From positions 2,848,001-2,912,000 of the forward strand of contig OY761158.1 of assembly GCA_963664405.1 (NCBI GenBank): a DNA stretch of 64,000 bases, in the 5' to 3' direction. Position 1 is the stretch's first letter. The number at the start of each line of letters is the position of its first letter. This stretch comes from Thermoanaerobaculia bacterium (GTDB lineage: Bacteria; Acidobacteriota; Thermoanaerobaculia; Multivoradales; Multivoraceae). The notes beneath the pieces were generated by a model. It was not told the DNA's origin, did not search any database, and was given only the letters and a program-made list of their open reading frames with translations. Shown here piece after piece: positions 1 through 64,000 of this stretch. A program made the translations under genes and the position numbers.

Positions 1-1
1 C

Positions 2-475
2 GAAGTCATGGGCTCCTACAGCACGATGTGGAACCAGAGCGAGCATCGCGCCATGGTCGGAGCCGGCATCAACCTTCCGATCTACCGCAGCAAGCTGCGC
101 GCTGCGAAGGCCGAGGCGGAAGCTCTCCTCGGAGTCATCGAGAGCGAGCGCGAAGTGCTCATCGATCGCGTCAGGGCCGAGGTCGCCATCGTCGCTCTAC
201 TGCTCGAGGAGGCGGAGCACGTCCTCACACTCTTTCGGTCTCGTCTGCTTCCCGCCGCCGCCGATCAGACCTCCGCGGCACTTGCCGGGTTTCGCACCGG
301 CCAGAACAGCTTTCTCTCCCTGATCGAGGCCGAGCGCAATCAGCGCACGGTTCGTCTCGACTACGAGCGAGCGAGGGCCGACGTTCACCGGCGCCTTGCC
401 GAGCTGGATGGGGCATTGGGGAGGTCGCCGGATGCCGAGAGTCGTGACCAGCCTTCTCGAGGAGATCAGCCATGA
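2..475 (+). CDS. TolC-family outer membrane efflux protein (CusC-like), 5' truncated by window edge
   Basis: C-terminal OEP-repeat-like sequence (GINLPIY...A.AGFRTGQ.SFLSLIEAER); stop overlaps the next ATG (ATGA) ahead of MFP and RND genes. Confidence 0.85.
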   Translation, partial: EVMGSYSTMWNQSEHRAMVGAGINLPIYRSKLRAAKAEAEALLGVIESEREVLIDRVRAEVAIVALLLEEAEHVLTLFRSRLLPAAADQTSAALAGFRTGQNSFLSLIEAERNQRTVRLDYERARADVHRRLAELDGALGRSPDAESRDQPSRGDQP

Positions 476-2580
476 ACCATCCAACGAAGATCGCTGCCGG
501 TGCCTTTTTGCTTGCGACTCTCAACGTCTTGATCGCTTGTAGCGACGGTAGACAGCCGCCGGGTGAGCCGAGCGCGTCGAGCCGTGTGGGAGGGCTCGAT
601 GTGCGTCTGTGGCTGGACCCCGACCCGCCGAAGCAGCAAGGACTCTTGTGGCTCGAGCTCCGCGATGAGGATGGGGGTGCCGTCGACGCTGCCCAAGTCG
701 ATGTGGGCTGGCTGATGCCGGCGATGGGCGCGATGCCCGAGATGAGAGGGAAAGCGGAGATCGAGGAGGTCGGGTCGGGTCTTTACCGTGCGCAGCTCGA
801 CCTACCGATGAATGGGTCGTGGACTCTCCCGGTCAACATTCGCACCTCTCGGACTTCTGTCATCGCCGAGTACACGCTGAATGTGGGTAGCGCGGGCCTA
901 CGCGAAGTTGGGGCGCACGCTCTCAACCAAGGCTCGCCGGAGGGCGTGCAGCCGCCGACCGCAGAATACCCCCAGGTCGTGCTCGACGCCCTGCGCGAGA
1001 CGTTGCGGGTGTACGAGGAAGTCCGCACCCAATTGACCCAGGACAGGATGGACGGCCTTTCCACCAGAGCCGAGCGATTGGCACAGAGCTTCGTCACTGC
1101 GCGCTCCGCGCTGGGAAACGAAGGGGCTCCAGCGAGCCTCGCCCTGGTCGACGAAGGGGAGCGTTCATCGTCGTCACTGGCCGCCGTCGATGACCTCGAG
1201 ACGGCTCGGGTCGCTTTCGGCGAAGTGAGCCGCTCGCTCTTCGCTCTCGCGGCGGCAGATCCTCGCCTGGTCGAAGGATGGCAGAGCTTCTCGTGCCCGA
1301 TGACGTCTACCTTCCCCAGGTGGATGCAGCCGGCCGGCGAGTTGGAGAATCCCTATATGGGCCAGGCGATGCCGGGTTGCGGCTCGCCCGCCGACTGGAG
1401 CCTTCCACAGCCGGAGGGCGTCGCTGAGCTCGAGGCCCACGCACAGCACGTTCATGGAGGTCTCGACGAGGGCGACGAGATCGCTCACTACACCTGTTCG
1501 ATGCACCCATCGGTAAAGCGCGGGGCCGCCGGGACCTGTCCGATCTGCGCGATGGATCTTGTTGGCGTGACGCGCCGAGAAGTCGAGACCGGAACCTTCG
1601 TCGTGAGTGCAGAGCGTCGACAGGAGATCGGAGTCCGAACGGAGGCAGTGGGCACACAGGCGATGAATCTCAAGATCCGTGCGGTAGGGAGGGTGACCTA
1701 TGACGAGACGTTGCTTTCCGAGGTGACGGTGAAGGTCGGTGGCTTTGTAGGGCGGCTCTCGGTCGACCAGACTGGCCAGTTGGTGCGCCAGGGCGAGGTT
1801 CTCTTCGAGCTCTACAGCCCCGAGCTCTACGCCTCGCAGGAGGAGCTCCTGGCTGCGCTTGCGAGTCAGCAAGCCGCGCGATCCACCCAAGCGCCCGATC
1901 GTGCCGACTATCTGGTCGACGCCGCGCGTCAGCGCCTTAGGCTCTGGGATCTGAGCGACTCGCAGATCGAGGCGATCGCGGAGAGCGGGCAGCCGCTGAG
2001 GGATCTGCCGATTCTTTCCTCCTCTTCGGGCTACGTGGTCGAGAAGATGGTTGTGCAGGGTTCCTCGATAAATCCTGGGCAGACTCTCTATCGCATTGCC
2101 GGTCTGGATCGAGTGTGGATCGAGGCCGAGGTCTACGAGTCGGATCTGCCGCTGATCGAGGTCGGCCAGCTGGCCGAGATCTCCCTTCCTTACCTTGGGG
2201 GAAAGCGCTTCGAGGGCCGAGTCGCCTTCGTCTATCCGTACCTCCATGCCGAGACTCGCACTGGCACCGTCCGTATCGAGTTGGCCAACCCTGGGCTGGA
2301 GCTCAAGCCGGAGATGTATGCCGATGTGAGCTTCGCCATCGAGCGCGGCGAGCGACTCACGGTGCGAGATGAGGCGGTGCTCTATGCCGGTGAGCGACGT
2401 CTCGTCTTTGTCGACCTGGGGGAGGGCCGCCTACAGCCCCGCGAGGTGGAGATCGGCGTTCACGCCGGCGACCGCTATGAAGTGCTCGCGGGCCTCGAAG
2501 TGGGCGAGAAGGTCGTCGTTTCGGGGAACTTTCTGATCGCTGCCGAAAGCCGGCTCAAATCGGCCACGGAGAAATGGTGA
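472..2580 (+). CDS. cusB: CusB-like RND periplasmic adaptor with extra N-terminal YtkA/FixH-like, DUF3347-like and heavy-metal-binding domains
   Basis: Lipoprotein-like signal (LIAC); MPAMGAMPEM; CPM...NPYMGQAMPGCG; YTCSMHP...CPICAMDL; MFP core (LYSPEL, LKPEMY, GNFLIAAES). Confidence 0.85.
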   Translation: MNHPTKIAAGAFLLATLNVLIACSDGRQPPGEPSASSRVGGLDVRLWLDPDPPKQQGLLWLELRDEDGGAVDAAQVDVGWLMPAMGAMPEMRGKAEIEEVGSGLYRAQLDLPMNGSWTLPVNIRTSRTSVIAEYTLNVGSAGLREVGAHALNQGSPEGVQPPTAEYPQVVLDALRETLRVYEEVRTQLTQDRMDGLSTRAERLAQSFVTARSALGNEGAPASLALVDEGERSSSSLAAVDDLETARVAFGEVSRSLFALAAADPRLVEGWQSFSCPMTSTFPRWMQPAGELENPYMGQAMPGCGSPADWSLPQPEGVAELEAHAQHVHGGLDEGDEIAHYTCSMHPSVKRGAAGTCPICAMDLVGVTRREVETGTFVVSAERRQEIGVRTEAVGTQAMNLKIRAVGRVTYDETLLSEVTVKVGGFVGRLSVDQTGQLVRQGEVLFELYSPELYASQEELLAALASQQAARSTQAPDRADYLVDAARQRLRLWDLSDSQIEAIAESGQPLRDLPILSSSSGYVVEKMVVQGSSINPGQTLYRIAGLDRVWIEAEVYESDLPLIEVGQLAEISLPYLGGKRFEGRVAFVYPYLHAETRTGTVRIELANPGLELKPEMYADVSFAIERGERLTVRDEAVLYAGERRLVFVDLGEGRLQPREVEIGVHAGDRYEVLAGLEVGEKVVVSGNFLIAAESRLKSATEKW

Positions 2581-5500
2581 TGGGTGCGGGCGACTCCCAA
2601 GGGCCGGTCGCGAGTGTCATTGGCGCTAGTGCTCGCAACCCACTGCTCACCATTCTGCTGGCTGGCGCGCTCGGAGTCTGGGGCTGGTATGCCCTGACTC
2701 ACGGTCCTCTGGACGCGATTCCGGATCTTTCGGATGTGCAGGTGATCGTCTTCACCGAGTGGCCGGGCCAGAGCCCGGATCTGGTGGAGGACCAGATCAC
2801 CTACCCGATCTCGAGCACTCTTCTAGCCGCTCCCCGGATCAAGTTCGTGCGCGGACAGTCCTTCTTCGGCCTTTCCTTCGTCTACGCCATCTTCGACGAC
2901 GGAACCGATATGTACTGGGCTCGCTCGCGCGTGCTCGAGTATCTGAGCGAGGTGCGGGGGGAGCTGCCGGCGGGAGTCGTCCCGACCCTCGGCCCCGACG
3001 CCACCGGCGTCGGCTGGGTCTTTGAGTACGCCCTCGTCGACCGCACCGGCCAGCACGATCTGCAAGAGCTGCGCAGCCTGCAGGATTGGAACTTGCGTTT
3101 CGCCCTCGAGAGTGTGCCAGGGGTTGCCGAGGTCGCTTCGATCGGCGGCTTCGTCAAGCAGTACCAGGTCACTCTGGACCCCAACAAGCTGGTGGCCTAC
3201 GGCATCCCGGTCGGCCGGGTGATCGAGGCGGTCAGGGAGGCGAATCAGCAAGTCGGGGGAAGAGTGCTCGAGATCTCCGGCCACGAGCATATGGTCAGAG
3301 GTAGAGGTTATGTCAGCGACAGAGCCGACCTCGAGCTCGCTCCGCTCGGTGTCTCCGAGGGCGGGGTTCCGATCACCATCAGAGATGTGGCCGAGGTGAC
3401 TATCGGGCCCGATATGCGACGCGGCCTGGCGGAGCTCGATGGCCGGGGTGAGGTGGTCGGCGGTATTGTGGTGATGCGCTATGGGGAGAACGCGCTGCGG
3501 GTGATCGAGGCGGTCAAGGCACGACTCGCCGAGATCGAGCCGGGTCTCCCCGCCGGTGTCGAGGTGGTTACCACCTATGACCGCTCCGGCCTCATCGAGG
3601 ACTCGATCGACACGCTGCGGGAGACGCTGCTCCAGGAGATGGTGGTGGTGAGCGTCGTCATTTTTCTTTTTCTACTGCATGCCAGAAGCGCCCTGGTGCC
3701 GATCATCACCTTGCCGCTGGCGGTTCTGCTCGCCTTTGTACCGATGTTCTATCAGGGTCTGACCATCAACATCATGTCGCTCGGCGGCATCGCGGTCGCA
3801 ATCGGAGCGATGGTCGACGCCGCGGTCATCCTGATCGAGAACATCCACAAGAAGCTCGAGGACCCCAGGAGTGGGACTCGCCGCCTCGAGCTCGTGATCG
3901 AGGCCATGCAAGAGGTCGGACCGACCATCTTCTTCTCTCTCCTCGTCATCACCGTCTCCTTCTTGCCGGTCTTCACCCTCGAGGGGGTGGAGGGCCGCCT
4001 GTTCAAGCCGCTCGCCTTCACCAAGACCTACTCGATGGCCTTTGCCTCGGTACTCGCTGTCACCCTGACCCCGGCACTGGCCGCGCTTCTCGTTCGAGGA
4101 CGAATCCGCGGCGAGCGGAGTAACCCGATCAACCGTCTGGTGGTCGCCCTCTATGTTCCGATCGTTCGCTTGGTGGTGCGCTTCCGCAAGACGACCATCC
4201 TGGTCGCCATCGTTCTGGTGGCCGTTACTGTGCCCGTCTTCCTGGGCCTGAGCACTGAGTTCATGCCACCTCTCAACGAGGGAGCGATCCTCTACATGCC
4301 GACGGCGCCCCCCGGCATGTCGATCACTGAGGCCGCTTCGATTCTGCAGTCGATGGACCGACAGCTCGCCAGCTTCCCCGAAGTCGAGCGGGTGTTCGGA
4401 AAGATGGGGCGCGCGCGCACCGCCACCGACTCGGCCCCGATCGGCATGGTCGAGACCGTGGTGACCCTGAAGCCAAAGGAAGAGTGGCGACCGGGTTTGA
4501 CCTGGGATGCACTGGTCGCGGAGATGGACGAGAAGTTGCGCTACCCAGGGATGCCTAATGTGTGGTGGATGCCGATCCAGACCCGCACCGAGATGCTCTC
4601 TACCGGCATTCGCAGTCAGTTGGGGATCAAGGTCTTCGGTGACGACTTGACCGAGATCGAGCACACCGCGATCGCCATCGAGCAGGCAATTGCGACCATA
4701 CCCGGCACCCGCAGCGCCTTTGCGGAGCGCTCCGCCGGCGGCTTCTTTGCCGACTTCACGGTAGACCGTGTCGCGGCGGCCCGTTACGGACTTTCGGTGG
4801 CCGACGTCAACGAAGTGGTGATGACTGCGATCGGAGGAATGAAGGTCTCAGAGACGATCGAAGGTCGCGAGCGCTACCCGATCAGTGTCCGCTACGCTCG
4901 CGAGTTTCGCGACTCGCCAGAGGCGCTTCGACGGGTGCTGGTGGCGACTCCGAGCGGCGCCCAGGTTCCGCTCGGGCAGCTCGCCACTTTGAGTTTCACC
5001 ACCGGCCCGCCGATGATTCGTAGCGAGGACGGCAAGCTGGTGGGCTTCGTGTTTGTCGATCTGGCAGGCCGGGCGATCGCCGACTATGTCGAAGAGGCTC
5101 GGGCCGTTGTAGCCCGTGAGGTGGATGTTGCGCCCGGCACCCGCATCGAGTGGGCGGGCCAGTTCCTCTATCTGGAGCGGGCGAAGGAACGTCTCAAGAT
5201 CGTCGTACCGGTCACTCTTCTCCTGGTCTTCCTGCTTCTCTACTTCCATACCGCTTCGGTAATAGAGACCGGCATCGTCCTCTTGGCCGTTCCCTTTTCC
5301 GTGGTCGGGGCGGTGTGGCTCCTCTGGTACCTCGACTACAACATGTCGGTGGCGGTGTGGGTCGGGCTCATCGCCCTCGCCGGTCTCGATGCCGAGACCG
5401 GCCTCGTAATGCTTCTCTATCTCAAGCTCGCCTGGCGGAGCCACCGGGCCGAAGGAGCCGCGCTCGCCTTCGACGACCTCAGAGAGGCTATCGTCGAGGG

Positions 5501-5720
5501 CGCGGCACGGCGCATTCGACCGAAGCTGATGGCGGTGTCGACGACTCTGCTCGGGCTGGCGCCGGTGATGTGGTCCAGCGGTACCGGAGCCGACGTGATG
5601 AAGCGGATCGCTGCGCCAATGGTCGGGGGGCTTGTGACATCCTTTGCTCTGCAACTGACGGTTTATCCAGCGATCTTCGCAATCTGGAAGGCACGAGACC
5701 TGGGTCGGTCGGATCTCTAG
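2580..5720 (+). CDS. cusA: CusA/CzcA heavy-metal efflux RND transporter
   Basis: DAIPDLSDVQVIV, GPDATGVGW, AIGAMVDA and MKRIAAPMVGG motifs; ~1046 aa; start may be 2574, 2577 or 2580. Confidence 0.95.
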   Translation: MGAGDSQGPVASVIGASARNPLLTILLAGALGVWGWYALTHGPLDAIPDLSDVQVIVFTEWPGQSPDLVEDQITYPISSTLLAAPRIKFVRGQSFFGLSFVYAIFDDGTDMYWARSRVLEYLSEVRGELPAGVVPTLGPDATGVGWVFEYALVDRTGQHDLQELRSLQDWNLRFALESVPGVAEVASIGGFVKQYQVTLDPNKLVAYGIPVGRVIEAVREANQQVGGRVLEISGHEHMVRGRGYVSDRADLELAPLGVSEGGVPITIRDVAEVTIGPDMRRGLAELDGRGEVVGGIVVMRYGENALRVIEAVKARLAEIEPGLPAGVEVVTTYDRSGLIEDSIDTLRETLLQEMVVVSVVIFLFLLHARSALVPIITLPLAVLLAFVPMFYQGLTINIMSLGGIAVAIGAMVDAAVILIENIHKKLEDPRSGTRRLELVIEAMQEVGPTIFFSLLVITVSFLPVFTLEGVEGRLFKPLAFTKTYSMAFASVLAVTLTPALAALLVRGRIRGERSNPINRLVVALYVPIVRLVVRFRKTTILVAIVLVAVTVPVFLGLSTEFMPPLNEGAILYMPTAPPGMSITEAASILQSMDRQLASFPEVERVFGKMGRARTATDSAPIGMVETVVTLKPKEEWRPGLTWDALVAEMDEKLRYPGMPNVWWMPIQTRTEMLSTGIRSQLGIKVFGDDLTEIEHTAIAIEQAIATIPGTRSAFAERSAGGFFADFTVDRVAAARYGLSVADVNEVVMTAIGGMKVSETIEGRERYPISVRYAREFRDSPEALRRVLVATPSGAQVPLGQLATLSFTTGPPMIRSEDGKLVGFVFVDLAGRAIADYVEEARAVVAREVDVAPGTRIEWAGQFLYLERAKERLKIVVPVTLLLVFLLLYFHTASVIETGIVLLAVPFSVVGAVWLLWYLDYNMSVAVWVGLIALAGLDAETGLVMLLYLKLAWRSHRAEGAALAFDDLREAIVEGAARRIRPKLMAVSTTLLGLAPVMWSSGTGADVMKRIAAPMVGGLVTSFALQLTVYPAIFAIWKARDLGRSDL

Positions 5721-5759
5721 AGACGCGCGCCTTCGCGAAGCCGTGCCGGGGGAGTCCTT

Positions 5760-6621
5760 GTGAGCTCGACTTGGGAGATCGGCGTGAGAGTGGGCGCCTT
5801 CGCCGTGGTCTTTTCTCTGGTGGCGCTGTGGGAGATTCTCGGCGCGCGCCGTGCGCTCAGCTGCTCCCGCCGCCAACGCTTGGTTCGCCAACCTGGGGTT
5901 GGTGGTCGTGGACACGGTGGTGGTGCGCGTCCTCTTTCCACTCACTCTGGTGGGTGTTGCGATGACGGCCGAGGCACGCGACTGGGGCCTCCTTCGGCAG
6001 CTTTCGGTGCCCTTCCCGGTGACGCTCGGTGTGTCGGTGGTTCTTCTCGACTTCGTCCTCTATCTGCAGCACCTGCTCTTCCACGCCGTGCCGGCACTGT
6101 GGCGCCTCCACATGGTGCACCATGCCGATCTCGACTTCGACCTCACCACCGGCCTCCGCTTCCACCCTGTTGAGATCGCCCTTTCGTTGGCGCTCAAGAT
6201 GGGAGTCGTCCTGCTGCTCGGCGCACCGCCGTTGGCCGCGCTCGTCTTCGAGGCGCTGCTCAACGGCACCGCGCTCTTCAACCACGGCAATGTGTCGTTG
6301 CCGGTCAGGCTCGAAAGGGTGACGAGGTGGTTGTTAGTGACTCCAGACATGCATCGAGTGCATCACTCGGTCGCGCGCCCAGAGACCAACAGCAACTTCG
6401 GCTTCTGTCTGTCGTGGTGGGACCGCCTCCTCGGCACCTATCGACAGAGCCCGAAGTCGGGTCACGACGGCATGCAGATCGGTCTTGACCACCTTCAAGA
6501 TCGCAGCCATCAGTCTCTGCCCTGGCTCCTCGCTCTCCCTCTGCGCGGCGACACAGGCTCTTATCCCTTTGGCTTCGGCAGGAAAAGACGACTCAGGAGA
6601 GGCCGAGGGAGAATAGGCTAG
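5760..6621 (+). pseudogene. Sterol desaturase / fatty acid hydroxylase family protein with one frameshift near 5880
   Basis: His boxes HLLFH, HMVHH, HRVHH and NSNFG; N-terminus (…ALWEILGARR…QR) is in a different frame from WFANLGL…; one extra T (cgc t tgg) at ~5880, possibly a sequencing error. Confidence 0.8.
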
Positions 6622-6783
6622 TGTCGTGTCCCGGAAATGCCTGCCTAATAGATCGAGGTCATTTCGTTCGCTGCCAAGGCGCGTCGAGGCAGGCATATTG
6701 AGAAATCTGTCGACGAGGCGTAACGAAGGCAGCGAGCGAAAGGGGCCGAGCTATTGGGTAGGCATTTCCGGGACACGACACTA
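6619..6783 (+). repeat. Palindromic MITE/REP-like element, copy 1
   Basis: 33-bp inverted repeat 6619-6651 / 6751-6783 whose only two mismatches are G.T pairs; inner stem 6662-6675 / 6728-6741; begins at the CTAG containing the upstream stop codon; core homologous to 18679-18846. Confidence 0.85.
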
Positions 6784-6789
6784 AGAACG

Positions 6790-7563
6790 ATGAAGCGTGA
6801 CGCAAGGAGACCGTTGAGCGTGGTGACGGCGGCCACCTTGCTTCTGACTTTGGCAATCTCGGCGAGTGGAGCGAAAGGCTCGCTCAGCGAGAACCTCCTG
6901 ATTGCCAGCGAAGCGCTCGGCTACGAGCTTCAGTACCGCGTCTACACGCCCGACAGCGAGGCGAAAGATCTGCCCGTGCTCTACGTCACCGATGGGCAGT
7001 GGTACATCAGCCGAGGGGAGATGCCCAGATTGCTCGACAAGCTCATCGAGAAGGGCCGAATCAAGCCGATCGTCGCAGTGTTCGTCGACAACCGGAATCC
7101 TCATGATCTCTCCGAGAATCGACGCAACCGCCAGTTCTTTTGCAATCGCGAATACGCTCATTTCTTCTCAGAGGAGTTGGTGCCGGCGATCGACCGTGAC
7201 TACCCGACCCGCCCTCGTCGCGAGGACCGCGTCGTTCTCGGTCTCTCCTTCGGCGCTTTGAGCTCGGCGTGCTTCGGGCTGCTCGCCCACCAGAGCTTCC
7301 AGGGCATTGCGATGCAGAGCCCCGCCCTGCATCCGGTTCCCGGAATCTACGATGCCTATTCCGACTCGCCGCCGCTCGATTTGCTCATTTTTCTCAGCAC
7401 CGGCACCGCCGGCGACAATCTCGACCAGGCGGTGCGGCTCAGAGAAGTGCTCAAGAAAAAGGGCTACGACCTTCGTTACATCGCCGTACCCCAGGGCCAC
7501 GACTGGCTCAACTGGGGCCCGTTACTCGACGATGTGCTCGAGTTCTACTTCCGAAGAAAGTGA
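6790..7563 (+). CDS. Secreted alpha/beta hydrolase, enterochelin-esterase (Fes)-like
   Basis: Signal peptide; YRVYTP...PVLYVTDG; nucleophile elbow GLSFG; GHDW. Confidence 0.85.
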   Translation: MKRDARRPLSVVTAATLLLTLAISASGAKGSLSENLLIASEALGYELQYRVYTPDSEAKDLPVLYVTDGQWYISRGEMPRLLDKLIEKGRIKPIVAVFVDNRNPHDLSENRRNRQFFCNREYAHFFSEELVPAIDRDYPTRPRREDRVVLGLSFGALSSACFGLLAHQSFQGIAMQSPALHPVPGIYDAYSDSPPLDLLIFLSTGTAGDNLDQAVRLREVLKKKGYDLRYIAVPQGHDWLNWGPLLDDVLEFYFRRK

Positions 7564-7609
7564 TAGTTATCACTTCCTTCGGAAGCCGCACATGGCGCCG
7601 AGGACGGCG

Positions 7610-8233
7610 TTACTCCGCCACGCTGAAGGGCAGGACCCCGACCGTGTTACCCCACGCCAAGGCGAGGGCTCCCCCTGCGCTGGTGACATCACTGAAGAAG
7701 TAGGTCAGCTGATCGATCGCGATCTCGTTGGGAGTCACCATCATCGGCGCGCGAACGACGTCGTAGTCGCTGCTGTACCCGTAGGCGCCCCAGGTGACGC
7801 CGCCCGCTTCGATCTTCTCTCGATCCGGCGCCGGCAGGTAGTCCTGCTTCGAAAAGATGGCGGTCCATGCGCCCTCTTTGAGGTCGATGAAGAAGCTGTA
7901 CTCGCCCGCCGGAAGCTTGGTCTCGCCGATCATGAGGTCGAGCTCGGTCTTGATTCTGGTCGTGACATTGGCGCCGGCTCTCCACACCGGCGCACCCAAG
8001 TAGAGCGTCTTGCCATAGCTCTCGCCGGAGCCGAAGATGTCTGCGCGGCCGCGTAGAATCGGCCGGCTGTACTCGATCTCGATCCAGGCGTCACCGATCT
8101 GGGTGGCCACAGATCCTTGGGGGCTCTTGGGCATTCCACCCTGAGCGGAGGCTACTCCGCCCAAGAGGACAGCCAGAGCGAAGGTGGTAGCGATCAACAG
8201 GACTGCGTTCTTTGGAAGCGTGCGCATGAACAT
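7610..8233 (-). CDS. DUF2911 domain secreted protein
   Basis: Signal peptide; SP.G, IEYSRP..RGR, VWRAGAN..T, LPAGEYS. Confidence 0.85.
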   Translation of the reverse strand: MFMRTLPKNAVLLIATTFALAVLLGGVASAQGGMPKSPQGSVATQIGDAWIEIEYSRPILRGRADIFGSGESYGKTLYLGAPVWRAGANVTTRIKTELDLMIGETKLPAGEYSFFIDLKEGAWTAIFSKQDYLPAPDREKIEAGGVTWGAYGYSSDYDVVRAPMMVTPNEIAIDQLTYFFSDVTSAGGALALAWGNTVGVLPFSVAE

Positions 8234-8317
8234 CTCCTGAGCTAGTGGTGAGGCGTTTTTTGGGTCGAAAGCCGAGCCTAGCGGATTCCGCAGGCTGGCG
8301 CATAGTTCAGTCTCATC

Positions 8318-9328
8318 CTATCTCCGCGCCGCCACCATCTGCAGCGCGACGTCGATCGCTGCGAGCATGCTCTGCGGTCGCGCCGTACCCGTGCCCGCGA
8401 TGTCGAAGGCGGTCCCGTGATCCACCGAAGTCCGAATAATGGGCAACCCGATGCTGACGTTGACACCGTTGTCGAAGGCCAGCAACTTCATCGGAATGTG
8501 CCCCTGGTCGTGGTACATGGCGACAACGATGTCGTAGGCGCCGTTGACCGCGCGCATGAATACGGTATCCGGGGGCTGCGGCAAAGAGACGTTGAGGCCA
8601 CGCGCGCGCGCAGCCTCGATCGCGGGAACGATCTCTCGCGCCTCTTGGTCGCCGAAGAGTCCGCCCTCGCCGGCGTGTGGATTGAGGCCGGCAATGCCGA
8701 TGCGTGGCTCTGCGACGCCCAACAGAAGACAGGATTCGTGAGCCATATCGATCACTTGACCAATACGTCGGCGCTCCACGAGTTGCACTGCTTCCGCGAG
8801 AGGAATGTGGGTACTGACGTGCACGATGCGGAGCTGAGGAGCGACCAGCAGCATCGTTACCTGCTTTGCCCCGGTGCGCTCTGCCAGTAATTCGGTATGG
8901 CCAGGGTAGTGATGCCCGGCCAGATTCATCGCTTCTTTGTTGAGGGGCGCGGTAACGACCGCCTCGACCGCTTCGGCCATTGCCAGGTCGCAGGCGCGGC
9001 AGACGTAGTCGACGGCCGCCTTGCCCGCCACCCGGCTGACTCGGCCGGGTGGGCACTGGCTCGGTGGAGCGTTCTCGAGATCGAGGAGGGTGACGCTTCC
9101 TGGAGCGTATCTACCCTCTGCCGGCTCCTCCACGACTTCGAAGGGCGGGCTCCAGTCGACCCACTCCGAGGCTCGCTGCAGCTGACGGAGATCGCCAATG
9201 ACCAGCGGCCGGCAACGCTCGAGAAGCGTCGGCACTTGCAGCGCCTTGAGCACCACTTCGGCGCCGACGCCGGCGGGATCACCCATGGTCAGAGCGAGAA
9301 TCGGCCTGGATGAATCCGCTGTAGGCAA
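8318..9328 (-). CDS. pdxA: 4-hydroxythreonine-4-phosphate dehydrogenase (PdxA/PdxA2 family)
   Basis: TMGDPAGVGAE, TAPLNK, GHTE, NPHAGEGG, AMYHDQG, RTSVDHGTAFDIAG; TTG start at 9328 with GAGGAG RBS. Confidence 0.93.
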   Translation of the reverse strand: MPTADSSRPILALTMGDPAGVGAEVVLKALQVPTLLERCRPLVIGDLRQLQRASEWVDWSPPFEVVEEPAEGRYAPGSVTLLDLENAPPSQCPPGRVSRVAGKAAVDYVCRACDLAMAEAVEAVVTAPLNKEAMNLAGHHYPGHTELLAERTGAKQVTMLLVAPQLRIVHVSTHIPLAEAVQLVERRRIGQVIDMAHESCLLLGVAEPRIGIAGLNPHAGEGGLFGDQEAREIVPAIEAARARGLNVSLPQPPDTVFMRAVNGAYDIVVAMYHDQGHIPMKLLAFDNGVNVSIGLPIIRTSVDHGTAFDIAGTGTARPQSMLAAIDVALQMVAARR

Positions 9329-9403
9329 TCCGTTCTTCTCCTCTCCGACGATACCAACCCGTCGAGCGAGAAGGCACGCGAGATCGAGTATTCTTTTTGC
9401 CAA

Positions 9404-10711
9404 ATGGGTGAGCTCCTTCTCCCGGCGCCGTCGCCGGCGCGGCTACGCCAAGCCCTGGAGAGAGGCGAAGTGACTCTCGTCGAGCATGTCGAGGGTGTAC
9501 TGGCCCGCGTCGAGAGGCACGAGCTTCGAGTTCGAGCCCTGGTGCCAGAGACTCGCCGGCGAGAACGTGTGCTGGGTGAGGCCGAGGCACTCCGCGACCG
9601 ATTCCCCGAGCCGTCGGAACAAACTCCCCTGTATGGCGCCCTGGTTGGTATCAAGGACATCTTCACGGTAGCGGGCCTGCCGACCGCATGCGGCTCGGCT
9701 CTTCCTCCCGAGGCCTTCGAGTCCGCGGAGGCCTCCTGTGTCACACGCTTTCGTGCGGCCGGTGGACTGGTTCTGGGCAAGACGATCACTACCGAGTTCG
9801 CCTTCTTTAGTCCCGGCGCCACCACTAATCCCCACGATGCGGGCCACACCCCCGGCGGCTCGAGTAGCGGATCGGCGGCCGCCGTGGCCAGCGGCTACGT
9901 ACCGATCGCCTTCGGTTCTCAGACCGTCGGCTCGGTGATCCGTCCCGCTGCTTTCTGCGGAGTGGTGGGGTTCAAGCCTAGCTATGGACGCATTCCCGGC
10001 GACGGCATGTTGTCGTTCTCGAGGTCCGTCGACTGCCCCGGGCTTCTGGCCGTCGATCTCGCCACCGTTTTCGCGGTCGCCGCGGTGGTGATCGAGGACT
10101 GGTCCTCGACGGTAGCGAGCGCTGACATGCCCACGGTCGGCGTGCCGACTGGCGTCTACTTGGACCAGGTTGAGGCGGGAGCGCGGGCCGCGTTCGAAAG
10201 CCAGCTGGCGTTGCTCGCGAGATCCGGTGTCGAAGTGAAGCAGGTCGCCCTTCTGGACGACTACGGCGAGATTGCGGACCGTCATCAGGACTTGATTGCG
10301 GCGGAGTTCGCGCGCACCCACTCCGACCGTTTCGCGCGCTGGGGCTCGCTCTACTCGGGCCACAGTGCCGGGCTCTACGATCGTGGGCTCCGCCTCGGCG
10401 AGCACGCGATTCTCAGCGGGCGACAAAGCTCGAGAGACCTGAGATCGCGCTTAGAGTCCCTTATGGACGAGCACGGCATCGATTTGTGGGCGACGCCGGC
10501 GGCAACCGGCCCGGCGCCGAGCGGACTCGACAGCACCGGCGACCCGAGAATGAACTTGATCTGGACCCACGCCCTCATGCCAGCACTCACCTTTCCCATG
10601 TCGAACGATGGGGGGTTGCCGCTGGGGCTTCAGTTGGCGGCTCGGGTTGGTGACGATGAACGTCTTCTGGTCTGGGCCCAGGCCTGTGCTGCGGCCTTGG
10701 GAACGGCTTGA
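9404..10711 (+). CDS. Amidase signature family protein
   Basis: GIKD, PGGSSSGSAAAVA, GSQTVGSVIRPAAFCG..GFKPS. Confidence 0.92.
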   Translation: MGELLLPAPSPARLRQALERGEVTLVEHVEGVLARVERHELRVRALVPETRRRERVLGEAEALRDRFPEPSEQTPLYGALVGIKDIFTVAGLPTACGSALPPEAFESAEASCVTRFRAAGGLVLGKTITTEFAFFSPGATTNPHDAGHTPGGSSSGSAAAVASGYVPIAFGSQTVGSVIRPAAFCGVVGFKPSYGRIPGDGMLSFSRSVDCPGLLAVDLATVFAVAAVVIEDWSSTVASADMPTVGVPTGVYLDQVEAGARAAFESQLALLARSGVEVKQVALLDDYGEIADRHQDLIAAEFARTHSDRFARWGSLYSGHSAGLYDRGLRLGEHAILSGRQSSRDLRSRLESLMDEHGIDLWATPAATGPAPSGLDSTGDPRMNLIWTHALMPALTFPMSNDGGLPLGLQLAARVGDDERLLVWAQACAAALGTA

Positions 10712-10718
10712 TGGGCCG

Positions 10719-12263
10719 CTATTGCGGCGGTTCCAGCGGCGGCTGCGGGTCCAACGGTTTCAGGTCCCGTCCCCCAAGACCGGGATAGTCCGGCGCCAGC
10801 TTGGCGGCGCGCCAGACTCCGAGGCCCAGTTCGCCGCCGCCACCCCAAGGGTCGGATCCGTCGCGCTGTTTCACGCTGCCGGAGTACGGGTTGCCGAAGT
10901 TCCACACCGTTTCTCCCTGCGGCGTGACTTCGAACAGGCGGCCCTCGGGTCCCGAAGTAGCGAAGGTGTTGCCGTTGGCGAGACGATGGGCACCGGAGAT
11001 GAACGGGGCGAAGAACGACTCACGGTCGCCGGTGGCGTAGGTCCAGACGGTCTCGGCCGGCCCCCAGGCCGCGCCTTCAGCGTGCGTGTAGCTGCCGTCC
11101 GTGGCCAGGGGCGAGGTGATCTCTTCTATCGAGGAGTATTTGCCGTCCGGTCGTTCGTTGCCGTTGTTGAAGATGGTGAGGTTTCCTGCGCCCTCCATTC
11201 CGGGCGGGATCCACTGCACGTCGTGGGGGTAGAAGAGTTTCTTGTCTCCGGGCCCGCCGCGGCCGTACATCTCAGGATTGCCCCAGCGGTAGAGGAGATC
11301 TCCTTTCGGCCCTGCCGACTCCTCGGTCGACTTCGGTCTGGCGATGATCCAGATCTCCCCGAGCTCCGGCACCGCCATCGCGATCTGGTCGAGCTCGGGA
11401 TTCCAGTCGACGGCGTTGATGTGCAAGAAGTCTGAACGCTGCTTCTCCTGCTCGGCGTCGTCCGGAACGTAACCGAGTGCCTTGAGCTCGGCGAGCTGCT
11501 CTTCGTCGATCTCGAGGGGAGGGCCGCCGGCGTTGATGTCGAGGCGCTCGGGATGCTCCGACGGTTCGCCGAAGTTCGGCAGATCGGGATCCTGGTTTTG
11601 GAGAAGGTGGTCCCAGACGTTCCATTTCCAGACGATGCGAGCGTCGTCCGGGGGCAGTGGCTCGATCTCGACCAGGAAGTCGGGCCACAGCCCCTTCTCC
11701 GGAATCAAGTCGGCTCGTCGCCCTCGAGATCGCGCCTCCTCGGGTGACTTGACTTCCCACCCGATCGCAAGAAAGTTGCCGTTCGCTAGTGGCTCGACGT
11801 CGTGGTGCAGGATCCTGGTCTCGTCCGAGAGCTTCCACTCCCAGAGTAGCTCGCCCTCCCAGCTGAACTTCTGCACCAGGCCCATCGCGCCGCCGACCAG
11901 GAACGACTTGTCGTCAGGGTTGCGGCCCGGCCGCAGCAGACTCCCGTCTTCGAGCAGGTAGAGAGAGTGCGGTGCGTAGTCGCTCTCCCACATGTGGACC
12001 GCTCTGGCCTGACGGTCGAGGAGGTAAGTGTTGCCCGAGCTGAGTGGCGAATAGAGGACATAGCCCGGCGCGGCGTCGTCGGTCGAGAGGATGAGGCCTC
12101 GAGGCGTCGGCGGCTTCTTCGCTCGCTCGCTCGAGTCTGGCGCCTTGGCCTCCGCGAGGTCGCCTCCACTAACCGTCTCCTCACTCTCGGGGGTGGAACA
12201 TGCCAGGGAGAGAGCCAGGGTAAGGATCGCCCAATTGTGCCGGCGTGCGGAGGGGTTCATCAT
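10719..12263 (-). CDS. Arylsulfotransferase (ASST)-family lipoprotein
   Basis: Lipobox LAC; HHDV, DFLHINAV, LLYRWGNP, HD.QWI and ISGA.RLANGNT motifs. Confidence 0.85.
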   Translation of the reverse strand: MMNPSARRHNWAILTLALSLACSTPESEETVSGGDLAEAKAPDSSERAKKPPTPRGLILSTDDAAPGYVLYSPLSSGNTYLLDRQARAVHMWESDYAPHSLYLLEDGSLLRPGRNPDDKSFLVGGAMGLVQKFSWEGELLWEWKLSDETRILHHDVEPLANGNFLAIGWEVKSPEEARSRGRRADLIPEKGLWPDFLVEIEPLPPDDARIVWKWNVWDHLLQNQDPDLPNFGEPSEHPERLDINAGGPPLEIDEEQLAELKALGYVPDDAEQEKQRSDFLHINAVDWNPELDQIAMAVPELGEIWIIARPKSTEESAGPKGDLLYRWGNPEMYGRGGPGDKKLFYPHDVQWIPPGMEGAGNLTIFNNGNERPDGKYSSIEEITSPLATDGSYTHAEGAAWGPAETVWTYATGDRESFFAPFISGAHRLANGNTFATSGPEGRLFEVTPQGETVWNFGNPYSGSVKQRDGSDPWGGGGELGLGVWRAAKLAPDYPGLGGRDLKPLDPQPPLEPPQ

Positions 12264-12338
12264 GGCTTGGATCAGCTTCTCACGGATACAGCGCCCACGG
12301 CGGGTAGACTATGCCACCTTGATCCAGGAGGTTCACGA

Positions 12339-14849
12339 ATGTACGCCAAGCGCACCACAGCCCTCCTCTGTATCGTCCTGACGATTCTTCTAGTGACACC
12401 CGGGCACAGCGTGGTCACCCCTTCCAACCCGAACGGAGCTGAGCTCGCCCTGGCGCTCCAGAAGCTCTCGGTTCTGGGTAGCGTTCTCTACGTCGCAGCT
12501 CACCCGGACGATGAGAACACGGCACTTCTCGGCTACCTGGCTCGGGGTCGCTTGGCGCGAACGGCCTATCTCTCGCTGACTCGAGGTGATGGGGGGCAGA
12601 ACCTCATCGGCACCGAGCTTGGGCCGTTGCTTGGGTTGATCCGAACTCAGGAGCTGCTGGCGGCCAGGCATTTCGATGGTGCCGAGCAGTTCTTTACCCG
12701 TGCCATCGACTTCGGCTACTCGAAGTCGGTCGACGAGACGCTCGCGACCTGGGGCAAGCAGGAAGTGCTTGGCGATGTGGTCAGAATCATCCGGCGATTC
12801 CGACCCGACGTCATCATCACGCGCTTTCCCGCCGATGGCCGCGGCGGCCACGGCCATCACACTGCATCGGCGGTCCTCGCCATGGAGGCATTCGAGGCCG
12901 CGGCCGATGCGGAGAAGTTTCCCGAGCAGCTGCAGGGGCCCGAGGCGCTACAGCCCTGGCAAGCGACTCGCTTGATGTGGGATCGGTCGCGCTTCTTCGC
13001 CGGAGGTGCGGATTCGGGCTCCGGCGTGGAGGTCGATCTCGGAACCTACAGCCCCTTGCTCGGGCTATCGTTTACCGAGCTTGCCGCCCTCGGGCGCAGC
13101 ATGCACAAGAGCCAGGGTTTTGGCAGCGCCGGCAGTCGCGGCAGTCGCGTGAGCCGACTCGAGCATCGGTTGGGTATCGAGGCGCAGACAGATCTCTTCG
13201 ACGGCGTCGACACTACCTGGTCGCGAGTCACTGGCGGCGCCGAAGTCGGCGACATCCTGCGCCGTGCGGCGGAGAGCTTCGATGCGTCGCAACCGGCGAA
13301 GATCGTGCCCCAGTTGCTGAGAGCCGAGGAGCTTCTCGCGGCGCTGTCGCAAGCGCAGTCTCCCGCCGACTGGGTCGGGCCGAAATTGGCGGAGCTTCGA
13401 GAGGCCATTCGCGGGGCCTGCGGTCTGTGGCTCGAAGTCACCACCGACCGTGAGAGCGGGACTCCGGGCGCCGGCCTAAAACTCGAGTTAGCGGCGATCA
13501 ACCGATCCGAAGTGCCCGTTCGCCTGGTCGGTGTGAGCCTACCTTTTCATGGCGATGTCGATCTCGGAGAGGAGCTCGAGGCCAACCAGAACTGGAGTCT
13601 CGAGGTCGACTCCGTGGTTCCGGTGGATCAACAATCGACGGCTCCATACTGGTTGCGCCAGCCCACCGACGGAGCTCTCTTCCGGGTGTCAGAGCCGAAC
13701 CTGATCGGCCTCGCCGAGTGGCTGCCACTGCAAGCGCGTTTCGATCTTCGCATTGGTGATCGCGACCTCAGCTACGAGGTCCCGCTCCTTTATCGCTCCA
13801 GCGACCGGGTCGAAGGCGAGATGTACCGGACCTTCGAAGTCGTGCCCCCGATCTCCCTCAGTGTCGAGGAAGCGGTCTACGTTTTTGGCGACGGTGCTGA
13901 GCGAAGCATCGGAGTGAACCTACGCAGTACCGGTTCTCCGGCTCGAGGAGATCTTCGCCTGCGGCTACCGGCGGGTTGGAGCGGGGTGCCGGCGTCGGTT
14001 TCCTTCGATCTGAATGCCGGAACCGAGTCTCGCTTTTCCTTTTCCATACGGCCCCCGAAGGACTCTTCAACGGGAACGCTGACTGCAGAGGCGACCCTGG
14101 AGGGAAGCAGGGCGACTTTGAGCTCGGGAGTGAGAGCGATCAGCTATCGCCACATCCCGCCACAGACACTGCTCCCACCCGCCGAGGCTCGACTGGTGCG
14201 AATGCAGCTCGAGCGTCTCGGTGAGCGAATCGGTTATGTGATGGGAGCGGGAGACGAGATCCCGGGGGCTCTGCGTCAGGTCGGCTACCAGGTCACCCTG
14301 CTCACCGACAACGATCTCGCCGCCGCCGATCTCACTCCTTTCGACGCCATCATCATCGGGATCAGGGCCTACAACTCGCGACCCGCGGTGCTACAGCACA
14401 ACGCCAGGCTCCTCGAGTACGTGAAGAAGGGCGGTACGGTGGTCGCTCAGTACAACACCGCCTCTCGCTTCGGCGGCGGCCCCCCGGAGCTCGGGCCCTA
14501 CCCCTTTCACGTCTCGCGAGACCGGGTCTCGGTCGAGGACGCCGAAGTAACGCTTCTTCTGCCGGAGCATCCGCTCCTCACCACCCCCAATCAGATCACC
14601 GAGGCCGACTTCTCCGGCTGGGTGCAGGAACGCGGTCTCTACTTCCCCGATACCTGGGACGAGCGCTACGACGCCCTCCTGGCTTCGCACGACCCCGGCG
14701 AGCCCGATCGCAGTGGCGGGCTGCTCTATACGACCTACGGCAAGGGCGTTTACATCTACACCGGCTATTCCTTCTTTCGTGAGCTCCCTGCCGGTGTGCC
14801 GGGTGCCTACCGACTCTTTGTCAACCTGATTTCCGCTCGCCAGCAGTAG
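12339..14849 (+). CDS. PIG-L/LmbE-family deacetylase with NEW3-like and C-terminal GATase-like domains
   Basis: AHPDDE, LTRGDGGQN, RAIDFGYSK, GHGHH, WVQERGLYF; ATG at 12339 after AGGAGG. Confidence 0.9.
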   Translation: MYAKRTTALLCIVLTILLVTPGHSVVTPSNPNGAELALALQKLSVLGSVLYVAAHPDDENTALLGYLARGRLARTAYLSLTRGDGGQNLIGTELGPLLGLIRTQELLAARHFDGAEQFFTRAIDFGYSKSVDETLATWGKQEVLGDVVRIIRRFRPDVIITRFPADGRGGHGHHTASAVLAMEAFEAAADAEKFPEQLQGPEALQPWQATRLMWDRSRFFAGGADSGSGVEVDLGTYSPLLGLSFTELAALGRSMHKSQGFGSAGSRGSRVSRLEHRLGIEAQTDLFDGVDTTWSRVTGGAEVGDILRRAAESFDASQPAKIVPQLLRAEELLAALSQAQSPADWVGPKLAELREAIRGACGLWLEVTTDRESGTPGAGLKLELAAINRSEVPVRLVGVSLPFHGDVDLGEELEANQNWSLEVDSVVPVDQQSTAPYWLRQPTDGALFRVSEPNLIGLAEWLPLQARFDLRIGDRDLSYEVPLLYRSSDRVEGEMYRTFEVVPPISLSVEEAVYVFGDGAERSIGVNLRSTGSPARGDLRLRLPAGWSGVPASVSFDLNAGTESRFSFSIRPPKDSSTGTLTAEATLEGSRATLSSGVRAISYRHIPPQTLLPPAEARLVRMQLERLGERIGYVMGAGDEIPGALRQVGYQVTLLTDNDLAAADLTPFDAIIIGIRAYNSRPAVLQHNARLLEYVKKGGTVVAQYNTASRFGGGPPELGPYPFHVSRDRVSVEDAEVTLLLPEHPLLTTPNQITEADFSGWVQERGLYFPDTWDERYDALLASHDPGEPDRSGGLLYTTYGKGVYIYTGYSFFRELPAGVPGAYRLFVNLISARQQ

Positions 14850-14900
14850 TGCGGCGCGGCTTCCGGAAATGATCGCTGTCATTTCCTCCAACTGCACATC

Positions 14901-16184
14901 ATGGCGCCACCGTTGAGCTCTTCCTCCGCGGTTAGACACTTCTACGGCTGGCCTCTCGCCGTTGTCGTCTGGCTGCTCTACGGGCTCCAGGTCGCGGGTT
15001 TCTATAGCTGGGGCTTCTACCTTCCGGAGATGTCCGAGGAGCTCGGCATCTCGAGGGCCAGCGGCGGACTCGTCTTTGGTGTGTCACTCTTCTGTGCGGG
15101 GGCGGCTGCTCCTCTGGTGGGGATGGCGATCACCCGCTTCGGCCTCCGACGGGTGATGACCGCCGGGTTTGCCGTCAGTGCCTTCGGCTACCTCGCCACC
15201 AGCCGAGCGCAGGGCTTCTGGCAACTCCTCGTCGTCTACGGCATCTTTACCGCCGGCACCCATGCCTTCGCAGCGGTTCTGCCTACGCAGACGGTGGCCT
15301 CGATCTGGTTTCTCCGTTACCGAGCTCGCGTGCTGGCGGGTCTACTCACCGCTGGGGGCATCGCCGCCCCCTTCATCTTCTGGTTCGACGCGTGGATCCT
15401 GCAGACCGCGACCTGGAGGACGGGCTGGGTGGTCATCGGTATTCTCAATTTCGTCCTTGCGATGATCGCCTACGCCTTCGTTCGTGATTCCCCGGAGAGT
15501 CTGGGCCAGCTTCGCGACGGCGCCGCCGCTGAGACAGAAGTCGCTCGCCCGACGGCTGCGAGCCCGCCGCCGGGCATCGACAGCGGGTTCACCGCGCGCG
15601 AGGCGATTCGCACTCCGCAGTTCGTGCTCTTGTTGATCTGCGGTCTCGGCTACGGGCTTCCTTGGGGGGTTTTAGGTAACCACAGTCGACTCCACCTTCA
15701 GGATCTCGGTTTCGAGATCGAGGCGGCGGCGGCGATTCTCTCTTCGATGGCGCTGGTCAGCATCGTTGGCCGAGTGACGGGGGGCTTCGGCGACTTCGTC
15801 TCCCCGTCCCGGTTGTTGGGGATAGCGCTGATACTCGAGGGGTCGGGTACCGGCTTGTTCCTGATCGCCACCACTCCAGGGCGCGCCTATGCGGCAGTGA
15901 TGCTGGTCGGGCTGGGTTTCGGCATGGCCTACATCAGTCAGGCTGCCACACTCGCCCGCTTCTTTGGCCGCAGAGCCTTCGCGACAACGACGGGAGTTCG
16001 ATACTTTGCCGGGGCCTTCTTTTTTGCCTTTGCCCCCGGGCTAACCGGCCGTCTCTACGACCAGACCGGCAGCTACACCATTCCCTTCCTCACCTTGATG
16101 ACGATCAGCCTGGTCGGGGCGGCCGTCGCCTTCGTCATGCCGCCGCCGGCACCGCGGACTATTCCGTCGCCGGAAAACCGGTGA
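14901..16184 (+). CDS. MFS transporter
   Basis: About 12 hydrophobic segments; FYGW; G...RFGLRR loop motif; G.LYDQTGSY. Confidence 0.88.
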   Translation: MAPPLSSSSAVRHFYGWPLAVVVWLLYGLQVAGFYSWGFYLPEMSEELGISRASGGLVFGVSLFCAGAAAPLVGMAITRFGLRRVMTAGFAVSAFGYLATSRAQGFWQLLVVYGIFTAGTHAFAAVLPTQTVASIWFLRYRARVLAGLLTAGGIAAPFIFWFDAWILQTATWRTGWVVIGILNFVLAMIAYAFVRDSPESLGQLRDGAAAETEVARPTAASPPPGIDSGFTAREAIRTPQFVLLLICGLGYGLPWGVLGNHSRLHLQDLGFEIEAAAAILSSMALVSIVGRVTGGFGDFVSPSRLLGIALILEGSGTGLFLIATTPGRAYAAVMLVGLGFGMAYISQAATLARFFGRRAFATTTGVRYFAGAFFFAFAPGLTGRLYDQTGSYTIPFLTLMTISLVGAAVAFVMPPPAPRTIPSPENR

Positions 16185-16770
16185 GGCCCTCATCCATCTG
16201 GATGCGAAAGGCACCCAGAGCCATCGATACCATTTTGTACTGGCCGACCGTGAAGACGACGTCCATCAGCTGTTTTTCGTCGTATCTCGCATCGAGGTAG
16301 GCCCAGGTCCGGTCCGAGATTGTCGCGCTGCGGTCGAGCTCGTCCGCCGCTCGCAACAGAGCACGGTCGAAGCTCGACCAGCCTTGAGCCTCGGGTCCTT
16401 TGATGATGCCAGCGAGCTCCTCGTCGGTGACACCGAGCCCCTTCGCGGAGCGACTGTGGTAGCCCCATTCGTACTGCGCACCGTTGATGAACGCGGTGCG
16501 GAGAATGAGCAGCTCACGATCGCGCGCCGGCAGGGTGCTGCCGTTCAGAACATAGCCACCGAAAGGCCCCCATGCCTTCATCAGATCCGGATGTTGGGAG
16601 AGGGTCTTGATGAGATTGAGGGGTGACTGCGACGACTCGAGAGGCGGAATCCTCGGTCCCGGTGGCTGCTTCTGTGCATGCGCCTGTGGAGCGGAGGCGA
16701 CGAGACCCAGAATCAGAGCTGGCGCCATGCCTTTTGTGAACATCGATCGAAGCGACATGTGGTCCTTCAT
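16159..16770 (-). CDS. Carboxymuconolactone decarboxylase (AhpD-like) family protein
   Basis: LPARDRELLILR, YEWGYH, L.AADEL; start at 16770 preceded by AGGAG. Confidence 0.85.
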   Translation of the reverse strand: MKDHMSLRSMFTKGMAPALILGLVASAPQAHAQKQPPGPRIPPLESSQSPLNLIKTLSQHPDLMKAWGPFGGYVLNGSTLPARDRELLILRTAFINGAQYEWGYHSRSAKGLGVTDEELAGIIKGPEAQGWSSFDRALLRAADELDRSATISDRTWAYLDARYDEKQLMDVVFTVGQYKMVSMALGAFRIQMDEGLTGFPATE

Positions 16771-16875
16771 TAGAGCTCCTGTTCTTCGCGGCGCGACCGG
16801 CGCCACCATCCTTGGGTACGTTTTCGGATCCCCTCATTAGAGGGCTGCGTGCGCCGCATGTCAAGGCTGGCGGGG

Positions 16876-17733
16876 TCATTGGTATCGAGAGAGGGCCTCC
16901 GCGACCGCGGCCGGGTAGCTGCCCCCGAACTTGATCGCATGCACGACCAGAGGGGCCAGCTGATGCAGTGGCACCCTGTCTCTCCATCCCTCCTGCAGCG
17001 GAAACGCCTCCTGATAGGCGGAGAAGCACTCGGGCCCGAAGCCGCCGAAGAGGCGCATCATCGCCAGGTCGAACTCGCGGTGGCTGCTGTGAGCGGCCGG
17101 ATCGATGAGCCAGTTGCGGCCACCGGCGCCGACCAATCGATTGCCGGCCCAGAGGTCGCCATGGAGTCGTGCCGGCGGCTCGGGGTCGCCGCCAAGCTCC
17201 TCGAGTCTTCCGGCCACGCCCGCGAGCTGCCGCAAGGTCTGATGAGGCAGTGCGCCGCCGTCTTGGGCAAGCCGTGCAAGTGGCTGCAAACGCTGAGTTG
17301 CATAGAACTCGATCCAGCTCGAGCAGGGTTCGTTGGGGATCCCCCTGCTGCCGGTGGAGCGCCGGTCTTCGCGCCCGAAACAAGGTGCTCCGCTTTGATG
17401 CAGAGCTGCCAGTGACCGCCCCAGGGAGGCTTCGGTGTCGGGCTCAGCCGCGCCCTCTTCGATCCACTCGAGCACCAAGAACGGTGGGTCGTCCGACACG
17501 GCAAGAACGTTTGGAACATCGATGGCGTTGGAGTCGCCTATCCAGACCAGCCCGGCAGCCTCGGTACTGAAGTGGTTGGGCGGCGGTGTCGCGTGGGTCT
17601 TGGCGAAGACGCGACGTTCATCCGCCAGATCGAGGCGATACGACATCGCGACATCTCCGCCGTGGACGCGGGCGACGGCCGAGATCTCGCTTCCGAGCTC
17701 GTAGGCAATGCGGTCGAGCAAGCTGTCTGCCAC
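16876..17733 (-). CDS. Fructosamine kinase family protein
   Basis: GGD, FAK, EAAGL, LHGDLWAGN, IDPA, HREFDLAM. Confidence 0.92.
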   Translation of the reverse strand: MADSLLDRIAYELGSEISAVARVHGGDVAMSYRLDLADERRVFAKTHATPPPNHFSTEAAGLVWIGDSNAIDVPNVLAVSDDPPFLVLEWIEEGAAEPDTEASLGRSLAALHQSGAPCFGREDRRSTGSRGIPNEPCSSWIEFYATQRLQPLARLAQDGGALPHQTLRQLAGVAGRLEELGGDPEPPARLHGDLWAGNRLVGAGGRNWLIDPAAHSSHREFDLAMMRLFGGFGPECFSAYQEAFPLQEGWRDRVPLHQLAPLVVHAIKFGGSYPAAVAEALSRYQ

Positions 17734-17756
17734 TTTGCAGCCGACCTCAGCTGTGC

Positions 17757-18643
17757 CTACTCGGCGCCGTCGTAGGGAGGAGGCGCGCTTGGACCGAAGC
17801 CGAGGACGGTGGAGGGTGGCTCCAGGGCCGACGACAGATCCTCGAAGTCGTCGCCCGTGGCTAGAAATAGCTCAGTTTGGTAGCCCGGCTTCGTTGTCCA
17901 GTTGGCGCCCACGATCTTGAGATCGAGCTCAGCGACGAGGGTGAGGAAGTATTTCCAGTCGTAGTACACCGCCTGCGAAGGGTCGCAGTCGTTGACGAAG
18001 ACAGTGTGTTGGTGGGGAGCCAGCACTGGGAACCAGTCGCGGTTGAGGAAGAACCAGGTGGTGCGCAGGAGGCCCGTTTCGCCGATCATCTGCAGGCACT
18101 CACGTAGGTAGAACTCGGTCTGTCGCTGGTAGAGATGAGTGAAGATCGAATGAGCGTTGATCAGTGTGAAGTCCGAACCGTAGCAGTTGATCGCGAGAGT
18201 GTCGCGACGCGTATTCTGCGGTGCATAGGTCGGACTCCAAACATCGTGGTGATCGAAGACCACATCCACCCCGGGCATGCGAAGGTTGGTCCGACACCAA
18301 TCGATCATGCCGGCATGGACGTCAACACCGACGTAACGTTCGGGCGGGACTCGCTGAAGTAGCAGCTGGCGAGCATTGCGGCCGCAGCCGCAGCCGAAGT
18401 CGAAAACCCGTTTGTAGGCCTCCCTGGGTGCGAGGGCCCGATTGCGAGATCTCCCCAGACCGGGTCGCCGGAAGGGTTGTCGAAGACCGCCTTGTCGGTC
18501 GGGCCGACGATCTGCCGGTACTCGAGAGGCGGGAAGGGCAGCTCTCGTGGATCTGCCGCGCCCTCGGCTGGCTCGTGTGCGCTGCCCTTCCCACCAAAAG
18601 CTGCGAGGGCAGCGGCGAGGCTTCGCGGTCGACGTTTCTTCAT
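17757..18643 (-). pseudogene. Class I SAM-dependent methyltransferase, frameshifted near 18434
   Basis: N-terminal LPFPPLEYRQIVG in one frame; DFGCGCGR...HSIFTHL in another; one missing C in a CCC run rejoins them. Confidence 0.75.
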
Positions 18644-18678
18644 CCTCGCTCCGGCCCCGGGCTCCCGCTTCTTGGGCG

Positions 18679-18846
18679 CTAGAGACCAGCGTTTCCAAAG
18701 TTCGTGTGCAATAGCTCGAGGTCATTCTGTTCGCTGGCCAGGCGCGCCGACGCAGGCATATTGGGCAATATATCGAGGAGGCGCAACGCCGCCAGCGGGC
18801 AGAAGGGGCCGAGATATGTGCGCGAACTTTGGAAACGCTGGTCTAG
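18679..18846 (+). repeat. Palindromic MITE/REP-like element, copy 2
   Basis: Perfect 22-bp inverted repeat agaccagcgtttccaaagttcg (18683-18704 / 18823-18844), extended inward by G.T pairs; CTAG at both ends; core homologous to copy 1. Confidence 0.85.
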
Positions 18847-19171
18847 TATAGATTGCTCAGGCCGCCTCGCGCAGTAGACCCGTGATGAATGACTACGCGC
18901 CCACTCTCAGTAGCGGATCGTTCGCCCGATCTGCCCCACGGGGAGGTAGGCTGACGGTGTTACCAAGGCGCGAGCTCTTAGCCTGGTTCTCCGTTTTTCA
19001 CCTGCGCATTGCGCCGGTGCTCTTGGTGGTCCCTCTAGTGATCTTCGTCGTGTCCTGGCACACCGAGCCCTATCTCTTTGCCTATTCGGTCATAGCTCTG
19101 GTGCCTCTTCAACTAGCCTGGGCGTAGCGCGGCAAACTCTGGTCCGACATCCCTCGAAGGGAGTAGCCGAA

Positions 19172-20113
19172 ATGAGTGACAACTTCGATACGCCGATCTA
19201 TGTCTGCGGGGCCTTACGATCACCGAAACAGATGTTGGCTCAACAGGAGTACGGTGGCCATCTTTCGCTTCACGACGACCAGATGGCGAACCAGCTGGGC
19301 TTTCGAGCCGGTGCGATTGAAGGACCGACCCACTTCAGTCAGTTCGAGCCGCTGTTGGCGGAGGTGTGGGGGAAGGAGTGGTTCGAGACCGGGTGTCTTA
19401 GTGCTCACTACCGCAACATGGTGGTCGAGGGCGAGCAAGTTCGGGCCTACGTGGAACGACCTAGGAAGGCTCAGAATCTGGTGAGGATTCGCGCCGAGAA
19501 GGCGGACGGCACCGAGGTGCTCGTGGGCTCAGCCTCGATTGGCGGTGATCCACCGCAATCCGAGCTGGAGAGTCGCCTATCCGGTCTGCGCCTGCCCGGG
19601 CCCTTGGTCATCTTGCGTGACCTCGACGTCGGAATGCGGGGCGCGGAGGTCGAAGAGGTGCGGATGGACTTTGACCAGCACATGGGCAAAATGTATCCGT
19701 TCTCGCTCAACCAGAAGCTCGAATTCATCACCGAGTTGTCTCCCTGGTTCACCGAGAAAGGGGGGCCGAGCTCACCTTGGGGCCGGGCTATCATCCCTCT
19801 CGAGATGATCAGCGTGCTCGCCTCTTACTCCGGCCGCGGCGCTGGGTTCCCGAGTCATGGTCCCGCAGTCGGTCTGATCGCCGGCCAGCAGATTCGCAGG
19901 GTGAGAGGCCCTCTTTTCGTCGGCGAGGACTACCTCGTGGATCGCGAGATCATTGCCCTCAGCGAGAGTCGACGAACGGAGTCGACCTGGACCCGAGTCT
20001 CGATCCGCGAGCCCGGGTCGAATGACCTTGTTGCCGAGATGATCATGAACGGGGCTACCCTCAAGGACTCCTATCCCAACTACCAGCAGGAGTTGGCCGC
20101 GCTAACCCAATAA
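19172..20113 (+). CDS. Hypothetical protein, probable double hot-dog (MaoC/thioesterase-like) fold
   Basis: SLHDD..A..LGF..G.IEGPTHF and a second GPLFVGEDY…ESRRTE half; GGGAG RBS. Confidence 0.6.
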   Translation: MSDNFDTPIYVCGALRSPKQMLAQQEYGGHLSLHDDQMANQLGFRAGAIEGPTHFSQFEPLLAEVWGKEWFETGCLSAHYRNMVVEGEQVRAYVERPRKAQNLVRIRAEKADGTEVLVGSASIGGDPPQSELESRLSGLRLPGPLVILRDLDVGMRGAEVEEVRMDFDQHMGKMYPFSLNQKLEFITELSPWFTEKGGPSSPWGRAIIPLEMISVLASYSGRGAGFPSHGPAVGLIAGQQIRRVRGPLFVGEDYLVDREIIALSESRRTESTWTRVSIREPGSNDLVAEMIMNGATLKDSYPNYQQELAALTQ

Positions 20114-20134
20114 CGCGGTAGCGGTGGCCGAGAC

Positions 20135-20461
20135 TCAGCGAAAGCTCTCCATCGCGCGCTTGAGCGCTTTGACCAGACCCAGTCGGCGCAGCAGCGTCTT
20201 GGCCCCCTCTGATCTTCGAATGGTCAGCTCCAGTCGTTTCGCCAATCCGAAAGCCGCCAGCTCGGTGAGCTCGGGGCAGCGGGCGATGACGTCGGACGCG
20301 ACTTCGTCGAAGTCCGGAATCTCGGGATCGACGATGAAAAACCCATCATCGGCGTACGAGCGGATGCTCTTCCGCGTTTCCTCGTCGTAGGAGCTTTCTG
20401 CGAGCTGGCGCTCGAAGAAGGGCGAGTCGATCCAGGGGCGATTGAGCTGGGAAGGATCCAT
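20135..20461 (-). pseudogene. Short ORF resembling the N-terminus of a phytanoyl-CoA dioxygenase-family protein without the catalytic core
   Basis: PWIDSPFF…DEETR…DDGFFIVD resembles PhyH-like N-termini; no HxD motif follows. Confidence 0.4.
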
Positions 20462-20489
20462 TACCGGCTGGAGCCTCGGCGGTCGGCGT

Positions 20490-21548
20490 CTACGGCAGAC
20501 GGTTCACCGCTTGCTCGGCAAGCGTGAGTGAGCGCTCGATTTGTATGGGCATGTTCTCGAGATCGATACCTTCCGTACTCTTCTTGCCTTCCATATAGCG
20601 GGCATAGACGCCGTGGGTGATCGCCGCCGACTTCCAGCGATTGAAGCCGACGTAGTAGCCGAGGTTGGAGAGCTCACGGCCGGTGCGATCTGCGTAGCGC
20701 TCGGCCAGCTCATCGCGTGGCGGAAAGCCCGGCGCGGCGGTCGGCCGTCGATCAGAGACTGTCGCAGTGTCTCCCGGTTGGGGCCAGTTGTTCAGCGCGT
20801 AGGCGAGGTCGGCCAGCGGGTCGCCCAGGGTCGAGATCTCCCAGTCGACCACAGCGGCGATGGTCGAGTCCGGTCCGACCAGGCAGTTGTGCAGGCTGTA
20901 GTCGCCGTGGACTACGCGAGCCGGTCCCTGATCCGGAAGGTTGTCGAGAAAGTACCTCTGTAGATCGTGGGCCCTGGGATCGTCGAACTCAGCCGGCTCG
21001 ATCGATGCCGTCCACGAGCGATACCAGGTTCGCAGCTGCCGCTCGACGTAGCCGTCTCTCTTGCCCAGATCGCCGAGACCGACCGCGTCGGGGTCGACGG
21101 CATGGAGGTCGGCGAGCACGTCGATGAACGAGTAAGCGAGCTTGGGCCGGTTCTCCTCCGGCACCCATTCCAAGGTGTGGGCCTCGGTGTAGAGCGGGCG
21201 CCCGTCGACCCGCCCCATGACATAGAACCAGGCCCCGGTTACGTCGGGACTCTCACAGAAGCCGAGCGCGACCGGTACCGGCACCGGCGTCGGCCCGAGG
21301 GCCGAGATCAGCGACCACTCTCGGCTCATATCGTGAGCCTTGGGCAGCAGAACTCCCTGGGGTGGCCGACGGATCACCGCCGACTGGCCGTTGGCGTCGT
21401 CGAGCCGATAAGTCAGGTTGGAGTGGCCGCCCTCGAGGCGTGTCCACTGCAAGGGTGGGGTGAGGCTGTCGATGTGCTCGGCGATCCAGGCCTCTACCGC
21501 CGGTTGATTGTAGCCTTCAGGGCCGGTGCTTTCATCGTGTGACGACAT
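20490..21548 (-). CDS. APH-family phosphotransferase (ACAD10/11 N-terminal kinase-like)
   Basis: GGHSNLTY, AHDMSRE, VHGDY..N, VDWEISTLGDPLADL. Confidence 0.9.
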   Translation of the reverse strand: MSSHDESTGPEGYNQPAVEAWIAEHIDSLTPPLQWTRLEGGHSNLTYRLDDANGQSAVIRRPPQGVLLPKAHDMSREWSLISALGPTPVPVPVALGFCESPDVTGAWFYVMGRVDGRPLYTEAHTLEWVPEENRPKLAYSFIDVLADLHAVDPDAVGLGDLGKRDGYVERQLRTWYRSWTASIEPAEFDDPRAHDLQRYFLDNLPDQGPARVVHGDYSLHNCLVGPDSTIAAVVDWEISTLGDPLADLAYALNNWPQPGDTATVSDRRPTAAPGFPPRDELAERYADRTGRELSNLGYYVGFNRWKSAAITHGVYARYMEGKKSTEGIDLENMPIQIERSLTLAEQAVNRLP

Positions 21549-21884
21549 CGCCGTTTCCTTAGAGTGTAGTGCTTGGCCGCTGGAGTCTATTCTTCTTACG
21601 GTGGCCGGGAGCATACATGGCTGCAGCTTCGTTCCTCCGGTGGGTGGACCACACTCACGAGGTCTTCCCTGCCGCCGTCAGACACTTTCTGAGTGACTCG
21701 GGCTCCGATTCTCCTCTCGCTTCTGCTGGTCTCACTCAGTGGGGAGGGAATCAAGTTCCCCCAGCAGGTACATCAAGTGATCGAAAACCTGTGGGTGACA
21801 ACCACCTCTTACACCGGGACCGAGATGAACCCGGATCTTCCGGATAGCCTGTTCGAGCTCCCGGGCAAGTAGCATTGGGCCTCG

Positions 21885-23837
21885 ATGAGCGATGACGCTC
21901 GATCCCTACTACACAGACACTTTGGGTTCCGGGATTTTCTCCCGGGCCAGCTCGAAGTGATCGGTTCCCTCTTCAAGGGTCACTCGGCGGCGGCTGTATT
22001 TCCGACCGGTGGCGGCAAGTCGCTCTGCTATCAGCTGCCTGCTCTGACCTTCGGCGGCCTGACGTTGGTGGTCTCACCGCTGATCGCGTTGATGAAGGAC
22101 CAGATCGACGCTCTTCTCGCTCGCGGCATAAAGGCGCGGCGCCTCGATTCGACACTTTCGGCCGATGAGTACCGAGAGGTGGTCGAGGCGCTGCGCAGCG
22201 GGGAGCTACAGCTCCTCTACGTGGCTCCGGAGCGTTTCAACAACGAGCGTTTCAGGGGCATGCTCGTTGACCTCGAGATCTCACTCTTCGCGGTCGACGA
22301 AGCACACTGTATTTCGGAGTGGGGCCATAACTTTCGTCCCGACTATCTGAAACTTGCTCGCTTCGCCCGTGAATGCGGCGCCAAGCGGGTCCTGGCGCTC
22401 ACCGCGACCGCCACCGAGGAAGTTCTCCGTGACGTCTGCCGCAGCTTCGAGATCGCCTCTGAGCATGCCATTCGAACAGTTTTCTATCGGGACAATCTGA
22501 GACTGCTGGCGAGAGGGGTCGAGGCTTTTGAGCGCGAGGCCTTGCTCGCGGCGAGGCTGAGGGAGCGTCCCGCCGGCGCGACGATCGTGTACGTGACTCT
22601 GCAACGCACGGCAGAGGCACTATGCGATCGACTGATCGCGGCGGGGCTCGACGCCCGCGCCTACCATGCAGGAATGAAGGACGATGATCGTGCGAAGGTT
22701 CAGGACTGGTTTTTCGCCTCGGAGGCCTCGATCGTCGTGGCGACGATCGCCTTCGGCATGGGTATCGACAAACCCGACATCCGCTATGTCTACCACTTCA
22801 ATCTGCCCAAGAGCCTCGAGGGTTATGCGCAGGAGATCGGCCGTGCGGGTCGCGACGGGAAGGCTTCGATATGCGAGATGCTGGTGTGTCAGGACGACCT
22901 CAACGCTCTCGAGAACTTCGCATACGGCGACACGCCGAGTCGCTCGGCGATCGACAGTTTCGTCGACGAGATCTTCGATCCGGGGCGGGGAGAGAGTTTC
23001 GACGTCAGCTTGTACCAGCTCTCGGCCAGGTGCGACATCCGGCTGCTGGTGGTGCGGACCCTACTGACCTACCTCGAGCTCGATGGCTATCTCGAGGGCG
23101 GGACGCCGCTCTACTCGACCTACCAGTTTCAACCGCGGATGAGCTCGGCAGAGATTCTGAGCGAGCTCGAGGGCGACCACAGGCTCTTCGTCGAGAGCGT
23201 CTTTCGTCGCTCGAAGAAGGGACGCACCTGGTTCACGCTCGATATCGACGAGGTGGCTCGCCATCTGGGAGCTCCGCGGACGCGGGTTCTGTTGGCCCTC
23301 GATGGTCTGCACGAGAGCGGTAGGTTGGAGGTGCGGGCTAAAGGCGTGCGACTAAGGTACCGCCTGTTGCGAGAACCGGTTTCCCGGGAAGAGCTTGTCG
23401 AGTCGCTTTGGGAGCGCATGGGTGTGCGCGAGCGTGCTGAGCTCGGCCGATTGTCCGAAGTGATCGATTGGGTCGTCCTCGACGGCTGCCAAGTCCGAGC
23501 GCTCGGTTCGCGCTTCGGAGATCAGGAAGAGGAGCCTTGCGGCCACTGCGCCTGGTGCGAAGGGGGCCGCAGTCCGGTGAAGGTGCCTCCACGGGCGGCG
23601 ACGAAGATCTCCGAAGCGGTATGGGCAGAGGCCGCGGCCCTCGCTCAGGAAGAGGAGGGTGCTCTCGACGAGCCCAGGGCCGTCGCCCGATTTCTATGTG
23701 GAGTCGGGTCTCCCTGGTTGAGTCGGGCGAAATTGACGAGCCATCGTCTATTCGGCTCTCTGCGAGAGGTCGGTTTCTCGCAGGTTCTGAAGCGCGCTCA
23801 GGACGGCTCGCTCAGTCGGCAGACGAAGACTTCATAG
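21885..23837 (+). CDS. recQ: RecQ-family ATP-dependent DNA helicase
   Basis: PTGGGKS, DEAH, SEWGHNFRPDY, TAT, ATIAFGMGIDK, QEIGRAGRDG, Zn-binding CGHC..C. Confidence 0.95.
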   Translation: MSDDARSLLHRHFGFRDFLPGQLEVIGSLFKGHSAAAVFPTGGGKSLCYQLPALTFGGLTLVVSPLIALMKDQIDALLARGIKARRLDSTLSADEYREVVEALRSGELQLLYVAPERFNNERFRGMLVDLEISLFAVDEAHCISEWGHNFRPDYLKLARFARECGAKRVLALTATATEEVLRDVCRSFEIASEHAIRTVFYRDNLRLLARGVEAFEREALLAARLRERPAGATIVYVTLQRTAEALCDRLIAAGLDARAYHAGMKDDDRAKVQDWFFASEASIVVATIAFGMGIDKPDIRYVYHFNLPKSLEGYAQEIGRAGRDGKASICEMLVCQDDLNALENFAYGDTPSRSAIDSFVDEIFDPGRGESFDVSLYQLSARCDIRLLVVRTLLTYLELDGYLEGGTPLYSTYQFQPRMSSAEILSELEGDHRLFVESVFRRSKKGRTWFTLDIDEVARHLGAPRTRVLLALDGLHESGRLEVRAKGVRLRYRLLREPVSREELVESLWERMGVRERAELGRLSEVIDWVVLDGCQVRALGSRFGDQEEEPCGHCAWCEGGRSPVKVPPRAATKISEAVWAEAAALAQEEEGALDEPRAVARFLCGVGSPWLSRAKLTSHRLFGSLREVGFSQVLKRAQDGSLSRQTKTS

Positions 23838-24415
23838 TCGCAGACGCCGCTTCTCATCGGGTAGGTCCGCTCCACCGTGAAGTATTCGCGAAGCTTGGCT
23901 TCATATTCGGAAGCCTTGCGAATGAAGTCGCCGCGGTCGAGATTCTGGATCAGGCTACCGACGAAGTTGCCGCGGTCGCGTGCCGGAACATCCTCCCAAG
24001 CGATGAGGCGACCGTCTGGACGGAGCGCTCGACGCAGTCCCGCCAATACACTGTCGACGGTGGCGTCGTCCAGATGATGAAGAACCCCACCGACCAGTGC
24101 GGCCTCGAAGGTGGCCTGACCCACCGCGAGCGATCGTAGGTCCATGGTCGCAAAGGTGTGGTTCGGCGCCTTTCGTCGCGCCGATACAAGCCGGCCGAAG
24201 TCCATGTCGACTCCGAAGTACGACTTCGAGTCGAAGTTTCGAGCCATCTCCCCGGTTCCGCAGCCCGCGTCGATGACTCTTTTAGCTGAAAGGAGCCCCT
24301 CCCGGCGAAGGACTTCCTTCTCGCCGCGAAAGCCCGCTTCGAGAATCCACCGTAGGAAGTGCCAAAGACGCGGCGACGTCGAGATGCCGTGAAGAAGCTT
24401 CTCGTGCAGTGTCAA
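23798..24415 (-). CDS. Class I SAM-dependent methyltransferase
   Basis: IDAGCGTG, GVD, VLHHL, LRPDG. Confidence 0.85.
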   Translation of the reverse strand: MTLHEKLLHGISTSPRLWHFLRWILEAGFRGEKEVLRREGLLSAKRVIDAGCGTGEMARNFDSKSYFGVDMDFGRLVSARRKAPNHTFATMDLRSLAVGQATFEAALVGGVLHHLDDATVDSVLAGLRRALRPDGRLIAWEDVPARDRGNFVGSLIQNLDRGDFIRKASEYEAKLREYFTVERTYPMRSGVCDYEVFVCRLSEPS

Positions 24416-24531
24416 GGGTTATGCCGCCCCCCGCAAAGGTCCATGACTCTCGACTTCAGGTCCGACTGTTCGCTGTGAGGGGTGTCGAGTTGACAGACCC
24501 GGGCCGTGTGCGGATACGCTAGCGAAACCTT

Positions 24532-25476
24532 ATGTTGGGGCCACCCACGATCACCTTTGTGATCCCAGTGTACAACGGCTCCGCCACGGTTGGAGACGTG
24601 GTCAAGGACATCCAGGAGCATTTCCGGGGGGAGGACTTCGAGATCGTCCTGGTCAACGACGGGTCGCAGGACGACAGCGAGAGCACCTGTCGCGAGCTCA
24701 GAGAAAGGTATCCAGGTCTCATCACCTACGTTCATCTCGCTCACAACTTCGGTGAGCATGCGGCCGTTCTTGCCGGTCTTAACCATGCTCAGGGCGACTA
24801 CGTCGCCGTTCTCGACGACGATGGTCAGAACCCGCCCCGGGAGGTTAGGCGTCTCTTCGAGGAGATCCAGAAAGGGTCTGCTGACGTGGTCTACGGGCGC
24901 TACCGATCGAAGCGCCACGGTCGGCTACGCAACCTCGGCAGTTGGTTCAATGACGCCATGGCCAACGCCATGCTCAAGAAGCCGCGAGACCTATATCTTT
25001 CGAGCTTCAAGATCATGAACCGGTTCTTGGTGGACCAGATAACCAAGTACAAGGGGCCCTTCCCCTACATTGACGGGCTCATTCTTCGCACTACCTCGAG
25101 TATCGGACAGATTGAAGTGGAACATGTCAGTCGCCCGACAGGGAAGTCGGGCTACACCGCCAAGAAGCTGGTGTCGCTGTGGCTGAATATGTTCTTGAAC
25201 TTCTCGATCGCTCCACTCAGGGCCGCTGTTTTTCTGGGGCTGATCACTTCGGCGTTCAGCATCTTGTTGTTGACAGGAATCGTGATCGACAAGATCTATA
25301 TCAACCCGAATCTCACTATCGGGATCCCGACCGTTCTGGTGGTACAGACCCTCTTTGCCGGGGTGCAGCTGGTGGTCCTTGGAACGATCGGAGAATACCT
25401 GGGTCGATTGTTCCTCGATCACTCGAAGCGGCCTCAATTCGTTGTTCGCTACTGTCGGGAAAGGTCCGAGCCCTGA
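24532..25476 (+). CDS. GT2 polyprenyl-phosphate glycosyltransferase (ArnC/GtrB-like)
   Basis: IPVYN, VNDGSQD, NFGEH.A..AG, DDDGQNPP, two C-terminal TM helices, GEYLGR. Confidence 0.92.
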   Translation: MLGPPTITFVIPVYNGSATVGDVVKDIQEHFRGEDFEIVLVNDGSQDDSESTCRELRERYPGLITYVHLAHNFGEHAAVLAGLNHAQGDYVAVLDDDGQNPPREVRRLFEEIQKGSADVVYGRYRSKRHGRLRNLGSWFNDAMANAMLKKPRDLYLSSFKIMNRFLVDQITKYKGPFPYIDGLILRTTSSIGQIEVEHVSRPTGKSGYTAKKLVSLWLNMFLNFSIAPLRAAVFLGLITSAFSILLLTGIVIDKIYINPNLTIGIPTVLVVQTLFAGVQLVVLGTIGEYLGRLFLDHSKRPQFVVRYCRERSEP

Positions 25477-26447
25477 GCAGCTTCTTTGATGGCAAGCGGG
25501 TGCTGATCACCGGTGGAGTCGGCTTTATTGGCAGCAACCTGGCGATCCGACTGGTGGACTGTGGAGCTCGTGTCTCGCTCATCGACTCCATGTTGCCGCA
25601 GTATGGGGCGATCTTGAGCAACATCGACCCCGTCCGCGACCGAGTGCATGTCAACTTCTCCGACGTACGCGACCGGCACACACTGCCGTACCTTGTCCGG
25701 GACCAAGAGGTGATCTTCAGCCTCGCCGGACAGGTGAGCCACTCAGACAGCATGCTCGACCCCCTGACCGACCTGGACATCAACTGTGCAAGCCAGCTCG
25801 CCCTGCTCGAAGCCTGTCGCGAGAACAATCCCGGCGCGCGCGTGGTCTCTGCCAGCACCAGGCAGCTCTACGGTCGGCCTCAGTATCTGCCGGTGGACGA
25901 GAACCACCCGCTCAATCCAGTAGACGTCAATGGCATCAACAAGCTCGCCTCAGAGTATTACTACACTCTCTATCATCAGGTTTACGGGCTGCACACAGTC
26001 AGCCTGCGTCTGACCAACACCTACGGTCCGAGAATGGACGTACGGAGCCTCAACAAGGGCTTCGTCGGCATCTTCGTGCAGCGAGCGATGCGAGGAGAGT
26101 CGATCAAGGTCTTCGGAGACGGGCAGCAACGCCGCGATTTCAACTTCGTCGACGACGTCGTCGACGCGCTGCTCCTGGCGGCCGAAGATGGTGAGCTTGC
26201 CGGCCAGGTCTTCAACCTCGGACATCCGGAGCCCAGAACTCTGTTGGAGTTCGTCGAGATTCTCCGTGAGATCGTCGCCTTCGAGTACAGCTTGGTTCCC
26301 TTTCCGGACCAGGCCAAGGCCATCGACATCGGCGACTACTACGGGTCTTTCGAGAAGTTCCATGCGGCCACGGGATGGTCACCGAAGACAGACCTGCGAG
26401 AAGGACTCGAAGCCACCATCCGATATCTGAGCGACACCTCGGACTGA
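25473..26447 (+). CDS. NAD-dependent epimerase/dehydratase
   Basis: TGGVGFIGS Rossmann motif, NGINK at the YxxxK position, [15 protein letters not shown]; probable CTG start overlapping the upstream TGA. Confidence 0.9.
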
Positions 26448-26454
26448 CACTGTC

Positions 26455-27555
26455 TTGTCGTTCACCCCCTTCTTCGACTACAAGCGTCAATACTCCGCGC
26501 TCAAGGTCGAGCTCGACGATGCGATCCAGCGCGTCCTGAGCTCAGGGTCGCTGATCCTGGGTCCCGAATGCACCGCGTTCGAACAAGAGCTCGCCTCTTA
26601 CACCGGCAGCGGCCACGCGGTCGGCGTAGGTAGTGGTACCGATGCCTTGAACCTGGCGCTCCGAGCGTTGGGAGTAGGCGCGGGCGATGAAGTGGTGACG
26701 GTTGCAAATGCGGGGGTGCCACCGGTCGCCGCGATCTGCGCCACCCAGGCAAAACCGGTCTTTGTCGACGTGGAAGAGAGCACCTTGCTGCTGAGCCCTG
26801 CCAAGATCCTCCCTGCACTTTCGGAGCGGACGCGCTGCATTCTCGTCGTCCACCTGTATGGCCAGCCGGTCGATCTCGACCCTGTCCTCGAGATCGCAAG
26901 GGAGCACGACCTCGCTGTGGTGGAGGACTGTGCCCAGGCCCACGGCGCTACCTACCAGGGGAGGCACGTCGGCACTTTCGGCGATGTGGGTTGCTTCTCG
27001 TTCTACCCGACCAAGAACCTCGGCGCCTACGGTGACGGTGGCGCTTGTGTCACATCCAGCCCTGAGCTGGCGGAGCGAATTCGGGCCCTTCGCAACTACG
27101 GATGGAACGCCGATCGAAGCTCGGTGATCGAAGGTTTCAATTCACGCTTGGATGAGATTCAAGCAGCGATCCTGCGGGTAAAACTTCGACGCCTCTCGGA
27201 ATCCGTCGCTCAGCGGCGTCGAATCGCCGGCGAATACAGGCGCCGAATCGCGGGTTCGAAGCACGGCCTGCTTGGATCAACTCCGCAAGCGAGTCACGCG
27301 TATCATCTCTTCGTGATCAGGGCCTCGAATCGCCCGCACCTGGTCGAGGTTCTTCGTGAAAGGGGCATCGGGTTTGGTATCCACTATCCGGTTCCCGTCC
27401 ACTTGATGCCGGCATACGAACCTCTCGGCTGCCAGCCCGGTGACCTCCCCGTCAGCGAAGCGGCTGCCGAAGCAATCGTGTCGCTCCCCATGTTTCCGGA
27501 GCTCGAAGATTCCGAGATCGCCAACGTTGCCGACGCCCTGCTCTTCTCCCAGTGA
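26455..27555 (+). CDS. DegT/DnrJ/EryC1/StrS PLP sugar aminotransferase
   Basis: [44 protein letters not shown]. Confidence 0.95.
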
Positions 27556-28346
27556 ACACTCCCGAGTACCGAGTCATGGCGGAGGTCGAGGACGACCACT
27601 GGTGGTACGTGGGCCTGCGAGATCTGTTGCGGCGTCTACTGGCGGCTGAGAAGTATGGTGTCGGTGACGGGCCGAAAGTGCTCGATGCAGGGTGCGGGAC
27701 CGGAGCTACGCTGCGGCTCTTGTCCGAGATCCTCGACCCTACCTACTTGGGAGGCTTCGACACCTCGCCCGACGCTCTGGCGCTGGCTCAGGTCAAGGCT
27801 CCGGGAGCCGACATCTACTGTGGCGACATTCGAGAGCCGGAGATCAAGGTAGATTCGCTCGATCTCATTACTTCTCTCGACGTGCTCTATATCCCCGGAC
27901 TCGCCGCCTCGGAGCCCGGGTTTCGGAAGCTCGTAGACCGGCTCCGGGTCGGGGGGCTGGTTATTTTGAACGTCCCAGCATTCGACTGGCTGCGTAGCAC
28001 GCATGACCTCGCTCTCCACACCTCGCAGCGGTTCACCGCCCGCGAGCTGCGGGGTTTCTTCGACAGACTCGGTCTCAGGACCGAGCTTCTCAGCTATCGA
28101 TTATTCTTTCTCTTCCCCGCGGTCCTGGCGGTACGGCTGCCACAGCGGCTCGTACAGCGCCCCGCCAAAGCGGAGTCGGCACGATCAGAGCTCAACTGGC
28201 AGCTACCTCGCGCGCTGAATTCGGCGCTCCTCGCGGTGCAGCATGCTGAGAACCGATTGATCTCAAAAGGGGCCAGGCTACCTTGGGGCACTTCGGTCTT
28301 CGCCGTGGGTCGGAAGACGGGCAGTGGAGCTGGCGCGTCCTCGTGA
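27552..28346 (+). CDS. Class I SAM-dependent methyltransferase
   Basis: [20 protein letters not shown]; GTGA overlap with upstream gene. Confidence 0.88.
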
Positions 28347-29836
28347 GACTCCCCCCTGCAAAGCGGATCGAGGCCGCCCTGACCGATCGGCGCGTTTTCC
28401 TGGTGATGGCACTCTTGATCTTGGTGAGCAAGTGGCCGGTGCTCGACCAGCCACCGGTTTGGGACTCGTCGATGAGCGTTTTCCCCGCCGCCATCACACT
28501 CGCCCATAACGGTCTCGATCTGGCTGCGTTGCTTCGTGAGCCTGGCTATTTTCTGGGTGGTCCCACCCAGCACTCGCTGTCGCTGGTGACCTGGCTGACG
28601 GCGTTGGCCTATCGCTCGCTCGGCGATCGCCCACAGGTGGTTCTTCCCGTCCTCCACCTGCTGCACTTCGCGATCGGGGCGCTGGCCATGACCGCTCTAT
28701 GGCGCATCGGCCGAGCTCTGCTCGGAGCGCTTCCGGCCCTGGCCGTAGTCGGGGCCATGTTCCTGTTCCCGCCGCTCTTCGTTCAGCTCGGCTATATGTA
28801 TCTGGAGATGCCGGTACTGGCGTCTACTGCGTTGGCTGTCGAGGCCTGGATTAGAGGCAAGAACGGCAAGGCCGCGATCTGGGCGACGATGGCTTCGTTG
28901 GTCAAGCCGACGGGAGCCATTGTCGCCGGCGCTTTGGCTCTCGCGAGCCTGCTGAGCGGGGGGCCGTGGCGGAGCAGGTTCTCGAAGGCCGGAGTCTTGC
29001 TGAGTGGACCTCTGGCTGCCGCGCTCCTGACTTTCGCTCTCAAGCCGGCGGGAATACCCGGCTTTGGACGGCTGCGAACGACGGTGATCTATATAACATC
29101 GGTCCCCGATCTCGCCGTGCTCCTCGTGCTCTTCCTGCTTCTTTCCGCCTTATGGCGGCCGTGGCGAGGGGAAGGACCCGCTGCCAGGGCGCAGCTCGCG
29201 TTCGCATCGCTCTTCGTCACTTTCTTCACCTTCTTTTCGCTGCTTGTCCCCCTGGGCCGGTCGGTCCCGATCCTTCCGCGTTACTACATACTGATCTTCC
29301 CCTTCGTCTGGCTCGGGCTCGCAGCCATGCTGCAACCCCGAATTTCTCCGCGCTTGTCGGCCGTGCTTCTAGCGGTGCTGGCGGCTTTCTTCCTCACCAA
29401 TTTGTCGGGGCGCCTGTATCCCAACAACACGATCAACAACTTCGCAATCATCGAGCGGTCGATGGCCTATCGCGATCTGCTCGAGCTACAGAGCCGAGGG
29501 GCAGAGGAGCTGAGTGCACGCTCAGTTGAGGCGCCTGTCTTCTTCGATCTACCTCTGCACTTCAAGCTCGAGTACCCGGAGATGGGCTACAAGGCGACCC
29601 GTCCCGTCAACGGGTACTGTCTACTCAATCAGCCTCCCTACCAGGGGGGGCGCTTGGAGGACTTTCCCGACGCCTTCTTCTTGCTGCACGAATATCCGTG
29701 GTTGGGGGGAGAGATCGCCGGCAGGGTTGCCGGGCAGGCGATGTCGGATCCGTCGCGGATTGTGCAATTCGACCAGCTGCAAGCCGGCGAGTTCACTAGC
29801 GGCTTGATCGGCGTGCGCACGCGGCAGCGAGAGTAG
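28343..29836 (+). CDS. Polytopic membrane protein, probable GT-C (ArnT/PMT-like) glycosyltransferase
   Basis: Loop WD after TM1, many TM helices, YLEMP, LVKPTG, PRY; GTGA overlap places it in the operon. Confidence 0.65.
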   Translation: MRLPPAKRIEAALTDRRVFLVMALLILVSKWPVLDQPPVWDSSMSVFPAAITLAHNGLDLAALLREPGYFLGGPTQHSLSLVTWLTALAYRSLGDRPQVVLPVLHLLHFAIGALAMTALWRIGRALLGALPALAVVGAMFLFPPLFVQLGYMYLEMPVLASTALAVEAWIRGKNGKAAIWATMASLVKPTGAIVAGALALASLLSGGPWRSRFSKAGVLLSGPLAAALLTFALKPAGIPGFGRLRTTVIYITSVPDLAVLLVLFLLLSALWRPWRGEGPAARAQLAFASLFVTFFTFFSLLVPLGRSVPILPRYYILIFPFVWLGLAAMLQPRISPRLSAVLLAVLAAFFLTNLSGRLYPNNTINNFAIIERSMAYRDLLELQSRGAEELSARSVEAPVFFDLPLHFKLEYPEMGYKATRPVNGYCLLNQPPYQGGRLEDFPDAFFLLHEYPWLGGEIAGRVAGQAMSDPSRIVQFDQLQAGEFTSGLIGVRTRQRE

Positions 29837-29862
29837 TTCGCCGAAAGCTCCGACCTCGCCGC

Positions 29863-30780
29863 TTACCGTACGCCGGCTTCGCTCATCACCGATTCGCACT
29901 TTCCGCGGATCTCGGAGGCGATCTCGAAGGGGTCGGCCTCGACGATGTCTTTGCGGAAGAGCTCGACCGAAAGCGGCCCTCTGTAGTCTTTCTCCGCCAG
30001 CTTCTGAAGGATGCGCACCACCGGTGCGATGCCGTCGCCGGGTATCAACCTCGAGTCGTTATCGATCAGCTCGCGCGGGGTATCGAGAATGTCTTGAAAG
30101 TGGACGTGGCCAAGCTCGCCGGGCTCGAGCAGGTCGAGATCCTCGAACTTACTGGTTCCGGCCCAGAAGTGGAAGAAGTCGAGCATCGGCCGTACGTTCG
30201 GATGCGCGGCCTCTCGGATCATCGCCAGCGCCGTCGTCAGCGTCGCCAGGTGGGTTGATTTCCAGGTGAACTCGATCATCGCGGTCAGCCCATGCTCTCC
30301 GGCGATCTCGCCCGCCTCCCGAATGCAATCGGGAGTCGCCGCGTAGTCTTCCAGGGTGATCTCGCGGCTTGTTACCGACGGCGTGTAGATCTTCTCCAGA
30401 CCGAGGCTCGCGTACTGAGCGCAGCGGCGACGCCAGGTCTCGAGCCTCTCTTTTCGCTCTTCACTCGGAAGCCAAAGGTCGCGCACCATGGCGGCGCCGC
30501 AGACCGGCTTGATGCCGAGGTCGCCGAAGAGAGTGCTGGCGCTGTCCAACGTCTCACTCTCGAGGAACTCGTCGAGTAGACGGCCGTTCAACTCGGCGTA
30601 ACGGATACCGGCCTTCGCCCATCCCTCCAAGGACCCTCGAAATCCGGCCGCCCGCGACGTGTTCTGGTGGATGCTAAGAAGCATGTTCTCAGACTCCTCT
30701 GTTAGTGCCGCCTGCCCAGGTGCGAGGCGTACCAGCGGTGCTAGCATCGAGCCGAGCACGAAAGTTCTTCGAGTAGGCAC
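29863..30780 (-). CDS. Sugar phosphate isomerase/epimerase (xylose isomerase-like TIM barrel), Tat-exported
   Basis: TRRTF Tat-like signal; IEF, DFFH, HFQD, R..PGDG, SVELF. Confidence 0.85.
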   Translation of the reverse strand: MPTRRTFVLGSMLAPLVRLAPGQAALTEESENMLLSIHQNTSRAAGFRGSLEGWAKAGIRYAELNGRLLDEFLESETLDSASTLFGDLGIKPVCGAAMVRDLWLPSEERKERLETWRRRCAQYASLGLEKIYTPSVTSREITLEDYAATPDCIREAGEIAGEHGLTAMIEFTWKSTHLATLTTALAMIREAAHPNVRPMLDFFHFWAGTSKFEDLDLLEPGELGHVHFQDILDTPRELIDNDSRLIPGDGIAPVVRILQKLAEKDYRGPLSVELFRKDIVEADPFEIASEIRGKCESVMSEAGVR

Positions 30781-30897
30781 GATTTGTAGAGCTGCTTGCC
30801 TGCGCGGCTGGCGTCGGGCGCCGTCGCGGCGCCTTGTTATCCAGCCAGCAGAAACGATAGCACTCGTGTCGGTGAGCTCTTTCGGAGGTGACGAACA

Positions 30898-31695
30898 ATG
30901 AAGCAGGCTCCTATCTTACTAGCGTTGATCATCGCTCTGCCAGTCCAGGCACAGCTCGCGGCGCCGAACGCTGCGGGTGTGACGTTCGGACACGTGCACC
31001 TCAACGTTGCCGACATCGAGCTCCATAAGAGAATCTGGGTCGAGCACTTCGACGGAATCCTGGTCCAGAAGGGGCCACTGACGACTGTGAAATTGCCCGG
31101 TTTTCTGCTCGTCCTCACTGAGCGGGAATCGACAGGTAGCTCGCAGGGGACGGTCATGGACCACTTTGGGTTCAAGGTTCGCGATATCGAAGCGGTGCAT
31201 GCGGCCTGGCGCGAAGCAGGTTTCGAGGTCCAGAGCGAATTTACCGGCGCCGAGGGCTTCGCCAACTCTTATCTCCTTGCACCGGACGGTGTGAGATTGG
31301 AGCTGCAGGAAGACCCGAGCCTCCCCGAGAGCGTGATCGGCTACCACATCCATTTTTGGACTGACGATTTTCGGGACCTTCTCGATTGGTACGTCGACAC
31401 CTTCTCGGCGGTGAAGCGCAAGCGCGGCACGATCGAGACGACGGCGGATGTCCCAGGCATGAACATGAGCTTCGCGAGGTGCCGGACCGAGTGCGCGCCG
31501 ACGCAGGGCCGGGCGATCGATCACATTGGATTCGAAGTAGACGATCTCGACGCCTTCGCGAAAGTGCTCGGGCAGCGAGGCGTCGAGCTCGAGTTCCCAC
31601 CTCGCTCAATCGAGAGCATCGGGCTCAAAATCGCGTTCTTCACCGACCCATCCGGTGTGCGTGTCGAGTTGACGGAAGGGCTCGATCTCTACTGA
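30898..31695 (+). CDS. Secreted two-domain VOC (glyoxalase) family protein
   Basis: Signal peptide; GHVHLNV, DHFGF.V, DHIGFEV, FFTDP.G.RVEL. Confidence 0.85.
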   Translation: MKQAPILLALIIALPVQAQLAAPNAAGVTFGHVHLNVADIELHKRIWVEHFDGILVQKGPLTTVKLPGFLLVLTERESTGSSQGTVMDHFGFKVRDIEAVHAAWREAGFEVQSEFTGAEGFANSYLLAPDGVRLELQEDPSLPESVIGYHIHFWTDDFRDLLDWYVDTFSAVKRKRGTIETTADVPGMNMSFARCRTECAPTQGRAIDHIGFEVDDLDAFAKVLGQRGVELEFPPRSIESIGLKIAFFTDPSGVRVELTEGLDLY

Positions 31696-32601
31696 CCCGG
31701 ATGGGACTGTGAGTCGAAGCCATGCCGTCCGGGCAACACCTTCCACGCTTCTTTACCAGAAGAGGTGTGCACATTCTCGGTCTTGCCCTGGCCGTAGCGC
31801 TGGCATACGGCAACATCCTGTCCAACACCTTCGTGTGGGACGATCGAGACTACCTGGTCAATTGGCAGTCCGTTAAGTCGCTCGACCATATCGGCGAGCT
31901 CCTCGGCGGCGACAATCCTCACGCTGGAAGCTATCGGCCGCTGACCAGCATCTACTACGCACTCTCCGTCACCGCCTACGGAGACAACGTTTTCGGCTAC
32001 CACTGCAACAAGATAGCCCTCCACATATTGGCTTCGATTCTCTGTTATCTGATCTTCCTTCACCTCAGCAAGAGCACCTTCCTGAGCCTTGGCGGCGCAC
32101 TCTTCTTTGCCCTACATCCCATTCATGCCGAGGTGGTGACCTCGATGACGAGCGCCTATGACCTCAGCGCGGTCTTCTTGCTCGGCTCGGTCTTGCTCTT
32201 CTTCTATTTCGATGGCCGGCAGACCCTGCCGCGAGCGCGATGGGAGGCTCGTTTCTGGCTCACTTATCTCGGTTCCCTGGCTCTTGCTCTCCTTGCCTAC
32301 TTCAGCTACGAGCTGACCCTCGCTTTACCCTTCTTGCTCGCCTCCTATGTCGTCCTGTTTCCCGGCAGGCCCAGTGGAGACGGGGACGCTGCAGCTAGGA
32401 GGGCTCGCTATCTGTTGCTTGTGCCTTACTTTCTTGGCGTCGCCCTCTCTGCCAAGATGCTTGAGACATCTCGCCACCCCTTAAATAGAGTAGGGCGGAG
32501 AGGTGAAACCTGATGTCTGAAGAGAGGAAGATGGAAGAGATGAGATCAGCAAGCACGTCCATTGCGGTCCGGGGCGAGGAGGAGGTTTCCCAGCTTCCCC
32601 C

Positions 32602-33036
32602 GTGCGCCCAGCTGGGGTCCACGGAGACGCAGCAGCGGGCGCCATCTGGGCGCGGCCGAGCCCTGTGTTGGATCCTGAGGTGGCCGCCAAGCCAACGCGG
32701 CGGACGTTCACGGCCGAGTACAAGCTGCGAATCCTCGAAGAAGTCGATCTGGCCACGCCTGGCGACATCGGCGCGATCCTGCGTCGCGAGGGATTGTACA
32801 GCTCACACCTGACGGCCTGGCGCAGGGCACGCAGGACCGGCGCTCTGCGAAGGCTGGGCCGAAAGCGAGGGCGCAAGGCGAAGTCCGGCAATCCGCTGGC
32901 CAAGAAGGTCGAGCAACTGGAAAAGGAGCTCTCCCGTACTCGCGAGGCGCTGCGCAAGGCAGAGCTGATCCTCGAAGTGCAGGGAAAAGTTGCCGGGCTG
33001 CTGGGCTTCAACCTCGAGGACGGGAGGAACTCCTGA
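32602..33036 (+). CDS. IS3-family transposase OrfA (HTH)
   Basis: RRTFTAEYKLRIL…ILRREGLYSSHLTAWR; start codon uncertain. Confidence 0.85.
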   Translation: MRPAGVHGDAAAGAIWARPSPVLDPEVAAKPTRRTFTAEYKLRILEEVDLATPGDIGAILRREGLYSSHLTAWRRARRTGALRRLGRKRGRKAKSGNPLAKKVEQLEKELSRTREALRKAELILEVQGKVAGLLGFNLEDGRNS

Positions 33037-34040
33037 TCGCCGCCGCCGAGTTGGCGTTGCAGGTCGGCGTCAAGCCGTCCTGTATCGCTCTCGGCGTGGC
33101 ACGGGCGACCCTGTACCGTCGTCGGAAGCCAACTACCGGGCCGCAGCCCCGGCCAACACCCGCCCGGGCTCTGAGCGAGGACGAGTGCCAAGCCGTCCTG
33201 GACGTCCTGGACTCGCCTCGTTTCGTCGACCGTGCCCCCGCCGAGGTCGTCGCCACGCTCCTGGACGAGCAACGCTACCTCTGCTCGGAGAGGACCATGT
33301 ACCGCATCCTCGCTGCGCGAGCGCCGGTGCGCGAACGGCGTAACCAGCTTCGCCACCCCGACTACACCAAGCCGGAGCTGGTGGCGGCCGCCCCCAACGA
33401 AGTCTGGTCCTGGGATATCACCCGATTGCGGGGTCCTGAGAAGTGGAGCTACTACTACCTCTACGTCCTGCTCGACATCTTCAGCCGCTACGTCGTCGGC
33501 TGGATGCTCGCGCCCCGCGAGAACGCCAATCTCGCCGGTCGCCTCATCGAGGAGACCTGCTGCAAGCACGACGTCAAACCTGAGGTGCTCACCCTGCACA
33601 GCGATCGGGGCTCCCCGATGACCGCCAAGTGCACGGCTCAGCTGCTCGCCGATCTGGGACTCACTCAGTCGCTCAGCCGGCCCCAGGTCTGTGACGACAA
33701 CCCCTTCTCCGAGGCCCAGTTCAAGACTCTCAAGTACCACCCGAGCTTCCCCTCCCGATTCGCTAGCCAGGAGGCCGCCCAGGCTTTCTGCAGGACCTTC
33801 TTCCCTTGGTACAACACCGAGCACCGCCACGGTGGGATCGCCCACCTGACGCCTCACGGCGTCCACCACGGTCGAGCGGAGCAGGCCCTTGCCGCACGGC
33901 AAGTCACGCTCGATGGCGCCTTCCAAACTCACCCAGAACGCTTCCTCCGAGGGCGACCCATCGTCGCGCCTTTACCTGGAACCGTTTATATCAACCGGCC
34001 TCAGGATCCGCCGGCCTCGACCGAAGAGGACCTTCACTAA
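33033..34040 (+). CDS. IS3-family transposase OrfB (DDE integrase core)
   Basis: PNEVWSWDIT, DIFSRYVVGW, HSDRGS, DNPFSEAQFKTLKY; in-frame CTG at 33033 overlaps the orfA stop, with GGAGG upstream. Confidence 0.92.
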   Translation: MIAAAELALQVGVKPSCIALGVARATLYRRRKPTTGPQPRPTPARALSEDECQAVLDVLDSPRFVDRAPAEVVATLLDEQRYLCSERTMYRILAARAPVRERRNQLRHPDYTKPELVAAAPNEVWSWDITRLRGPEKWSYYYLYVLLDIFSRYVVGWMLAPRENANLAGRLIEETCCKHDVKPEVLTLHSDRGSPMTAKCTAQLLADLGLTQSLSRPQVCDDNPFSEAQFKTLKYHPSFPSRFASQEAAQAFCRTFFPWYNTEHRHGGIAHLTPHGVHHGRAEQALAARQVTLDGAFQTHPERFLRGRPIVAPLPGTVYINRPQDPPASTEEDLH

Positions 34041-35107
34041 TTTATGACTCGAGGTGTCTCAAAGTTCTTGACAGGTTCCGTCGGGCTCTATCTCGGCGTT
34101 CGATACAGCCTCGAGTCGGTAGGAGTACGGGGCGGTTACGTTTCGGACTCTCCCTATCTGACCGTTCTCGCAAGTCTGCGGGCGCTCTATCGCTACGTCC
34201 GGCTACATCTTGTTCCCTTTCGGCTGAATGTGAATCCTGACTTAGGAGGTGGTCTGTATGCCGCGCATGAGGACATCCTGGAGAGCGCGGTAGCAAGTCT
34301 CTCGCTAGGAAACGGAAGAGTCCTGATTACACTCGGCCTACTCTGCGGAGTGGCTTACGTCTTGCGGAGGAGCTACAAGCGCGAACCGCTTTTTGCCTAT
34401 ATGACGCTGTGGTTTTTCGTTGCGCTCTTACCGGTCTCGAATTTCGTGCCCGGACCTTTGCTATTTGCCGAGAGATACGCCTACGTGGCTACACTCGGTT
34501 TTTCTTTTGTCCTTTGCTTGGCCATTCAAAGGGCTTGCGATCGATGGAGTCTGGGCCGGACTTTCAGTTGCAGCCTGGTAGTGGTCGTGTGTCTCTGCTA
34601 TACCGCGATAGTCCGCAATAGGAACACCCATTGGAAAGATCCGATCGCACTTTGGGAGGAGACAGTGCAGCGCTCAGCGGGAAGCTCTTTGGTACTGAAC
34701 AATCTGGCGCTCGCGTACTGGGAAGTCGGAAGGACTGACGAGGCTCTGGCCGTACTGAGGAGAGTGATCAGCGTGAATCCCGCATACGAGAGGGCCTACA
34801 ACAACTACGGGATGATCCTGGCCGACCGAGAAGAGTATCGTGAGGGTCTCCTTTTCTTCCTCAAAGCTACTGAGCTGAATCCGTCCTATGGTGACGCATA
34901 CTTGAATCTTGGTACGGCCCATCTGGCACTGGGCTTGTCCGAGGAGGCGGTGCCATTCTTGGAGCGTGCGGGTGAGCTGTTGCACCCGGAGGCAGGTGTC
35001 GACCGGCTCCTCGAGATGGCCCGTAGCGGGAGTGACGGAGGCGTTTGAGACCGCGATCCTAAAGATCGCGCCTCTTCTCAGCTGTCGAAGACCTGCTTGC
35101 CCATCAC

Positions 35108-37492
35108 CTAGGCGCAAGCGCTCACCATCAGGTAGGCGCTTGCTGCGATAAAGAAGTTGGTCTGGATGCCCAGCGCCATCGAGACCAGCACGGCGAGGAT
35201 CGAGGCGAGCACGCCGAAAGCACCGTTAATACCCCACATCCATGGCGCCGCGTCGCTCGCCATCGCCGTGGTGAGGCGCAGACCGATGGGAAAACAGAAA
35301 CCAAGGAGCAGCGAGACGGGCGCGGTCAGCGCTGTCACAGTTGCAACGCGCCCCGCGAGCTGCCAGCCGATGGTGGCATCGAGAACCGGCCCGATCAGCG
35401 CGGAGAGGGTGAGGATGGCGACGGCGATGGCGAGAGGCATTCGTCGATGCCAAGCGTTGCCGCGAAGAGTGAGGCGGTCCGAGATTGCGCTGCCGATTCC
35501 CGCGCACAGGATCATTGTCAGCAGGATCACGCTGTAGGCGTGGACCGGGTGGCCGAGATAGACCGCGAGGCGTTGTAGTAGGGCGATCTGAAGAGTCATG
35601 AATCCGTAGCCGATGCCCGCGAAGTAGCCGAAGGAGATAGCTGCTGCCGAGACCGAGAGTCGAGGCAGGGCACGAATTGCCAATGGCACGAAGATGATGC
35701 AGAGCACCAGCACAGTCGCAATCCCTAGCAGAAGAATGAGGGTCGCGGTGGCCCGCAAGTTGCCCCAGACTACGCCCGCCCCCCGCTCCGGGCCCACAGC
35801 TCACGCTTCAGGTGGAAGCGACCCAACTTGAGCATATTGAAGAAGTAAGGCCGCTCGTCTGTTGGCGCGGTGAAATCCAGGTCTTTGTCAAAGGTGGCTC
35901 GGCTCAGCTCGTCGTCGCTTCTTCTGGAGACGATCGCTTCGAGGCGAGCGTCCGGGATGGGATGTCCCGGTACGATGAGAGGCTTGAACTCATAACGTTG
36001 GATCGCGTCATCGATTCTCTCGAGGTCGTCTGCCGAGAAAGGCGATGGAGACATGAGCAAGGTCGCTACCTTCCCGCTCATCACCATCAAAATGTTCTCT
36101 TGGGGGTTTTCGACGCCCGCATCCAACAGGGTCGCGACGCAGAGTGAGAGCAGTCGGCTGGTCTCCGATGCGTTGGCCGGCGAGAAGCAGCGCGAGGTGC
36201 TGAGAACCCCGTGTGGCTTGAGTCGGGCGAGGAAGACCCTCCAGGCCTCGAGGGTATAGAGTGCATTTTCGCTCAGCGCGTAGGCACCTGCTCCGGTCGC
36301 CGCCCAGGTGTCGACTAGAGACATCTGGAGCACATCGAAGCGCTGGTCGCTGCGAGTGAGGTACGAGCGCGCCTCGTCGTGAACGAGACGGACTTCTTCT
36401 CGCTCTGCAATCCGCGTGTAATCGCGGTGGCTCTCTCTCAACACATCGATGAAGATGCGGTTGAGCTCGATGGCAGTGACCGAAGTGGCGCCGACCCAGA
36501 TCGCCGAGAGAATGTCGCGGCCGCCACCCGCTCCGATGATGCCGACGTCCCCTGAGCGTAGTTGGTAGGGCAGGGCCGTGACGTCGTATTGCACCCAGTG
36601 GAGGCTTTCCGGGTTTCCGTCCCACTGCGTGAGCGGCGTACCGGCCTCACCGTCGATGTTCATGAAGACCATGTCAACGGTGAGATCTGAGGGGTAACGA
36701 CCCGGGCCCCAGTAAAGGGGTGTCAGGTTCGTCGCGGGGCGACTAATGAGCACATAGGAATGGCTGTTCCACACCGCGCTCTCCACTTGATCTGTGTCGA
36801 TGGGAACTCCCCTGGTATAGGCGACCTCGATAGGGCGATCGAGCGAGAGGTGTCCGAGTGTCGTGATCGCCAACAGGCCAACGGTTGCGGGAGCCGCCCA
36901 CCGCCAACGACTTGGGCCCGCGAACCGTGCCAAAGCAACACCTCCCGCGGCGGCCAGCGTGCCGGCGACAAGCAGTGCCGACATCATGTCGAGCACTCGG
37001 AGCAGTGGGACCAGGAGGGCGCAGCCTGTAGCGGCGCCGACCAGGTCGGCAGCGTAGAGCCTGCCGATCGATCCGCCGAGTCGGGTGAGCGCGATCGTTA
37101 TGACCGCGCCGGATTGCAGGAAGGGGATCGTCACTAGAACGGTGGTGATGATAAGAGGCCGGATCTCAGCATCGAGAGCTCGACCAGCGGTGGGATCTCG
37201 AGCCGCATCAGATAGAGATGGGTCAGCGGGATCGCCACCGCGAAAGCACAGGAAGGTGCCACGCCGCGTGTCTTGCGGATTCGCCGGCCAAGCGAGATCC
37301 AGCTAGAAAGACGAGCACCGCCCCACCAGCGCCTCCGAGCATGGCGAGAGAGAGCGCCAAGAAGGAGAGGTGGTACCAGGTCAGGACGGAGAGCAGACGG
37401 GCATCGAGGAGCTCGAGGAGCAGCGTCGACAGCGTCGTCAGGAAAAGCCCGAGTCCGAGCCAGCGCCCTTCGATGGATCGGGGTTCCGTCAC
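35108..37492 (-). pseudogene. Membrane protein with spermidine-synthase-like SAM domain, broken by three frameshifts
   Basis: ELLDARLLSV..WYH; LYAADLVGA; IGAGGGRD; DEARSYL; ENALYT; TDERPYF; WGING; frame breaks near 37250, 37170 and 35785. Confidence 0.8.
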
Positions 37493-37517
37493 TGTCAATC
37501 GCTCGAGAGAGGAGCTC

Positions 37518-38495
37518 CTACGCCGCTGTGAGAGCCGACAACTTGTCGCGGACGATGGCTTCAGCCTCCGACATGATCCGGTCAATCAGCTCTTTGCAAG
37601 TGGGGATGTCGTGAATCAAGCCGGCCACCATGCCGCAGGAGTAGGCACCTGCGTCCATCTCGCCGTCGATGAACACACGGGGGTAGACACCCGAGACGTT
37701 TTCCATGATGTCCTCGAACTTGAGGTCGGTGCCGAGCCTCCTCTCCTTTTCGAGCAGAGCTTCGACTCCTGCGTTGGTGAGGACCCGCTCGGTGTTGCGC
37801 AGGGGCCGCATGATGAGTCGAGTGTCGAGCTCGGACGCCGCGACTAGTGTTTGCTTTACATTCTCATGCACCGGAGCTTCCTTGGTGGCGATGAAGCGAG
37901 TGCCCATATTCATCCCTTCAGCTCCCAGGGCCATGGCGGCAACCAGGGATCGGCCGTCTGCCATTCCGCCCGACGCGACGAAGGGGATGTCCAGCTCGTC
38001 GGCAGCACGCGGGAGAAGGATGAAGTTGGGAATGTCGTCTTCGCCCGGGTGGCCGCCGCATTCGAAGCCGTCGACCGAGACGGCGTCACAGCCGATGGCC
38101 TGCGCTTTCAAGGAGTGGCGCACCGCGGTGCATTTGTGGATGATCTTGATTCCAGCTTCCTTTAGGGGCGGCAGGAGTCTGGCCGGGTTGTTGCCCGCGG
38201 TCTCGACGATCTTCACGCCGCTGGCGATGATGGCGTCGACGAGCCCCGGATAGTCGGGCGGCGTCACTGCCGGCAGGAGCGTCAGATTGACTCCAATGGG
38301 CTTATCGGTCATGCCCTTACAGCGTTCGATCTCGTTGGCGAGCTTTTCGGGTGTTCCCTGGGTGAGGCCGGTGATGATGCCTAGACCTCCAGCGTTGGAG
38401 ACGGCTGCCGCCATCTCCGCCAATCCCACCTGATGCATTCCGCCCTGGATGATGGGATGCTCGATGCCAAAGAGCTCGGTGATTCGCGTTTTCAT
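37518..38495 (-). CDS. Nitronate monooxygenase family flavoprotein
   Basis: PIIQGGM, SNAGGLG, GFECGGHPG, ASGG.ADGR, MGTRF. Confidence 0.92.
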   Translation of the reverse strand: MKTRITELFGIEHPIIQGGMHQVGLAEMAAAVSNAGGLGIITGLTQGTPEKLANEIERCKGMTDKPIGVNLTLLPAVTPPDYPGLVDAIIASGVKIVETAGNNPARLLPPLKEAGIKIIHKCTAVRHSLKAQAIGCDAVSVDGFECGGHPGEDDIPNFILLPRAADELDIPFVASGGMADGRSLVAAMALGAEGMNMGTRFIATKEAPVHENVKQTLVAASELDTRLIMRPLRNTERVLTNAGVEALLEKERRLGTDLKFEDIMENVSGVYPRVFIDGEMDAGAYSCGMVAGLIHDIPTCKELIDRIMSEAEAIVRDKLSALTAA

Positions 38496-39208
38496 CTATT
38501 GCTCTCCCGGTGTGTTCCGAAGTTCGATCTCGCCATGCTAACCCGGAAGCCTCCTGCGGCCCAGTAGTGGGGTTCGGAACGAGATTCGATGCAGGGCTGG
38601 AGGTTCTGGCGAAGGGCCGAAACGATACCCGCGGCCGGAGAACAAGAAAGAGTTCTTCAAGGCGGTGGATGGTCCCCGCTGAATGCGTGAATCGTGGTAC
38701 TGCTTTCTCGACGAGCCCACTACGGGCCTCGACCCCCAAGCGAAACACAATCTCTGGGCTCTAGAGCCCCCAAGCACCGAGGGATGAGACCACTTCATAG
38801 GCCCCGGAATCAATGCGGTGTCGTAGTTCTGGGTGAGGTGCGACAGCACAGATCGAGCTCTGAGCCGCTGATCCCACGGGCGACGGGTATGATGTCGCCA
38901 GGTCAATGGCTCAAGAAGCTGGCACTCGCCTCGGCCACTACGGCCATTGCGCCAACGCGGCCCGGGCGAAGCGCAGGAGGTCTGCGGGGTGCGACTGGTC
39001 GAGGACCCGGACCCGGAGGTGGGTTCCAGAGAGTCGATCGGCGAGCGATTGAGCGATTCACAGCGAGCCCTCCGATCCGAGGTGCTCTCCCGCGAGGTGA
39101 CCACCCGAATGTTGAAACCAGCGGTGTGCGTAAGGGAGGCCGCATGTGTAGCAGAATTTCTTCTATTTTGCTTAGTTAGCTGTCTAATTTAGAGTAATAT
39201 TGCCAGGT

Positions 39209-40357
39209 ATGTACTCACGATTGCTGGCTACGCCCCGTCAATCGATCTTTCTGTTCGGGCCGCGAGGTACTGGGAAGTCGACGTGGATTCGCGATCGGTT
39301 TCCGGATGCTACGACCTACGATCTGCTGGACACTGGGGAGGCCCTTCGCCTGACCAGAGACCCAGGTTCAGTCTATCGAGAGCTTTCCCACTTGCCGCCG
39401 GAGAGCTGGGTGGTCGTCGATGAGGTTCAGAAAGTTCCGGCACTTCTCGACGAGGTGCATCGCCTGATCGAGGGGCATCGGCTCAGGTTCGTTCTGTCGG
39501 GCTCCAGCGCGCGCAAGATCCGTCGCGGCGGTGCGAACCTTCTGGCCGGCCGAGCCATTACAACGTCTCTCTTTGCGTTGGTCTCTGCAGAAAGGGACTT
39601 CGAGCTGGATATAGATCTCGCTCTTCGCTACGGCTCGCTGCCCATGGCGGTGACCACCGATGATCCCGCGGGCTACCTCAGAACCTATGTGGAGACCTAT
39701 CTTGATCAGGAGATCCGGGCGGAAGCGTTGACCCGGAACCTCGGCGCGTTCTCTCGCTTCCTTGAAATCGCCGCACGCCAGAACGGGCAGGTCACAAACG
39801 CCTCAGGAATCAGTCGCGATGCCGGCGTCAGCCGGAGCACGGTGCAGAGCCACTTCGAGATCTTGGTGGATACCTTGATCGGTTCCTGGTTGCCGGCTTG
39901 GAAGCTCAAATCGGCCACCAAACAGGTGCAGCAGAGTAAGTTCTTCTTTTTCGACCCTGGCGTGGCGCGGGCCCTGACGGGTCGGCAGGCGTATCCACCC
40001 ACCCCGGAGGAGTTGGGACCCTTGCTCGAGACGCTGGTGCTGCATGAGCTCCGGGCTTTTCTGAGCTACACGCGCCGCGCCTATCCCGTGTATTTCTGGC
40101 GCACCTACGACGGTGCAGAGGTCGATCTCTTGCTAGAAACGATCGACGGTTTCGTGGCGATCGAGGTCAAATCGAGCACTCGTTGGGAGAAACGCTTCAA
40201 TCGCGGATTGCGGCGGTTACGAAGCGAGCTCGGGGACACCCGCACGATCTGTTTCGGCGTCTATCTCGGCGAACGGGTCGCGCTTTGGGACGACGTCAGA
40301 GTGATGCCGGTGCTCGACTTCCTTGAGCAGCTCTGGGACGAGGAGATCGTGCGGTGA
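39209..40357 (+). CDS. AAA_14 ATPase with C-terminal DUF4143 / PD-(D/E)xK-like domain
   Basis: Walker A GPRGTGKS, DEVQK, SGSS, LAGRA, FFDPG, YFWR…EVD…AIEVK. Confidence 0.9.
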   Translation: MYSRLLATPRQSIFLFGPRGTGKSTWIRDRFPDATTYDLLDTGEALRLTRDPGSVYRELSHLPPESWVVVDEVQKVPALLDEVHRLIEGHRLRFVLSGSSARKIRRGGANLLAGRAITTSLFALVSAERDFELDIDLALRYGSLPMAVTTDDPAGYLRTYVETYLDQEIRAEALTRNLGAFSRFLEIAARQNGQVTNASGISRDAGVSRSTVQSHFEILVDTLIGSWLPAWKLKSATKQVQQSKFFFFDPGVARALTGRQAYPPTPEELGPLLETLVLHELRAFLSYTRRAYPVYFWRTYDGAEVDLLLETIDGFVAIEVKSSTRWEKRFNRGLRRLRSELGDTRTICFGVYLGERVALWDDVRVMPVLDFLEQLWDEEIVR

Positions 40358-40450
40358 ACGAAGTGGAGTCGGCGCAATTGAGCTGCCAAAGCTCCTCCGG
40401 GCAGGAGGAGCTTCGACAACGAGGTCCCAATGCTCCGCCAACTCTTTGAA

Positions 40451-40659
40451 ATATTCGGCGCCGCAGATACCGGCGAAGAGTCGCCCAGCATGAGCTGGTG
40501 CGCTTGGCCATCCCGCGCCGCACATATACCCAGAGCCAGATGGACTACCTCATCGAGGTCATCCTGTTCTGGGCTGGTCGCCAAGGCGTAGCTGGCGTCG
40601 CGATCACGAGCGCTCCCGATGTGCTGCGCCATTTCAGCGCTCACTTCCGAGGGGTCTGA
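40451..40659 (+). pseudogene. tnaA: 3' remnant of a tryptophanase / tyrosine phenol-lyase gene
   Basis: 40489-40659 translates HELVRLAIPRRTYTQSQMDYLIEVI…LRHFSAHF, the beta-eliminating lyase C-terminal signature; not in the ORF track. Confidence 0.75.
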
Positions 40660-40714
40660 GGTGCGGCCAGTGAAGCCGTGCTGGCGATTCTGTTCAAGGA
40701 GCCTCAGCGAAATA

Positions 40715-40860
40715 ACGGTCTCCTCGAGGAGGCCGTGGCTGCGGAGGACTCCGGCGAAAGTTCCTGCCGAGCCGAGCGTCGAGTAGATCGCTGTCACGGC
40801 GGCCAGCGTCCAGACCCAGAGTCGTCGCTCGCGGGTAGAAGCGAAGAGCGGTCCGGCCAA
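40715..40860 (-). pseudogene. 5' fragment of a membrane protein (VanZ-family-like), truncated
   Basis: LFASTRERRLWVWTLAAVTAIYSTLG directly after the FG-GAP gene, then runs into the antisense of the tnaA remnant. Confidence 0.45.
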
Positions 40861-40868
40861 GCGTTCTC

Positions 40869-42554
40869 CTAGCGGGCGATCAGCATCGTCACGCGTTGCG
40901 GCTCGGTCCCCGGAGGCTGCTTCGGGGCCCCGTGGGCGTTGCGGGAGGTGAAGGGTTGGTGCATGAGGATGTCCTGCCTTCCGTCCTTGTTGAGATCCAC
41001 GAGCCAGGTGTACTCCTCGTCGTGCAGCGCGACCTTCACCTTCGTGGGCTGCTCGGCGAAGAGGCTACTCTCCGGCACACCGGCGAAGACGTGAAGCTCG
41101 GTGAATTCCGCTTCGAGCAACAGGTCGGAGCGGCCGTCTCCGGTCACGTCGCCGATGAGGAGAGTTCGGTTGAAGGCGCGCGGCCAGGTACCCTGCTGGG
41201 TGCGGTGCTGGTGCGCTCGGCCGCGAAGGACGATGTCCAAGGGCACCCAGCCCGGCTCTCGATGACTGGGTGCGCCGTCCAGGGCGATCCTGCGTACGGC
41301 ATCGGGTTGGTCGCCTAGGATGCCTGTTCCGAGGTCGTAGAGCTCGAGACTCAACCAGACGTCGTCGCCCATCGCGCCCTTGATCTGCTTCCAGAGGCTG
41401 CGTTCCAGATATCTGGGTTGGATAGCGGTGAACATCAGTGCAACGTGATCGCCGCCGAGTCGGTGTCGGTCCATCGTGAACTGGATACGCCCCTCCGCTC
41501 GAGCCTCGGCGCCGACCTCGCCCGAGAATGCGGTTCCACCGTCGGGCGCGGGTTCGCCGAAGTGCACCTGCCAGGCCGAACGCTTTTTGGATGGGCGCCG
41601 CCCGTCGAGCGAGAAGATCACCATGTCAGCCGTGCCGTCGCCATTCACGTCGGCGAGCGAGTGCAGCACTCTCCCAGCCATGTCTCCGGTCGCGAGCGAG
41701 AAGACGTCGTCGGAGTCGAAGGGCACCTCGGTCGTGAGGGTCTCGGCCTCTGGGAAGAACGTCCCGCCCTCCTCCTGGAAGTGAACTTCGAAGTGGTCCT
41801 CGCTCCAGAACGCCAGATCGCGCCGACCGTCTCGGTCGAGGTCCACTTCGTGGATGCGGCTCACGCTCCACGGGTCGTACCGGTAGCCGTCGGCTCCAAG
41901 GATCCCGCTCAAGTCCGTCGGTGCACCGAGCTGCAGCGCATCGGCGAACCTGCCGCCCGCCGTTTGAACGAACACCCGGAAGCCTCTCTTATCGGGCACT
42001 ACGAGATCGTCGCGGCCGTCGCCGTTCACGTCACGCGTCAGATCCACGTGCGGGACTTCGTCATCCCGCGGCGGTGCGAAGCTCGAGGCCACGTCTACGA
42101 GGTCGCGCGGCCTTCCCGATCGGAGATCCAGCCAGCTCAGGCGACCCAGCGGGAGCTCCGAGGAGGAGGGGCCTTCGTAGGTGAGGATACGGTCGCGTCC
42201 GGCGATGTTGGCGACGTCGACAAAGAGCACCTGGGGGCGAAGAGCTAGGTCGTGGCTCCGGACCCACGCGCCGTCCCGAAAGCCGTATACGTGTAGGTGA
42301 CGATCGCCGCTGTCGTCGGCGCTCACGACGGCCAGTTCCGCGACGGGACCCCCGAGCAGGAAGCCGGTCATGACCGTCTGGCGTTTCGCGGCGCCGAGGG
42401 TGACCTCGTAGCGGTCGAAGCGGGCTTCTACTTGCTGTGCGCGGGCCGGCATGGTCCACCCGAAGAACGCGAGTCCCACGAGCGCTAGTCGGGTGGCCGA
42501 GGAACGCGGTATGAGCTGCCTCGAAATCGCTGCTTCGGTCGCTGGCGTCTGCAT
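40869..42554 (-). CDS. Secreted FG-GAP/VCBS repeat protein
   Basis: Signal peptide; repeated DVNGDGRDDL, DLDRDGRRDL, DVNGDGTADM, DVTGDGRSDL, DLNKDGRQDI. Confidence 0.9.
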   Translation of the reverse strand: MQTPATEAAISRQLIPRSSATRLALVGLAFFGWTMPARAQQVEARFDRYEVTLGAAKRQTVMTGFLLGGPVAELAVVSADDSGDRHLHVYGFRDGAWVRSHDLALRPQVLFVDVANIAGRDRILTYEGPSSSELPLGRLSWLDLRSGRPRDLVDVASSFAPPRDDEVPHVDLTRDVNGDGRDDLVVPDKRGFRVFVQTAGGRFADALQLGAPTDLSGILGADGYRYDPWSVSRIHEVDLDRDGRRDLAFWSEDHFEVHFQEEGGTFFPEAETLTTEVPFDSDDVFSLATGDMAGRVLHSLADVNGDGTADMVIFSLDGRRPSKKRSAWQVHFGEPAPDGGTAFSGEVGAEARAEGRIQFTMDRHRLGGDHVALMFTAIQPRYLERSLWKQIKGAMGDDVWLSLELYDLGTGILGDQPDAVRRIALDGAPSHREPGWVPLDIVLRGRAHQHRTQQGTWPRAFNRTLLIGDVTGDGRSDLLLEAEFTELHVFAGVPESSLFAEQPTKVKVALHDEEYTWLVDLNKDGRQDILMHQPFTSRNAHGAPKQPPGTEPQRVTMLIAR

Positions 42555-43273
42555 CGTCTCCCGCTCTTAGGCGCCCTCGGTACTTGTAATGGGCTCTGAG
42601 GGTTGTGGCCAGAGCGAGGTACGTGCCACCGATCCGCGAGGCCAGAACCGTCGTTATCGATTGCTGCGCCGGCAATCTGGCAGGGGCAGGTCGACTGCAT
42701 GAGGATTCGTCTATACATGTGGTGATCGATCTTGTACGTCAGATGTACATGTTCGATCTCGGTACCCATGAGGGGCGTCGCGACGCCACCTTTTCAATAT
42801 TCGGCTGGCAGTGCGACACGAAGGAGGAATCTGATGACCTGATCGAAAGACAGAGATAGGAGACCTCTGGGTCTCGAAGGCCGGCGGGTGAGAGTCCCGC
42901 CCGGGGAGTTGTCGGTACACCCCGGTAGCCGCCGGAGCAGTCGATGCGGGTGACCGTCCGGCTGAAGCCTCCGGAAGATCTGGATTAAGTCCAGAGGGCA
43001 AAGGTGCAGGCCGCAACGTGAGTGAACCCTGAGAAGGCCCCGAAAGTTACTCGCTGGAGCCGACCCTCCTGCCATAAGGGGAAGGCCGCCGCTCGGCGGA
43101 GGAGCAACCGACCGTTGAATCCGTCGAATCCAGCCGGGGTAGTGGGGGTGGCATGTACCGAAGGTCTTTGAGGCAACGTGTGAGACCCAGATCGGTGGCG
43201 GGTTGCGACCGCCAACCGGGAAGGCGTAAAAGGTCGTTCTCGGGCCGGTGTGGGAGTCGGAGGGGCTCGAAGT

Positions 43274-44598
43274 GTGCGCCAGGCAGCGCGTTGATCGGGA
43301 GGGTTTGAGTCCCTCCGGCGCTCGGATGAGGGGCGTCGTATCCAAAAGCGGGGGTAATGCCTCGCTGGCCGAAGAGGGAGACAGGTATGGAGAGCTCTAA
43401 ACGGGCACGAAAGGGAAACCTGGAAACAGCCAAGGGCGACCTGAAGCCGTCTCTCGTGAGACTTCGGAGGGCAGGGTGCTCACCGCGAGGTGAGATCCGA
43501 AGGGCTTGCGGAGAAGTACCGGGCCGTAGTCGATGGGGGCCACCCCGAAGACGAACCGGTCGGCCAAAGGTGGGACAAGGTCGAGCCTGCAGTTTGGAGG
43601 CGAAGGCGTTTCTCATTCACCCACCGCACCAAGGTGTTTGCGGACGGCACGGTACGGAAGATCAGCGTGTGACCCTGGGAGAGCTCGGACGCGGACCTGA
43701 GGGATTTCTTCGGGAGCGTTGATCACGAGAAGCTCTTGACGCTCGTGGCCCAACGGGTTTCGGACGGTCGGGTGCTGAGGGTTTTGCGCTCAGTACTCAA
43801 AGCCGGGAGCTACGGGGAGGGTCGCCTGTTTCCGACCGAGCGTGGGACTCCGCAGGGCGGGGTCGTATCGCCCTTGCTGAGCAACATTCTTCTGACTCCT
43901 TTTGATCAGGAGATGCGACGCAGAGGGTTTCGACTCACGCGGTATGCCGACGACTGGGTCCTCACTTCTTCGACCGTGGCTGAGGCTCGTAGAGCCTTGG
44001 CTGTGGCGACGAGGATCTTGGAGCGGCTCGGTGTCACAATGAATCCGCAGAAGACACGGATCGTGCAAGTGAAGTTTGGTTTCGAGTTTCTCGGGTACAA
44101 GATCAAGCTCGGCAAGCAGCTTCGGCTGCCGCGGGCGAAGATCCGCAGCGGTGCCCTTTCGGGCGCCCTGTATGCCTACCCGACTCAGAAGTCGATCCAG
44201 CATTTCAAGCAGCAGATTCGTGGCCGAACGCGGCGGAAGGCACCGGTTACCACCGAGCAGCTGATCGAAGACCTGAATCCGGTCCTGCGTGGATGGGGGC
44301 ACTACTACAAACGTGCCCACGTCCGAAGGCTCTTCCACCAGCTCGACGCATGGGTGGTGCGGCGCCTCTGGTCGCACCGTCACAAGCGCTGGCGTTGCAA
44401 GGGGTGGGACAGCCTGCCCCGCACCCGGCTGTACGGCGAGATGGGCTTGGTGAACCTTGTCGGTCTGATTCCTTCCATCGACTCCTCCCCTAAGGGGGCG
44501 TCTTCGTGAAAGCCGGATGCGGGAAATCTGCACGTCCGGTTTGAGCGGCGGACGGAGGCTAGCCCGTGGGTGAGTGCGGGCGCCTCCTCCGACCCGAC
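43274..44598 (+). mobile_element. Inner group II intron (internally deleted) carrying an RT/maturase remnant
   Basis: 5' GTGCGCCAGG at 43274; DV aagccggatgcgggaaatctgcacgtccggttt 44510-44542; DVI ends …gacccgAC at 44598. Confidence 0.88.
43688..44509 (+). pseudogene. ltrA: Group II intron reverse transcriptase/maturase, N-terminally deleted (RT3-7 plus X domain, no endonuclease domain)
   Basis: DADLRDFFGSVDH, GTPQGGVVSPLLSNI, RYADD, FEFLG, LNPVLRGWGHYY; RT0-2 absent. Confidence 0.88.
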
Positions 44599-45215
44599 AC
44601 TGATGAAGCCGGGTAACTCCGGTGGAGGGAAGGAGCCCTAGTTCTGGTGCGCTTTGGAAGGAGAAGGAGACCGGGATTGACGCAAAGTCTAGGAACCGAA
44701 TGAGTCAAACGACTCCGGAAGAAGCTCTGTGACAAGACCAAGCGAGAGGACGGTACAAGCTCCGATCGCAAGGAGCCGCCCGGCTAGATCGGGACCGAGG
44801 GGATCGACTCGCGAATGCCTCGTCGTGAAGCCAGTCCGGGAGCCGTGTGCGGGAGAACCGCAAGTACGGTTCGATGAGAGGCGGCGGGAAACGGAGCCAA
44901 GGTCTGGACAGTGAGGCACTCGCAACCGAAAGGGCGAGAAACAGACGGGCCTGACCTACAGCCACCGCGCCCGCCGTCGACTCCACCTTCGGGCCGTCCA
45001 TCCATCGTCGAGCTCGGGGAACGTAAGGATCGGTGTTATGGCCGGGTCCCTTTTCGGGTTCCGCAGAGGAATCGAAGTCCTCCCGTATCACCTCGAAGTC
45101 CTTGACTTTTCTTTCCAAGTTGCTGAGCGTTGCGCTCTCGTAGTGGCATGGGCGTAGACTAGCCTCACTCTCAGCCGACTCGAAATCTCGAAGGTCCATC
45201 AATGAGGAGGTCCAG

Positions 45216-46319
45216 ATGAGGTCGTTCGAATCTTTGTCTTTCGGCGCGTACAGAGCCGGCGCGCTCGCGGCGGCCGTCTTGGTGGCCGGCTCGCACGCGA
45301 GCTGGGCTCAGGCGGATGGCATCGCCCGCACGTCCAGCGGCCGGCCCGACTTCTCGGGCACCTACAACGCCGCGACGCTGACGCCGCTGGTTCGGCCCGT
45401 AGAGCTCGGTGATCGGCTCAGCCTGACCGATGAGGAGGCTGAGGTCATCGCCAAGCGCAAGGCCGAGGTTTACGCGGCCGATCTGGCGCCGAGCGATCCC
45501 AACAGGGAAGCGCCGCCGGTAGGTGGTACACGTGTCTTCGACACCGATATCAGCCAGAGTGCCTGCGGCGGCAGCGGTGGCTACAACGCCTTCTTCATGG
45601 ACAAGGGCGATCTCTCGCTGAAGATCGACGGGGAGTGGCGCACTTCGATTCTCGTCGAGCCGCGCAACGGGCAGCTGCCGAAGAGGACGCCCGAGGCCCG
45701 GGCGCGCTCTGCCGAGACGGCCCGCCGCTTCGGTCGTCCGAACACCGGCACCGCGTGGTGGATAGACGAAGAGAGCGGTCCCTACGACGACATGGAAGAT
45801 CGTCCCGCCGCCGAGCGCTGTCTGCTCGGCTTCACCGGTGCGACCCCGACCTTCCCCGCCCTCTACAACAACCACAAGCAGATCGTGCAGACCGACGACT
45901 CCCTCATGATCCTCATCGAGATGGTGCACGATGCGCGAATCGTGCGCCTGAGCTCGAATGGGCGTGCCGAAGCGCACCCGCCGACCCAGATCAAGAAGTG
46001 GCTCGGCGACTCGATCGGCTGGTGGGAGGGCGATACGCTGGTGGTCGAAAGCACCAACTTCCTTCCCGGTTCGCAGGGCCGCGGCGGCTCCGAGAAGATG
46101 ACCGTCACCGAGCGTTTCACGAAGCTAGAGGACGGCGACATTCTCTACCGCTTCACGGTCGACGACCCGACCGTCTGGAGCGAACCGTGGACGGGTGAGT
46201 ACATCTGGAGGGCGACCGGCGAGCGCGTCTATGAGTACGCGTGCCACGAGGGCAACTACGCCATGGGCAACATCATGCGTGGCGCTCGTCTGCTCGAGCG
46301 GGAGGCGCTATCAGAATAG
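45216..46319 (+). CDS. Conserved secreted hypothetical protein
   Basis: GAGGAGG RBS; signal peptide; GRPDFSG, ERC, GDSIGWWEGDTLVVES, YEYACHEGN. Confidence 0.85.
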   Translation: MRSFESLSFGAYRAGALAAAVLVAGSHASWAQADGIARTSSGRPDFSGTYNAATLTPLVRPVELGDRLSLTDEEAEVIAKRKAEVYAADLAPSDPNREAPPVGGTRVFDTDISQSACGGSGGYNAFFMDKGDLSLKIDGEWRTSILVEPRNGQLPKRTPEARARSAETARRFGRPNTGTAWWIDEESGPYDDMEDRPAAERCLLGFTGATPTFPALYNNHKQIVQTDDSLMILIEMVHDARIVRLSSNGRAEAHPPTQIKKWLGDSIGWWEGDTLVVESTNFLPGSQGRGGSEKMTVTERFTKLEDGDILYRFTVDDPTVWSEPWTGEYIWRATGERVYEYACHEGNYAMGNIMRGARLLEREALSE

Positions 46320-46533
46320 GACGCTCAGGTGGCAGTGCGACGTCGGCAGAGCAACGAGACACCCTCAGCGGAGCATGTCGAGTACGTCGACTTCGCCGTC
46401 GTCGTCAGTGGCATCCAAGTAGACCTGGATCTGGTCAATCGATAACTTGCGCCCGATAAGTAGCACTGACCACCAGCGTCGGAACACGACAGCGTACCCC
46501 TAGAGTAAGCGACATTCCCAGTGGAGTAGCGCT

Positions 46534-48020
46534 CTAGAATCCAGACTTTGAAGTCTTCAGGTGGCTTCCACCAGGAGAGCTCTCGGGGGCTTTCAGGGAA
46601 AACGAATATACGGTTGCCTCGTGAAACGCGAATTGAAGCCGGGCCCGCTTCGCCCTGATCCCGTCCAGTGCATTATCGTCCAGCCACCGCACGTCCGCGT
46701 CCGATACCGTACTCGTCAGCGGCTCGCTTTCAGCTAACACCTGGTTCGCCTCGCCCAGAACACGCACTACGAGTTTGCCTCCGTTTGCGATATCCGCCGA
46801 CACTCGGAGCGAAGCCTTCCCGTCAAAGACAGGCGCTGTCGTTACCGTCGCCGGCTCCGCCACGTCCGACGCTTTGTACCCGGCGAAACCGTCGGGACGC
46901 AGCGTCGCCAAGCAGAGAGACCCGTTTCGCCAGCTAGTGTGAAGCCCGTCGCTCCCACCATAGTACAAGCGAATTTCGTTCTCCAGGAAGACCGGATACG
47001 CCGCAGGGTACACGCAACCCCAGTCATAATCGCCTTCTTCATCACTATTGGGGATAAGCGGGGTTCCGGGAAGAACACGGTGCCACGTCTTTGTGTCCGG
47101 ACTCCACGTCAACTCTGCCCAGACCCGGTCCGTATCCTGATCGTGAATGGCCAGCAGGCCGATATACACACCGCCGTGATAGAAGACGGGCATCGCGTAG
47201 GTCTGATGGTTCGCGTCCAACCCCTCCAAAACAACCTGAGTCTTCTCCCAATTCAGGAAATCGGCGCTCGACGTCCATGCAACCTGACGCCCCAATGGTT
47301 TTCCCCATTCGCGAGTTATCCCTACATACCTTCCCAGTGTTGGCGCCCAGAAGGCGTTATTGTGAGTGTCGCCTGCGCTATCTGCTTCGGGACAGGCTAT
47401 GGCCGGACCCCAATGGATACCGTTGGCAGAAAACGCTACCGAGAGGATCTCAGACTTGAGAAAGGCCTTGTAGCGACGATTCGGATCGGGATCCCGAAGG
47501 TCTTTTAAAATCCCTGTACCATGAGGCCCTTCCTGAAGTGCGTAAGTATCTCCGCCGCCCCGCCACAGAATATTGTTGGCCTTGCTCCCCTCGTATTCGA
47601 CAAGCCCCAACTCGGGCTTGACCCAAGTTATGCCGTCTTTCGAAGTGGCATAGCAGATCGCCATTTCCCGGTTGCGAGGCGGTCTATATTTTAGTTCTCT
47701 TCGCTGTTCGAGGGTCATCCCCTTTGCGGAATGGTCAACGACAAAGGGCTGTACCAGGACTTGTATATTTGTTCCTCGTCGTCGTAAATGACGTTGGCAT
47801 AGAGGTTGTCGAAGCGCTTCTCCCACGGTTTATCCTCACCGAACAGAGGATTGCCGCCATACTTCTCGACGGTCCCAAGAGTGAGCTCCGCGTTCTGCGC
47901 ATCTTCCACAATCCGAGCATCAAGCAGGAGATACCGCCGCTGCTCCAACTCCTCCGCAAAACTGGAAGAGCCATACACCAGACCGGCCAAGAGCATGCAG
48001 TGCAGTCGTTTCATCGACAT
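46534..48020 (-). pseudogene. Secreted beta-propeller glycoside-hydrolase-like protein, one frameshift near 47745
   Basis: NPLF..DKPWE…YKSWY in one frame; CYATSKDGITWVKP.LG, LYYGG, LRPDGF in the next; one missing C (agc cc- ttt). Confidence 0.7.
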
Positions 48021-48196
48021 CAGTCAACATCCTTCCCAAAAGGTCGGCATTGACGATCTACGCCGGCCTGTCGTAGCCAGATGTCCGTGTCATCGTCGGA
48101 CCGATGGCGTGACGACGTGACGAATTCAGCCGAGAGCGTCACAATCTCGAGTCCTTGTCCATCAGCTAAAGCGAACATCTAGGAACCACACGCAAA

Positions 48197-49093
48197 CTAG
48201 AATGGATCTTTCCGCGTAATCTTGAAAACGTACGCGTTGTCGCAGGGCTTCTCGTTCGGCACCTCGACTTCCAAGCCTTCCCGGGTCATGGACCAGTTCA
48301 ATTCCTTGTCGATGCCCAGCATTCTGACGGATTCGATCTCGCCGGGGTAGAGTCTCTTTATGGACTTGAAGCTCGACGTCCGATCCTGGTCAAACCGGAT
48401 TATGGCTTTCTCTTCGGGCATTCCAAGGAAGGTGGCATAGAGGAGGTTTCCCCGGCAGGTGAACCGGATGTCGTCGGCCGTATACTCTACCTCGTGGTGT
48501 TCACTGAACGTTCCTGCCGATTCCATCTCTGTCGGTCCTTCCCCGTAGGATACCCAGGGCATGGTTTCGAATACGGCTTCGCCGTTTATTTTCAGCCACG
48601 CTCCCATCCCCTCTAAACATTTCTTTGCGCCATCGGGGATGGATCCGTCGGCTTTGGGGCCCACATTGAGCAGGAGGTATTCCCCGGTAATGTCCCGCAT
48701 GGGCCCCATCTTGGCCGAATTCCATTCATTGACCTTGCTGTCCCACATGGAAAAGCCGTCGTGGTGCTCGGCAACCGGCCCGGCAAAGCGCGCTCCGGAA
48801 GACTTAAAGATCTCCGCCCACTCGTCGGCATCGAACTTTTCCGCTTTGAACATGGGGATGAAGTCCTTGTAGCCGAATTCCGACACCGGTCCATAGGTCT
48901 TTTCGTGATGCTCGGCTTGGTTGTTGCCGGATCGATAGATGTTATGGGGATACCAGGTACCGTTGGGGCCGCAGGCGGGCACCGAGTAAATGCCCCAATG
49001 GGTGTAGATGCCGAACTTGTCATCCCGAAGCCACTTTGGTGTGATGTGGTTCCGCAATGATGCCCAGCTGGGCTCGTATGTTGCCATGGCCAT
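48197..49093 (-). pseudogene. Alpha-L-fucosidase (GH29) with a large in-frame internal deletion
   Basis: KFGIYTHWGIYSVP and AEHHDGF…GPMRDITGE are joined directly to YLLLNVGP; the central region with the WxD nucleophile is missing. Confidence 0.85.
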
Positions 49094-49489
49094 TGCTCCT
49101 ATTGTCTGGTCAACCTTGAGGGGTGAGCGAATGTAATCGCTGCCATCAAGTTAAGATCTTCATGCTGCCTTGTCTGGGCATTGTCACGTTAACGAATCCT
49201 ATCCGGCAATAGTCCCATCGGCTCCTACAACGGCGTCGACACCTTCACCCAGACCAGCGGCGATGTCACAGCGACGGTGCGCTCGCTGCAGGCCCCCGAC
49301 TCGTTTGACGTGATCGATTGCTTTGATGGTTGCGAGAATAGGTCGAGGTACTTCGTGGCGGAGGTCGGCCTCGATGAATAGCCGGCGGGGATTCGCAGCC
49401 GAGGGGCGGGACGTGTCTCGCCCCGAACGCCACGAGATCCCGTATGTGGTGCCAGCGCCGAGCGACGACTGAAAGGAGGAGCGAGAAGC

Positions 49490-49565
49490 TGGTAGCGCAT
49501 ACGGGATTCGAACCCGTGTTACCGGCGTGAGAGGCCGGCGTCCTAGACCCCTAGACGAATGCGCC
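49490..49565 (-). tRNA. tRNA-Glu (anticodon CTC)
   Basis: Cloverleaf GGCGCAT…ATGCGCT-A-CCA; anticodon arm CCGGC-CTCTCAC-GCCGG; T-arm GGTTCGAATCC; 76 nt. Confidence 0.97.
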
Positions 49566-49648
49566 CAAGTAACAACCAGCGGCGCAAAGTAGCATAGATT
49601 CGTGCCGCCCTTCAAGCAAGAGCGACGCTTGGACTTGCAGCCACGGAT

Positions 49649-50375
49649 GTGAACTTGCGCAGCTTCCTTCCGCTGGCGGTCGTACTGGTCCTCGCCGCAC
49701 TGCTGTGGGCGCCGTCCCTCCTCGGCGACTTCGTCTACGACGATCACTACCTCATCGTCGACAGCCCGGCCGTGCGCAGCTCCGGCCAGGTAACGGCGGC
49801 TTTCACCCGCGACTACTAACGGCCAGCGCGACCCACATCGCGGCCTCGGCTACTACAGGCCGGTCACCCTTCTCAGCCATTGGGCCGATTGGGCGATGCG
49901 GGGAGCCTGGCCTTTCGGACACCACCTCACCAGTCTTCTTCTACATCTGTTAGCGATCTCCCTTCTCTACGTCTTCGTTTTCGAAACTTTCGGCCGGCAC
50001 CCTCTCGCGCTACTAGGAGGCGCCTCTTCTCGAGTTCTCGCTGCACGTCCCTTTCCTGCTTCTCGGCGATCACCTGCGGAACCTTCTGCTGCCGCCGCTG
50101 GGAATCCTCCTCGAGCCCCCGGTAGGCCGGCTGCCCTGGTTGCTCGACCTCGGTAGCCTGGCGCTCTGTGGCCTCGCTCTCGCCCGCCTGCCCGATCGCA
50201 AGGTCGCCGGATGGGGCGCTGTCTGGCTGGTCACCCACCTGCCGATTCCCGGGCTCGTTGGCCTCGAGAGTGTGGTCGATGACCGCTTCCGCTACCCTCC
50301 TTCAATCGGCTTTTCTGGTGGTGGCGGCGTGGATCGAGACCTATCTGGAGCAGCGTCGTGCTCCTGGCCGCGCGA
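49649..50375 (+). pseudogene. Degenerate paralogue of the TMTC-like gene at 55474-56991
   Basis: VNLRSFLPLAVVL…GDFVYDDHYLIVD aligns to MKERSYLPLAVVL…; frameshift ~49818; ~0.3-kb deletion ~50013; frameshift ~50315; TPR part missing. Confidence 0.9.
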
Positions 50376-50837
50376 CGAGTGGGTCGGGCGCCACGTAGGC
50401 ATCTGCCCCCCTCGAGAGCGACAGGCTTCCCGGCGCCCAAAGAACAACGCTATCCCTTCCCCTAGATCGAATCATGCCAGATGACGCTACTTCAGGTACC
50501 ATGCCTGCGCGGAACGCATCGCTGCACTTTTCTTCAGGTGCAGTGGGAGCGCTATCCCGATGGGAGCAGGGGAAGACACGAATGGATCATAAATGCCATC
50601 AGGCGGGGCTTTTCGCCCACGCCTACGCCGGACCTCAGCGAATCTGCAGACACTTGGAGCTCTCGTACTGTACGACCTCCACGAGAACAGCGGGTCTCAC
50701 TTGGAGAGATCCTCATCTATTGAGCCCGCATGACAGGGAGGGAAGTCAATGAGCAATATTAGGATGCCTATCAAAAAAGGTGAGCAAGAATCGTCTATCC
50801 ACGCGAGCCGCTATCCCCTCTTACAGCAAGACACACG

Positions 50838-51743
50838 ATGAAAGATTCCAGCCATCCTGTTGACGAAACCAACATAACGACCGCGCTGTTGCTAGCTGCG
50901 GGCACTGGATCTCGCCTGCGACCCTTGACCCTCGACTCGCCTAAGTGCCTTACAGAAGTTGGTGGAAACACTATTCTTGGCCGATTGGTGAATAGTCTCC
51001 GCTCGCAGGGCATTACGCGACTGGTCGTAGTAACGGGATATCTTGACCATTGTGTTCGCGAGTTTCTCCAAGACCATGCGGCCGATATGAAGATTGATTA
51101 CGTCTTCAACACAATCTATCAAACGACCAATAATATCTACTCCCTGTGGCTTGCACGACACGCGATGCAGGATCCATTCGTGCTATTAGAGAGTGATTTG
51201 GTGTTTGAGGAGTCAATGCTAGCGGGCATGCTAACGGCAGACAAAATCGCAGTTTCACAGCTTCTGCCATGGATGAATGGCACAACTGTCGAGCTCGATG
51301 ATCAGGATCGCGTCGCAGCTTTCCACGCCTCAGGCAGCGTGAGGAGCTCGCTCAAGTATAAGACCGTCAACATCTACAGTCTGTCCTTGTTGAGTTGGCG
51401 ACAGATCACAGAGCGATTGGATCTCTATGTCGGTGAAGGTCGCGTAGGTGAGTATTATGAAGCAGTGTTTGCCGAGATGGTGGCCGAGAGAGTGCTCGCG
51501 TTCGACGCCGTCTTCTTTGACAAAGATCGATGGTACGAAGTCGATAGCGTAATGGATCTCGACAATGCAGAGAAGATATTTGGTGCCTCTCCTCGGGCCC
51601 CACATTCTGAGCGATTGTTTCAGCCCCTGGGGGTTGATATTGCAGAGTCCGTGCCCGTAGCGGAGCCGCCCCTGCCTAGCGTGTACCCCCCGCGCAGCCA
51701 GCTGCGCGCGCACCGGCAGCGACCAACTCTGCCACATGAGTAG
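50838..51743 (+). CDS. Phosphocholine-cytidylyltransferase (LicC)-like NTP transferase
   Basis: LLAAGTGSRL.P.T...PKCL, TNNIYSLWLA, ESDL, WYEVD. Confidence 0.88.
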   Translation: MKDSSHPVDETNITTALLLAAGTGSRLRPLTLDSPKCLTEVGGNTILGRLVNSLRSQGITRLVVVTGYLDHCVREFLQDHAADMKIDYVFNTIYQTTNNIYSLWLARHAMQDPFVLLESDLVFEESMLAGMLTADKIAVSQLLPWMNGTTVELDDQDRVAAFHASGSVRSSLKYKTVNIYSLSLLSWRQITERLDLYVGEGRVGEYYEAVFAEMVAERVLAFDAVFFDKDRWYEVDSVMDLDNAEKIFGASPRAPHSERLFQPLGVDIAESVPVAEPPLPSVYPPRSQLRAHRQRPTLPHE

Positions 51744-52866
51744 GAAGATTCAATTAGTCCAGAGTGACGAGCGAATCACTAGGGAACGCCAATACACATC
51801 ACTAGCCACGGATCATGGTGGATACTGGCGGCATGGTTTCGTTGATCATGCCTACCTCTATAATCTGTATTTTCCACCGCCGCGGTTCTTCGAGCTTCTC
51901 ACCACCCAGATTCACGAGCTGGTCCTAAACTACCCGGTAGGACAGGGTGTACTGGCCGAGCTGGTCGGTGACCTCATCGGCCAATCGCCGGAGAGAATTG
52001 TTGTTGGCAACGGGGCCGCAGAGCTTATCAAGATCCTCTCGGCGCACATCGCTGACACCCTAATTGTGCCCGTTCCGTCGTTCAATGAATATGTGAACGC
52101 TGCCTCAGCGGGAAAGGTCGTTGAAAGTGGCCTCCCATGTCCTTCATTCCAACTGGACGTGGACAAGTTTGCAGCTGAGGCCGCTCACTGCGAGGCTGAT
52201 GTCGCAGTGGTGGTGACCCCCAATAACCCGACGTCATTGCTGGTACCCAAGGCCGAGCTTATCCACCTGCTGGAGAAGTTGGCCGGCCATGACTGTATGT
52301 TGATCGTCGATGAATCCTTTATTGACTTTTCACCGAAGCCCGAGGAAGCAACGTTGGAACCGGAGATAGCCCACTACCCTAACCTCGCGATCTTCAAGAG
52401 CCTGAGTAAGGCCTATGGTATCTGTGGCCTGCGGATCGGTTACATGCTTACAGCCAATGCCGACTTTGCCGTGAAGGTGCGCCGGGGCCTGTCGATCTGG
52501 AATCTTAACGGGCTAGCCGAGGCTTTTCTGCGCGAAGCACCTACCTATCGCGGAGAGTTCAAGACCAGCTGCGCCAAAGTGCGAGCTGATCGGGATCGTT
52601 TCTATGAAGAGTTGTGCACCATCGAGGGATTGTCTGTTTACCCGCCGGCTGCCAACTATATCTTTTGTCGGGTTCCCGACCATGCTCCTCTCGGACCTGA
52701 GATCGCCAGGCGATTGTTTGTAGATCATCATGTGTACATTAAGGACTGCGAGGGCAAGACCATGCCCGACGGGAGCCGATATCTTCGTATTGCGAGCCGG
52801 ACTCAAAGTGAGAATGGGAGGCTGGTGAAGGTACTTGGGGAGATCGTCGGAGCTAAGAGCGCGTGA
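51736..52866 (+). CDS. Class I/II PLP enzyme (HisC/CobD-like aminotransferase or phospho-amino acid decarboxylase)
   Basis: HGGYWR, GNGAAE, PNNPT, VDESF, KSLSKAYGICGLRIGY. Confidence 0.88.
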   Translation: MSRKIQLVQSDERITRERQYTSLATDHGGYWRHGFVDHAYLYNLYFPPPRFFELLTTQIHELVLNYPVGQGVLAELVGDLIGQSPERIVVGNGAAELIKILSAHIADTLIVPVPSFNEYVNAASAGKVVESGLPCPSFQLDVDKFAAEAAHCEADVAVVVTPNNPTSLLVPKAELIHLLEKLAGHDCMLIVDESFIDFSPKPEEATLEPEIAHYPNLAIFKSLSKAYGICGLRIGYMLTANADFAVKVRRGLSIWNLNGLAEAFLREAPTYRGEFKTSCAKVRADRDRFYEELCTIEGLSVYPPAANYIFCRVPDHAPLGPEIARRLFVDHHVYIKDCEGKTMPDGSRYLRIASRTQSENGRLVKVLGEIVGAKSA

Positions 52867-53570
52867 CTGCCGGAGGACAGGGACCGACCTGGGAGGAGAC
52901 TCCCGTGGAGACAGGCAAGGCGGAAGATCAACTTCATCTCTTTGGAGAGACCGGCTTTTTTGGCGAGCGCGATGCCGCACTAAGCCACCTGAGAGATGCG
53001 GATGAGATCTTGTTCGCAGAGGGCGTGGACTATTGCATCATGTTTGGCACTCTCCTGGGCTTATTGCGGCATGATGGCTTGATCCCGTGGGATGACGATC
53101 TGGACATCATCATTTTCGACATCGACAAATTCGAGACACGGTGCCGGTCCCAGTTCGAAGAGAGAGGGTATGTTGTTTATCAGGATATTCGGACTATTGC
53201 CGGGAAGGAAAAGCGCTGTGGATACCGAATTCACGCCGAAGACGGTATTGCAGTTCCCGGGCAAACATGGAAGTTCCCTTGGCTCGGTGTGTGGGAGCCG
53301 GAGATAAACAACAGGACCATGACCTTGCCACCGGAGGAGTTCGTGTACTCACTCGAAGATTTCCAACCCGTACAGAGGAGCGCCTTTCTTGATTTCTCAG
53401 TGAGTATTCCCCGGCACTCGGGAGAGATAGTGAAACAGTATTACGGCAGCGATTGCCTGCAAGTCTGCGTGTTGCACAGCCTGGACCACCGGCATTACAG
53501 GCCTACTGGCTATCCTTCCACGAAGTTCCCTTTGGAAGATGTTCTGCGCTACCTGGAACGGAACACCTAG
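52863..53570 (+). CDS. LicD-family phosphotransferase
   Basis: GTLLGLLRHDGLIPWDDDLDI signature; GTGA overlap with upstream gene. Confidence 0.9.
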   Translation: MTAGGQGPTWEETPVETGKAEDQLHLFGETGFFGERDAALSHLRDADEILFAEGVDYCIMFGTLLGLLRHDGLIPWDDDLDIIIFDIDKFETRCRSQFEERGYVVYQDIRTIAGKEKRCGYRIHAEDGIAVPGQTWKFPWLGVWEPEINNRTMTLPPEEFVYSLEDFQPVQRSAFLDFSVSIPRHSGEIVKQYYGSDCLQVCVLHSLDHRHYRPTGYPSTKFPLEDVLRYLERNT

Positions 53571-53687
53571 GGGTCGGACGATCATCGAGGTTTGAATGCC
53601 GACCCAGTCGGCTCCCATCATGTGCCTCCTCTCCTTTGCCGAAAAGCGTCGCGGACATACGATGCTTCTAGATAAGAGAGAATCGCG

Positions 53688-54422
53688 TTGAAGCAGCGGA
53701 ACGGAACTCCACCCATCCAAGGCGAGACCCTGAAGAGGGAAGCGGCCTACCCCAACCTCGCAAAGAAAGCGAGCGACGGGATGTACTGCTATGTTGTCCA
53801 ACGCCGAATATCATGGCATATAGCTCTATTCTGCGTGCGTAGAGGTATATCCGCCAATACTGCGACCGGGATTGACATGGTCCTGGCGATTCTCGCTGCG
53901 TGGAGCTTATCTCAGGGCCACTACATTTCGGGCGCCATCTTGATCCAACTGTTCGGTCTGTGGTCGTGTGTCGACGGAGAGATCGCGCGGTTGACGAAGA
54001 GGGCAAGCAGAAAGGGGGATCTTTACGACACCATGACGGATCGATCGGCGGAGCTGCTTATTTTCGCTGGTATGCTTTATGCGATGTCGGTGGCTTCCAC
54101 CAACCGTCCTTGGGGAGCTCTGTTCTTTTGCTACATCGGGATGGTCTTTCTCATCACAGCATCTTCCGAGAAATTTCGCTCCGTATACCAGAGAAACTAT
54201 CCGAAGGGCGAATACGAGCCATTATTCAATTGGCTTTGTTCAGGGAGCGATACACGATTCCTTTATCTCGCCGCCGCAATCATCGGGTATGTAATAACGG
54301 GGAATGCTGCGATCATCGAGTGGCTGCTAGTAGGTTTGTCCTCATTGCTCGGTGTCAACTTTTTGTTCCGGATGTGGAAGATATCGACGCTTGCGACAGA
54401 AGATAATGAGAGACCGGACTGA
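53688..54422 (+). CDS. CDP-alcohol phosphatidyltransferase family protein
   Basis: ISANTAT; DGEIAR….S.KG..YD...DR motif; multiple TM helices. Confidence 0.88.
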   Translation: MKQRNGTPPIQGETLKREAAYPNLAKKASDGMYCYVVQRRISWHIALFCVRRGISANTATGIDMVLAILAAWSLSQGHYISGAILIQLFGLWSCVDGEIARLTKRASRKGDLYDTMTDRSAELLIFAGMLYAMSVASTNRPWGALFFCYIGMVFLITASSEKFRSVYQRNYPKGEYEPLFNWLCSGSDTRFLYLAAAIIGYVITGNAAIIEWLLVGLSSLLGVNFLFRMWKISTLATEDNERPD

Positions 54423-54437
54423 AGGCCATTCACGAAG

Positions 54438-55133
54438 ATGGCGAAGCAGATCTACCCGTCTCTTCAGAGCCTTCTGGCAGAGCTCGAGGAGAGCTGCCTC
54501 TTACTTGCGCGACATGGGGAGACAGATTGGAATGCAGCGAATATTGTTCAGGGGCAGCAGGATCGTCCTCTGAGCCGCAAAGGGTATGAGCAGAGGAAGA
54601 ACCTGTTCTATCTATTGCGGCCGATTTCTCTGAAGCGAATAGTTTGCAGCACGCTGCAGAGGACCATCGAGACGGCAATGCCACTCAGTCTCGAGAAAGG
54701 TATAGCGATCGAGCAGAGGCACGAGCTCGACGAAGTGAGATTGGGCGTTTTCGAGGGACAACATAAGGAGGAGTTTTCCGATGAGTTTTCGAGGAGCTGT
54801 TACCGGTGTTTCCTAGAGGACGAGATAAACATTGCCCTTCCCGGGGGTGGAGAAAGTCTCAGAATGGTCGACAAGCGAGTGCGGAAGGCGGTGGGTAGTT
54901 TTATGGGAGGCTTGAGAGAGTCCGGCCATTCGTTGGTTGTCGGGCATCGCAATGTGAACAAGATGATTGTTAAGAGCCTCTTGGGTCTAAGCTTCGAGGA
55001 GGGATACCGGGTGGAGCATAGGAATGCCTGTCTTTACATCTTCGCTCCAGGGAGAGCTGAGATGTTCATGATGGAGGTGCCGAGTCCTCAAGAGCCTACC
55101 GAAGTGAGGTGTGGATATGAGAGAAGCGGTTAA
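54438..55133 (+). CDS. Histidine phosphatase family protein
   Basis: RHGETDWN, QG..D.PL, STLQRT.ET, GGES, VVGH. Confidence 0.9.
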   Translation: MAKQIYPSLQSLLAELEESCLLLARHGETDWNAANIVQGQQDRPLSRKGYEQRKNLFYLLRPISLKRIVCSTLQRTIETAMPLSLEKGIAIEQRHELDEVRLGVFEGQHKEEFSDEFSRSCYRCFLEDEINIALPGGGESLRMVDKRVRKAVGSFMGGLRESGHSLVVGHRNVNKMIVKSLLGLSFEEGYRVEHRNACLYIFAPGRAEMFMMEVPSPQEPTEVRCGYERSG

Positions 55134-55473
55134 GCGACGGCGACGTCCTTTTTTTGTGGAGGACAGGGAGCCTGTGGGGTTTCGAACTTAGGCTGCCGCG
55201 CACCGCAATCCTCTCGATGGCTCTCCTCGCCCTCCCCGCACGGGCTCAGGAGGTGGCCCGGAGCCTGCGGCCTCAGATGTGGGAACGACGGCCCAGTAGG
55301 CTCCTCCGGTAGAGGAGATAGCCCCACATAAGATGACCTGTGCGGAGAGCGTAACGATTGTCTCGTTTTGGACAGGATCGCTGGCGGCCGGTTGCGCGGC
55401 GAGAGAACGTCTTTTAGCATGGGCTCGTGCGAGCGCGACGCGGGTGCTGCCTACTCCCTAGGCGGCCGCGGGC

Positions 55474-56991
55474 ATGAAGGAGCGGAGCTACCTTCCACTC
55501 GCGGTCGTACTGCTTCTCGCCGCACTGCTTTGGGCGCCGTCGCTCCTCGGGGACTTCGTCTACGACGATCACTACCTGATCGTCGACAACCCGGTGGTTC
55601 GGAGCTCAGACCAGGTGGTGGCGGCCTTCACGCGCGATTACTACGGTCAGCGCGACCCCCAGCGCGGACTCGGTTACTACCGACCGATCACCCTGCTCAG
55701 TCACTGGCTCGACTGGTCGATCTGGAAGGCGGCTCCCTTCGGACACCACCTCAGCAGCCTGCTGCTCCATCTGCTGGCTACGGCCCTTCTCTATTTCTTC
55801 GTTGCCGAGACCTTCGGTCGACCTGCGCTCGCGCTTCTGACGACGACGATCTTTGCTCTTCATCCGACAAAGGCGGCGAGTGTCGCTTTCGTATCGGCTC
55901 GAGTGGACGTGCTCGCCGGTGTTTTCGTGCTCTCTGCCTTGCTGTGCTGCACGCGCAATCGCTGGGGAGCACCCGCCTTTTACGCTCTCGGGCTTCTCAG
56001 CAAGGAGATGGCGGTGACGCTACCGGCGCTGCTGTTCTGGCGACTGCACGACAGGGGCCGTCGCAGGTGGCTGGCGACCCTGGTGTCGACGGGCGCGGTC
56101 TTGATCGTGATCGCACTCCTGCGTTGGGCGGTGCTCGGGCACCTGTCTCGGCCGGGGGCGCCGCTCCTGGAGATCTCACCTCACGTCCCCTTCTTGCTCC
56201 TCGGCGATCATCTGCGGAACTTCATGCTGCCGCCTCTCGGGATCTTGCTCGAGCCTCCGCTCAGCCGGCTACCATGGCTCGTCGACTTCGCTTGCCTCGC
56301 CCTCTACGTTCTCGCTCTCGCTCGTCTGCCCGATCGTAAGGTCGCCGGCTGGGGAGCCGTCTGGCTCGTCACCCATCTGCCGATACTCGGGCTGGTCGGT
56401 CTCGAGACCGTAGTCGACGATCGCTTTCTCTATCTCCCCTCGATCGGTTTTTCGCTGGTGGCGGCGGCTTGGATCGAGACCTATCTCGAGCGACGCCACG
56501 CTTCCGGACGCAATAGGGCGGTGCTCGTCGCGGTGGTGCTGCTCGCCTTGATCCTTGCCCCGATGGCGCTGACGCGGGAGATCTACTGGCACGACGATCT
56601 GACCCTCTTCAGCGCCGCGCTCGAGACCCAACCGGACTCGACCGATTTTCATCTCAAGCGTGGTCTCGCCCTGGTTGAGAGAGGGAGACTCGACGAGGCG
56701 GAGGGCGACTTCCGCACCGGCCTGCAGCTCGCTGACTCAGACACGGAAATCGCCTCCTGGCTTCGGCGAAATATCGCCGACACCTACCTCGCGCGAGGCC
56801 GGCTCGAAGAGGCCGAAGAATGGTACAAGCAGGCTGTCGAGCACCGACCCGACTACTGCAACGCCCACCTGGGGCTCGCCCTTCTGCTCGAGCGTGATGG
56901 CCGCAACGAAGAAGCGCGATCTCACTTCGCCCAAGCACTGTCGTGCCCCGAGAGTGCCCCGGTCGCTTCTCGCCACTTGAAGGGCGGTTAG
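55474..56991 (+). CDS. TMTC-like membrane glycosyltransferase with C-terminal TPR repeats
   Basis: FVYDD, YYRP, FALHP, LLSKE, DRFLYLPSIG, W.DD.TLF, TPRs. Confidence 0.85.
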   Translation: MKERSYLPLAVVLLLAALLWAPSLLGDFVYDDHYLIVDNPVVRSSDQVVAAFTRDYYGQRDPQRGLGYYRPITLLSHWLDWSIWKAAPFGHHLSSLLLHLLATALLYFFVAETFGRPALALLTTTIFALHPTKAASVAFVSARVDVLAGVFVLSALLCCTRNRWGAPAFYALGLLSKEMAVTLPALLFWRLHDRGRRRWLATLVSTGAVLIVIALLRWAVLGHLSRPGAPLLEISPHVPFLLLGDHLRNFMLPPLGILLEPPLSRLPWLVDFACLALYVLALARLPDRKVAGWGAVWLVTHLPILGLVGLETVVDDRFLYLPSIGFSLVAAAWIETYLERRHASGRNRAVLVAVVLLALILAPMALTREIYWHDDLTLFSAALETQPDSTDFHLKRGLALVERGRLDEAEGDFRTGLQLADSDTEIASWLRRNIADTYLARGRLEEAEEWYKQAVEHRPDYCNAHLGLALLLERDGRNEEARSHFAQALSCPESAPVASRHLKGG

Positions 56992-57776
56992 CCGATCGGC
57001 GCGAGAAAGTCGCTCACCGCTCGAGCGAAGTCAGCGGGTTGATCCAGGAAGGGCCAGTGGCCGGCCGGTGCAATTGCACAGAGAGCGACGCCTTCGCGCT
57101 GCAGAAGGGCTCTCGAGTGCTCTCCGGTCCCCCCTGGGGAGCCGTAGATATAGAGAGTCGGAATGGGGAGCGTCGCGAGACGGGGGGCCATGATCTCGTC
57201 TTTCGAGACCTCCACGAGCTCGATCCCGTTGCGCTTGAAGGCACGCGCGTCGCAGAGACTGAGGCTTTTCGCATATCCAGCGAGCATCTCGTTTGCACGA
57301 CCCTCCAGCTCGACCTCGACGACCATGTTCTCGAATTGGCTGTCGACGCTCTCATCGTCGCTGAAGGCGGCCGCTCGAAGGCTGTAGGTACAGTCATCGA
57401 GACTGATATTGCCTTCGATGTCGAGAAAACCATCGATCTCCTCTTCAGCTCTCTCACACAGGAAGGTGCCGATCACGCCGCCCAAGGAGTGGCCGGCGAT
57501 CACGGTGCGCTGCCCGGTGGTCTGGGGAAGTAGAGACAGCAGCAATTCGGTGTGGTCGTCGAGGCTGGCGGGAGGGGATGGGCCTGGGGTGCGACCGTAC
57601 CCGAGCAGGTCGGGTATCACGTGGTCCCAGTCCGCTAATGCGGGCCGGCTCAGAAGGTTTTCGAAGCAGAGGCCCGACTCGCCCAGACCGTGGATCCAGA
57701 GCACGGTTCCGCGAGGGCTTCGTCGCCGCAGCCGACGGCTCCAGATTCCGTTCTCGAGACCTTGTGTAACGCCCAT
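56988..57776 (-). CDS. Alpha/beta fold hydrolase
   Basis: IHGLG, PDLLGYG, GHSLG, AGHW. Confidence 0.88.
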   Translation of the reverse strand: MGVTQGLENGIWSRRLRRRSPRGTVLWIHGLGESGLCFENLLSRPALADWDHVIPDLLGYGRTPGPSPPASLDDHTELLLSLLPQTTGQRTVIAGHSLGGVIGTFLCERAEEEIDGFLDIEGNISLDDCTYSLRAAAFSDDESVDSQFENMVVEVELEGRANEMLAGYAKSLSLCDARAFKRNGIELVEVSKDEIMAPRLATLPIPTLYIYGSPGGTGEHSRALLQREGVALCAIAPAGHWPFLDQPADFARAVSDFLAPIG

Positions 57777-57878
57777 TCGAGAACGAAGAGTGTACGCTGC
57801 CGATGGAAGTGCAGCTACGATGGAAACTGGCATACGATCGGCGCGGCAGACAGTGTGGAGTGGAGGGAGGAGGAAGCG

Positions 57879-58634
57879 ATGGCCGCTGAGCTGTTTGATT
57901 TTCAGGGAAAGGTGGTGCTGGTCACCGGGGGAAGCCGCGGCCTCGGCCGACAGATGGCGGTTGCTTTCGCTCGCTCGGGGGCCGACGTTGCCGTGACCAG
58001 TCGCAAGATCGAGGCCTGCGAGGAGGTCGCCGCCGAAATCGAGGCCCTCGGCCGCCAGGCCCTGGCCGTCGCCTCCCACGTCGGACACTGGGACGAGCTT
58101 GATGGGCTCGTGGACGCTGTCTATGACCGCTTCGGGCGCCTCGACGTGCTGGTGAATAACGCCGGTATGTCTCCCCTCTATCCTTCGCTCGAGGAGGTTT
58201 CGGAGGATCTGTTCGACAAGGTGATAGCGGTCAACCTCAAGGGGCCTTTTCGGCTGAGTGCGCTGGTTGGAAGCCGCATGGCAGCGGGGGATGGTGGTTG
58301 TATTTTGAACATTTCGAGCAACGCGGCCGTGCACCCCAGCCCGGCGGCCGAGCCCTATGGCAGCGCCAAGGCCGGCCTCAACGCTCTGACACGCTCCCTT
58401 GCCTTCGCCTACGGGCCGAAGGTGAGAGTGAACTGCATCCAGGCCGGGCCGTTCTTCACCGACGTCTCCCGGCACTGGAACATGGAGGCGTTCGAAGGCC
58501 GCGCCAAGGAAAGTATCGCGTTGCAGCGAGGCGGGGACCCCTCCGAGATCGTGGGCGCCGCCCTGTATCTGTGCAGTTCCGCCGCGAGCTTTACCACCGG
58601 TGCGATTCTGCCGGTGGATGGCGGAGGTCGCTGA
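57879..58634 (+). CDS. Short-chain dehydrogenase/reductase
   Basis: TGGSRGLG, NNAG, YGSAK; GGAGG RBS. Confidence 0.93.
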   Translation: MAAELFDFQGKVVLVTGGSRGLGRQMAVAFARSGADVAVTSRKIEACEEVAAEIEALGRQALAVASHVGHWDELDGLVDAVYDRFGRLDVLVNNAGMSPLYPSLEEVSEDLFDKVIAVNLKGPFRLSALVGSRMAAGDGGCILNISSNAAVHPSPAAEPYGSAKAGLNALTRSLAFAYGPKVRVNCIQAGPFFTDVSRHWNMEAFEGRAKESIALQRGGDPSEIVGAALYLCSSAASFTTGAILPVDGGGR

Positions 58635-58639
58635 GGAAG

Positions 58640-58743
58640 AAGTAAACAGTGATCAGTCATCAGTAGACAGTCGAGAGGTAAGTAGGACTGCTTACTGCTT
58701 ACTCCTTACTCCTTACTCCTATACGCCTTACTTCTCCACTTCT
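58640..58743. repeat. Two opposed arrays of degenerate 7-bp tandem repeats between convergent genes
   Basis: aagtaaa cagtgat cagtcat cagtaga cagtcga … actgctt actgctt actcctt actcctt actccta. Confidence 0.75.
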
Positions 58744-59493
58744 TCACCTCCCTCCCTCACCTAGGGAGGCCAGAAGGAAGCGGAGCTCGCGGTCGGTTTC
58801 GTTTGGGTCCACTACGGTCGCGGCCACTTCTTCGCGGAGGAGCGCGCCGAAGCGCTTGCGGAGGCGGTGGACCGCTACTTTGACTGCTGATTCGCTCATG
58901 TCCAGCTCTGCGGCGACTTCTTTGTAAGTGACGCCGTCACCGTCTCCGGTAAGGAAGACCGCGAGGCGGCGGGATCGCTCGGGGCTTGGGGAGTTGGCGA
59001 TCTCCTCTTGGAGACGCCCCTGGGTGCGCTCCAGAACTTCGAGTGCCCATCGTTTCTCGAAAACCCGATCAGGGCTCCCCTCGGGCTCGGCTTCGAGGCT
59101 GTAGCGCTCTTCGGCGCCCTCGAGGTCTAGTGAGAGGGCTTCCTGCCCCCCACCTCTCTTCTTAGCCTTGGCGCGATCGCTCTCGTCAGCAAGATAGAAC
59201 TTGAGGGCCGTCAACAAGAAGGAACGAAACCGCCCTCGCTCACGATCTGCCGCCTTGAGAGTGCGCTTCTCCAGGAGGTGCGAAAAGAACCCTTGGGCGA
59301 GGTCCTGCGCCCGGTCTGAATCGGCGCCACGGCGGCGAATGAAGGCGTAGACGGGGTACCAGTAGCCCTCGCAGAGTCCGCCTAGAGCGTCGTGAAAACG
59401 GGGGCTCTGGGTATTGCCTGCCGCGATGACCATGCTCCACTGTGTGGTGAGAAAGCGATTGCGTCCGCGCTGAGGGGGCCTAGGTTGTTCCAC
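58744..59493 (-). CDS. ECF sigma-70 factor
   Basis: F.TTQWS.V, YWYPVYAFIRR, AQDL.Q.FF, RGRFRSFL, region 4 YKEVA..L.MSE.AVKVAVHRLR. Confidence 0.92.
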   Translation of the reverse strand: MEQPRPPQRGRNRFLTTQWSMVIAAGNTQSPRFHDALGGLCEGYWYPVYAFIRRRGADSDRAQDLAQGFFSHLLEKRTLKAADRERGRFRSFLLTALKFYLADESDRAKAKKRGGGQEALSLDLEGAEERYSLEAEPEGSPDRVFEKRWALEVLERTQGRLQEEIANSPSPERSRRLAVFLTGDGDGVTYKEVAAELDMSESAVKVAVHRLRKRFGALLREEVAATVVDPNETDRELRFLLASLGEGGR

Positions 59494-59601
59494 GACAGCC
59501 AGAGCCTACACCCGTTGGTCGAAGCAGGGCGTTGAGGCTGATGCCTGAGATGAAAGTGGGGAGAAACGCGGGCGCGGCTGGGTGGCACCGAGCGCGGCTA
59601 A

Positions 59602-61077
59602 CTAGGGGTCAGCTGAAAAGTCTGCGGCACGGAGGTAGTTCGCTTCTTGCTTGAGGTCGGCCTCGGTCAGGGGGTGCTCGGCGAGCCAGCCGTCGGGAAA
59701 GTGAATGTGCAGAGAGTCGCTGCCCCCATCGAGCCTCAGGTAGGGGAGAGGTACTTCAGCCCGGCTTCGTTGAAGAAGGGCGGCGATACGTAGCAGTATG
59801 GCCAGCCGCAGCCATGAGGCCGGCTTCTCTTCGAACCGAGAGATCGGCAGCTTCCGCCGATGTGCCTGGACCAGGGTGGCGACCATCTCCTGCTCGCGCA
59901 GAGAGAACCCCGGCAGATCCGCGTTGGCGATGATGTAGCCGCCGTGCTTGTGGTAGTGGGCGTGGGCGATGTCGAGGCCGATCTCATGCAGTCTTGCCGC
60001 CCATCCCAGAACCTGTTGAGACTGTTCGTCGTCGAGCTTCCACGTCTCTCTAGCCTCTTCGAGTAGGTGGAGTGCCGTTGCTTCGACTCGCGCGGAGTGC
60101 TCGCGATCGAGGTGATAGCGCGCCGACAGGGCCTCTACGGTGCGACTGCGGGTGTCTTCGTGCCGAATGCGGCCCAGGAGGTCGTAAAGAACCCCCTCCC
60201 GAAGGGCGCCATCCGCCACTTCCATCTGCTCTACGCCGAGTGCGTCGAAGACTGCTTCGAGGATGACGACGCCGCCGGCGAAGACCGGCTCTCGCTCCGC
60301 GCTGAGGCCGGGTATCTCGAGGGCACTGGCCGAGCCTGCTGCGAGCAGCGCCTTGCGGAGCTTGCGAATAGCTGCTCGAGGTATGCCCTCCTCGGCATAT
60401 CCGGCCTCGCGCACGATTCGCCCGATGGCTCGGATGGTCCCCGAGGACCCCGCTGCTTCGGTCCAGCCGGCGTTGCGGAACCGAGCCTCGACAGGCTCGA
60501 GCTCCTGAAGCGCCATGATATGCGCACGCTGCCAGCTCTTCTTGTCTATGCGCCCGTCCGAAAAGTACTTCCGACTCAGAGCGACACAGCCCATATAGAG
60601 GCTCTCCATGACCAGAGGCTGCGACTGCTCGCCGACGATGAGCTCGGTGCTACCGCCCCCGATGTCGACGACGAGTCGGCGACCGTCGCCGTCACCGAGA
60701 CTACGAGCGACGCCGAGAAAGACGAGCCTCGCCTCCTCGATCCCGGAGATCACTGCGATCGGATGTCCCAGAGCTTCTTGTGCGTCTCTGAGGAAGTTAT
60801 TTCGATTGCGGGCGCGGCGGAGGGTATTGGTCGCCACGACTCGCACATTGCTCGCCGGGATGTTCCGAAGGCGTTGCCCGAATCGCTGTAAGCATTCGAT
60901 CGCGCGCTCCTGGGTCTCGCTCGAGAGTACGCCCTTCCGGTCGAGACCCGCGGCGAGGCGCACCATCTCACGGTCGCGATCGAGCGTTTCGAGCTCGCCC
61001 CGTGCGATGCGGGCAACCACCATGTGAAAGCTGTTGGAGCCCAGATCTACGGCCGCTACGGAAGGGCGAAGGCTCAC
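59602..61077 (-). CDS. ppx: Exopolyphosphatase / Ppx-GppA family
   Basis: DLGSNSFH, ATNTLR, ISGIEEARL, DIGGGSTE, ALREG, HD-like LHEIG. Confidence 0.93.
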   Translation of the reverse strand: MSLRPSVAAVDLGSNSFHMVVARIARGELETLDRDREMVRLAAGLDRKGVLSSETQERAIECLQRFGQRLRNIPASNVRVVATNTLRRARNRNNFLRDAQEALGHPIAVISGIEEARLVFLGVARSLGDGDGRRLVVDIGGGSTELIVGEQSQPLVMESLYMGCVALSRKYFSDGRIDKKSWQRAHIMALQELEPVEARFRNAGWTEAAGSSGTIRAIGRIVREAGYAEEGIPRAAIRKLRKALLAAGSASALEIPGLSAEREPVFAGGVVILEAVFDALGVEQMEVADGALREGVLYDLLGRIRHEDTRSRTVEALSARYHLDREHSARVEATALHLLEEARETWKLDDEQSQQVLGWAARLHEIGLDIAHAHYHKHGGYIIANADLPGFSLREQEMVATLVQAHRRKLPISRFEEKPASWLRLAILLRIAALLQRSRAEVPLPYLRLDGGSDSLHIHFPDGWLAEHPLTEADLKQEANYLRAADFSADP

Positions 61078-61388
61078 TCGAGCCTCCGATAGAGGGCAAC
61101 GTTCACAGCTCCCGAAGAGCGCCGCCTGCGTGGCAGGCTCCTAGCTTCTCCCATTGGGGTCAGATGGTAGCCGAGCGCGGGGCCAGACGCCACGACTCGT
61201 CGCTGAGTCGGTGGCGCGCGCGGCCTGTCCGCACCGTCGGTGCGCCCTCGCTTGGTCGTAACTGACTAGAAGACAGAGACTTGCGCCGCTCGTTACCGTC
61301 CGATTTGGTATCCTTGTCGGCTAGGCTTGAACGCTTCACCGTCTGCGGGGCTCTTCTTGCCCCGATTGCGCTGTCTCGAGAAACCACC

Positions 61389-63297
61389 GTGACCCTGATT
61401 GCAATTGGCTCCCTCCTCGCCGCCGCGATCTCCAGCGCCCTTGCCGGCTATACCTGGAGTCGACGCGCGACCCGAGGCGCCACCTGCTTCACGGGTCTTG
61501 TCGTTTGCATTGCCGGCTGGTGTCTTGCGAGCGCGGGAGGGAGTGTCAGTCCGTCTTTGGAGGCGAAGCTGCTGTGGTCGCAGATAGCTTGTTCCAGCGT
61601 TGCGGTGGGGTCCCTTGTTTGGCTCTTCTTCGCGCTCGAGCACGCTGCCGCTCCGACTATCGCAGAGCGGAAGAGCCTTCTTCTTCTGTTCTTGGTCCCT
61701 TCGGCTACGGTCGCTCTGGTTTGGACCAACTCGATGCACGGTCTGATCTGGGGTGGCGCGTCGATGAGCTCGCCGGACCAGCTGCTTGCCACACCTGGGC
61801 CATGGCTCGTCTGGGCCCATATTCCCTACTCGGTGGCGCTGATCGTGGCCGGACAAGGGGTCCTTATCGCTCACGGTCTTCGTTCTTCCGCCGAGTACCG
61901 ATTGCGCTCCGCGATTCTGACCGTGGCTGCAGCGGTCCCTCTGGTCGTAGGAGCCGCCTTTTTCGGGTCGGCTGCTGCTTCGGGTGCGGACCCGACTCCC
62001 CTCGCTTTCAGCATCGCTACCTTGATCATGGCCTGGGCTCTTTTTTCACGACGCTTTGCGGGCCTTGGGCCATTGGCCTACGAAGCGGTCTTTCGATCCA
62101 TGGGTGACGCCTTGTTTCTCGTCGACGAGAGTGACCGTGTCGTGATGATGAACCCGGAAGCGAGCGCCAGGAGCGGCAAGACGCTCGAGGAGGTTGTTGG
62201 CAAGCCGGTGAGTGAAGTCATCAAACCTTGGAGCGAGGCTCTCGATCATCTCGCGGAGTCGACCCGAGGAAGAGTCGCAGCGGTCCTCGACGAGGAGGGC
62301 GAGACGCGCCAGCTCGAGGTGCGTGTGTTCCCGCTGAACGACTGGAAGGGTGGCTTCCGAGGGAGGGTCTTTGTCAGTCAGGACGTGACCGAGCAGAGTG
62401 CCTTCAGCAAGCTCGAAGAAATGGCCTATCGCGATTTTCTCACCGGGTTGCTCAATCGCAGGGCCTTCTACGAGGAAGCGGAAAAGGCGGTGGTCGTCGC
62501 CCGCCGACGCAGCGACAAGTTCGCCATGGTCCTTCTCGATCTCGACGGCTTCAAGGATGTGAATGACCGCCACGGCCACGCGGCCGGCGATCTTCTGCTC
62601 CAGCGCGTGGCCACACGCCTACATGACGAGCTGCGGAGGGAAGACACTGTTGGCCGGTTGGGCGGCGACGAGTTCGGCGTGATTCTCCAAGACTGCACGA
62701 CCGAGTTCGCTGCGAATACGGTTCATCGCTTGGTTCTGGCGATCAAGAGTCGCCCGTTCGAGATCAAGGAGACGATGGTAGATCTCGATGTGAGCGCCGG
62801 AGTCGCGCTGTTCCCGGAGGCGGGTGACCAAGTCGAAGTCCTGGTGAGCCGGGCCGATGCCGCCATGTATCAAGCCAAGCAGGGCATCGGGGGAATCTGT
62901 TTCTTCGACCCCGAGGGGGACGAGCTCAGCGAGGAGCTCTTGCAGTTGGAATCGGAGATGCGAGACGCCCTCACCAACGAGGAGATGGAGTTTCGCTATC
63001 AGCCCATCTGCAATACGGCGACCGGTGAGGCGGTCGGGGTCGAAGCCTTGGTACGGTGGCGCCATCCCGTCAACGGCATCACCCTCCCAGACGCATTCCT
63101 TTCGAAGTTCAAACAGCGGGGCCTTGCCGTCGATCTCGATAGCCACGTGCTGCGCCGCGTTCTCGAGCAAGTGGCCGAGAGCTCGCTCTCGGTTGCGGTG
63201 AATCTTTCAAGTCAGACCGCCGTCGACGTCGATTTGCCGATCCGGGTCAAGAATCTACTGCGAGCTACCGGTGTCGAACCGCGTCGACTCATACTCG
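61389..63297 (+). pseudogene. HisKA_7TM-PAS-GGDEF-EAL protein truncated within the EAL domain by an IS6 element
   Basis: N-terminal TM region with WTN..H and DPTP; PAS; GGDEF with upstream R.ED; EAL (YQPI…EALVRW…AVNLS) breaks at RRLIL|, where the IS6 IR begins; the frame reads on to a stop at 63692. Confidence 0.88.
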
Positions 63298-64000
63298 GGT
63301 TCTGTCAACTTATCCAAGACGAAGTGGAGTTGTGGCTCGTTCGCGGGCTGCTTGTCTCGGACTCACGCACACGTCACCTGCCGCCAGACACCGAACGAGC
63401 GATCTCGCAGCGTCCTGTGGTTGGCAGAGTTGACGAGGTGCCGGCCAACGCGGAACAGGTTCCGGATGACTCCGTGAGCGGAGAGGAATCGTTGCGCATG
63501 GCCGGGCGATTTGAAGCGGCGCATCTGTCGCTCCCGCTGCCGGGTCGGCTGGTGGGAGACCTCGGCTCGGTTGTTGGCGTACTGCCTCGTGTCGTGCCTG
63601 ACGGAGGGCATGGTGGTCCGATGGGCTGCGCCGTAGCTCCTCAGTTTGTCAGTCACCAGGCGAACCGGCTCTGCGCCTTGGCCCTTCAATAGCTTGCGGA
63701 AGAAGCGTTCCGCTGCTTTCCGATCTCGGCGTGGCTGCACGAGGATGTCGATCACATCGCCGTCCTGGTCGACTGCACGCCAGAGATACTTCCGCCTCCC
63801 CTGGATCGTCACGAAGAGCTCGTCGAGGTACCAGGTATCGCCGAGGCGGCCTTGTCGCCGCTTCAGCGTGCGGGCGTACTCACCACCGAACTTCCTGCAC
63901 CACTGGCGGATCGTCTCGTAGGAGACCGTGATCCCCCGCTCCGCCAGGAGATCCTCGACGTCTCGGAAGCTCAGGCAGAACCGATGATAGAGCCAAACGG
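63298..64000 (-). mobile_element. IS6-family insertion sequence (runs off the window)
   Basis: Terminal GGTTCTGTCAAC at 63298, resembling IS6-family IRs (GG..CTGT); IS6 transposase. Confidence 0.9.
63363..64000 (-). CDS. IS6-family transposase (5' end beyond window)
   Basis: LSFRDVE.LL..RG…SYETIR.W, WYLDE, YLWRAVDQDG, VTDKLRSY, NNRAEVSHQPTR.RER.M..FKS. Confidence 0.93.
   Translation of the reverse strand, partial: VWLYHRFCLSFRDVEDLLAERGITVSYETIRQWCRKFGGEYARTLKRRQGRLGDTWYLDELFVTIQGRRKYLWRAVDQDGDVIDILVQPRRDRKAAERFFRKLLKGQGAEPVRLVTDKLRSYGAAHRTTMPSVRHDTRQYANNRAEVSHQPTRQRERQMRRFKSPGHAQRFLSAHGVIRNLFRVGRHLVNSANHRTLRDRSFGVWRQVTCA

Follow-up and report, generated by a model that had tools for sequence, protein, structure and literature searches.

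The locus at positions 42811 to 44986 of the window (the whole 64,000-nucleotide stretch of DNA that was analysed) is best explained, with a probability of about 0.8, as a fossil twintron left by a lineage of group II introns that homes into domain III (DIII) of other group II introns. According to this explanation, an ORF-less group II intron (O) would have retrohomed into an intergenic site, TCGGCTGGCA ahead of a C, and would then have been invaded by a second group II intron (I), endonuclease-less and IIB-like. The window copy of I has since lost about 707 nt (DII, J2/3, DIII, DIVa and RT motifs 0-2), leaving it with no RT and most likely no splicing. Since it can most likely not splice, DIII of O would stay split and O would be inactivated. 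The evidence points to a widespread lineage with a catalytic-core target common to several ribozyme classes; in the window it is represented only by a decayed copy.

Architecture of the nested introns

The features of the window described here lie on its forward strand. Intron O is 851 nt long, ORF-less, and is found in two parts. Its 5' segment (42811-43273; DI, DII, J2/3 and the 5' strand of DIII) starts with GTGCGAC, is matched by RF02003 (D1D4-4) at 42882-43021 with 100.7 bits and is 98% identical to the uninterrupted G000:2592101-2592563 of the same genome. The 3' segment (44599-44986; the rest of DIII, DIV with an intron-encoded protein (IEP) remnant, DV and DVI) is 97% identical to G000:2592564-2592951. 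Between both segments lies intron I (43274-44598), recognised by BLAST against its own genome as an internally deleted element of 1325 nt (full length 2033 nt). Its ends are of the GUGYG/AY type, starting with GTGCGCC and ending with CCCGAC, and are common to its relatives.

GTGCG forms the 5' end of both introns (42811 and 43274). The DV/DVI of I (44508-44598) was matched by RF00029 with 42.9 bits at a gathering score of 40, and that of O (44838-44986) with 34.6 bits (E 0.00023), which is below the gathering score; in sister copies the same outer DV reaches 35.6-41.4 bits. O displays the group II features DI, 5' GUGYG and DV/VI, and the two GTGCG starts and two DV/DVI ends on which the preliminary description had based its proposal of a group II twintron were all recovered, the Rfam covariance models matching both DV/DVI ends and the outer DI. 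The exact nesting and the boundaries are established because an uninterrupted 851-nt copy of O, found by own-genome search at G000:2592101-2592951 (97-98% identical), reads straight across the junction, GGGGCTCGAAGT running into ACTGATGAAGCC without a break. Taking out the inner intron thus restores a contiguous host intron, and this empty-site copy confirms the twintron.

Six copies or fragments of O in the genome have the 5' exon TCGG(C/G)TGGCA, the homing site of the outer intron, which in the window (ttcggctggca, 42800-42810) stands just 5' of GTGCGA, and the four full copies have the common ends GTGCGAC and CTCCAC. A second filled copy is located at G000:6396014-6401261. Two subfamilies of O with the site variants CTCGAAGT and CTTGTATT were distinguished, each with one filled and one empty copy. 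The outer intron had also been described as ORF-less, which agrees with the comparison to its ORF-containing relative at 6.214 Mb (G000:6214298-6216332): this relative has an additional 1135 nt in the 3' segment with an RT/maturase frame of 464 codons, and these 1135 nt of ORF are missing from the window copy. Naturally ORF-less group II derivatives are a known form, as the accessible part of PMC2882425 describes.

Insertion site and target recognition

The insertion point (between 43273 and 43274) had been assigned in the preliminary description to the junction of DI and DII. This assignment was not upheld, as host-helix covariation, alifold, the RF01998 consensus and the lineage's own homologous domain all place the site in DIII, 5 nt past its basal helix and just after J2/3. 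In the window, the 5' strand of this helix (ggggctc, 43262-43268) is predicted to pair with its 3' strand (gagccct, 44633-44639). Across hosts, positions -12 to -6 pair with the 7 nt after GGAG(G/C)(G/C)AAGG and covary with the 7 nt following GGAGGGAAGG; the longest host pairing found was 7 nt in 21 of the 39 non-redundant hosts, with at least 12 different sequence pairs. An identical helix was obtained by alifold of the D1D4-6 hosts. The IBS1 core (gaagt, 43269-43273), located by EBS1 complementarity, forms the 5' side, which is unpaired, of the internal loop in DIII, its counterpart in the RF01998 consensus (GcC-AUAGU...GgC) being the AUAGU inside the helix that comes after the DII hairpin. 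In the inner intron, DI closes at nt 14-24 / 386-397, and the homologous domain of the inner lineage, which lies directly 5' of the start-codon region, has compensatory changes in 21 of 23 pairs. A helix CUUUGAG/CUCGAAG beside the site, given by MFE folding of the outer intron and of pieces of it, was dropped for the covariation-supported GGGGCUC/GAGCCCU. The claim that the inner intron sits inside the ribozyme of the outer intron and not in an ORF is borne out by the empty-site copy and the DIII placement.

The target of the I lineage would be a J2/3-to-DIII segment made of RAGUC-GGA, a 7-nt helix strand and (C/G)RUAGU, with insertion ahead of the following A, a segment that many group II ribozymes must keep. 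Covariation shows that it is recognised by pairing of EBS1 with exon positions -6 to -1 and of EBS3 with position +1. EBS1 of the inner intron (agtttg, 43591-43596) was located by its alignment column, in which 46 of 70 relatives are perfectly complementary over 6 nt to exon positions -6 to -1, and it covaries with the target class (IBS1/EBS1 pairs CATAGT/ACTATG, CATGGT/ACCATG, TATAYT/AGTATA, CCTATG/CATAGG and CGTAGT/ACTACG). EBS3 (the T of ggtgTttgc, 43637) pairs with the A at position +1 of the 3' exon; among relatives, the exon +1/EBS3 combination was A/T in 40 of 40, T/A in 10 of 10 and G/C in 6 of 7 cases. In the window copy, EBS1 pairs at 5 of 6 positions with cgaagt, with a G-G clash at -2, and the EBS3 T pairs with the +1 A. 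At the site in host intron D, the second host of this genome, EBS1 of the full-length copy pairs only at 4 of 6 positions by our reading.

For EBS2, no column of the whole 5' alignment was consistently complementary to positions -14 to -6, and in the variable loop region the observed mean was 4.56 as compared with 4.52 for the control. Of the EBS1 and EBS2 complementarity to the site that the preliminary description had proposed to check, the EBS1 part was found and the EBS2 part gave no signal. A mode of recognition with no evident EBS2-IBS2 pairing would fit a target whose positions -12 to -6 are a variable helix strand. The conserved flanks GUCGGA (about -21 to -16) and GAUGAAG (+4 to +10) would presumably be read by the IEP. 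As the intron is endonuclease-less, its reverse transcription would probably be primed from replication-fork DNA.

These recognition data also bear on the alternative that composite twintrons move as units, in which case there would be no independent homing of the inner intron into its hosts. The outer/inner composite is indeed present twice in the genome, and composite-intron mobility is named as one possible route by Mohr et al. 2010 (accessible part of PMC2882425). On the other hand, each of the two O subfamilies has its filled and its empty copy, inner copies that are nearly identical occur in more than one class of host (L071/L072/L073/L076, for example, in D1D4-4 and D1D4-6), and the window copy's EBS1 differs from that of its sisters by a change that fits the site variant of the window host. 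Joint movement is therefore considered unlikely, and homing of the inner lineage into its hosts is preferred.

Decay of the inner copy and distribution of its relatives

Positions 1-414 and 414-1325 of the inner intron match by BLAST the full-length copy in the same genome (G000:2679570-2681602(-)), with 707 nt missing between them. At the deletion junction (43687-43688), positions 415-1121 of I are gone, that is DII, J2/3, DIII, DIVa, the start codon and RT0-2; clean microhomology was looked for at this junction and none was found. The RT/maturase frame persists as a remnant of 278 codons with no N-terminus (43673-44509), in which Pfam RVT_1 is matched only at profile positions 71-205 of 205 and GIIM is complete. 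DI of the inner intron gave only a weak match to RF02001 (30.5 bits). The window copy thus has neither a complete six-domain ribozyme nor an intact RT/maturase, its RVT_1 being partial and its start absent, and the domains that it lacks are present in the full-length sister at 2.68 Mb, which has an open IEP frame of 435 codons with complete RVT_1 and GIIM. The inner IEP consists of RVT_1 and GIIM only, and no endonuclease domain was found in it by Pfam domain search.

Because DII, J2/3, DIII and DIVa are absent, the deleted copy most likely cannot splice, which would make the twintron of the window a fossil. The earlier suggestion that the outer intron folds after splicing of the inner one can consequently not apply to this copy, which also lacks RT motifs 0-2. 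It could be argued that the inner copy is still removed with the protein of the full-length copy acting in trans, after which the outer intron would fold and splice, given that DI with EBS1 and EBS3, DV and DVI are kept, that the open 435-codon frame exists at 2.68 Mb and that the skipped form is present in RNA-library contigs. The lost J2/3, DII and DIII, however, cannot be replaced by any protein. Moreover, in the public data (contigs of four runs: X1 and X4, kind unrecorded, and X15 and X16, RNA-labelled), the skip from 43273 to 44599 was seen in X1, X4, X15 and X16 as well as in the genome itself. This skipped form is no evidence of splicing for the window twintron, because the genome also has it as DNA at 2.592 Mb, and the variants in the RNA contigs are those of that copy (for example 43234 T>C). 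A working twintron is thus regarded as a little less likely still than joint movement of the composite, and the reading of a fossil is maintained. Some RNA contigs are nearly confined to the outer intron (42819/42824 to 44793/44955). At most, this hints weakly at transcription of the uninterrupted outer intron, and such libraries may also contain DNA. None of the listed contig pieces of the four runs spans the whole stretch.

In its own genome, all copies of the inner intron (4/4) are inserted at the homologous position in two host introns that are unrelated to each other: O, of the D1D4-4 type (window and 6.397 Mb), and D, of the D1D4-6 type (2.68 and 3.05 Mb). Relatives of its IEP were found at 77 loci with 48-78% amino-acid identity, in Acidobacteriota, Proteobacteria, Binatia, Planctomycetota, Myxococcota and Gemmatimonadota. 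By nhmmer, 71 5' junctions of relatives in other genomes were mapped, of which 52 have the DIII-type motif, 15 are in IS110-family elements, which thus harbour sublineages of the inner intron, and the last 4 are of other or ambiguous kind; the count of 52/71 is our reading of the flank motif and no blind classifier, and as many loci come from few metagenome-assembled genomes, the junctions are not independent events. An independent DI signature of the host was present upstream in 26 of the 36 Rfam-scanned loci, with four types and a distance to the site fixed by class (D1D4-6 139-145 nt, D1D4-3 58-95, D1D4-2 277-279 and D1D4-4 241-270). No host signature was detected in 10 of the 36 Rfam-scanned loci; 2 of these are IS110 targets, and in the remaining ones the host may be divergent or cut short. 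On the tree of the inner lineage, the host types are intermingled.

Judged from sequence, most members of the lineage appear to sit at one conserved site of other introns, with EBS/IBS pairing. This supports the view of the inner lineage as a parasite of its own kind, nearly always at the same conserved spot of group II introns, and sustains the earlier suggestion of a lineage specialised for homing into other group II ribozymes, for which a common site among the flanks of relatives had been proposed as a test. A single chance landing of an ordinary mobile intron, not specialised for any such target, in another intron might be expected, given that group II introns are often found within or close to mobile elements of other kinds and have further group II introns as their commonest neighbours (accessible part of PMC7306698). 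The recurrence of the same site in two unrelated hosts of this genome and in four host classes across phyla, together with the covariation of EBS1 and EBS3 with the target, leaves such a chance event decidedly improbable, and the specialised lineage is retained. A chimera of repeated intron copies in the assembly, for which the multi-copy introns of 95-99% identity and the breaks of short-read contigs of public runs inside them could speak, is very unlikely and the least probable of these alternatives, because the window is part of a single 6.78-Mb contig, the same nesting recurs in dozens of other assemblies, and the same junction type is present in many independent ones. Furthermore, the second nested locus (about 6.397 Mb) has different secondary insertions, and contigs of public runs extend, without mismatches, 16-20 nt past the 5' border of the outer intron (to 42826-42830) and, at its 3' border, begin 29 nt within it (44958).

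A third intron (C) was also seen in the same genome.

Taken together, these observations would allow a wider interpretation, which is put forward tentatively and falls somewhat short of being favoured. The lineage may be a cross-phylum, endonuclease-less hyperparasite of group II introns, acting through a J2/3-DIII core motif conserved for catalysis in at least four ribozyme classes and read by EBS1, EBS3 and protein contacts with no EBS2. Its hosts could not mutate this motif away, and each invasion would inactivate the host ribozyme if the guest does not splice beforehand. A second lineage (that of intron C) would act likewise at the YADD codons of the host RT gene and so give rise to three-level nests, and offshoots of the first lineage would have turned to a new target, IS110-family elements in which a similar distal motif is kept.

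Relation to known nested introns

Homing into other introns is already known from Thermosynechococcus and Methanosarcina. In the searchable literature (accessible parts of PMC4424553, PMC2882425, PMC4649490, PMC4476101, PMC4028801, PMC8919778, PMC7306698 and PMC3552965), no account was found of a DIII-homing lineage or of a conserved catalytic-core target common to different ribozyme classes, although the bacterial group II intron database or the neighbour tables of PMC7306698 may hold cases. The lineage is relevant to annotation since intron-finding pipelines miss nested introns, which they drop according to the accessible text of PMC4028801 and PMC8919778. It would also offer a natural system in which the folding of one ribozyme is controlled by another and in which a target is chosen by a short EBS1/EBS3 code with protein contacts, and would help to explain the persistence of mobile introns, which would find a safe refuge in other elements that are multi-copy, harmless and self-spreading.

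RmInt1 in ISRm2011-2 is an endonuclease-less intron resident in an insertion sequence. The inner intron resembles it by an IEP with no endonuclease domain and by its sublineages in IS110-family elements, and differs from it in that its main target is another ribozyme and not an IS.

In Methanosarcina acetivorans, introns reportedly home into related intron ORFs, to judge by the title of the 2003 work of Dai and Zimmerly. Such ORF homing resembles the third intron (C) of the present genome and not the DIII-homing inner intron. The nested introns of this archaeon (Dai and Zimmerly 2003, through the summary in the accessible part of PMC4424553) are similar to the present ones in being several levels deep, balanced by deletion and recombination, and in having flanks with no host genes. 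The Euglena chloroplast twintrons (Copertino and Hallick 1991, summarised in the same part of PMC4424553) are alike in that the inner intron often must go before the outer RNA folds; they are, on the other hand, organellar, degenerate and fixed in genes, and do not form a lineage that is mobile, encodes an RT and homes to a defined motif.

In Trichodesmium erythraeum, Tr.e.I7/Tr.e.I8 (Pfreundt and Hess 2015, accessible part of PMC4649490) likewise represent a bacterial inner intron in a ribozyme domain of its host and not in an ORF. The differences are a single locus within a conserved protein gene and a site in domain I, whereas the window copy is decayed and intergenic; sequential splicing was shown there in vivo, and that part reports no preference of a whole lineage for introns.

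In Thermosynechococcus elongatus, the F3 introns TeI3a-e lie inside the F1 introns TeI4a-e, as described by Mohr, Ghanem and Lambowitz (2010, accessible part of PMC2882425). As here, one intron family has become adapted to insertion at a site that is conserved in a different mobile group II intron, some derivatives are ORF-less, and independent insertions into already dispersed hosts were inferred. In contrast, insertion in T. elongatus takes place in DIV, where two start codons of the host RT ORF flank the site, guests and hosts are closely related and share one genome, and the IEPs have an endonuclease domain (same part of PMC2882425), whereas the present lineage is directed to ribozyme domain III, occupies hosts of four Rfam signature types in several phyla and has no such domain.

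Inner intron nested in the outer ribozyme

The two GTGCG starts of the preliminary description were found in the window sequence, at 42811 and 43274, and Rfam located DV/DVI of the inner intron (I, 43274-44598) at 44508-44598 (42.9 bits, exceeding the gathering score, 40) and that of the outer intron (O, 42811-43273 and 44599-44986) at 44838-44986 (34.6 bits, under that score). The DI signature of O was strong (RF02003, 42882-43021, 100.7 bits) and an RF02001 match at 43479-43668 was weak (30.5 bits). Excision of 43274-44598 had also been proposed to restore a continuous O, and BLAST of three pieces of the twintron against the bacterium's own genome (G000) recovered this joined form as an uninterrupted 851-nt O copy at G000:2592101-2592951, reading across the junction as ...GGGGCTCGAAGT|ACTGATGAAGCC... 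Therefore, the nesting is exact and real. A single 6.78-Mb contig contains the window (G000:2848001-2912000), and the element is a true twintron, present here as a decayed relic.

In contigs of four public runs (two RNA-labelled; two, X1 and X4, of unrecorded kind), the form skipping 43274-44598 was present in X1, X4 and both RNA-labelled runs; the same form is encoded in DNA at 2.592 Mb, whose variants the RNA contigs with it bear, so its presence is no evidence for splicing of the window twintron. One contig in each of two RNA-labelled runs spans almost precisely the uninterrupted O (42819-43273 joined to 44599-44955), flanks absent. Such contigs limited to O hint weakly at a build-up of intron RNA excised from the empty copy.

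O lies between two divergent genes. Six O copies or fragments in the genome share the 5' exon TCGG(C/G)TGGCA and the ends GTGCGAC...CTCCAC are common to the four full copies. The copy at 6214298-6216332 is 1135 nt longer and carries a 464-codon RVT_1 and GIIM frame; consequently, the window O is an ORF-less derivative, as previously described. A distant relative of O (L031, G000:884854-886694, minus strand; D1D4-4, an Rfam DI signature type; 69-78% DNA identity) has an open 449-codon frame for its IEP (intron-encoded protein) and is not invaded by I. The window also holds a tRNA gene (49493-49565, minus strand, 62.2 bits).

Insertion site and structure of the inner intron

The insertion had been placed at the DI/DII junction, a position refuted by alifold, by the pairing across 39 hosts and by the RF01998 layout. 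With alifold of D1D4-6 type hosts, exon positions -12 to -6 (counted from the insertion point) pair with bases downstream of the insertion. Among 39 non-redundant intron-type hosts, the longest pairing, of 7 nt, is formed by these positions in 21, their partner in most being the 7 nt right after GGAG(G/C)(G/C)AAGG, and at least 12 different sequence pairs form this helix (e.g. GGGGCTC/GAGCCCT, CTGGCTG/CGGCCAG and CCGCGCC/GGCGCGG). In the RF01998 consensus the DII hairpin is followed by a linker, gUCAGCAGAg and the helix GcC...GgC, within which AUAGU represents the first unpaired bases. The insertion, directly 3' of AUAGU, is 5 nt within domain III, just beyond J2/3. From the site to the Shine-Dalgarno/start region of its former ORF, O retains only about 80 nt, which fits room for one small domain (DIII), not two.

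Full-length I (2033 nt, G000:2679570-2681602, minus strand) codes for a protein of 435 aa that has RVT_1 and GIIM but lacks an endonuclease domain. This sole copy with an unbroken 435-codon IEP frame (L026) starts with GCGCG (G000:2681598-2681602, minus strand), not GTGCG; C at position 2 is also seen in L038, L065 and L089. Of I, positions 1-414 and 1122-2033 have a match in the window copy, which has lost about 707 nt at 43687|43688 and whose leftover frame (43673-44509) starts at RT motif 3 and covers RVT_1 profile positions 71-205 only. DI of I is closed by pairing of nt 14-24 with 386-397, and the next stem-loop, at about 405-508, is DII. The domain closed by CGGCUG/CAGCCG, with compensatory changes in 21 of 23 pairs (25 relatives), adjoins the start-codon region on its upstream side and is DIII. 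Given these limits and the lost positions, the deletion takes out DII, J2/3, DIII, DIVa and RT motifs 0-2. The window copy would be unable to splice, leaving O split.

Targets of the inner lineage and complex nests

All four I copies in the genome occupy the homologous site in each of two unrelated hosts, O (D1D4-4 type; the window and 6396959) and a second intron, D (D1D4-6 type; 2681602, minus strand, and 3046982). A search with the I protein in one genome per species found 77 loci (48-78% identity) in at least six phyla, and with the ribozyme ends as nhmmer queries 71 5' and 63 3' junctions could be mapped. By our reading of the flanks, 52 of the 71 5' junctions show the DIII-type flank ...G(U/G/C)C(G/A)G(A/C)-N7-(C/G)RUAGU|A... 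and 9 are found downstream of a remnant IS110-family transposase; 6 fall within IS110-family transposase genes, in the part for the DEDD domain (Pfam), and 4 are other or ambiguous, all counted by locus or junction rather than by event, many loci coming from few metagenome-assembled genomes. As an independent test of the hosts, Rfam on 36 loci (16 + 20) detected a host DI signature upstream of the inner copy in 26, at a distance set by type: 139-145 nt (D1D4-6), 58-95 nt (D1D4-3), 277-279 nt (D1D4-2) or 241-270 nt (D1D4-4). The signature was missing upstream in 10, of which two are IS110 targets; in the rest the motif is present, their hosts perhaps being truncated or divergent. In a midpoint-rooted FastTree phylogeny based on the ribozyme 5' part, with one truncated row omitted, host types are intermingled and the copies that target IS110 group together in one nested clade. 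Taken together, the own copies, junction flanks and host signatures uphold the suggestion of an inner lineage specialised for other group II introns, and the window twintron usefully points to a lineage of intron hunters that targets a catalytic-core motif.

Two I sublineages (loci L055-L061, L079, L091; and L063, L092-L095) reside in IS110-family elements, one located some 200 nt downstream from what remains of a Transposase_20 gene and the other inserted in the transposase, in the codon that follows AMESTGVY.

Outside the window, there are three copies of another intron, C (1882 nt, of D1D4-2 type, with an open RT/maturase frame of 488 codons), 99.8% alike across the intron: G000:6398349-6400230 (L028), 3048372-3050253 (L027) and 2676831-2678712, minus strand (L026). 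C is inserted directly after the YADD codons (GACGACT|) in the RT genes of I and D, thus forming three-level nests; D1D4-2 matches at the corresponding offset inside I relatives (L069, L090, L099, L101) suggest a similar habit in other genomes. L028 (G000:6396014-6401261) is a four-part nest in which O holds I, itself holding C, and a 477-nt repeat (6396423-6396899). This repeat is present in many copies, has longer relatives measuring about 1.85 kb (e.g. 2643060-2644910) and so resembles an insertion sequence shortened by deletion. In L027 (G000:3046577-3050756), the 5' parts of D and then of I are followed by C and the 3' part of D, the remnant that recombination between C in I and C in D would leave; a 156-nt repeat, found more than 25 times in the genome, then ends the locus.

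Target recognition and comparison with known systems

Of the EBS1 and EBS2 complementarity that the preliminary description proposed to check, only the EBS1 part was obtained. The hairpin loop at window 43591-43596 complements exon -6 to -1 in 46 of 70 aligned copies and covaries with the target (ACTATG/CATAGT, ACCATG/CATGGT, AGTATA/TATAYT, CATAGG/CCTATG, ACTACG/CGTAGT). The window loop, AGTTTG versus AGTATG in its sisters, suits the host variant CGAAGT, forming 5 of 6 pairs where AGTATG would form 4. The aligned copies yielded no EBS2 partner, which makes sense if -12 to -6 is a helix strand particular to each host. The base at window 43637 covaries with +1 (intron base first: T-A 40/40, A-T 10/10, C-G 6/7), which is EBS3 behaviour as in IIB introns. 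The conserved GUCGGA (about -21 to -16) and GAUGAAG (+4 to +10) are candidate protein contacts; IS110 targets retain a similar distal motif, and the same motif occurs in DIII of the I lineage itself. No clear case of self-nesting was seen in this lineage, though L097 (698-4753) has two copies of an I relative head-to-tail, with zero spacer between the 3' end and the next 5' end.

In the main text of the literature searched, no account was found of a lineage targeting domain III across classes. The neighbours most often met beside group II introns are other group II introns (PMC7306698). Introns that home to a conserved site within another group II intron have been described in M. acetivorans (as summarised in PMC4424553) and in T. 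elongatus (PMC2882425), where the site is the start of the host RT ORF, whereas the I lineage uses domain III of the ribozyme. In Trichodesmium, a bacterial inner intron spliced sequentially lies within domain I (PMC4649490), in contrast to I, which lies in domain III.
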